From NCBI GenBank assembly GCA_951804945.1, contig OX638153.1, positions 61,442,001 through 61,506,000 on the forward strand: DNA of 64,000 bases, given 5' to 3'. The notes below the pieces were generated by a model, which worked only from the letters and a program-made list of their open reading frames with translations, did no database searches and was not told where the DNA came from. A program made the position numbers and the translations under genes. The stretch comes from Podarcis cretensis (taxonomy: Eukaryota). Positions 1 to 64,000 of this stretch are shown piece after piece (position 1 is the first letter of the stretch; the number at the start of each line of letters is the position of its first letter).

Positions 1-1320
1 GGAAGTGGGAGCGAGAAAAGGAACTGACAGCTCCCAGGTCGGTTTCCCGCCATCTCACCAAGCAGCGGACCGTCCCGTTCTCCATCTAGAAGCCATTTAC
101 TAAAGCGCTCCGAAGAAAGCCGACCAATCCTAATCTTGGTGGGCGGAGGCAGCTAAACGCTCGTCCCGCCTCCTTTCAGGCGGCCAATCGGGGCCCTCTC
201 GCTTCCCCCAACCTCTCGCGGCGTTATCTATGGGCGACGCTCAGTTCTCGAACTACAGCCCCCAGGAGCCTCTGCGCAAGCGCCGCCTCAGCCAATCGAC
301 GCGCCTAGCGAGGAGAAATTATCACCGCTGTGGGCAGGACTAGGCGAGACCCAATCAATCGAAAGGGGGGAGGGGATGCTTTGCTGCGGCAGCGGAAGCA
401 ACACTCCCGACTGAGCCCCCTCAGCGTCGGCGAAAGAAGCGGCTCCGGAGGCTACTCCGAGAGGCACCGCCGCCCCCTCGGCTGCAGGTAACTGGGCGGG
501 CGAGGGGAGGGCTCGTTCTGGGAGCGGGGCGCCAGGGAGAGGCGCCGCTCCCTCTGGCCAAGCCCCGCCGAGAGTTACTCGAGCTGGGCGCCCGACTCCT
601 CCTCACTCACGGCGGCTGCTTGGGGCGTTCGCGGCGGCCGCCGCAGCCTTTTTATTCTTGCTGAACATCCGGGTCCCTGGCCCTGCGCGTCTGTTTCACA
701 TAGTGATCAGGGAGGGAAGGGAGGCGGGCCCTGGCTACTCCTGATTAGCCATTACCTGTTTTCCCATTGGTAGTCAGGCGTAGCCTGTGCGGGCTTTCCC
801 ATTGGTTGGCAGGTTGTGCTGCCTTCTACGCTGGGCTGGCTCGCCATGGGGAAGTGAGGGGTTCCCATTGGCTGCCCGCAGAGGGGGGCGGGCTTCGCGC
901 ATGCTCTAGTGGGCGGAGCTTATGCCGAGAGGAGAGCTCCGCCCGAAGCGAGCGAAAGGGGAGGGGCCTCGGGAGCCGCCCCTGACCGGCGACGGGCGCT
1001 GCTCCCTTTGCCGCCTTGTGCTGTGCGCTGCGGCGTCTCCGCTGCTGAGTGTCGGCTTCTCCCGTCAAGATTCCGCACTAAACTCGCCCCGATCGCGCCT
1101 GTCTCGGAAGCCAAAAGTTTGCGGGCGGGTGAGCCGGCCCAGCTGTTGCAAGCGGCGCTGTTCGTAATCGTATTGATCGTAGTGGCCCTTCCACGACCAG
1201 CGCAGTTTAGGGTCGGGGGTGCGGGGTGGGGCGAGGTATTAGGCTTGTTTCCCAGAACAAGGGGGAAAGAAAGCATCCCCGAATAAGGAGCTGCTCCTGG
1301 ATTCCCCTAGATCTCGCACT
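1..1320. promoter_or_regulatory. CpG-island promoter of SAP130
   Basis: High GC/CpG; CCAAT at 124, 184, 292, 351; GC boxes at about 141 and 165; ACTACAnnCCCA ZNF143/THAP11-like motif at about 252-270; YY1-like CGCCATCT at about 47. Confidence 0.85.
380..487 (+). other. SAP130: SAP130 non-coding first exon (5' end approximate)
   Basis: Donor CAG|GTAACT at 487/488. Splicing to 2887 gives CGG CTG CAG|GTG GAA ATG (RLQ|VEM), as recalled for the human SAP130 N-terminus. Confidence 0.7.
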
Positions 1321-2892
1321 GTGCACGTGCAGTCATTACCCCTGATGACTTCATGCTAGCTGCGTTCTGCTGCCAAGCAGGTAATTGAGATACTGTAGGT
1401 GTTGCCTGCAATTGATGTTAAAAGAGGGAGACAAACACATGAAAGTTGAATTTACGTTTGTATTGCGGTGTCATAAAGTGGTTTTGGAGTTGATGGTGAT
1501 GTAGAAGTTATGATCGTAAAGGATGTGAAGACTGATTTAGTCTTCCCTAGCTTGCTACCATCCAGGTGCAGTTTGACTTTATCTCCGATCACTCCTGCTA
1601 ATTAGCTATTTCAGCTGTCACTGATGGGAGCTGGAGTTCAGAACTAGTTTATGTGATTACTGTACTGATGTCAGGATCCAACGCCTAACACTCCATTATG
1701 CAGCCCAAGATTTGCTTATTCGGGAATAAGTTCTCTGTTAAGTGAGGCTTTCTCTCTGGTAAGTGTGCACAACAGATGCTTAGCTGTTCAGTGTAGTTGT
1801 ATTGTTCTGCGTAGTTGTACACTTCCTCTGGTTTTTGCATGGCTGCTGTCAACAGAAGTATATAGTAGTTTGTGTAGAACTTTTGAGTTGTTTGGAAGCC
1901 CTCTGCCTGAGATCTTGGAAACTAGACAGTAAAGTAAACAATGCTGATATAATTAGATCAATGGTCTGGTTTTACAGTTATAGTCACTTTCAGTGTTTCT
2001 ATGTTGTTTGCTCAGCTGTTGCACAGAATTAGCTGAGTCTTTCTGATTGCATTTGGGTACCTGTGTGTGACAGCTGTGTTGCTCATCATTACATTTACTG
2101 TCATATGTACATGTGCAATCTTTCAATATAGATTTAGTATTTAATACCAGTCTTACCTCCTTTGGAACTGCATGAGGAAAGAGTATAGAGAATTATAGCC
2201 ATTTACAAAGTACAAGATAATTACATCTATCATTTCATTTATTTAAAGCATTTCTGCCCTGGTCTATAATCTTTAAACTGTATTTGTTTTGTGTAGTTGA
2301 TGGTATGTTTAATTGATGTTCAGTACACAATTAAAATACTTTAATATAGGTGTCTTACACAGATGTTTGCATAGCAACTGTTATTTATCGATACTACTAA
2401 TGCTAATATTGAGTCTTAATTTCATAATTATAGCCCTGGTGTTTTTTTCAGATAGTTAGTAGAGAAGTCCTAATGTCAAAATATTGGAAGGTTAATATCC
2501 TCTGTACACATTTCTGGGAGTAAGATTCATTGAAGACAGTGGGACTTATTTCTCAGTAAGCATAAGTTGGCACTGTAAACATTGGATTTGTGCCAGGCCT
2601 ATGTATTGCTACTTTATTATTTGCATGTGGTGGTTGTCACTTGAACCTGTGTTACTATTTTTATATTTCAGTATATTAACGGACCAACATTTGTTTATTA
2701 AGTTACTGAACTTGGCTGAACTGTTTGTATTTTGTATTTTAACCAGATGGAGAGCTTGCATATCATTTGTCAGTGGCTACTCTGTGCAAACATACGTAAC
2801 CTAACTGAATTTGCTGGGATTCCTCAGTAACAAGGGCTTCAGTAATGTGGGTGTATGAATTATTTGTAATTCTGTGTGTTCCATAGGTGGAA

Positions 2893-3004
2893 ATGAGTTC
2901 TCAGCAGTTTCCCCGTTCAGGACCCCCTCCTGCAAGTCTAGGACCAGCTCCAGCTCCGATCTCTACCAGTGGATCTACTGGATTGATAAACCCAACAACT
3001 ACAG
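2893..3004 (+). CDS. SAP130: SAP130 coding exon 1 (exon starts 2887)
   Basis: TAG|GTGGAAATG; MSSQQFPRSGPP...; donor at 3005. Confidence 0.93.
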
Positions 3005-6000
3005 GTAAGGCAACTACAGGATTTCTACTAAGGCTTCAGTATACTTTTTTTGTAAGTAAGTTCCATAGCAATCAAAACAGCATTCCTGTGCCTTGCCTGT
3101 TTCTAGTCCTGTTTTCTTTCTAAAATTTCATACATTTTTCTATTTAGTGAGTGATGAACCCAGCCGAGAAATGGAAGTTGCTCCCAGAGATCATGTGGTC
3201 CCTGGTGGCTCTCTGCAGTCCCGTGAAGAGAAGCAGGAAACAGTGGTAGTCCGGCCATATCCGCAGGTGCAAATGTTGACTCAGCACCATACGGTACAAT
3301 CTGGTGTGCCAGTTACAGTAGCAGCTCCTCCAGCACATTTAGCTCCAGCAGTGCCACTTTCTTTTTCTGAAGGTCTTATGAAGGTAATGAGAGCATTGCT
3401 TTTCAAGTATGGAACAGGGGTATTTAATAGCACAAATTTAATGCAATGGCAAAGTTAGCTCAGGCTAGATTTAAGTTTAAGTGCAACTTTCTCTTCATTT
3501 TACCATGTACTTGTTTATATATGCCTTTGATTTCCTGGGACAGAGAGGGTTGAATACTGTTATCTGGGGCTTTCTAAAGAAAATCTACTGAAACCTTTAC
3601 CATTGAAGGCAGTCTGACAAGGGATTGGACTAGTACATAGTTCACAGTGATGGAGCAAATATGTTTTCTGTTATGCCAGAGGGGTAGGACTTGAACCAAT
3701 AGGTTGAAATTACTCCCAGTAGTTCCCAGAGGAAGAGGTTCACAGTAGTTAATTGGAAAGAGGCATCTTGTCCCTTGCATCATCTTCCCCGTACACTGAG
3801 GCTGGAGGTGAAATGATAATCATTGGTAATCTTAATCCTAAACAGTTTGGCTTAGAGAAGATACAGCCCCACAGGTTTTGAGAGTTGACTGTCTCTGTTC
3901 CAGCGCAACCAGTAGGGAGTTGCATAATTTCAAACCCTAGACCTAATTTTTGTTAAGCGGGAGAGAGCAGGATTACAAAAAGTTTCAAGGAAATTGGTTG
4001 ATGTCTGTCTGTATAATTATTTGTGTGCTAACTCCCAGTAGCTGTGTCCAAGATTAAAGCTTTTTGTACTAGTGACTTGATCTTAAGAAAGCAATATTAT
4101 TGCACAAAGATTCATCTTTTCATATGATTCTCTTCTGAGGAATAATGTGTATAGAGAAATTCAAAATAATTTAATTAGACTGTGGCTACCAGTAAGTTTG
4201 TTACAGGTTTTCTTTTCCCCTCAGGGTAAACTAACTGGTGCATACTTGTGTTGTTTTTATTTGTTCTGTTGCCACAGATTTCTAAGAACCAGTAGTTGTA
4301 TATTTATGTTCTTTGCAGCCTCCCCTGAAGCCTACCATCCCTAGCCGCCCTATTGCACCAGCTCCACCCTCTCCTCTCTCCTGCCCAACCAAAGTCCCAG
4401 GGCAAGTTACTGTAACAATGGAGAGCAGCATCCCACAGGCCTCTGCTATTCCTGTAGCAACAATCAGTGGACAACAGGTAATCATTTTCTTCTTCTAAAG
4501 TAACTTTTTTGTTTGTTTAAAGTCATGGAAAGCAAATGAAGCACTGTGAACCACAGTAGCCACAGTCTTGGTTTGTATCTCCTACCATAATAATTCATAT
4601 CTAACCTGTACTTTCAAACGGCTTAACTGTAGTGTGTGGTTGTATATGAAGCCTTTCTTGTAAATTACATCTAGACGATTTCCCCACACACAATCTGTTA
4701 CTGTCTGCAGGGACATCCCAGCAATGTGCACCATATCATGACAACCAATGTTCAGATGTCAATAATCCGAAGTAGTGCTCCTGGACCACCATTACACATT
4801 GGAGCGTCTCACTTACCTCGAGGTACTTAACATAATACTTTCTTGGGATGATTGATTATGTAATAAACTTATTCTGGGCAATGTTTATACTGTGGTTAAT
4901 GCATGCATCAATACCTTGGTAGAGTAGCTATAAAGATAATGGCTGCAATCTAAAGTAACGATTTTTAGCTTCTTGGTCTTGGGAAAGTGTAGGGTATAAT
5001 TAGGGTTACAGTAGAATATGGTGTGTTGATCATTTTTATAAAAAAAAACACACACCCCTCATATGTTTTAGGACAGGGGTGCCCTTCAGACATTGTTGAC
5101 TACAAATCTCATCATCCATAGCCAGCAAGGCCAACAGTTCAACCAGTGGGCAGGGTTGATGAGAGTTGTAGTCCAGCAACATTTGGAGGACACCATGTTG
5201 GCTGCCCCTTGTTTACAATACGCTGTGGATCACATGCCGTCTACATTCTGGGCAAATCCACCATCTCTAACTGCAGTTAACATTAATACTGGTGTCAACT
5301 GCAGTTCAGATGAACCAGATTCTTTATATACCAGAGTTAACAAATTGGTTTCAAGTCGTGTTCAAGAGATTAGGCTCAATTCAATATCCCTGTAAAATAA
5401 TCTGCAGTTCAAGCCAGCTGGAGAAACTTGATGCATCTGAAGGGAGAAGGGAGCATACAGCTCCACAGCCTATTCTCTCATGAGATGCATGAGAATGCTG
5501 CTGAGGGATATTGCAGCTATACAACCCTGGTTGATGTTACCACTTTTTCTTTCTTTTATGCAAATTGCTTTGTTTAGCCAGCACTACTAATAGCACTCTT
5601 AATTCTTTGTGTCATATATAAAGAGTCGTGGCTGCTCTTACACTTTTTGAAAAGTGGACTGTCTTAGGGATTCTCTCAGTTTTATGTGGGATTTTCCTCA
5701 GGTGCGGCTGCTGCTGCTGTGATGTCCAGTTCTAAAGTGACAACTGTCCTGAGGCCAGCTTCACAGTTGCCAAATGCAGCGACAGCTCAACCAGCAGTTC
5801 AGCACATCATTCATCAACCTATCCAGGCAGGTGACAATTGTGCAGTATGATTGTTGTTGTTGCTTTCAGATTCTTTTGGGCTTTTCTTAAGTGGGAAACC
5901 ACTTACATAGTTAAATGAACTGTGAAATCTGACAACTGGTTCTTGTGACTCAAATTCTTCAGCATTGCAGGCCAAGATTTAAAGAACCTGTAAAGGGAGC

Positions 6001-9000
6001 AAACTAATAATATTATCCAAAGAGTGAACTTCAGATTAACTCCCCCAGTTAAGAGCTCTCCATTTTGTTTGAAGCCCTCCTGTTAATGGTTGGTTGGCTT
6101 TTAGCTCCATTTGTGTGGAGTAGTGGCTGGCACAGGTGGGGCTGCATTGCTTTCCTGACTTCCCAGTGCTGCACTTTGCTGCCAGTTACTAAGGGGGATA
6201 AGCAAGGCAGCAGGGAGCTGAGTGGTGCAAGCACAGTTGTGGAGCCTACCATGCCAAGCTCTGTTTATATGTAAAATAGTTCCTAGTTTGTAAGGTTGCC
6301 AACAGTTTTTCTTTATAATATGTTTACAAAAATGATCTACATATTGCTAAGGGAGAAAAATGTGTCTGGCAATCAAATTACCGTATTTTTCGCTCCATAA
6401 GACACACTTTTTCCCTCCTAAAAAGTAAGGGGAAATGTGGGTGTGTCTTATGGAGCGAATGCAGGGGGAGGCAGGCAGGAAAAGCCCCCAAGAGCCACAC
6501 ACAAGCTCCGCGCGGCTCTTGCGGGCTTTCCCCCAGGAGCGAGAAGGGACTGACGCGGCTAGTCAGTCCCTTCTCCCTCCTCATAGAAAAGCCCGCAGAA
6601 GCCGCGCGCTCCTTAAAGGGTGCGCGGCTCCTGTGGGCTTTTGCGGGAGGTGGGGGAATTGCCATAGTCAAGCGCAGCCTCTCCCGGCCGGAGAGGTTGT
6701 GTGCAGCTAAAGAGGAAGCCAAGACAGCGAGCGGGATGGATCGCTGTCTTGGCTTCTTTGCTCTTTGGGGCTGGGGGGGAGAATAATATTTTTTTCTTGA
6801 TTTCCCCCTCTAAAAACTAGGTGCGCCTTATGAGTGAAAAATATGGTATCTGACCCTTAGGAGACTCAGAGGTCTATTTTTACAAAGTTTTGCTATGTGT
6901 AATTTCTTTACATTTTAGGCAGTGAATAATTTTTTTTTAAATTATTGGTTGAAAGCCCTAATGTAATACTTTTTCCTTACCTACCACAGTCCCGGCCTCC
7001 TGTGACAACTTCAAGTACCATCCCTCCTGCTGTAGTAGCAACAGTGTCGGCCACGAGGGCCCAATCACCTGTTATTACAACAACGACAACACATGCCACG
7101 GAAGCTACCCTCAGGTAACCAGTATACCCATTAATAGTACAACCACAGATATGTTTATTTGGAAGTAAGTCACTCTGTGCTCAGTGGAGCTTACTCCCTA
7201 GTAAATGTGTCTTGGGATTGCTTTCTTAAATAAAAAAGGTACATTCGGTGATTTAACTGAGGGCCAGTTTACACAATATGGCCATCTAATGGGAGCTGCT
7301 TCAAACTGCCTCCCTAGGCAGCTGCTCCATGAAAGGAGCCATTCTGTGTGCAGCACCTTGCTATGCAGCTAAGCACCCTTTCACATGGTGGCCATATCAT
7401 GTGAAACCGCATTGATTGAACTGTCCAGGAGAAATGCTGTTAGTGCATTAATTCATGTAATGCACAATGAAGAAGCCATTCTAAGCTCTATTGTGGTGTC
7501 TCTTCATAAAATGAGTCGACGGACTGTTAAGTGCTTTCAGAAAAAGAACCTTAGATTGTCTTTTCCAGCCGGCCAACACTGTCAATTCAGCAGCACCCAC
7601 CTTCTGCACCTATCAGTATTCAGCGCCCTGCACAGCCACGGGATACAGCAACCAGAATTACCCTGCCGTCCCATCCAGCCATAGGTACACAGAAACAGCA
7701 GCTTCACACCATGGCTCAGGTAAATATTATAAGTGAGATCAGCGCAGTTTCTTCCATGTTGTTGTCTGACTTTTGTCATATGGTTTTATAAGGTAGTTGA
7801 ATGAGGTTTCATGACATAGCATGAAACATATTGTTGGCCTGTACAGGGGGTGGGAAACTTCCAACCCACAATCCTCCATTCCTAAGTCTGGAGCTTCTTT
7901 CCTTTCAGGAACACAGTCTGCCTCCTTGCTTTCTTTAATCTGCCAAGCAAGTCTAGCCTTCCTTTCCTCTTCTAGGCTGCTGCTTTTCTACTTGGTGTTT
8001 GATATACCTAGCATCTTTCTTTTGCTCAGTCCTCTGGTGTTGCTGTAAGAGGCTTAAAAAACCCTCTTGGTTCATGGCATCCTGCTATGCTGTGGCTGAT
8101 AGTCTAGGTAGCTTGTGGACTCTCATGAGCTGGTCACTTAGACCAACAATGGGAGGCCATCTACTCCAGCTCCTCTGTAAAGCATCAGATCAGGGGAAGT
8201 GCCATCTCTGTTCCAAGATGCCAAAATATGCCAATCATGGTTTCTTGACAGACAACTTTTTTCCCCCTGCAGAAAACAATATTTAGTACTGGTGCTCCAG
8301 TGGCAGCAGCAACTGTGGCCCCTATTTTAGCAACCAATACCATTCCTTCGGCAACTACAGCTGGTGAGTATCTACAGCTCAGCATTTCTTATGCACAAAT
8401 ACAAAAACCATTAATAGGGTTGACGTATCCTGCTTAAAAAAAAGCCCTTTATCTCTGATAATTATTGAGTGGCACAATCAAATTAGTGTATGATTTTAAC
8501 ATGTAATTTTGGAGGCTAGGCACACATGGAAAACACTACCCCAGTTACTGCAGGAGCAGGCTAGGGGTCTAGCTGTTCTACAAGGAGCAACAGAAATTTC
8601 CCAGCTTAGAAGTGATATAAATTTTCTGTCAAAGGCACAGACTCTGAAGAATGTTTAATTATGTGTGTACTTTTCTTCCTTTCAGGTTCTGTATCCCACA
8701 CTCAAGCACCTACAAGTACAATTGTCACAGTGACTATGCCCTCACACTCCTCCCATGCAACGGCTGTGACCACCTCAAACATCCCTGTCGGTAAGAGAGC
8801 ATTAGTTCTGAGCTTCATTGTCCTTTGATCTATCATTTTATTTTCTGCTGGGGCAGAATGGACTAGGTACATCAGGGGTGAGGAAACTTCTTTGCTTCCC
8901 ACAGGGCAACTTTGACAGGTGTCTGGTTCCACCTACCTGCTGAAACCCCTTGTGTGGGGTTTCTAAGCTTGAGAACTACAGCACAACGGGTGTTGTCAGC

Positions 9001-12000
9001 CCTGTGCTTTGCAACCCTCCCTGCGCTGCTCCTTTCCGCCCGTCTTGTTAAAGGTGAAAAGTAGCCGCACTGGGTGGCTTCAAACAGTAGTGCTGGGCAG
9101 GAGAAGCAGGTTCCCCTCCTTGAGCAAACCATGCTCCTACTACCCACCAGTTGAATGGAGGTTGGGAGTGCATCTTGCTCCAGCAAAGGAACAATCAGTA
9201 TCTGTTTCCTAGTATGAATCTACTACACTTTACTTTGTGAATAACTGGGATGTCTTTTTTCACTGTACAGCTAAAGTAGTCCCACAGCAAATTACGCACA
9301 CTTCCCCTCGCATCCAGTCTGATTACACTGCAGAGAGGAGTAATCTCATTCCTATATCTGGGCACCGGGCATCTCCAAACCCAGTTGCCATGGAAGCTAG
9401 AAATGATAACAGGTAACAATGAATTTACTCACATAGGATAGGTACTTAATCATCTTGGTTATATTGCATGTATGTTATACGTGAGGACATCTGCAATAAT
9501 ATAATGAAATGTGTTTTGATCTCTCAGTTAACTTCAGTATCCAAAGCTAATCCTATGCGCACACATATCTGAGAGTAAGCCCAGTTGAACTTGGTAAGAT
9601 TCGTTTCTGAATAGATGTGCATAGGATTGCGCCAGCTAAGACTTTGCATATTTCTGATGAAAGAAGCGCTTGTGATTTTGGATTGATTTGAACCAATCGG
9701 GCTGAAAAGACATCTAGGTAACCAAGTCACAATTTATGCTTCCAGTTCTGTGAGTTATGGACAGTGCTCTTCAAATTCTACAGTTTGTTTAAAAGGGTGT
9801 GGATTCAGGGAATTGTCAGGTTCCTGAGGAGCAAATAATGCTGCATGTCAAATTTGACTCCTGCATTTCTGAGCAGCTGTAGATGAAGGGAAAGGAGCTG
9901 CATTGTTAGGAAATGGAAATAGTGTCAGGTATACATGTTCTACAAACAGACTACATAGTGACATGAAGTATGTGCAAATGTAGAAACTCTTTCACTTCAC
10001 TTCTTCTGTTTACTCTTTATTGAATTATACTGTTCAACATTGTCAGGGTATAGAAACAGGGTTTGAATTTGGAAGCTTTTTGGGTGTCCTTCCAAGTGGG
10101 TAAATGTGATAGCGCACAAAGAAGCTAGCAAACCAGAACAGTCAATTGCATTGCAACAAAGGTTAATTAACAACCACTGCTACAGTTCATTTGAAGGCTA
10201 CAATTATACTGTTGTGTCTAACATTTAATTTATCTTCATTCCTCTAGACAGTCAGTACCTGTTCAATTCCAGTACTTCTTACCAACATATCCACCTCCTT
10301 ACCCTTTGGCTGCCCACACTTACACACCAATTACCAGCTCTGTATCCACTATACGCCAATATCCTGGTAAGGAATCTCAAAGTTTGATTTACAGAAGAGT
10401 TTTAGAGCAGCTACATAAATGAGCTTTCTGCATAAACTTTTCTTTTTTAAGTTCAAAGTAGGGTTCCAAAGTACTTTGGGAAACAAGCAAAGGTTATCTC
10501 ACAAATTTAATATTTAAATAATTAAAAAACCCTCTCTGCAAAGCTTGCTCAAGTCAAGATAATGATTAAGCAGATCATTTTGCTAAAGACTTCCGGCTTC
10601 GCAATGGGTTTTTCTCTCCCTCTCCTCTTCCCCATGCCCTCCCCAAATCTGCTCAGGAGAATTGGGGGAATCCCCAGAAAATACTGGGGGGTGTACTAGG
10701 GGCCGAGAAGGAGAGGAAATTCCATTGCACAGCTAGAGCTCTTTGTGCCAACAGAACTACTTTGGTGGCTACCACATATGGTCTGTTTTTTTGACCCAAA
10801 ACATAGTGACTACCAAGGGGAATTTTTAATCTAAATGATTTGGGGAATTCTGCAGTTTTTAAGTTTTGGTGATTTGCTGTTCTGAAAAATTGGTATTTTG
10901 TAATTACTCTCAAATTGACTTGTTTGTTTCTTGTGATTTGTATTACAATGGCTACTGCTACAAACAATAACAAAAATCCTCCTGACAGTCCTCTTCCACC
11001 CTTCTCTTGGATGTCCTGTTGTTTTTGGAAATGGGGGTTTGCTGTTAAATCTAAATTGGCAAATTGTGGTTTGTGCAAGCTCTCCAAACCAGGACTGACA
11101 GTGTGAAATAACTTCTAATAGCTTGACAATTGAGGTGAAAGTTTAACTGCTTTGTATTCTCAGCCATTGTATTACATGAGCTCCACGTTTACAGCGTTCA
11201 GCTGCTCTATTCCAAACTATTGGAATATCCAGTAATAACCACTTCTAAATTACTTCAGCTAATCAGAAAACTTGTTATAGCTAGACCCTAGCTGTGAAAG
11301 GGCCGTATGTTTTCCTTGGAGTATTGGAATACATCTTTTTCTTTGCATATATAACCTCAACAGTCCTCATGAGGATTATTATAATTCAGCTTTAGCATTA
11401 TGAAGCCACTGTTGCTGCTGTATAAATGTAATGCTGGAAGGGCTGGCTTATGAATCTTATTTAATCTGTTGGCATCTTCAGCAGGACCACAGATGTGTGC
11501 ATAAACTACAAGTATTTAAATACAAAATCTAACTATGCTGCTTGGCAACACAAGATAATAAATTGGCTCTTTTGTGTGGAAGTAATTAAGTCTATTGTTT
11601 GGTATTTCCAGTTTCAGCTCAGGCGCCAAATTCTGCCATAGCAGCTCAGACTGGAGTAGGAGTGGCCTCCACAGTTCATCTTAATCCCATGCAGCTGATG
11701 ACAGTGGATGCATCTCACGCCCGTCATATTCAGGGCATCCAGTCTGCACCAATTGGTGCACAGGGTATACAACCAGCACCCATCAGTGCACAAGGAATAC
11801 AGTCTGCGCCAATTGGAACCCAAGGGCTACATCCAGCTGCCCCAATTGGCACACAGGGTCTTCAGACTGCACCAATGGGTGCTCAACAGCCACAAACTGA
11901 AACCAAGACATCAGGTAACTAGCCAAGAATGCTTGTGTTGTGAGCAAAATTGTCCATAACTATTCCTCTTGGGGTTTGCTTTTTAATTAATCGTGTAATT

Positions 12001-15000
12001 ATGGCTGCAATACTACTATGAACACCTGCTTAGAAGTTCTGTTGAGCTTGGTGGGGTTTATGATTAAAAATGCATAGGTCTGGGCTGTCACTAATGTGGA
12101 CAACTGCCATTTCTGTTTCTGAATCAAACACACTGCTAGAGTCACTTAAGCATTTTATTTTGTTTACCAGTATCTGCTGTTCCCTATCTCCTAGCAAAAA
12201 TATATGATCAAGTTTGTGGGTGGTTTTCTTAAGCTATGGCTAATTAGAGTTTTAATCCTGTGTATACATTTTGAAAGAGCCCCATTGAACACCTTGAGTT
12301 AACGTTTGTAGAACTGAGCAGCAGATAGTTTTAAAACACTAAGCCTGATATCCAATTTTGGTTATACTCTTAGTAGAGCAATGTAAAAAGACAGACTTAA
12401 GTCTATTGAGTTCAGTTGTTCTTCTGCTCCTGAGTATCATTTGGATGGCTGCCTCCTTAAATTTGGCATTTGTTGAGCAAGCATAGAATGGAACAACATT
12501 CCCACTTCTTATTTTAAGAGAAACGGTTTCTGGTTAAATTTCTCTTGCTTTTGTCTGCTACCTCCCTATAACCTTTTTGTTCCTTCCATCAGTGGTCTTG
12601 GCAGATGGAGCCACTATTATGGCCAATCCAATCAGCAATACATTCAACACTGCTCCAGCTTCAACTACAGTGGTACAAACCCATAGTCAGAATGCCAGTT
12701 CTAGTACACCAGCCCAGGGTTCATCCCCTCGCCCAAGCATTCTCCGGAAGAAACCCACTACAGATGGGTGAGTAAAATTGCAGTTGCTTTGATAATGTGC
12801 AATCTGCTTGCCACTGTACAAGAAATAGTGTCGTATCTAATAAAAGCATCCTGTTGGTGCAAGGATTTGTGCCTGCGCAACGGGATTTCCTCTCCCTCCG
12901 CAAACCCCCCCCCCCAATGTCTTCTGTGGGTTCTCCAGTCCTCTGTAGGAGATTTAGGCCAGGTGTGCAGGGGTGGGAGAGGGAGAAGTCTCATTGCACG
13001 GATGAAAGTCCTTGCACCGACAGTACAATATTGTTGGATTCAGCCTTGTAGCAGTCTGTTCATCAGTCGTCTTATGTATGCTGAGCATTATGACAGAACC
13101 AATAAAACATGTGAGAACTCATGGAATATGTATTTATTAGTGAAGACTTATACCCTGCCTTACCTCCAGTATGTAGCTCAAAGCAGCTTACAAAAACAGA
13201 GATGTGTGTATTTTTAAAAAAATTCAAAACTAAAAACAGAGTAACAGAACAGTAAAATAGAAGAGTAAAAACACTTCAACACAGGGACCAGGCAATTTCT
13301 TAAAACTAGCCACTGTAGGGGGCAACTGTATTTCTTCAGGAAGTAATTTTCATAGTCTGGAGTCAAAGGTGCAGGGAGCACTACAGAAAATGCCTTGTCT
13401 CATGTCAGCAGCCTCCTAGCATTTTATGTGTGTGTGACCATAAGCAGGGTCTCAGTGCTGACTTCAAGGCACAAGTTGGACAGCATAGGGAGAGCTGTTC
13501 TTTTAGATAACTAGGTGCCAGGTTGTTCAGGGGGTTATATGCTAATAGCAGAACTTTGAATCAGGCCCAGTAACTCACAAGCAGCCAGTGCAGAACCTTA
13601 GGAATTAGTGTTACATGACCCAGGCTGTTCAGCAGCATTCTGCACCAGCTGTAGTTTCGTAACCACCTACAAGGAAAGAGTTCTGTCACCTGTGTTTGGT
13701 CAAACCTGCTTTACATCCTAAGTAATCTATGCTCTAGCCATCTTCCGACATGTTTCATTGCCCAAAGTCTCTTGGGAAACCAGGACTGGAGAGGGCCCCT
13801 AGGTGCAATTGTGTCAGTGGCCTATATCATCTTGCTTTTCCACAGCAAGACTAGGGTCTTGACAGGAGAAGCAGCTGTTCTGTTTGGAAAATTTCCCTGC
13901 GAATTCAGGAATCTTTTGGATTCCATTAATCTGCTGGAGCGAACAATTCTAATCAGCCCCCCAGCTGGAGCCTATATAGGATAAATACAGCAGAAGAGAA
14001 TATTAGTACACCGCTTTTAAATTAAGCACCCTTGGCAACTATTGTAATAGTTTTGCTTTTCAGAAACTACTATATTCATGGCTATTTTGCAGGTTGGCGG
14101 TTAGGAAAAGCCTCATCCCTCCGCAGCCATCTGAGGTATCTGGCGCTCGAGTGGAAAGCTCAATGAGGAGTGCATCTGGATCGCCAAGACCAGCTGGGTA
14201 AGATCTCATAATAAAAAGATATGTAAAGCATTTGAAGTACTGTAATTCTAACTTGGCAAAAAGGTGAAAGAGATGCTGGCTGTTCTTACCCATTGCAAAA
14301 TAATAAGCTCCGTGGAGACAGCTGGTGCATACTTACTTCTGGGTAAATGGGAGTTCAGTGAAATATTCAGTGATGATCACTGAGCTGTGCAAGCAGATTA
14401 GGACCTGGGGAACATAAAATAGGGAGCTATTTTAAGAGTATTGAATTACTTTTTCTCAGATCACTACAATATGCACATATTGGCCATGTTCAGATATAAG
14501 CCTACGCAAAGCCATAGTTAGGCAAGATAGTCTTGCCAATGAGCCATATGATGCTGCCTACAGTTTTAGCATCCCTTGTTTTTCTCTCCCCTTCTTTGAG
14601 TGGGAAAACAAACCACAGAGCAGGCGGCTTAGTGGATCAGACAAAAATGTGTCGTCCAAAATGGGGTCCAGTGTACTTTCTTATCTTGATGGTTTTTAGC
14701 ATGTAAATTTGACTGGCTTACTGTCAAATTCTGTCCAAACCAGCATTCCTGGTTCCTTTCTGCATTTGAAAAAAACATGACCAGGAAGCCAATGTTCTTG
14801 GTTTCCTGAATGTGATTTCTTGGGGAGAAACAAATCAAAGGTTCTGATTCAGGCATAATGCTAAAACCTCTTTCATTTCGTACCTCATTTTTTGATCTAG
14901 CACTGGAACCCTAAGCTTGTTGCTTTCTGATGTTTTTACATGGTATTGTCAAGATTCTGAAGAAAAGGCATTAAGCTTGGTGACTGTATTTCACCATTTC

Positions 15001-18000
15001 TGGTGGGCTTGTACTACGTAGATTCTGGAAACCCAGACTTCCATCTACTTATGTGATGTCACCATATTGTAAGATATGTTTCTAGAAAAATGGAAAGGGA
15101 AAAAAACCCAGAACAAAATTAATCTTTCAGAGGCTCTGCATTTCTATACAGTCATGGTAGTAGGATCTTGAATAAGTGAAACTGCTAACTTTTTCCTTTT
15201 TTTCTTTTGTTTCATCTAGTGCCAAGCCAAAACCAGAAATCCATGTGTCTATGGCCACTCCAGTGACTGTATCTGTGGAGGCAGTATCCATTCAGAGCAA
15301 TGAACAACCTCCAATTGCAGTCCCCACTTCCCAGCAGCCACCAGCTGCCATTCCAACCATCATCACAGCAGCTAGTCCACCTTCGCAGCCTACGGCTGCC
15401 CTGTCAACCATTCCAGGAACTGTTCCTGCTGCTGCACCGACTTCAACCACAATTGTGGCAGCTCCTCCACCTCCACCAGCCATGGGTGGCGTCCTCTCTA
15501 CAGTATTGGGCCCCGTTGTGCCAGAGATAAAAATAAAAGAGGAAGTGGAACCCATGGATATAATGCGGCCAGTCTCAGGTAGATTTCTGCTTAAGCAATC
15601 ACAAATGAGATGCTCAAAGTAGGTACAAAAGCCCCACAGGAGATAATAATTAGAAAGGGCCATAGCTAGCATGTCACTGAAAGCTAAAAGAGTTGCATAG
15701 TTAAAATGGCAGGTAGAAATAAAAGAATACAGTGGTACCTCTGGTTATGAACTTAATTCGTTCCGGAGGTCCATTCTTAAGCTGAAACCATTCTTATCCT
15801 GAGGCGCGCTTTCACTAATGGGGTTCCTGCTGCACGATTTCCGTTAGCATCCTGGGGCAAAGTTCGCAACCAGGAGCAGCTACTTCCGGGTTAGCGGAGT
15901 TCGTAACCAGAAGCGATCATAACCAGAGGTACCACTGTACACTTGCTATTAAAGTTTGTGGAGAGATCAAACATTAGTGCTTAATTCTGCTCTGTAGTAA
16001 ACACTAAGAGAACAGTTGTGCAGCCTTATAGTGAGAAGTCTCTGTTCAAGGCTTTCACTCTTAAATTCAATTTGTTAAGGAATTTCCTGTAAGTTACTTT
16101 TGCCATAGTAGTTTGCATGTCAAACACAAACTGCCAATCGATTGCATTAAGGGTGCCTCGCAGCTTTATTGGGAACTGAAAGAGCCCAAACGCTGTCATA
16201 GTAACCATAATCCCAGAAAAAAAGAGATCAGGGAGGATTGAAACAAAAGACTTTGTTTGCTTAACTCTGCTCACTCTTATTCATGACGTAAGGCCAAACC
16301 ATTCAAAAGAAAATCAGGGGGAAAGTATATATAAAAGCTCTAAGATCCTTGAGAGGAGGGACTCTAGAAAAACATAATGTTCTCCTCTTACAAAGGCACT
16401 GCACTGGCAGTTAGCATCTGGTCTCTAGCATTGCAGTCTTTGGAAAACAAGGGTGATGGCTCTAAAGCTGCCTTTGTTTTACCTGTCAGTCTCTTAAAAC
16501 TTGTCCCTTCCTGTCTTCTCTTTCAGCAGTTCCTCCACTGACTACAAATACTGTCTCCCCGTCTCTTACACTGCTGGCCAACAACCTTTCAGTGCCCTCA
16601 AGTGACTTGCCACCTGGTGCCTCTCCAAGGAAAAAACCACGAAAGCAGCAGCACATAATCTCTACAGAGGAAGGGGATATGATGGAGACTAATAGCACTG
16701 ATGATGAGAAATCCACTACTAAAAGCTTGCTGGTAAAAGCAGAGAAGCGCAAGTCACCTCCAAAAGAATATATAGGTGAATGGAAATAAATAAATTAAAT
16801 AATTGGTTGGTAGGTTGTCATCTTCTCCAAGTAATACCCATCCACCCAAAATGTAAGATTGCCACTAGAAAAGGAATTTGAGCTAAAAATGATCAACTTT
16901 GGGTCTGGCTGTCCCCCATAAAGATCAGTTTTTCATGGCAGATTTTTATTTGGGGGGAGGCAGGGAGCTGTTGGAGCTGAATTAATCTCGAATTCAAAGT
17001 ATGCCGGCCCTATCGTGGGATCACATTTTCTTTCCTAGCTCAAAACGCAAGCACCTTAAAAGAGGCTTTAGTTATTTTTCTCAATCTTGCTTTAGATGAA
17101 GAAGGTGTGAGGTATGTGCCTGTACGTCCTCGGCCACCCATAACACTGCTTCGCCACTATCGTAACCCATGGAAAGCTGCCTATCATCACTTTCAGCGGT
17201 ATAGTGATGTCAGAGTGAAAGGTATGTCTTCCTGTCATTACATTTTGCATGGGTCGGTGAACAGATGTGTTACAATATTAGACAGGTGTCTACTTGCAAA
17301 CATTTAACCTCTGATATAGGATGTGCAGCAAATTGCCTAGAAACATATCTACCATCTAAAGCCACTGTAATATTTGTACTGCAGAGGCAGTGCTAATACA
17401 TATCAGTTTTCCTATTGTTATTGAGGTTTAGTTATACATAAGGTAATAGAGAACCTCAGCTGACAGGAAGTAGTCCCCGTATAGTTGCTTGCTCTCTGTG
17501 TGTCTGACTAGCAAAATGAATTATGCAAGAAAAGTGGGTGCAAGGAGACTTGCTTATTGAATTTATTGAATTTGACTTTTGGGTTTCTACATATATAGTC
17601 CCTGGCTATTAGACAAACTAAGTTTACCAACACTTGATACAAAGATTCAAAGCAAGCCCCACTCCACCCCTGTTCAGATCACAAAATTTGGCTGTTTCAT
17701 TATTGCACATCTGACCCTGGATCCCTGTTCCTGCATTCTACCAACATCTGTGGTCAGGTTTCACATACCAGGTACACAAATGACTGCTGCAGTAAACTTA
17801 GTATTTTTGTAGCTCAAGGAATAAGGTACATTTCACCTTTTAAAAGCTCATTATTTGCTTGTGTCTCGTATTTGACTCTTTTTCTAGAAGAGAAGAAGGC
17901 TATGCTGCAAGAGATCGCTAATCAGAAAGGTGTATCCTGCCGTGCGCAGGGGTGGAAGGTCCACCTTTGCGCAGCACAGCTATTACAGCTGGTAAGTGGG

Positions 18001-20181
18001 GGAAATGGGATAGTTTCATATAAAATGAGGAAGAAATTCCTCCAAGAAAAGGCTTAGCCCAGGAAGCTTTCTTAAAGGTGATACAAAACTATATAAATAT
18101 ATATCATTTATATTATTTTTAAAAATTACCACCAGATTGATAAGACTATTGGAGGCAGCACTGTTCCACATTCATGGATGCTTCTATTTCAGGTGGGGGT
18201 GATGTAGGTGCTTTGTATTCTAGCACCAAGCTCCCAAGGCCATGAGGAGTACAATGGAAATGTGACATTACATTGTGTATGTAATTTAGGAGTGCTGGGG
18301 CTGCTGATGGTGTGTGAAACGAGGTTTTGATCTAAGTATAAGAGGTGATGGTAAGAGGACTAGAACCTCAAAGCATATCTTTCACAGGCATTGGATGACA
18401 GTTACTTGTATATAGGGAGTTACTGTTGTACTGCATTGTAAGAAGCATAGGCTAGGATCCATGTTTCCTCATTCTGAAGTGGGACAGCCCTGCTTCATTT
18501 TGAAGCATATTTCAGAGAGCATCCTACTGTAGTTGCAATAAAGACATTGTAACCTTAAGAAGAGGAGCACTGTTCTGTCAGCAGTGAAAAATAGTACTGA
18601 ATCTTTTGAAAGCAGTTGTATGAGCAGATGGATTTTTTATAGCTTATGTAGCCCTTGATATGAAACAGTGTGAAAATGTTAGGTGTTCTTGCCAAATTCT
18701 AATATTTTATAGACCAACCTGGAACACGATGTGTATGAACGACTCACCTCCCTGCAAGAAGGGATCATTCCCAAGAAAAAGGCAGCAACTGATGATGATT
18801 TGCATCGAATAAATGAACTGATACAGGTAAAGGCTTATTGTTCACTCCTTCAGTTTGGTGATTTGCAATTGATATTTTTTCTTAATTTAAATGGTGGGAC
18901 ATGTTTTTTAAATGTGAAACAAAGAACTGTTAAAAGAGGGTAGAAAATGAACCACACAGTATTTTAGTATAGCCACTCAAAATATTAACGTATTAAAAAA
19001 CAACACATATGGTTCTTTTAAAAAATGAATAATTTGGGATGTATTTAAACACTACAACAAATAGAAAATAGATATTCACAGGTTCCATGGTTCCACGTAT
19101 CATTCAAAGCCTGAGCATAATATATGGGAGCATAATAGTTGGGAGCAGACACATGGGGGAGGAGGGAGAGAGAGACAGAGAGAAGAAGAACTAGTCCATT
19201 AGTCTAAAAAAATTGGTCTTCAAACACTGATGGAAGGCCAGTGCCTTGACACACTGAATTACTCCTTTAGGAAGAGCATGCATCCAGAGTATATAACTTC
19301 ATAATAAAGAGTAGATACATGCATAGTTTTGTATACTTACATTTTATCTTTTTAATCAGAAAAGAGTATGCATTGATCTGTTTCTGTTGGGCTGCTTTGG
19401 ACATACCGGTAATTTTAAACTGTGATTTAGTGTTGTGTGCAAAAACCTTTGGCTTCTGCACCTCCATCCTCTTTGCGGCAGCCATAAGGAAGATACCCAT
19501 TTTTAATTAACTGCAGTTTAGTATTCCATTCAAATTCTAAATTATGATTAATATTAATTATGGTTAGGGAAACAAGCCAACTTAATCAACCATGGTTTGA
19601 AATTGGCTTGTTTCCCCAAACCATAATTAAAAATAACCGTTGATCCAGGTTTGGACATGACTCTCCTTGCCGCCATGCAAGAAGTGGAAAGGGAGAGCAC
19701 ACAAGCCTCATTCAAGCAGCACTAAGTTTAACATTGCGTCCAAATGAAGTTGCTTTCGCCTTGAAAGTTCACCATTATTACTATGTGTTTTGAAATGCAA
19801 ATGTCTTACATAATACATTTGATGTAGAGAGTCTAATTTCCCAGATTATTATTAGCAGAAAGTGGAAACATACTTGTTCATCTGTTCCTAAACGGCTGCT
19901 TCATTTGTTTTAAAATTCTTTAGGTCATGTACTCTCTGACATTTCAATGTGGTTGTTTAAAGATTACTTGTGTGCCTATGAGGCATTCAGCTGTTTAATA
20001 TCAGTCCTGTGTTGTGTTTCAGGGGAATATGCAGAGATGTAAGCTCGTAATGGATCAAATAAATGAAGCTCGAGAATCCATGCTAAAGGTCTTGGATCAC
20101 AAAGAGCGTGTTCTGAAGCTTCTCAATAAGAATGGAACTGTCAAGAAAGTATCCAAATTGAAGAGAAAAGAAAAAGTCTAG
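2893..20181 (+). CDS. SAP130: Histone deacetylase complex subunit SAP130 (Sin3A-associated protein 130), spliced CDS 3171 nt / 1056 aa
   Basis: 20 coding exons with consistent phases: 2893-3004, 3148-3383, 4319-4477, 4711-4822, 5702-5826, 6990-7114, 7569-7719, 8273-8363, 8686-8790, 9271-9412, 10248-10366, 11612-11914, 12593-12767, 14093-14197, 15220-15578, 16527-16775, 17096-17221, 17888-17991, 18713-18826, 20023-20181. Translation MSSQQFPR...KKVSKLKRKEKV* matches SAP130 as recalled. Confidence 0.96.
3148..3383 (+). CDS. SAP130: SAP130 coding exon 2
   Basis: VSDEPSRE...FSEGLMK; AG/GT flanks. Confidence 0.95.
4319..4477 (+). CDS. SAP130: SAP130 coding exon 3
   Basis: PPLKPTIPSRP...ATISGQQ. 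Confidence 0.95.
4711..4822 (+). CDS. SAP130: SAP130 coding exon 4
   Basis: GHPSNVHHIMTTNVQMSIIR...HLPR. Confidence 0.95.
5074..5212. mobile_element. Degenerate hAT-type palindromic MITE
   Basis: CAGGGGTG start; GACTACAAATCTCATCA / TGATGAGAGTTGTAGTC inverted arms; same family as 50725-50860. Confidence 0.6.
5702..5826 (+). CDS. SAP130: SAP130 coding exon 5 (ends at GC donor)
   Basis: GAAAAAVMSSSKV...HQPIQ; frame requires CAG|GCAGGT. Confidence 0.9.
6381..6846. mobile_element. Non-autonomous pogo/Tc2-like DNA transposon
   Basis: TA-flanked; TIR CCGTATTTTTCGCTCCATAAG versus CTTATGAGTGAAAAATATGG; CpG-rich interior inside an AT-rich intron. Confidence 0.8.
6990..7114 (+). CDS. SAP130: SAP130 coding exon 6
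   Basis: SRPPVTTSSTIPP...ATL. Confidence 0.95.
7569..7719 (+). CDS. SAP130: SAP130 coding exon 7
   Basis: RPTLSIQQHPP...QQLHTMAQ. Confidence 0.95.
8273..8363 (+). CDS. SAP130: SAP130 coding exon 8
   Basis: KTIFSTGAPVAAATV...TTA. Confidence 0.95.
8686..8790 (+). CDS. SAP130: SAP130 coding exon 9
   Basis: GSVSHTQAPTST...SNIPV. Confidence 0.95.
9271..9412 (+). CDS. SAP130: SAP130 coding exon 10
   Basis: AKVVPQQITHTSPRIQ...RNDN. Confidence 0.95.
10248..10366 (+). CDS. SAP130: SAP130 coding exon 11
   Basis: QSVPVQFQYFLPTYPP...IRQYP. Confidence 0.95.
11612..11914 (+). CDS. SAP130: SAP130 coding exon 12 (QGIQxAPI repeats)
   Basis: VSAQAPNSA...TETKTS. Confidence 0.95.
12593..12767 (+). CDS. SAP130: SAP130 coding exon 13
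   Basis: VVLADGATIMAN...SILRKKPTTDG. Confidence 0.95.
12850..13045. mobile_element. Palindromic non-autonomous element (related copy at about 10570-10760)
   Basis: Inverted arms CTGTTGGTGCAAGGA / TCCTTGCACCGACAG; C-rich left half, G-rich right half. Confidence 0.55.
13320..13660 (-). mobile_element. Old L2 LINE fragment
   Basis: Degenerate similarity to the L2 fragment at 58.6-58.9 kb. Confidence 0.45.
14093..14197 (+). CDS. SAP130: SAP130 coding exon 14 (105-nt symmetric cassette exon)
   Basis: LAVRKSLIPPQPSEVSGARVESSMRSASGSPRPAG; phase 2-2; absent from the supplied ORF track. Confidence 0.9.
15220..15578 (+). CDS. SAP130: SAP130 coding exon 15
   Basis: AKPKPEIHVSMATP...MDIMRPVS. Confidence 0.95.
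15730..15937. mobile_element. Tc1/mariner (Tigger-like) MITE
   Basis: Perfect 21-bp TIR CAGTGGTACCTCTGGTTATGA / TCATAACCAGAGGTACCACTG; TA TSD at 15728 and 15938. Confidence 0.9.
16527..16775 (+). CDS. SAP130: SAP130 coding exon 16 (CAGCAG acceptor)
   Basis: AVPPLTTNTVSPS...KSPPKEYI. Confidence 0.93.
17096..17221 (+). CDS. SAP130: SAP130 coding exon 17
   Basis: DEEGVRYVPVRPRPPITLLRHY...DVRVK. Confidence 0.96.
17888..17991 (+). CDS. SAP130: SAP130 coding exon 18
   Basis: EEKKAMLQEIANQKG...AAQLLQL. Confidence 0.95.
18713..18826 (+). CDS. SAP130: SAP130 coding exon 19
   Basis: TNLEHDVYERL...RINELIQ. Confidence 0.96.
19500..19745. repeat. AACCATGGTT-centred palindromic repeat (relatives at about 14480-14860 and 35860-36230)
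   Basis: TTAATTATGGTTAGGGAAACAAGCCAA ... TTGGCTTGTTTCCCCAAACCATAATTAA inverted arms. Confidence 0.55.
20023..20181 (+). CDS. SAP130: SAP130 last coding exon
   Basis: GNMQRCKLVMDQ...KRKEKV TAG (20179-20181). Confidence 0.96.
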   Translation, partial: GNMQRCKLVMDQINEARESMLKVLDHKERVLKLLNKNGTVKKVSKLKRKEKV

Positions 20182-20894
20182 AGCCAGAGGTATAAAGACT
20201 CTGGAAACAAAGGTTGTACAGAACAGTGTTAAGGCTCTTTTAATTGGGGGTTTGTTTTAGAGAGCTACATCTGAGTAAGAAGGACGATGGATGGATACGT
20301 TGGAGCCCAATGACCTTAAGGGATGATTATTGATCTATCAAAGGAACAAAGATTTTTCTCAGGCTTGTCCCTGTTTAAACTCTTCACAGTCACATTTTGT
20401 TTAGCCCTCTTGATGTGCCAGTGCCTATTAATTGGAACCATTGATGCAAACGTGATAGACAGTCCTCGCCCTTCCATCCTACAGTTTTAGAGATAACTCC
20501 ACAGGTTTGTACAATGGATTCTGCAGCAGACCTCAAGAACCATCTATCTTGAAACTGTTTGGAGATGACACTACTTCCACGTAGCCAACTCAGTTTTTTG
20601 CTCCTTAAGATCTTGCAGTGGCTAGAGCAGCCTTCATAAACCCAGTGCCATTTGCACTGGTGGTTCTGCTACATTTAGAATCTTAAGTGGTTCTGAAGTC
20701 TCTAGCTGTCTATTTTTTAAAAAATACATTTCAAAGTGATTTGTAGTGTTGTGGAGTGTGTGTGTGTGCCCATGTTGGTGCTCTGGGATATTGTTTTCAA
20801 AGTACTCTCATACAGCACAGTACTTCCTGTAGCTGGTGTGATGCTCTTCATTGTGTTACATACAATTTGTGCTATATGACATCCTGGAAACATG

Positions 20895-20900
20895 AATAAA
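20895..20900 (+). terminator. Likely SAP130 polyadenylation signal
   Basis: AATAAA about 0.7 kb after the stop codon. Confidence 0.6.
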
Positions 20901-21639
20901 GGATTTGGAGGATTTTGTATAATAACAGGTGCATCTAATTCTGTGCTACAGATCCCAGCAAAGAAAAGCCAGATAAGAACTATAGGGAAGTAGCTGCTTT
21001 CGTTCATGACATTTAAAAAGAACAGATTGGTATGGACAACAATTACACTTTTAGCAATCTAGGTTAAACATATTTCCATCCATATTTGCTATTTTTGTAA
21101 TAAGCTGCTATCAGTTCTCTTAGTACCATATATCCATATAGGATATAACACTGGCAAAATCCAGCACGTACAAATTTCATTCAGTGGAAGGGGCCACTGC
21201 CAGCCAAAAGAAAACAACTGCAGTGGGAGGAGTGCACACACATCCATAGCAATCCCACCTGGAGCAGCCAGTCTAGATGCAGCTCCCAGCAGGTACAATA
21301 TCACCCACCGTGCACACTGCTGGCCAGGCATCCAATAGAGCACCCACCCATACTAAGGCAGAATGAGATGAGCTACCATTAGCAAAGGCCAGTGGGTCAG
21401 AGCAAGCCTGCTAGTGCAAAGATAAGGCAGGCCAGGGGGATGTTCACTCAAGTGTAGATTGTCCCTTGACTACAAGCTCCCCAACTTCTTCAGTTTCCCT
21501 TGAAGCCCATATCCAAATAGTAGCAGTGGGGGCAAGGGGATGTTTCTGGAGATCAGGACAGTGGTGCTCCAAAATCTGGGGGGAGGGGCCTGGCTAGGCA
21601 GTCAGTGGGAGGGTAGCCACAACAGTTGGTGGACCCTGG

Positions 21640-22460
21640 AGGAGTAGCATGCCTGTACAAAGAAAGGCAACTTATACCAGGGATGGTTCACAAGCTCATT
21701 GCACTGGAGCATTGCCAAGCACACCTTTTTTACACATTTTCAGGAGTGCTGAGCAAAGCCACCTCCATGGTTTGATGACTTTGGGGGAGGGGAGCTGCAG
21801 CTGGGCCAGCTGGTCAGCCTCTTGGGCACTGCCAACTCCTTTCTCTGCTTCTCTTAACATGGCACCACCATGTCCATTTCCAGCCTATCATGACTGCTCC
21901 ATACTAATGGTATCAAGAATGTCCTCCTGGGCTTGCATTACCCAGTTATAGGGCATTTCCAATGGAATGTGGCATGGGTAGTCCACCCTGTGGTCCCATG
22001 AGGCTACACTGCCAGGCTTCTGTGAGGTAGAGCGTGCAAAATTAGATATGTGTTCTATGAAACTGTTGGCTTCTGTCTACGCTATCTACATGATGGTGAT
22101 ATGCAATACCCAGTGTCCATCTCATGAATGCCACAATGCCAGAAAATGTTCCTAACTTCTAGATCCTTAGTTTCTAACCAGCTACATCTGCTAGAGGACC
22201 ACAGGGGGCTTTTGGGTAGATGTGTGAGATGGATTAACACATAGCAACATCCAGACAGGAGAGGCCATTGATAACCCTTTTACTTCCCCATGCACACAGC
22301 TGAATACCCATGGATACTCAGTGAAGCCCTTTATTCAAATACTCATTGGGGACACTGCATCACATGGTAGGGCAATGTGACCCACTCTCCTGAGAAGGTA
22401 TCCAAAGTTGTGATGGCCCGTGCTATTCTCTATATTGTCATGCACAGAAAGCTATCCATG
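21640..22460 (+). pseudogene. Highly decayed PIF/Harbinger transposase relic
   Basis: Ordered peptide remnants in shifting frames: HHVHFP, NVLLG, YAIYMMVICNTQC (22078-22116), LMNATMPENVPNF*IL, RPLITLL, SPEKVSKVVMARAILY (from 22386). These resemble HARBI1-type motifs SINVQVICD, PGSVHDSFIL, PWLMTP, YSPEKVxxIIxACxxLHN. Confidence 0.5.
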
Positions 22461-22763
22461 GGCTGCCACACCTCACTGTGGAAGGAGCAGACATGGTTGA
22501 TGAGTGAGTTGCACAGGGTTGCAATCTTCATGCTGTTGGTACTTGGGACCACACAGGTAATTCATTTACAGACAATCCACTTGACTTGTGTAGCCCTTGG
22601 CATGCTTTCCTTTCTCCCCCCATGCCCACATTTAATAACAGTTTTTGGAATTACTTACATTTCTTTCTAACAGACATCTTCCATCAGTAATGTGGGGTGG
22701 TAACCAAGTAAGTATCCCCAGAGTTCAGGATTTTACTACTAAAATGCAAGTGCATAAGGCCTG

Positions 22764-23368
22764 CAGCTCCTGCCAACCTAGGAGTTTGAATGGGACGCAG
22801 GTGGCGCTGTGGGTTAAAGCCTCAGCGCCTAGGACTTGCCGATCGAAAGGTCGGCGGTTCAAATCCCTGCGGCGGGGTGCGCTCCCGCTGCTCGGTCCCA
22901 GCGCCTGCCAACCTAGCAGTTCGAAAGCACCTCCGGGTGCAAGTAGATAAATAGGGACCGCTTACCAACGGGAAGGTAAACGGCATTTCCGTGTGCAGCT
23001 CTGGCTCGCCAGAGCAGCGATGTCACGCTGGCCACGTGACCCGGAAGTGTCTTCGGACAGCGCTGGCCCCTGGCCTCTTAAGTGAGATGGGCGCACAACC
23101 CCAGAGTCTGTCAAGACTGGCCCGTACGGGCAGGGGTACCTTTACCTTTACAAGTGCAAGTAGATAAATAGGTACCGCTCTGGCGGGAAGGTAAACGGCG
23201 ATTTTGTGTGCTGCTCTGGTTTGCCAGAAGCGGCTTAGTCATGCTGGCCACATGACCCGGAAGCTGTTTGCAGACAAAAGTCAGCTCCCTCTGCCTATAG
23301 AGCAAGATGAGCACTGCAACTCCAGAGTCATCAGTGACTGGACCTACTGGTCAGGGGTCCCTTTACCT
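22764..23368 (+). mobile_element. Older 5'-truncated Sauria SINE, interrupted by a young copy
   Basis: CAGCTCCTGCCAACCTAG (22764-22790) resumes at about 23152 with AAGTGCAAGTAGATAAATAGGTACC and ends ...GGGGTCCCTTTACCT. Confidence 0.75.
22792..23151 (+). mobile_element. Full-length young Sauria SINE
   Basis: tRNA-like head GGGACGCAGGTGGCGCTGTGGGTTAAA, B-box GGTTCAAATCC, (ACCTTT)n tail. Confidence 0.92.
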
Positions 23369-23369
23369 A

Positions 23370-23471
23370 GCCATCTGTCATGTATGATCTAGTTGAGATT
23401 CATGCATTGCAGGGGGTTAACTAGATAGATGATCCTCAAGATCCCTTCCAACCCTACATTTCTATGATTCT
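23370..23471 (+). mobile_element. CR1 LINE 3' end
   Basis: GCATTGCAGGGGGTT...GATCCCTTCCAACCCTAC...TTCTATGATTCT tail. Confidence 0.75.
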
Positions 23472-23689
23472 TTTAATTCTTAGTGTGAGCTGCCTTGGCT
23501 GTTTGTTTACAAATACAGTAAATCAATCGATAAATCCTTTGGCCTTTAAGCTGCTAAAAATATCTTTATGTGTGTGTGTCTGGAGATATTTCTGCCTGCA
23601 GCAGACAACCACATGCACCGCACTGGAGTGCCTATTCAGGCTGCAGTTGTAAGCACAATTGCTGGAGACCAATTCCCCTTGACCTCAAC

Positions 23690-25060
23690 TGAACCTCCTC
23701 CTGACTCAAGGCGTTTGGGCTTCAGAGGTACACGGCACCCCCGCTATAAACAACAGAACTCAGGCGACATTTCTAACCCATGGAGAAAGACATCGCGTTT
23801 CTGAAGCGAACGGTAACGCTCCCTCTGCCTCGAGCTTCCTTCTCCGTCTAAAAAACCCGATTTGGGAGGGGGGGGAGGCACGCGGCACGTTGAGTCACGT
23901 GACCTATTCAGACCCCCCCCCACCCCCGCTCCGAAGACGAGGGCAGGGAGGAAGGAGAGGCGGCTTCTATTTCCATTGGTCTCTTTCGCGCCTTCACGGT
24001 CTCACATGACCCGCCCCCCCTCCAACGGATCAGGCGTCGGCGGGCGGAAGTCCCTCTGCTCCCGAGGATCTATGGTTTCTTTGTAGGAGGCGCTCCCCGC
24101 TGCGTCTATGGTCCTCGCGGGGCCGGACGGGAGGCTGGCGGATCGGCGTGCACATTCCTCCCCCATTACCTCACACTCGGCGAAGGGGCCGCCGGGATAG
24201 TGGAGGACCTGCGCTCTGTGCCGCCTTGCTTCAGCTCCCTGTGTAGCCGGCGGCGAGCCCGGGATTCCTCTTCCGATTTCGCTGTGCGGTTTCCCCCCTT
24301 CCCCTCCCCCCGCCCCCGGGCCGCCTCGTCCTCCCCTGCCCCGCTGGGTCCACTTCTCCGGCTCTCGCCCGCCTCGGCCCATGGCTCCATGAAGCGCGAG
24401 GCAGTCGAGGTGGTGGTGGCGGCGGCGGCGGCGCTGGTGGCGGCGGCGGGGAGGCAAGAGCAGGAGCGGCGGCGGCGGCAACGCTGGTGGCGGCGGCGTT
24501 GGTTGGGCTGAAACGGCGAACTGGGGAAGGGAACCGTCTCCGCTCCGGGGAGAGAGAAGGTGGGGGCTCTCACGTCCTCGCCGCGGGGGGGGGGCTGCTC
24601 AGATATTACCCCCCCCCCTTGCGGGCTCACCTCATATTCCCCTCAAACCCCCCGGGCTTCATCCTCCTTTGCGCCGCTCTCGCTCCTTGTCTCTTCAGGT
24701 CTGGACTCTGGGGCGTCCGTCTTATGTCTCCCCCCGCCCGCATCTTCCTCGCGCCCCCCTCCCTTCAGGACCCGCTTTGTTGCTTTCCCCATGCTCGTGC
24801 ACGGGGCCCTTCAACCTACTTATTCGCCGACTCCCGGCGTGGTGCAGCGGCTACAGACCGGGGCTTGGACCCGGTTCAAATTCTCGGTTCACCCGCCTGG
24901 GTGGCCTTGGGCAAGCCCGGCTATCCTTGTACATCTGTTTTGAGGATAAATGAGACATAATACCTTGTTACGGCGGCGGAAATGCTTATGGAACAGGGCT
25001 AGTCACGTCCTCCTCTTGCATTCAGTACAGTCACGTAGGTCGGCTCTTCGCTCCTAAACA
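23690..25060. promoter_or_regulatory. AMMECR1L: CpG-island promoter and non-coding exon 1 of AMMECR1L
   Basis: CpG-rich; GTCACGTGAC at 23894-23903, ATTGG at about 23975, TCACATGAC at about 24002, CGGAAGT at about 24045; GGC-rich leader 24410-24500; possible donor TTG|GTTGGG at 24501/24502. Confidence 0.8.
24410..24500 (+). repeat. Interrupted (GGC/GGT)n trinucleotide repeat in the 5' leader
   Basis: Several GGC runs separated by short interruptions. Confidence 0.8.
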
Positions 25061-26522
25061 GGTTTACTCAGCTATAAGCTCCGTTTCAGTTCAGTGGGAC
25101 TTGGTGCCTAGCGTGTCTTTGAGGATTGCAGGCTGTAGTCTTTTATATTCGTTTGCCATAAGGTCCTGTGTATTTGTACCAACCTGCTGGGTCCAGCTGG
25201 GTTTTTGCTTCCAGATAAGGGAGCATAGGATTGTGGACTTAATTAGGAAGTAAAGTTCATTGGAATTAGGAAGTAAATTATTAGGAATTAGGATGTAAAG
25301 TGCATTTTGGAATATATATGCTTGCTCTGATGGTTTTCTGAAACTATTTCCATAAGACATTCGGCTGCTGGTTTTGCCCCCATCGACTACTCTAATAAAT
25401 GTGTCTACCCTTTGCTGTGTCTTCCTGTTGCTAATCATTTTATCTATGTAATCTGCCTTCTAATGCTATCAGTGCCATCAGCTTTGTATATGCCTGAGTT
25501 GAAATAGTGAAAGAGTTGGATCTCATACTTGGAGATGGCTTTAACATTTTATTCAGCTTCACCAGAGCAGAGCACCCCTGTTTTATCTTCTCTGCAAGTG
25601 TGGCTGATGTACTAGAGGAGATAATTAGCCATGCCGGTGTATTCTATCCCAGTGTCAGTGTGGTCTTAAACTAAGTGAGCTAAGATGACAGTACATTTCT
25701 GGTCATGAGGATCATCTGCAGAGGTGCTCCTGGTTATGCCAACATGCATCCATTTGGAAGTGTATGTTTTCTGTAGTGCCACACTTGTATGAAATTGTCT
25801 CTCCCCACCCCCCACCCCGAAATAAGGCACATGCCAACAGTAAAGCAGTTCTGGCACATGCTGAAAACTTTGCTTATCATGGCATTTGCTGGCTACTGAT
25901 GCCAGCCATTATAAGATTCTATAAGGATATTCTTATTGTCTGTCTGCAAGTGTTTTAATTATTTTGATTGTATTTGTATAATATTTTATATTGTACATCG
26001 CCTTGAGATGCCTCTGCCAAAGGCAGTATATAAATATTTTAATAAATAAGGCCCAAGCACCCTGCACCTAATACTTCTAGGGTATTTCTTCCTGTATTAG
26101 CTCTTTCATTTTGCTTCTTTCACTATCTTTTGTACACTCTCTGTACAAAAGTTCCCCCACCCCATAAGGAAATACAGTAACATTGTCTTTCAATGGTTTC
26201 AAAGCAGTAGTTTCTCTGAGTGCATGTCATAGTAGGAGTAAGATGGACTTTGGGTCAAGAACAGAAAAGATAGAAAAGCCCACATTTACTTTGTGTCTCG
26301 TACACTGTGTTAACCTACTATACCTCTTTCCATCTATTTCACTAGCAATGAGGTAGTGCATTTAGGTAGTGCAAGTCTAGTAGTGCAAGTCATAGTAGTA
26401 GTGAGGTAGTACAAGTCTAGTAACTGATTCAGTGTTTAATTTTGATTCAGTCTTAATTCAGTGTTTAATTTTGCCTAGATATGATTTTATAGCCCTTTTT
26501 TCCTGAATGTTTTTTTTTCCAG

Positions 26523-26634
26523 ATTTGGGGAACAGGAATGGGCCGTGAGAAAAGAAAATTCATTCCAGATATAAAATAGCTTCCCCTTCCACTTGTCCAT
26601 CTCCCCCCTTGGCAATACAAGGTTTCTGCTTTCA
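26523..26634 (+). other. AMMECR1L: Probable AMMECR1L non-coding exon 2 with uORF
   Basis: Strong poly-T-CCAG acceptor, TCA|GTAAGT donor; ggaATGg uORF 26538-26579. Confidence 0.55.
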
Positions 26635-28607
26635 GTAAGTATTATCTCAAGCATAATATGTTGAAACTTATGGCACAATGATGCTGTGAATACTGGTGAC
26701 TGGTATTACCAAAAAGCATATGAAAGGGGAGAGCTTTACCCACCTTACAACCTCCAGTGTTACTGTATTCTTTCTGCACCCCGCCCCAACCCCTAAGCTT
26801 GGTGGGGTTTTTTTTTGGGTTTTTTACAATTGCCACACAGTTCCAAAGTGATGCCAAGGTTAGATAATATCCTATATATTTTGCAGCCCTGTTTCAGTAA
26901 CAGAGCTCAAACTGAGATGAAATAGGGTGTTCAACCCAATAATTAGCAAAGCAATAAAATTATTTGATGTAATGTTATAAGCAATCGCTGCCTATAAAAC
27001 CCTTTTTCCATATGCTGAGGTGACTGCGTCCAGGTGGGGATAGGATGGCGAGTTAATTGTTGGATAAAAGTAGAACTGAATAGGTGGTTCATTGTTAAAT
27101 TGTTTCTTTCTCTTTGCTGGTATTTACAAAATGTTAGCATCTGAAATACACCAGCCAGTTTCATCTACATTTGCTTTCTGACCATTTGCGCATAGGGAAT
27201 AATAATTTTCTTATAAAATCCCTTGCAAACATCATACATTCTGTGCATGCTTTGGACTGACTTCTGAGTAAATGCGCCTAGGTTTGTGTTGCATACAAAA
27301 GGCAGTTCTGGCCAGCATGCTAACTAGGCCATTGACACAGGTGCAGCCACAATTGGAGAATTCTCCCTCCTTTTTCATAGCCTTGTATAACCTTCCATTT
27401 ATAACTAACACTTTTCAGCCCCAAACCAAACCAAGGACTGAGGCCTACACCCAACAGAGAAGATTGTCCTATTCAGTTTTTAATTTGAATTTAAGATAGT
27501 GACATAAAAGAAAGTTCAAAATCTAAGGCTGAAGGTCTCATTTCTATCTGTTATCTGTGTTTTGTTAGAGGGATCCTTGATCAAACTCCTTGGTGGTTAT
27601 TTGTATTTCAGTGATAATGGGCAAATTGCACTAGTTCCTAAGAAAGGGTGGCAGCAGTAGACCTGCATATGGGAATGTCCAAGAAAGGAAGACTCACCCT
27701 CTTGACTCTACCAGGCTAATAACTAGCATAGGAGAGGTGACTAGTATACTGCCTTCTTCCTCCAAAGTATTTATGACAGTGGGAGTTTTCACCTACTCTT
27801 TTTGCCCCAGTATATACCTGTCTCCTGCTGGTAGGTGTAGGGGCTATCACTGCTGATCAGACTTTCGCGAGACAGGTGTGAGCAAGGGATGGATAGTAAG
27901 AATAACCTCTTAAGTTATAAGATTGCACATCTAGAAGATGGTGAAATGGCTGCAGCCTTTGTTCTAGCAAAAGGCCAAGTCTGTTAAACTGAATATTTTC
28001 AATATCTGGAAGACTTCACAGTTCTCTGTGCCTTGGACATAGTATTTTGCAAGTGAACTGAAACCCTAGGTTGAAAGCAAACTAAAATTGCAAGCATACA
28101 GTGAGCACTTTGTAGCACTGTGGCCATTCAACCAATTGTATGTGTGATGATGTCACTGAGCACATCTGGAATGTTTTTCTTGGGTTTATCTAGCAGCATT
28201 CTGCCTTAATCCAAAGATAGTTCAGGTTGAGGACTACTCTCCATTCCTATTGCTGTATGAGGTACTAAAACACAGAAATGGTCTGCAGTTACATTTAACT
28301 ATTGGATCACATGTTGCTCATGCAAACTTCACGGTAATGTTCCTTTTCATAAATAAAGTCTACATGACCTTTGTAAAAAATGTCTTCATAACTGTGCACA
28401 TCGGTCTGCTTTCTATTTAGTTTTCCAGTCTTGTGCAATCATATGTGAGCTTTCTTATGGAACTCGGGTTTTTAATGTGAGAGGTGTAGTTTTCTTACTG
28501 TGGAAAAAATACATCCTTATAATTTGCTTTTCTTTTAGTATAATGCTATGTGTTGCATATTGTGTGTTTTGCCAGGGTTCTACAGTACTCCAGACAGCAA
28601 GTGCTGA

Positions 28608-41458
<12,851 letters not shown>

Positions 41459-44400
41459 CACAAGGCTGCATGACCAGTCCCGCCCCCCAGCTACCACTAA
41501 CGGCTATGACATCATTGGGGCAGATGCCTCCTCTTCCTGGTCCAGTTACTTCTATTACTGCACCATTTTATGATGCTAGCTTCCGTTGCCAAGTCTGCCT
41601 TCCAGCTGACTGAGGGATGGGGGATACCAGTGAGTGCAACTGAACTTCAGGGGCCCATGCCTTTCCTCATCCTTCCTTCAGAATGAGGGTTCAGTTGGAC
41701 TGAGGCTCCAAGACTAACAGTTGCAGTTGGGTAGAAAGAACCTTGAGGAACGGACGTACCGCTTCAGATTGCTCTGTGTGTTAAATTGCACTGTGTTCAT
41801 TTGAATTGTTAATTGTGACAGCCCCCTTGATTAAGTAGGAGAGTTCTCCTGGCAGTCTGGGCAACGGAGTGCAACAACATATTTTTAGGTTATTTTTAAT
41901 TTTTTTAACCTCTGATATTTATCTACCATGAGCTGATTAGTCCTTATACACCCCAGGCGAGCAGATGACATGACGTGTTACAAGGATGTATGTCAGCAGA
42001 GATTCCTCCCTCCTCCTCTTCGCAGAAGATGGCAATTGAAAGGGGAAACAAAATTTACTGCAGATGAAATTTACTGCGTGCACAAATCCAGGAGGGTTCA
42101 GTTCTCACACCTAGCTGCTCTTGGTTTTGACGAAGAAGGAAAGTAGCCCACTAGACAGGACAGTAATGCATAAATGAAGGTGAACTGTTCTGGGTTATGT
42201 TTGGGAGTAGCTTGCGTTTCCTTGTCTCCTGGAAGTACAATCTCCCTCTCCTTTGGGGTTTTTCCCTGGGTTTCTAACTTGAAATACAAGCAGCATGGTC
42301 TGCTGTTGGATTGGGGCTGATATTATTCCCCACAAAGCCATCGTTGAAACAATTCAAAAAGGATGTGAAAATTGTGTATCGGAAACACTCCATGGGACCT
42401 GTGTTTAACTGGCAGCAGTTTTATTTAGCATGACCCTGATATCCAGGTAATGAAATACACAGTAAATGTTAGCCTTTAAGTGGTTATCTAATATAGGTGC
42501 CATCGCTGCACTGGTGCTTCAATACTAGATACATATAATTGGAAGTCATTCAGATTGATTTAAAAGTACATAGCCTCCAGATAAGTGTACTTAGAACTGG
42601 AACCTAAGGAATATTTTCAACCCATACCTCCCCAACCCACCCCCGCAAAGTTAACTCACAACCATGTTTAACTATCCTGTGGATTTTAAAATTGCCCTTC
42701 CTATTGTTGCTGAATAGCCGGTACATCAAATCATAACTGGAAAGCTCTTTTTCCCATTCAACTATCCTAATTCTCCTGTGTGAGTCACTATGTGTTATCA
42801 TGAATGCAGGCATTCTTAAATGAATCCACAGGGACTATAAAATAGTAGTGCAGGACTTGTGGAAATCTTGGTAATTAGCATTGATAGATTAAAAAAAATA
42901 CAGGTGGAGAGCACAGCATTATGAGAATTTGATACCTTATATGCAGTATGTGTAAGGACAGTAGCTTTTATGGAAGGCTTATGGGAAGCCAGGAATTATC
43001 TGGGAATTACCTTTTACTGTGGGATGCAAGTTTCCAGATTCTTGGTGAATGAACATTGCCCTGGTGGGGAGGGTGAGGGGAGATTAATGCCTTCTATCTT
43101 GAAGCAAAGCCTCAAAGGCAGACTGAATAGATGTTGGATTACTGGAGAGGTAGACATGAATAGCCCATATGAACTGGTGAGCAATATTTGCCAGTATCTG
43201 GCTTGGTTGCATCTAAGTGAACTGCTGGCTAGAAGAGGGCAATCATATTATCTTCCTGGCAAAAGGACTGTTCAGAGAATCTAGGAAGCCTCCAAATTAC
43301 TTATTTTTCTACCACTATTCCTCCTGTCTCAGAAGAAAACCTAACCTTAAAATTTTGCTTGTCAATGGACACATATCTAGATGGTTATGGGTGGGAATGA
43401 GAGAGAGAGTGGAGGTCATATTCCAGATATCTGCAGTACTGCCCCAGCTTTGGTTTTGTATCAGATCATTTGTATGGATTACCACTTTTTTCCCTTCTAA
43501 TGATGATGAAATGTGTTTGAATGTGAAGGGACTGTTTCATGATTTCCTGCTACTGAGAATAAATCAGTCTTCTTACAAATTAGAGTGATTTGTAGTTAAT
43601 GTTCCAGGTGCCCTGGACTGATGGGAGATTGTAGATGGGAGAGGAGAGTTCAGCTGTGGTCATGCCATCCATCTCTGCTCTCAGACAGTATTGAAACATA
43701 GGGCTACACTAATTACTATTCAAGTGTTCTACTTTAGAATTTAAATTGTAAAGATTTTTTTTAAAGCAAAAAGGAAAAAAAAATGGTGCTAATCTTTCAC
43801 CCCTGAGCACATTCGGTGAGACTGGTCATGCAGGCATATAGTGCCAGGCTATTCAATATTGCTTTTTTTAAAAAAAAAATGTTTGCCCTGTTACGTGTCT
43901 TCAACAGTGTATAGTGTTAATTATTTGGTTTCATTTTAATGGGTGTGGGAGTTCAGGAGCCAGGTGGGGACCTTAGTTGCCATTTTAAAGAACAGACTTT
44001 TAGGAGTGACTTGACCTACTTGGTTTAATTTAACCATTTCACTGAAGTAAGCTAAATTGGTTTTGGAGTGAGAGGTGGTCTCATTCCCTGCCCTTATTTC
44101 CATCCAACCACCTAGTCTGTATAAATGGAAATGCCTCTGTTAAAGTTGGGTTGTGGTGTTTTCTTGTACTAAGTGGAACAGCAAGCAGGCCATGAAGCAC
44201 GAAATAGTCCTGAGAAATGGGTACATTCAGCATTGGTCTCATAATGGAGTTCAGTTACAGTATCTTTGAACAAGTGTGTTAGTTGTGTCATTCCTGCAAA
44301 ATGTATGGGGCAGAATAAGTTGTCTGCAGAAGATGACACTATATCTGGCTCATACATAGCAGTGATGCACCAAGATGAGCCAACACTGATATTTGAGTGA

Positions 44401-45910
44401 TGTGGGAACCAACAAAATAGCTAAAAGAGAACCGCCTGTTCTGCAGCCGTAACCAGTTGTATTTTTCAGCTGATTAGTGAGTAACAGGATTGTATAAAGA
44501 CCTTAGCAATAGTCTTCTGGTCTGACTGGGAACTGGCTCATCCTTAGCTACAAGCAAGTGCCTTTTGGTCTAGATGGGTTTATTTCAAGACAACTGTAGT
44601 TGGGAATCTTCCTTGCTGCAGCCATGTATCTTTAGTGTATGGTTTTTGTTTTTGTTTTTTCTCTCCAGCAGATAATGTCTTTCATCACTGGAGTCTCACT
44701 GTTCCCCCCACCCCTTTTCATAATGACAATGAGCCTATCTTGATAGAGGCATTTTGGTCAGAAAGATTTTATGGTCAGAATATCAGATCAGCAGAAAACT
44801 GCACCTGAAGACCATAAAGGCGAAGTAATCTGTACATTTGAACCAAAATTTTAAGTTTTGCACATAATTGTTTTCCCCGATTCATTGTTTTCCCCGATTC
44901 ATTGCAGTCTTCATTGACTGATTGCTGTTTTGTTTGATTTCTAGCACCAAAATGAGTGACATTTTGGGGTTGTTTCTTTTCTTTTTCCTTTAAAAGCAAG
45001 GAATTTCTTTTGACCTTCAATGCAGAGATGTCAGACCAATTCTTTGTTATTACACTTGGTTGCCTCCTAGCTATATAACTTCTGGGTGTAAATCATTGAA
45101 CTTTACCCTCTAATGAAGTATTGTAGAAAATAAATTGTAATGGATACATTTTTATCTTGTTCCTCTTTTATTGGTGTCTTTGTCGATTTTGACTTTTCAC
45201 ATTACAATCTAATACTAATAATTCATTTTGTGTTGTTTCTTTTTTATCCTACAAGGAAAATTAAAGTTGAAAGGCAAGCAGTGTGGATTCTTTAACAAAA
45301 TTAGGAAATGCTCAGAAGTAACGAGATTGGAACTTTATTTTTTTTAAATTAAAACTTTCATGCTTATCTGGTTGTGGTGAACTGCCTGTTCTCATTAGTT
45401 TGAAGATAAAAAGTGATTTCAGGGTGGTCGTTTTGAAATTGACATTTACCAAAATTATGTATGCAAAGTGCTTTAAAAGCACAGCTGCAACATAAATGCT
45501 GAGAAAGGGTTTACAGTTCTGTATCACTTAGATTATGCATAGTAATAGTCTTAACTCAATATATCTGTATAAAAAGAAAGCTGAACCTGTCAGACTCATA
45601 GGTAGCAAGTGCCATAGGTATTTCCTTTGTGTTTTGGTAAAGAATGCCAGCAACAGTCCCAGATCAACTTCAGTTGATAATACCAACCAAAAAATCCCAA
45701 CAGGAAAAGACTATTGTGATTTTATACCAATTAAGTGTTAAGCGGTTATTTCTTGCTTGAGGGTGTTTGGCCTGAAGACAAGTACCACTAACCTGTCCTG
45801 ATGTGCAGAATGAGCAGTAATGTTTCTAATGGAAGGATACATTCTGCTTTACTGCTGCTGCATTGATTTGGAATCAAACATTCTCTAATAAATAGATTAT
45901 TCTATCCCTT
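41459..45910 (+). other. AMMECR1L: Putative long (about 4.4 kb) AMMECR1L 3' UTR
   Basis: Repeat-poor, U-rich tract; AATAAA at 43558, 45129 and 45887. Confidence 0.55.
44867..44904 (+). repeat. Perfect 17-bp tandem duplication
   Basis: ATTGTTTTCCCCGATTC x2 plus ATTG. Confidence 0.9.
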
Positions 45911-46524
45911 AAAGCACTTAATCTTATAAGACAATTGGATTCTACTTGGGCAAGCTCTGGAAAGTTTTGTTTTTCAAAACTAGTAAAGTTCTGAAAGTAA
46001 GGTGTTTTGTGATCCAAGTGTCCACCTTCCCCAGTGCCATGAATGAACAAGGTAAAATGTTAAAAGTGAGTAAAGAGTGTTTCATCAAGCTGCTAGTCAA
46101 AATTCTTTGAATCTAATTTCTCATCATAAGCTACAATATATATTTAGGACCTGTGATTTACGTTACTTTTGCTTCAAACACAGACCTGGATAAGCCAGCA
46201 AGAGACAAAATACAGTATTATCTATTATCTAATATCTATTGTTCACAATGGGAATGACCCATTGGCTTCAATGCCTCAGAGTTACCATGCAGAATTTGAG
46301 CCTGGTTATTGCTGGGGTGGTCATGGCTATTGCAGAAAGACTCCTCATTTATGTGTGACTCTTGGATAACAGAGAACATTTGTGAATTCACATAAATAAA
46401 ATGTGAATTCTGGCTTGTATCAATTGATAGCTGAATTTAAACCTCTCGAGCACATTGCGTGCATGAGACACAATATCCAGTGCACAGGGCTATTGATGAT
46501 ACTATTTTAATGCACATTTGACCA

Positions 46525-46910
46525 ACAGACCTATTCTATATATGTTTACTCAGAAGTTAGTTCCACTGGTTTTTAAAGTGGGCTTATTTCCAAGTAGGAC
46601 TGGAACAATAGGGTACTCATAATGCAAACCTAAACATCCTAAGGATTGAGTCCCACTGAACACATTGGGAGTTACTTCTGAGTAAAACTGTTTAGGATTG
46701 TCAGAATTACTTCCCGACTCTTTGCTTGTTTAAGTAATCATATAAATATGCATGCTCTTGGAAATTGTAATGCATCATGCTTTCCTGAACTCAATGTTAT
46801 TACAGGTGCACACTTGCTCAAAGGCTGCAATCCTAACCCCACTTACCTGGAAGTAAGCCCCAATGAAATCAGTGGCACTTCTCAGCAGATATGGTTAGTT
46901 AGGAGCGGGA
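46525..46910. repeat. Three adjacent copies of a ~90-bp palindromic interspersed element
   Basis: Approximate consensus GCAATCCTA..TTACTCAGAAGTAAGTCCCATTGAA.TCAATGGGACTTACT..GTAA..TAGGATTGC. Confidence 0.6.
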
Positions 46911-48481
46911 TTTAAATGGAAGAATTGACATCTGGGGGGAATTACCAAAAGGCGGCACTTGGCACTTTGTACTGGATCTTAGGCAAATAGGTGCTTTCGT
47001 TTAAAAAAAAAAGCTCAACAACTTTTGGAGTGTCCTGGCAACCCTACCTATTGTTGCCTTTGACTGGACTTAACTGTCCAGAGGTCCTTTACCTTTTTAC
47101 CTATTAGTGACTCCTTCCACTCCCATTCAGAGGGAATTGTGAGTTAAACTCCTTAGGGTTATATTAACAACGTGAATAAGTTTCTGCTCAATGAGGTGCA
47201 TGCTCACTTGGGTTTTTCTCTCTCTTATCAATGGGTAATGCAGAGAGTGAAATGTGTTTGCCACTTGTCCATTTTTCACCTGGACAGCATGGAAATTGCA
47301 GATCAATATTTGACGTCTAATGGGTGCCTTCGCTGCAAAAGGCAGTTGGGTTAGGGCAGGGCTTTCCTTTCTCTGCCGTCACTTTAGCAGCAGTGGTACT
47401 GCTCAGTTCCAGCGGCGTAGTTAGAGAAGGAGAGAGAAACAATTGGTTAGGGCAAAGTTTGGGTCTTGACTGTCACTTGGATGCACCAGGGCCTGTGGTT
47501 CACGCAGCTCTGCTTGCTGGCCTAGAAGTATTGAGGGGAGAACCCCTTCGCCCATATGCTCCCTAAGCGAATCAGTTGCAAAGGAAGGAAGGTGAGCTTG
47601 AAGCAGACAGGGGGGACCTACAACAAACAGGGACCCTTCCAATGCCACATTCTCCCTCTTGCCATCCTCCTGGCCTACCTGCGGGTTCTGAACGTGGGTC
47701 ACACTGTTGCATCTAACCCAACATTCCGTTTACGAACCGGCTCCCTGCCAGCTAGGTAGTTTTGAGGAGGGATGGGGGCCGTGAGCACACAACACGCCCC
47801 ATATTGCAGGACTCTAACCCCTGACTATCGGCCATGGCGGCTGCGCTTGAGGGGAGTGCAGTCCGATACCTCGAGGGCTGCTTATTACCCGTCGCGGTTT
47901 TAAGCGCCTTTGGGGGGCTGCCCCATTTCCTAGCCTGCAGACTTTGGGTACTCCAGACGCTTCAGCGGGGTTTCGGCTCTGCGTTGCTTCCTGGCCTAGA
48001 AACCTGCTTCCCTTGTGAGGAGCACTAAATATATACAATTAAAAAATAATAATTGTGAGGGTGGGCGATCGGGCGTTGTCTGTCGGGTCTGGATTCATTT
48101 ACTGACAGGATCTTGCTAACAATCGCGGGAACCGTGTAAACCCCACTGGATTCACGCTTCGCAATCCTGAACACATAAGCCGTTCTGAACGTGATGGCAT
48201 TTACTTCGGAGTAAGGGGGTCCAGGGCAACGGTGGGAGCGGGCGCTTTGAGGCCTTGCGACCCTCTCGCTCTCCTCCGCGAAGCTGCTCCGGAGAGAGAG
48301 CACACCGTGTTCAATATAGCTCGACACACTTTCCCCCCTTTCTCTTTCCTTCAGCACAAGCCGAGGCGGCATCGGGGCCGGCTCTTTCCCCGCCAGAGGG
48401 CGCCGCGGGCACCTGCTCAGGCCTCCTTCCTTCCTTTTCCGGCCGGCCGAGCGCTTCGGGTTTCCGGGGCTGGCTGAGGCG

Positions 48482-51707
<3,226 letters not shown>

Positions 51708-52166
51708 AAGGAACAACCAGACCCTCCAAACTCTGAACATGGAAAAAGAGAAATCTAAGAATGTTCATTTGTTTCTATACATCTTTGGACCAGTCCTGAC
51801 TATCTCTCAGTAGAAAAGAGAAGCTGATGTAGGGTGATGACATGCTTTTAAAAAGGGTTTCTTAGCTCTTTGGACTTGTTGAATGTTGAGAGTTGGCAAG
51901 ACTAATGAGGCATGAGCCACAGAACTCTGAAAAGTTTGCCTTGATTAGTTTAATATTTGTTTCCAAACTTTGTCTTCCTCCTGGGAATATGCAAAATGTT
52001 ATGGGGCAGACAGAATGAACATACGTCGCCCAAGATAGGAGAAACTTTTCCTATTATATTTTGAGAATTGTAATAGTAGAATCAGGATAGATAAATTTGT
52101 GTGGGTTTTTTTTATCAAAAGCCTGAGTTTTTCTTTTCAACAATAATTTTGTACAATTGTTTGTGA

Positions 52167-52172
52167 ATTAAA
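52167..52172 (+). terminator. Candidate POLR2D polyadenylation signal (second candidate at 52311)
   Basis: ATTAAA followed by GT/T-rich sequence. Confidence 0.5.
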
Positions 52173-52823
52173 GTATAGTATTTCTAATGAGGGGTCTGTG
52201 ATTTGTGAATGTTCTCATTCACTCATTGTTTATACAAAAGTCCTGTTGTCTTGAGGAAATACTCTGCAAGGGGTGGATGAACACAAGGAGCTGAAGGAAT
52301 TTGTTGGATTATTAAACTGCATATAATATTTTTGCTGTATGTTGGTAAATTGATGTAAAGTTATTTATTGTATACATACGTTGCTATAAACAATAATTGC
52401 ACATACAATGGATGTATGTCGGAGAGAGAAAAAAATAATACTTTTGTGTTTTGGGAAGTGTGACTGGAAATGTCAAACTGGGTGAATGAGCTACCATAAG
52501 TAGCACTTCTTAGTTTTGTAGTGTGAAAGGAAACTGCTAGCAGAACCATGGGGCTCATAAAGGTAGAAACATGATCCATGCCCTACACTTAGGCGGAAAT
52601 GCACTAATGCTACAGAAATTGCATGTTACAATACGTCAGTCAGCTGTCATAAATGATAAGATGTCCCTCATCCAGCTGGCAACAGTGACTGAGGAATGAA
52701 TTGGCTTACTCCATTCTCTCCACCTGCAGAATCACTTCTAATGTTATTTTATTTATTCATTACTCTTATTTATTAACAGCATTTATATGCCACCCAATAA
52801 CAGTAGCCTACAAGCATTAAAGT

Positions 52824-53183
52824 GGGACGCAGGTGGCGCTGTGGGTTAAAGCCTCAGCGCCTAGGACTTGCCGATCGAAAGGTCGGCGGTTCAAATCCCT
52901 GCGGCGGGGTGCGCTCCCGCTGCTCGGTCCCAGCGCCTGCCAACCTAGCAGTTCGAAAGCACCTCTGGGTGCAAGTAGATAAATAGGGACCGCTTACCAG
53001 CGGGAAGGTAAACGGCGTTTCTGTGTGCGGCTCTGGCTCGCCAGAGCAGCGATGTCACGCTGGCCACGTGACCCGGAAGTGTCTCCGGACAGCGCTGGCC
53101 CCTGGCCTCTTAAGTGAGATGGGCGCACAACCCCAGAGTCTGTCAAGACTGGCCCGTACGGGCAGGGGTACCTTTACCTTTAC
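52824..53183 (+). mobile_element. Full-length young Sauria SINE with TSD
   Basis: Nearly identical to 22792-23151; TSD TACAAGCATTAAA at 52809-52821 and 53181-53193. Confidence 0.93.
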
Positions 53184-55049
53184 AAGCATTAAAACATTAA
53201 AATACAGCAATAAGCTGTTAAAGGTTTGCTGAACTAGTCTCTTTACTCAAACCTGACCAAGTGAATAAAACAGGCAAAAGTCAGGAGTCATAACCTCAGC
53301 ATTTAGTAAAAAAATCAGTGTACAGAAGCAAACAAGTTGAAGCAATCTGATACATCTTGATTAGATTTTTCTTTCTGCTAGACAGTAACCAATAATCATC
53401 ACTCACAAGCTGCAGCAGTGGAATGATTACACTGGAAAAGCTTATATATGAAACCACTTGTTTTTGTACCAAAAACCTAGCATTTAATTTGTCAAGGAGT
53501 GTCAAGATTGGAGTGTCAAGATTTTTTAAAAAAAGACGTAAAACCTTGTAAAATTCGGTCAGATCTCAATCCACTGAGAATCACATTGAATTCCCCCCCC
53601 CCCGTTGAATCTTGCTTGAAAACTACTCATGCAATACCACCAGTCATAACATCTTCCATAAGCTTTTTATCTTGTGCCTGAAATATTTAAGGTTGTGGGT
53701 TTTTTGTGGGGGGGCTGCCCAATTGTTCTGCATAATGATTTGTAAACATAATATCCTAAACTTCTTGGATTCTACCTTTTCCACATCTCTTAGTAAAAGT
53801 TGGGAGGGGGGAATAAACCCTCTGGCTATTCCAATGCAAATATTAAACTAAATTGGGGAACGAGAGCTACTTTATACCACACTTCTAGTGGCCAGATTCT
53901 TTTGCCCTTTTGGAGATGCTTCCTATTCCCTTAGTTCCCTTTCCAAATTCTGTGCTGTGACACATTAGTGTGCCAGCTGCAGTGTGTAGGTGTGTCCCTA
54001 TACATTTCATTATTAAATTTATGTATGTTTCTGTATCTCTTATAAGGGGTTAGTTTAACCTCCGGTTTGCTAGTAAAACTGAATTACTGTGTCACGAAAT
54101 GATGCTTGTATAAAAAGTGTGTCACCAACATGAAAAGTTTGGAAAGCTCTGCATTAGTTCCCAGCCATACCAAGCTGAGGCTTTTAAATTGTCTTGTGCA
54201 GAAGCTATTACCAACTGACAGAGTAGGAAGCACATCTTTTTACTGCCATGGAAATCAGGGATTGCGTAGTTTTACTTTGACTGCAATAGAAGACAAACCA
54301 AGGGCTGGTGTAGATTTGTGCTCGTTACTGGAGCATATATAAGGGATACAAAGAGACTTAGGATGTGGCAACCTTGCACCGCCCTGTCTCACTCCATTGG
54401 CAATACACACCAAGTTTCCATGAGCAGTGTGGTCTTGATACTTCACCTCCATTTGCACTGGCTACCTATGGCCCTTTAAGCTGTTTTGTTAGGGTTACCT
54501 TTACCTTTTTACCTGTTATGGTTAGGATTGGATCCTTAACCCCCTAGTTTTTATCTGCTGCAGAAAATTGTGCAAATTGGCCTTCCTTCCCATCTTGTAT
54601 TTTTACATCCCAAACCTATGGAATTATTAGGCTTGCCTAAGTCTACTGACTGCATTAGAGATGATAGAAAACCACTGAGGTATTATCTTGATTTCTTGTG
54701 ATGATTGAGATAACGCATTAATTCATTCTTCGTAAACTACTTTGCAGGCTTTTTTTATTGCACCATACAACCCTCTCCTCTTTAAAAACCGCTTTATGTT
54801 TGCTTTCTCTCTTCTCTCTGCACCCCCCAATCTTTCCTGCCAGGACATCAAGGGAGGGGGGCCTGTGGTCGGTCAGGTGTCATTGGGCTCCAACTTCCAC
54901 CATCCCTGGCCATTGTGCATGCTGGCTGGGGCTGGAACCCTCCTTTTCTCATTCCTCTTCTAGACTATAATCAGCACAGACATAATCCTTCTAAAAGTCA
55001 AAGAATCACCACTATTTGGAGACCTTTTGGGAAGTCTAATAAGGATTTA

Positions 55050-55850
55050 AGCTGCCGCTCCGGCTCCCCGGCCTGCTTTCCATGGTAAGCCCTTCCCTTT
55101 CCGCCACAGCAGCCGGAAACCCGTCTCAAGAAGATGTCGTCACTTATTCAGAAGAGGCACGCGCATGCTCTGCGCCTTTGCTCTCCTCCCTCCCTTTGGC
55201 TGGCCCCTCACACGCGCGCGCGTGATGACGTCGTTCATGTGCACCGCCTCCGGTCGCTGGTGGGGAAGATGGCGGATGGTGGCGACGGCTCGTGAGGCAG
55301 CAGCTTCCGGGATAGGCGAGCTCTAGGTTTTTGGGCCCCGCGTACGGGGCTCTGTGAGCGGCTGCTTTGTGAGTTTTTCTTCTTGAGGCGATTGGCGGTG
55401 GGGAGGCAGGGGTGCGGGAGGGAAGGAAGCCCGGCGACCCGGAAGACCGCCGCGGCTTCCGCCATCTTTAGGCCGCGAGAGGTGCCGCTGTTACGCTATT
55501 GGCGGCGGAGGGGCCTGTGGCTGAAAGCCGGGACAGGAGGAGGACGTTGTGAGGAGAGCGGGAGAGCGGCCGGCGTGGGGTTAGGAGCGAAAGTTTCAAA
55601 AGAGCCGCAAAGTCTTCAGTCGAAGCCCGGTAGGGGAAAGCCGACCATCCATCTGCCCTGCTGTTTCGGGCGCAATAAGTAATTTCGGCCTCGCCCTAAG
55701 ATCCACAAGAGTAGCTGAAGAGTGCCTTGGGTGCAGGGTAGCAGCTGTGTGGGGGATCGGCGCTTTGGGATCCTTTCCACTCAGAGCGCACCTCAGCCAC
55801 TCACTCGCTAGGTGTCCCTAAGATCAACGCCGCCTTACCAACCTCATCTC
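55050..55850. promoter_or_regulatory. CpG-island promoter of the next gene (WDR33 by synteny)
   Basis: NRF1-like GCGCATGC at about 55161, CRE-like TGACGTC at about 55226, YY1/TISU AAGATGGCGG at 55266, ETS CCGGAA. Confidence 0.8.
55240..55368 (+). other. WDR33: Non-coding first exon, probably WDR33; no coding exon in the window
   Basis: Donor candidates GTGAGC (55354) and GTGAGT (55369); identity inferred only from the recalled order SAP130-AMMECR1L-POLR2D-WDR33. Confidence 0.6.
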
Positions 55851-56689
55851 GTTTGCAAAGGAGGGGTGTGTGTGATTATGATAGGCCACCTTACAGGGGT
55901 GTTGTAAGGGCCAATCACTTGTAGATGTGTAGGACGCTTTAGGGACCTTTCTTAAGGTATGCTAGGTAGATGATAAATACATGCTTCATATAATTATTTG
56001 GGAGTGTAACTTCTTGGTGTATGAACATGCAGGGTTTCAAGTAGCATTCGATGTAAGCAAAACAAGTAGCACCTATAACTGTAAGAACAAGGTCAGGCTG
56101 TGTTCCCGAGTGCACTATTTGGCAGAAGCTCAAATGAGTACAATGGGACCTAATTTGAATAAGCATGCATAGGATTGCGCTGTTGCTGTCAGTTGTTAGT
56201 TTAAGAGCCAATAAGATGTATTAACAATGCAAACATATTAGATATATATTTCCATTGTGCAGGAATCTTACGAATATGTTAGGAAAGACTAATACTTTTG
56301 CATTTTTTAAATGTTAGAACAGCATATGCACTGAGAAATTCAATGCAAGTTCCAGAAATTGCTTAGGATCAGATTTTTTACCAGTTACACTCTTATGTTG
56401 AATAAGTACTTGCTAATTTATTTTATCAAGAAGTCATGATTCCACAATTTTCAAAAATACTGTGTGAGTAGGGCCAGTGTGTGAGTAGGATCATGCTCAG
56501 ACAACATTCCTGCCATGTACTACTTGACATACATGCATTTGTTATAAAAGTTTGTATATAAACATTTGTTATAAAGCCTGTAACTTTCTAGTTTCTAATA
56601 TATTCAGTATTAAAGTAAATTTCACATGTTCTCAGAACGCAGGTGTCTACTTTAGAATTAACTGAAACTTAATACTACAGAATGTTTCA

Positions 56690-56787
56690 GTTGAGTGAAA
56701 TGTTTCAGTGGTGCAGGAAGTTAGGATGTAAGTTTACTTTAAAACTTACATCCTACCTTCCTGCACCACTGAAACATTTCACACAAC
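56690..56787. repeat. Near-perfect inverted repeat (46-bp arms, 2 mismatches, 6-nt loop)
   Basis: GTTGAGTGAAATGTTTCAGTGGTGCAGGAAGTTAGGATGTAAGTTT-acttta-AAACTTACATCCTACCTTCCTGCACCACTGAAACATTTCACACAAC. Confidence 0.92.
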
Positions 56788-57909
56788 AATGTTTGAGACA
56801 AACATTACATTTTTGCTGGTAAGCCATAGTTTTGTTCATCTTAAAGTAGAATATTAATAAACCAATAAAATGCTGCAGATTTTATTTCTAATGCTTATTA
56901 ATCATACATAGCTTACACTTCAAATGGAATAGTTTAATCTGTTAGTTGAAATAGTAGCTATCATCTCAAATATGTAAATATGATACCCTTTGAAATAGTT
57001 ATGTATTAAATTCCATGTTACATAATTCTGCAAAAGGAATTAGTTTGACTTCTTAATTTTGAGCTTTTATTTTTATTCCTGAAATTTGGATATAAAGCTA
57101 ATTTGTATTAATTGCATGAACAGTTTTGAGTTGTTCTGCAAACAAATCCAATGGGGAGTGGAATGCCCAGAGAATGCATAGTTGGTACACTTACTGAGCA
57201 ATCCTAACTAGGCATATATGCAAGGATTTCCAGGAAACAGACACGCTGATGTATATATTATGTAAGTTGAATTGCACCCTAACTGCTGCTGGCCATGGTG
57301 GCACAGCCAGAGTTTGGGTGTCCAATATAAACCTTCAATTTCTGACCTTTCCTTGCCTCTAGTAATTACAGTTGCATTTTTGGTGGTATAAATTAAAGCA
57401 AATTCTGTGCATGGGACAAATGAATGAATGAAATTAGGGCACCATGTAACTTTTTTTATCTCTCTGTTCAAGACATCCATCTGCACCCTTAACATACACT
57501 ATTTTGTCCTTTAATTCTGGTAGCTTATTTTTGCCTCAGTAGGGCTCTCCCTTTGCCAGAGTTAGTAGGTATGCCAGAGTAAGTAATGTGCACTGGCCAA
57601 AGTGTGCAGTCAGCAAGTGGAGAGTTATGTCTCATCCCAATCTCTCCCACCTGGTGTATCTGGGGGTTAGGATTGCACATTTAAATTTTGACATGTTGAA
57701 ATATTCACTTTGTCAAACAATCTATGATGAATACCATCACATTGCATGCTCTCTTTAGTTATCCATATGTTAAAAAAAAAGCAGGAGTATCAATACTATC
57801 CACTTGAATCAAACTTGCTCTATAATTTTTTTTAACTACAAGTCTGCTGCTCATTAAGTTATGCCTTCACTTTACTGAAATATTCTAACAATGCCGGGCA
57901 AACCCAGTA

Positions 57910-58224
57910 CAGTGGTGCCTCGCAAGACGAAAAGAATCCGTTCCGCGATTCTCTTCGACTAGCGGTTTTTTCATCTTGCGAAGCAAGCCCATTGACGGAT
58001 TAGCGCTATTAGCGGCTTAGTGGCTTATCAGCTTAGCGGATAAGCAGATAAGCGGCTTAGAAAAAGGGGGGGGGAAAACAAAGTCGGAAAAACTCGCAAG
58101 ACATTTCGTCTTGCGAAGCAAGCCCATAGGGAAATTCATTTTGCGAAGCGCCTCCAAAATGGAAAACCCTTTCGTCTAGCGGGTTTTTCGTCTTGCGAGG
58201 CATTCGTCTTGCGGGGCACCACTG
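57910..58224. mobile_element. Tc1/mariner (Tigger-like) MITE
   Basis: TIR CAGTGGTGCCTCGCAAGACGAA / TTCGTCTTGCGGGGCACCACTG; TA TSD; internal TCTTGCGA and TTAGCGG repeats. Confidence 0.9.
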
Positions 58225-58539
58225 TAGTGACTTTCTGCTCACAGAGGCTTGCTTTCTATGAATGGAAGGAATTTTGGTCCCGCAGAGACTTTCGTAATGG
58301 GAGAAGTGATTTTTGATAGTTCTCCTTTCCCGCCTGCAGTGCCCTTTCAACTGTTCCAGAGGGATCTCCAACCCTCTTGAATATATTTGGGGAATTGGCA
58401 AAAAGTTCTTACCCACCCCTTCTTCAGTCAGTGGATGATAGGAGCACCCTTCCTGTGTCCAGATCTAACCTGCTGGTTTGCCTCACAGACAGTTCCTCTC
58501 TGCTTTATGGAGGAAAAAACCATGCATATATTTACTCAA

Positions 58540-58895
58540 ACTAATAATAATAATATTTACAGAATATCTAAAAACATCATAAGAGCAACATCATCAAATA
58601 AAACCCTGATACAGGAATGCCTTCAGGTGTCTTCTAAAAGTTGTGTAAGTCTTTAAAAAAAAGGAATATTGTTTATTTAAGTTGTGCAATTCTTTATCTC
58701 CTTGATATCTGAAGGGAGGGCATTCCACCGGGAGGGTACCACTACCGAGAAGGCCCTCTGCCTGGTTCCCTGTAACTTCGCTTCTCGCAGTGAGGGAGCT
58801 AGCAGAAGACCCTCAAAGGAGAACCTCAGTGTCCAGACTAAGGGATGGGGGTGGAGATGCCCCTTCAGGTATACTGGGCCGAGGCCATTTAGGTT
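58540..58895 (-). mobile_element. L2 LINE 3' fragment
   Basis: Minus-strand peptide RQRAFSVVVPSRWNALPSDIK resembles the L2 ORF2 C-terminal RAFS..AP..WN.LP motif; (TAA)n tail at about 58542. Confidence 0.8.
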
Positions 58896-59361
58896 GCCAC
58901 ATGCTCTGTTACTGAGAACTTTGTCAGTTGGAGTGCTGCTGTTCCTGACAGATACTTTCAAAATGTCTTCTATTTGGAAGACTCTTACCAATGGCTCGCT
59001 CCACTCTTCACCCCATCCTGCATCAGAATGCAGAAGGAGTTGAGGGTGATTCAGGGTGTATCATTGTTTGGTCTGGAAGATGCCTAACTTTTTTCTCTAT
59101 TTTTTGTCGTGGTCTTGTGGGTCACCTCAAGGCACACTGGGGATCAGAGTCATTGTTTATTTTAAATATAATTACTTGAAGATCCAATTAATTGCAGAAT
59201 GATTTTATTATAAGTACATTATCTGTAAGACTATAATCTTAGCATAAAAAATTAGAAAGGCCCAACTAATCAGATGAGGAATCAAATCTAGCAGACGCAT
59301 ATTACAATTTTGAAATTTGTCTCACTGTTTCACCATTCCCCTGAAAATGAGATTTGGTGTG

Positions 59362-60120
59362 TGTCAGAGCTGCCTCCAGGTCCCAGCTCACAGAGGACCA
59401 ACGCTAGGCTGTAATTATGTACAAAAGTCTTTATTGAGATTCAGTTTCCATTTTAAAGCCGCAGCGTGCAGCTCTACGTCTCGACCTTAGACCGGCGAAG
59501 TCCCGTCTGAGTCTCCTCCCCTTCCACACCAGTTTAAGACCCTCGCCTTGCTCCACCTCTTCCTAAGTTCCTTTCTCCTCTGGGCCCTCCTGCCCGCTAG
59601 GGTCTCATCCTTCCTGGACTCCTCTGACGCTGACCCTGACGATTCTTGCCCCTCCTTCCGGCGGGCTTTAGGACCTGGTTCCCTATCCGGGCTACCCTCT
59701 GTGCCGCTCGCCTGTACCTTTGAACTTGGCGCGCGCGCCCAGCCTGCAACTTTCCTCTTGACCGTTAACTCGCTCTCCGATGGAGGCGTGGTCAACCCTG
59801 ACTCATCTTCTCTCGCTGGTGGTGCATATGTGGGCTCTGACACCTGGGACTCCTCCCCCCCACTACGCTCTGGTGGGGAAGCTGGTCCTGATTTCCAACT
59901 GCTGCTCTGGGAGTCCCCGCTGGCCCCTTGCTTCTGGGGTGTCCCCCTTGGGTCCCACCTTGCACTGGCCATAGGCACCCCCTTCTGTGAATCTTCCGAT
60001 TCGCTGGAGAGGCTCATGGAATCCATCGGGCTGCTGTCATATTCTCCTACGCTGCCCTCGGATTGCTCCCCCTCGCTCTCCATCTCCTCTCCTCCCTGCG
60101 CTCCCGCTGAGTCCCTGACA
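59362..60120 (-). mobile_element. Solo LTR (Gypsy/ERV type), 759 bp, antisense to the host gene
   Basis: TGTCAG...CTGACA termini; 5-bp TSD GTGTG at 59357-59361 and 60121-60125; minus-strand AATAAA at 59435-59430 and TATA-like CTTAAA at about 59538-59533; CpG-rich. Confidence 0.88.
59487..60083 (-). CDS. LTR-embedded ORF, 198 aa, acidic/Ser-rich disordered protein with Arg-rich C-terminal motif (hypothetical)
   Basis: Longest ORF in the window; strong Kozak gaggagATGg; lies wholly inside the LTR; stop about 50 nt before AATAAA. Confidence 0.45.
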   Translation of the reverse strand: MESEGEQSEGSVGEYDSSPMDSMSLSSESEDSQKGVPMASARWDPRGTPQKQGASGDSQSSSWKSGPASPPERSGGEESQVSEPTYAPPAREDESGLTTPPSESELTVKRKVAGWARAPSSKVQASGTEGSPDREPGPKARRKEGQESSGSASEESRKDETLAGRRAQRRKELRKRWSKARVLNWCGRGGDSDGTSPV

Positions 60121-60159
60121 GTGTGACTTCTTAATTAGTTGTCTTCAACAGTGTATTGA

Positions 60160-60360
60160 GACACTGTGGGGTGGGGTGATTGTTGGACTAGGTTTGAGAA
60201 GATCCAGGTTCAAATCCCTACTAAGCCATAAAGCATTTTAGACCAGTCACTATAACTGAAGACCAATCTACCTCACAGAGTTGTTGTGAGGATAACATGA
60301 AACTATAGAAACCATCTACCCTGCCTTGAGATTCTTGGAGGAAAAGTTGGATATAGATTT
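60160..60360 (+). mobile_element. Old MIR/CORE-like SINE
   Basis: GGTTCAAATCCC B-box; ACCTCACAGAGTTGTTGTGAGGATAA core. Confidence 0.65.
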
Positions 60361-61439
60361 AGTGAATAATATAGTTGTTGTGTGGAATGGGCAAAATGTA
60401 ATTGGGTCACAGTAGCTAGCCACGTAAATCAGTATGCCCATCTGTAGTTTGTCTTGGGCATGTAGTAATTGATATTTATATTACGTTCCAGGATCTAAAT
60501 ATTTTAAATAAAAACTCATTACAACAAATTTCTCTGAATGGAACCAGTTACTTGAATTATGGCTTTGCAGAAAAGCTGGCTTTCTAGCAGTCTTCAAGGA
60601 GCCTGCTCCAGAGTAAGAAAGAAGCCCTGGGAGTTACAGTCTGTAGAGATTTAAAACCAGTTTTGCTTCTAATTGTAAATAGTTAGTGTCTGGGGGAAAT
60701 GCCTGGCTTTCTGAAGTTAGATGGGATTCATTATCTTCCACCTTGTTCTACAAATATTTTGTAGAGCTTCATAATTAAGTTACCTTTTGCACTCTGGAGA
60801 GGTTATACGAGGGCACGTACATTGTTCCTAAGACATGCAGGGTTTATAATAAGAAAATGACAAAATTCAAATTGTCTGCAGAACAGTTCATTGAAGAATA
60901 AAATGGGATATTTCACTTTGGACATTTGTCTGCATAAAATTCAGGTCTATTTCTATTTAAAGAAAGTGATTGCACATGAAGAATAAATATTAATATGCAA
61001 GAATCCTGACTAGCAGCACAACCCTAATCATACCTATTCAGAAGTAAGTCCTATTGAATTTAATGGGATTTACTCTCAGGTAAGTAGGGTTAAGTTTGCA
61101 GCCTAAGCAACAAGTGCTAGGATTTAGAAATATGTTGAACTTGCTTAGGTGCAGATACCAGGTATGTTAAACTATGCCATGTACACTTAAAGTCAGATTT
61201 CAGTGGTACAACATCCCACACTTAACCCCTAAAATGGGACTGCTCTCAAGCAGGAAATGTGAAACATAGTATTCATCAGTGGACTAGCTTATGTGCAATC
61301 AAATTACTGATTAATCTGTTGCAGAGAATCTGTTCGAATCTGCAATCTTTTTACTAGTAATATTCATTATAATCCATCAATATTCATTTATAGCAGGATG
61401 CTAAAACCATGGCTTGTATAAGTGTCCAGAAGCAAATTA

Positions 61440-62385
<946 letters not shown>

Positions 62386-62842
62386 AAAGGAACAATTCTG
62401 TGTACTTTTGCTATAATTTTACTATCTATATGGCACTACAAATGTGAGGTCCAAGCACCTCCTTCCTTTCTCATTTTTGAATTCTACTCATTTCTGGTTC
62501 CCAAAGATCCAACAAAGCATCTTAAAAGGAAAATATGCTGTGCTATATATTCTAATGGATCTTAGATATATTATATTGATAATGTTTTTGGACTGCGGTT
62601 TTAACTACAGATGTCCAGAAATGTTTCATAGTTATACCTTGCTTTGGAAACAAAAGATCATATATAGGGATTCCAAACCCATTTATGTGATATTTATCTT
62701 GTATGTAACTTTCACACAGATGTTTTTGTGCCCTTGCTGATGCAATTCCAGAATTGATCTTGGTAACACTGTTCTGGTTTTTTTGGAAAAAATTCTGGCA
62801 TTCTAAATATATTAGAGTCTGATTTAGCATATTTATACAGTA

Positions 62843-63086
62843 CAGTGGTACCTCGGGATGCTAACAGGATCCGTTCCAGAGCTCCGTTCACATCCCAAAC
62901 AGAACGCAAGGCGCATGCGCGGATCACATTTCGCTGCTTCCATGCATGCGCATGACGTCATTTTGAGCATCTGCGTATGCGCGAGCGGCGAAATCCGGAA
63001 GTAACACGCTCCGTTACTTCCGGGTTGTCGCGGAGCGCAACTTGAACGCGCTCAACCCAAAGCACATTCAACTCGAGGTATGATTG
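62843..63086. mobile_element. Tc1/mariner MITE
   Basis: TA-CAGTGGTACCTCGGG ... CTCGAGGTATGATTG-TA. Confidence 0.8.
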
Positions 63087-63325
63087 TACATGGTATAATA
63101 ATTTTGTTAATTACCCATTCATATATTTAGTAAGCATAACTAAAAAGAAATTCTGATTTTATGTGCTATATAAATATATCAAAAAAATAAATTTTCCAAA
63201 AACATTGTAACTGAAAATACACAATCTTATTTGAAATTTATATTTAAACAAATCCAAAACTTTAGTTGGAAATTATTTTTACTATAACAGTTATAAATAT
63301 TCCCCCAAATGGAAACTCTGTAGTA

Positions 63326-63504
63326 CAGTGGAACTGTTCAACTTCCAAAACATTTGAAAACCGAAAATCAAGGGATGGTCAGCAAAATCCATTGAAAAAA
63401 TGGATAAACGTGCCTTGGAAGCTTTCAACGAAAACATTCACTTGTCGATGTTCAGGTTCTGAATTGTTCTTCAATGAAGTCGTTTGAGAACCGAGATTCC
63501 ACTG
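63326..63504. mobile_element. Tc1/mariner MITE with internal deletion
   Basis: TA-CAGTGGAAC ... GAGATTCCACTG-TA. Confidence 0.7.
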
Positions 63505-63510
63505 TATATA

Positions 63511-63682
63511 CCATATTTACTTTAATGTGCCATCGAATCTAATGTACACCTCAATTTTCAGAACCTTGAAACCAAAAAGTATTTGCTGGCGAATATAAAT
63601 GTGCTATTGAATCTAATGCACACTTTAATTTTCACAATGTTATTTGGCAAAAAAAGGTGAGCGTTAAATTTGAGTAAATGCT
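63511..63682. mobile_element. Degenerate Tc2/pogo-like MITE
   Basis: TA-CCATATTTAC ... GAGTAAATG; repeated GAATCTAATG. Confidence 0.5.
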
Positions 63683-63792
63683 CAAATTATATAATGTACT
63701 TCCTTATATTGATTACAATTTGGCAAAAAATTAAGGCACAGGAAACTTCTACTAATTTTAACTTACTTAAAAAAAACTACATCATCTTCATA

Positions 63793-64000
63793 CAGTGGTA
63801 CCTCGGGTTAAGTACTTAATTCATTCCAGAGGTCTGTACTTAACCTGAAACTGTTCTTAACCTGAAGCACCACTTTAGCTAATGGGGCCTCCTGTTGCTG
63901 CCGCGCCGCCAGAGCATGATTTCTGTTCTCATCCTGAAGCAAAGTTCTTAACCCGAGGTAATATTTCTGGGTTAGCGGAGTCTGTAACCTGAAGCGTATG
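63793..64000. mobile_element. Tc1/mariner MITE, same family as 15730-15937, cut by the window end
   Basis: TA-CAGTGGTACCTCGGGTTA; shared GGGTTAGCGGAGT. Confidence 0.85.

Follow-up and report, generated by a model that had tools for sequence, protein, structure and literature searches.

Accessory genes that overlap U3, such as nef, MMTV sag and foamy bel, are known from complex retroviruses, as are the basic motifs of Rev, Tat and Rex. Among LTR retrotransposons, Tf1/sushi elements have a self-priming layout and no tRNA primer site, as set out in the accessible text of PMC7175516 and PMC6317226. In plant chromoviruses of CRM group A, according to the accessible parts of PMC3059260 and PMC3605345, a putative targeting domain, the CR motif, is encoded in the 3′ LTR. 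In yeast, the C-terminal half of the Ty1 integrase is long and disordered (PMC8487063), the same protein serves as a substrate for CK2 (PMC9673352), the integrase tails of Ty1 and Ty5 contain a short host-binding segment (PMC10050235), and the targeting domain of Ty5 is a short phosphorylated segment that binds Sir4 (telomeric chromatin; PMC4700185), each as stated in the accessible portion of the paper.

We analysed a solo LTR in a stretch of 64,000 nucleotides (the window), together with its relatives in the same lacertid assembly. The element resembles the Tf1/sushi elements of the V-clade (Sushi-ichi, Amn) in its Gag domains, in the order PR-RT-RH-IN-SH3_Tf2-1-Chromo, in its self-priming site and in the lack of a tRNA site; however, its Pol carries ~350 aa beyond the chromodomain, of which the LTR encodes 210, and the chromodomain is degenerate. 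A coding region reaching into the 3′ LTR, as in CRM group A, was looked for and found in the lacertid element as well. This likeness is an analogy only, with no sequence similarity found: the CRM elements use tRNA-Met priming in plant hosts and their CR motif replaces the chromodomain, whereas the lacertid element self-primes in a vertebrate and keeps a chromodomain remnant. With the yeast Ty1/copia elements Ty1 and Ty5 it would share a long disordered integrase tail with a short host-binding segment, yet these belong to the copia superfamily and have tails internal to Pol and outside the LTR, and Ty5 targets silent chromatin in the vicinity of telomeres rather than a repeat at a fixed phase. 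The accessory genes of complex retroviruses are similar in that a protein frame shares U3 sequence and includes an Arg-rich stretch, but they are separate genes of env-bearing viruses, expressed from spliced or internally promoted RNAs, whereas the lacertid frame is fused to Pol and has no conserved start.

Coding into the 3′ LTR is already known from plant chromoviruses, and the protein itself is in UniRef, where the Podarcis muralis entries named 'Gypsy retrotransposon integrase-like protein 1' (P0003-P0007) belong to the same family; the name is automatic and the LTR overlap is unmentioned. The accessible part of PMC3601003 holds nothing on coding LTRs, and no description of the family, of its LTR-encoded tail or of its telomeric insertions was found in open papers, a body of literature outside Repbase, Dfam, subscription journals and supplements. 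Nor did these papers describe a selected tail that takes up the whole of U3 in a Tf1/sushi element of a vertebrate, or a subfamily inserted in telomeric repeats.

The solo LTR and its open frame

The LTR in the window has TG...CA ends with the perfect 6-bp inverted repeat TGTCAG/CTGACA, is flanked by GTGTG on both sides (+ strand) and contains 36 CpG dinucleotides (observed/expected 0.58), position for position the 759-bp element that the sequence-only reading had described (Table 1). A first look at the assembly gave 2001 candidates for this LTR family, and all 40 that were scored were 98-100% identical; subfamily A, to which the window copy belongs, has 2163 exact LTR starts. The 30 best loci by closeness comprised 21 solo LTRs with a 5-bp target-site duplication (TSD), seven 5′ LTRs and two 3′ LTRs, with the same 198-aa ORF present in 26, while the window copy differed at six positions from every one of the 35 other 759-bp copies compared. 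Subfamily A is a young, high-copy element family in this lacertid, and the closest loci, together with the full-length relatives described below, bear out the view that the window copy is a young solo LTR and that its source is an LTR retroelement of squamates. The solo LTR likely arose by LTR-LTR recombination.

A WD40 gene on the + strand likely contains the LTR in its first intron, in antisense orientation (window 55100-64000, L265). The first coding exon of this gene, which we take to be WDR33, is at L265:4626, with a WD40 domain match, and SAP130 and an Rpb4/POLR2D exon lie upstream. The same intron holds a decayed LTR resembling those of family D, described below (L265:1508-1970).

On the minus strand, an ATG at 60083, 37 nt from the LTR edge, opens an ORF of 198 aa that ends in TAA at 59487, followed by the AATAAA signal, all as noted earlier; the frame has no stop back to the LTR edge. 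Its product, hereafter the tail, is acidic and rich in S, G, E and P, with 11 K/R within the last 35 residues. Rev, Tat and Rex carry a Leu-rich export signal or a Cys-rich domain, and neither was found among the six scattered Leu and single Cys of the tail. A structure model of low confidence (mean pLDDT 40.6, five sequences), in which the chromodomain is likewise unfolded, predicts disorder except for a single helix at the basic C-terminal end. When the LTR was shuffled with its dinucleotides preserved, an ATG-initiated ORF of at least 198 aa arose in 5/5000 cases and a stop-free run of at least 210 codons in 23/5000, so that an ORF of this length, which the sequence-only reading had weighed against base composition, is beyond chance. 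A Pfam search of both LTR frames at E up to 1, Rev/Tat models included, matched no family. The antisense frame of 211 codons was rejected as a gene: two stops interrupt it in subfamily B and one in subfamily C, and we regard it as the coding frame's shadow.

Table 1. Positions of the features in the window, with example loci of telomeric subfamily C copies
Feature	Position	Strand	Basis
Solo LTR, subfamily A, 759 bp, Ty3/Gypsy Tf1/sushi-type chromovirus	59362..60120	-	Full-length parents found
TSD GTGTG, 5 bp, left copy	59357..59361	.	Flank sequence
TSD GTGTG, 5 bp, right copy	60121..60125	.	Flank sequence
Open frame, 210 codons + TAA, very probably Pol C-terminal tail (encoded by the 3′ LTR in full-length elements)	59487..60119	-	Parent elements, selection tests
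Internal ATG, subfamilies A and B; not conserved (0/56 subfamily C LTRs)	60081..60083	-	LTR comparison
Basic stretch RRAQRRKELRKRWSKAR + V-L-N-W; sole helix predicted within the LTR-encoded residues (model of low confidence)	59520..59591	-	Sequence and structure model
TATA-like TTAAA, putative, ~29 nt before predicted start, overlapping Leu-Asn codons	59533..59537	-	Sequence; role inferred
AGACGGGACTT, complementary to primer-binding site: predicted RNA 5′ end and self-primer, U3/R border	59498..59508	-	Co-varying pairs; family D layout
AATAAA polyadenylation signal	59430..59435	-	52 nt 3′ of the frame's stop
Antisense open frame, 211 codons, read as shadow of the coding frame	59491..60126	+	Interrupted in subfamilies B, C
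Telomeric subfamily C copies (examples)	L161-L180; L112-L120; C1:28-75 kb; C3:1-53 kb; interstitial C3:121.83-121.95 Mb		

The parent element and continuity of the frame with Pol

Examination of ten regions yielded subfamily A elements of ~6.55 kb (6.5-6.7 kb) with 5-bp TSDs, whose LTR pairs show 5-10 differences where their lengths match. In Pfam searches Gag matched Retrotrans_gag, Ty3_capsid, DUF4939 and zf-CCHC, and Pol matched RVP_2, RVT_1, RT_RNaseH, Integrase_H2C2, rve and SH3_Tf2-1, followed by a weak chromodomain (Pfam Chromo 19 bits, E 0.0011, under the 25.1 cut-off, in four of five members). The order PR-RT-RH-IN, the direct LTRs and the short TSD of the full-length elements are those of Ty3/Gypsy, and the closest solved structure is Ty3 Gag-Pol. 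We classify the parent as a Tf1/sushi-type chromovirus by its domain order and self-priming layout. The pol frame is -1 relative to gag, and the overlap contains the heptamer G GGA AAC in all three subfamilies (L035:2345-2351; L105:2140; L102:2554), presumably a -1 frameshift site of the PEG10 type.

Within a single frame, Pol proceeds from PR-RT-RH-IN-SH3 through the degenerate chromodomain, a ~140-aa linker and the polypurine tract into the LTR-encoded tail. One subfamily A copy has an uninterrupted frame of 1563 codons, which begins before the protease, crosses the polypurine tract (G-G-M-D/V-R) and ends at the stop of the solo LTR ORF; the other nine regions are mostly broken further upstream, with the chromodomain-to-stop frame kept in L026/L039, L031 and L135. 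Many copies of subfamily C contain a 1556-codon frame running into the LTR, and an 865-codon frame of subfamily B ends at the corresponding LTR stop. The whole tail is also present in the Podarcis muralis protein P0003, with 61% identity across the last 414 aa. All named homologues of the parent proteins are from Podarcis. Ten matches came from a profile search against 1.84 billion representatives, a collection with sparse coverage of eukaryote repeats; four of them included the LTR-encoded part, and every named one is from Podarcis.

Since the Pol frame runs through the polypurine tract to the same stop, the LTR frame very probably encodes the last 210 residues of Gag-Pol, the polyprotein of a Ty3/Gypsy retrotransposon of lacertids. 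The suggestion of the sequence-only reading that the frame begins in the lost internal region was thus correct, as the full-length relatives demonstrate. Coding by the LTR also accounts for the ORFs, and for the spurious gene models, that lacertid solo LTRs show.

A deleted derivative of subfamily C, with an internal part of 2744 bp instead of ~4960, was found at several independent sites, where its two LTRs are identical (L108, L118 and others). This suggests a non-autonomous form, in which a frame of 817 codons, with the tail at its end, is retained. Elements are often nested in one another, with LTRs inserted within the linker or the internal region (L031-L040, L181-L200), and a few pairs of 5′ and 3′ LTRs mix subfamilies (C1:20634-27266).

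Predicted transcription start and self-priming

The 11-nt word that follows the 5′ LTR has its complement inside the LTR, 147 nt from the end. Of 52 putative 5′-LTR flanks, 51 can pair in this way over 9-11 nt, the site being 145-149 nt from the LTR end, and the pairing exists in three versions that co-vary. The primer site is therefore complementary to ~11 nt at the predicted RNA 5′ end, as in self-priming elements. From this layout the RNA is predicted to start near 59508, ~20 nt before the stop of the frame, and given that start the frame covers ~20 nt of R and nearly all of U3 (~610 nt), which would serve both as promoter and as selected protein sequence in thousands of LTR copies. With the frame upstream of this predicted start, the promoter of a solo LTR would leave it untranscribed; the earlier proposal that the gene is spread by every solo LTR thus holds for the sequence, which solo LTRs do carry, but not for its expression. 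The element was not found in any of the runs on record as RNA, and three contig sets of runs guessed to be RNA contained no joint from the donor-like site after the 5′ LTR, a result of no weight for or against splicing.

The sequence-only reading had proposed that the frame is an independent Rev/Tat/Rex-like accessory gene, dispersed by solo LTRs. Such a gene would be expressed from the LTR ATG or by splicing at the GTAAGT just after the 5′ LTR. An ATG in strong Kozak context is indeed found in 56/58 A and 27/28 B LTRs, the GT-AAGT word resembling a splice donor follows every 5′ LTR in families A-C, and the junction of the polypurine tract and the LTR provides another ATG in the same families. 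However, the LTR ATG occurs in 0/56 C LTRs, and P0003 and P0004 of Podarcis muralis lack it as well. The ATG at the junction is not part of solo LTRs and is replaced by GTG in family D. The frame is conserved while its start is not, which argues against an independent gene start. The splice-donor reading of GTAAGT was set aside, because its AAGT belongs to the self-priming site, so that primer pairing explains the letters, and because family D has GCAAT there. Moreover, the frame is continuous with Pol and upstream of the predicted start, the element has no env, no Rev/Tat family was matched even at E<=1, and the window copy is antisense to its likely host gene. We therefore regard a separate accessory gene as very improbable.

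Selection on the tail and its counterpart in a distant family

Pairwise comparison of real copies gave dN/dS values for the tail of 0.43 [0.29-0.66] between A and B, 0.27 [0.15-0.42] between A and C and 0.31 [0.18-0.44] between B and C. The enzyme domains are under tighter constraint (0.05-0.24), and for several sub-segments of the tail the confidence intervals include 1. Neutral simulations had median dN/dS of 0.64-0.86 and reached 0.27 in 0/1000 and 0.43 in 2-32/1000 cases. In DNA alignments of six representative LTRs, an excess of third-position differences appeared in 15/15 pairs, 14 of them at p<0.05, although these pairs are not independent; between A and C the differences by codon position were 64/73/103. 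Indels within the frame measure 3, 18, 45 or 63 nt, with one in-frame B-C gap split 1+2 by the aligner, and those after the stop 1-2 nt. Simulated neutral drift left the frame open in 57-92/5000 runs at d=0.2 and in 0-1/5000 at d=0.5; intact frames were counted in 53/58, 20/28 and 52/56 copies, fractions that are biased upward by being drawn from the top matches. The in-frame indel bias and the dN/dS below 1, which had been named beforehand as tests, together with the third-position excess and the shuffles, show that the LTR frame is truly coding and under purifying selection.

Between A and C, the tail is the most diverged part of Pol, with 50% identity against 59% in the linker, 71% in the chromodomain and 86% in the integrase core. 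Short blocks within it are nevertheless invariant as protein, with synonymous variation, over ~35% DNA divergence; in SSESEDSQKG and the basic stretch, changes are mostly synonymous or R/K swaps, and two lineages have a synonymous replacement of the Leu codon on the TATA-like site. Since promoter and primer signals coincide with the last 18 codons, the conservation of these codons is partly at the DNA level.

A distant family, D, has LTRs of ~405-434 bp and 1351-codon frames, in which Pol extends 100-109 codons into the LTR (L221-L264; P0017, P0019, P0022, P0023), half the length of the tail in the window family, and enters it in the same junction phase as in A. The two tails are not alignable by BLASTP. 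That of family D ends in a basic stretch and LLCWK, so that L-x-W is common to D and A, and in both the W lies 23 nt before the primer site. Among 12 family D elements examined, four of the five with delimited LTRs self-prime, with an unrelated sequence, and the chromodomain of family D scores over the Pfam cut-off, unlike that of the window family.

It is quite unlikely, in our estimate, that the tail has no job of its own, Pol merely running on while selection keeps the frame open, soluble and harmless and U3 signals constrain the DNA. Low complexity and predicted disorder would suit such a sequence, as would a dN/dS well over that of the enzyme core, an LTR-encoded length ranging from 100 to 232 residues and the overlap of L-x-W with the TATA-like site. 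On the other hand, the dN/dS is under the neutral null, the invariant blocks vary synonymously, and L-x-W persists where the TATA-like letters are lost. An earlier stop would also have been simpler, and many unnamed chromovirus Pols do end 37-56 aa past the chromodomain motif.

A proposed role of the tail on the integrase

We propose that the RNA would start near 59508 in the 5′ LTR and self-prime reverse transcription, and that the tail would be translated only from the 3′ LTR of the genomic RNA, by ribosomes that frameshift into pol. The tail would then remain on the integrase, where its basic clusters may act as a nuclear localisation signal and SSESEDSQKG, SW[KR]SxPASPPE and the basic helix with L-x-W may bind host chromatin factors and thereby bias the insertion site. 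Position, composition and precedent suggest, by analogy, that if the frame is the Pol tail, a role in import or tethering is moderately probable. The combined reading, that the LTR frame is a Pol tail serving as a disordered nuclear-import or chromatin-tethering extension of the integrase, is the one toward which we lean, by a modest degree.

Less probably, with perhaps a one-in-several chance, the tail is made as part of Pol and freed by the protease of the element, to become a separate small protein. Such a protein would bind the RNA or cDNA of the element within the particle, with the basic helix as an RNA-binding motif, or would counter silencing. The K/R density of the last 35 residues and the maintenance of the basic helix by R/K swaps would fit RNA binding, and the long acidic linker would separate such a protein from the chromodomain. 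Against this, no protease cleavage site was identified, Pols of the Tf1/Ty3-type layout end with integrase and chromodomain, and the CR motif is described as an integrase part.

A sister subfamily in telomeric repeats

The subfamilies contrast sharply in insertion site. Subfamily C, with an LTR of 784 bp, is lodged in arrays of (TTAGGG)n, where 110+137 LTR starts adjoin telomeric repeats at one phase, in both orientations and with the TSD GTTAG/CTAAC, and reversed-pattern controls gave 0. These LTRs occupy interstitial arrays and small contigs, and most large contigs have them at their ends. Subfamily C accounted for 19/20 sampled telomeric loci, and A- or B-type LTRs for 3/110, while subfamily A itself had 1/2163 starts in arrays, with one orientation tested. 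As 386 of the 775 C starts are 3′ LTRs, there are ~389 insertions, of which roughly 60% (up to 247/~389) are in arrays; these counts are exact matches in one assembly, and they give shares of insertions rather than an enrichment over the array fraction of the genome.

We compared 31 full-length C copies, 14 telomeric and 17 interior. Thirteen of the 14 telomeric copies have the GTTAG/CTAAC duplication, and 13 have identical LTR pairs; the 14 carry 12 LTR haplotypes. In a tree the telomeric and interior copies are mixed, one telomeric copy being identical to an interior one, and mean differences were 15.3 among telomeric copies, 18.9 among interior copies and 17.2 between them. The 12 haplotypes, identical LTR pairs, TSDs and mixed tree fit independent, recent insertions made by the integrase, and amplification of the telomeric copies by recombination from few founders is disfavoured by the haplotypes and the tree. 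Interior C duplications are varied, so that C is biased rather than strictly specific. Integration of subfamily C is thus probably telomere-biased.

Granting that bias, our hypothesis that the LTR-encoded tail causes it is possible, although somewhat short of an even chance. Since A and C differ in the chromodomain (71%) and linker (59%) too, the difference in target is not assignable to the tail. The motifs [FYH]xLxP and PxVxL are bound by shelterin and HP1, respectively, and a scan of the subfamilies found none that was C-specific or within the tail. The full reading, in which the U3-encoded tail is a target-selection module replacing a decaying chromodomain, its divergence in C redirected integration into (TTAGGG)n, and a vertebrate LTR retrotransposon is now colonising telomeres, with chromosome ends that alternate element and repeat, is correspondingly more doubtful as a whole, and we offer it tentatively. 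If the tail does select targets, the dispersed and telomeric subfamilies provide a natural contrast, with integrase cores that differ little. If the telomeric insertion is true, a vertebrate LTR element would join a short list of telomere-inserting retrotransposons, those named in the accessible part of PMC4700185 being non-LTR elements of insects and Ty5; it also bears on telomere structure, on interstitial telomeric arrays and on the assembly of lizard chromosome ends.

Subfamilies A and B accumulate elsewhere in the subtelomere, beyond the TTAGGG arrays, with copies nested in one another (C1:1-250000, L181-L200), and 17 among the first 100 A starts listed on C1 fall within its first 241 kb.
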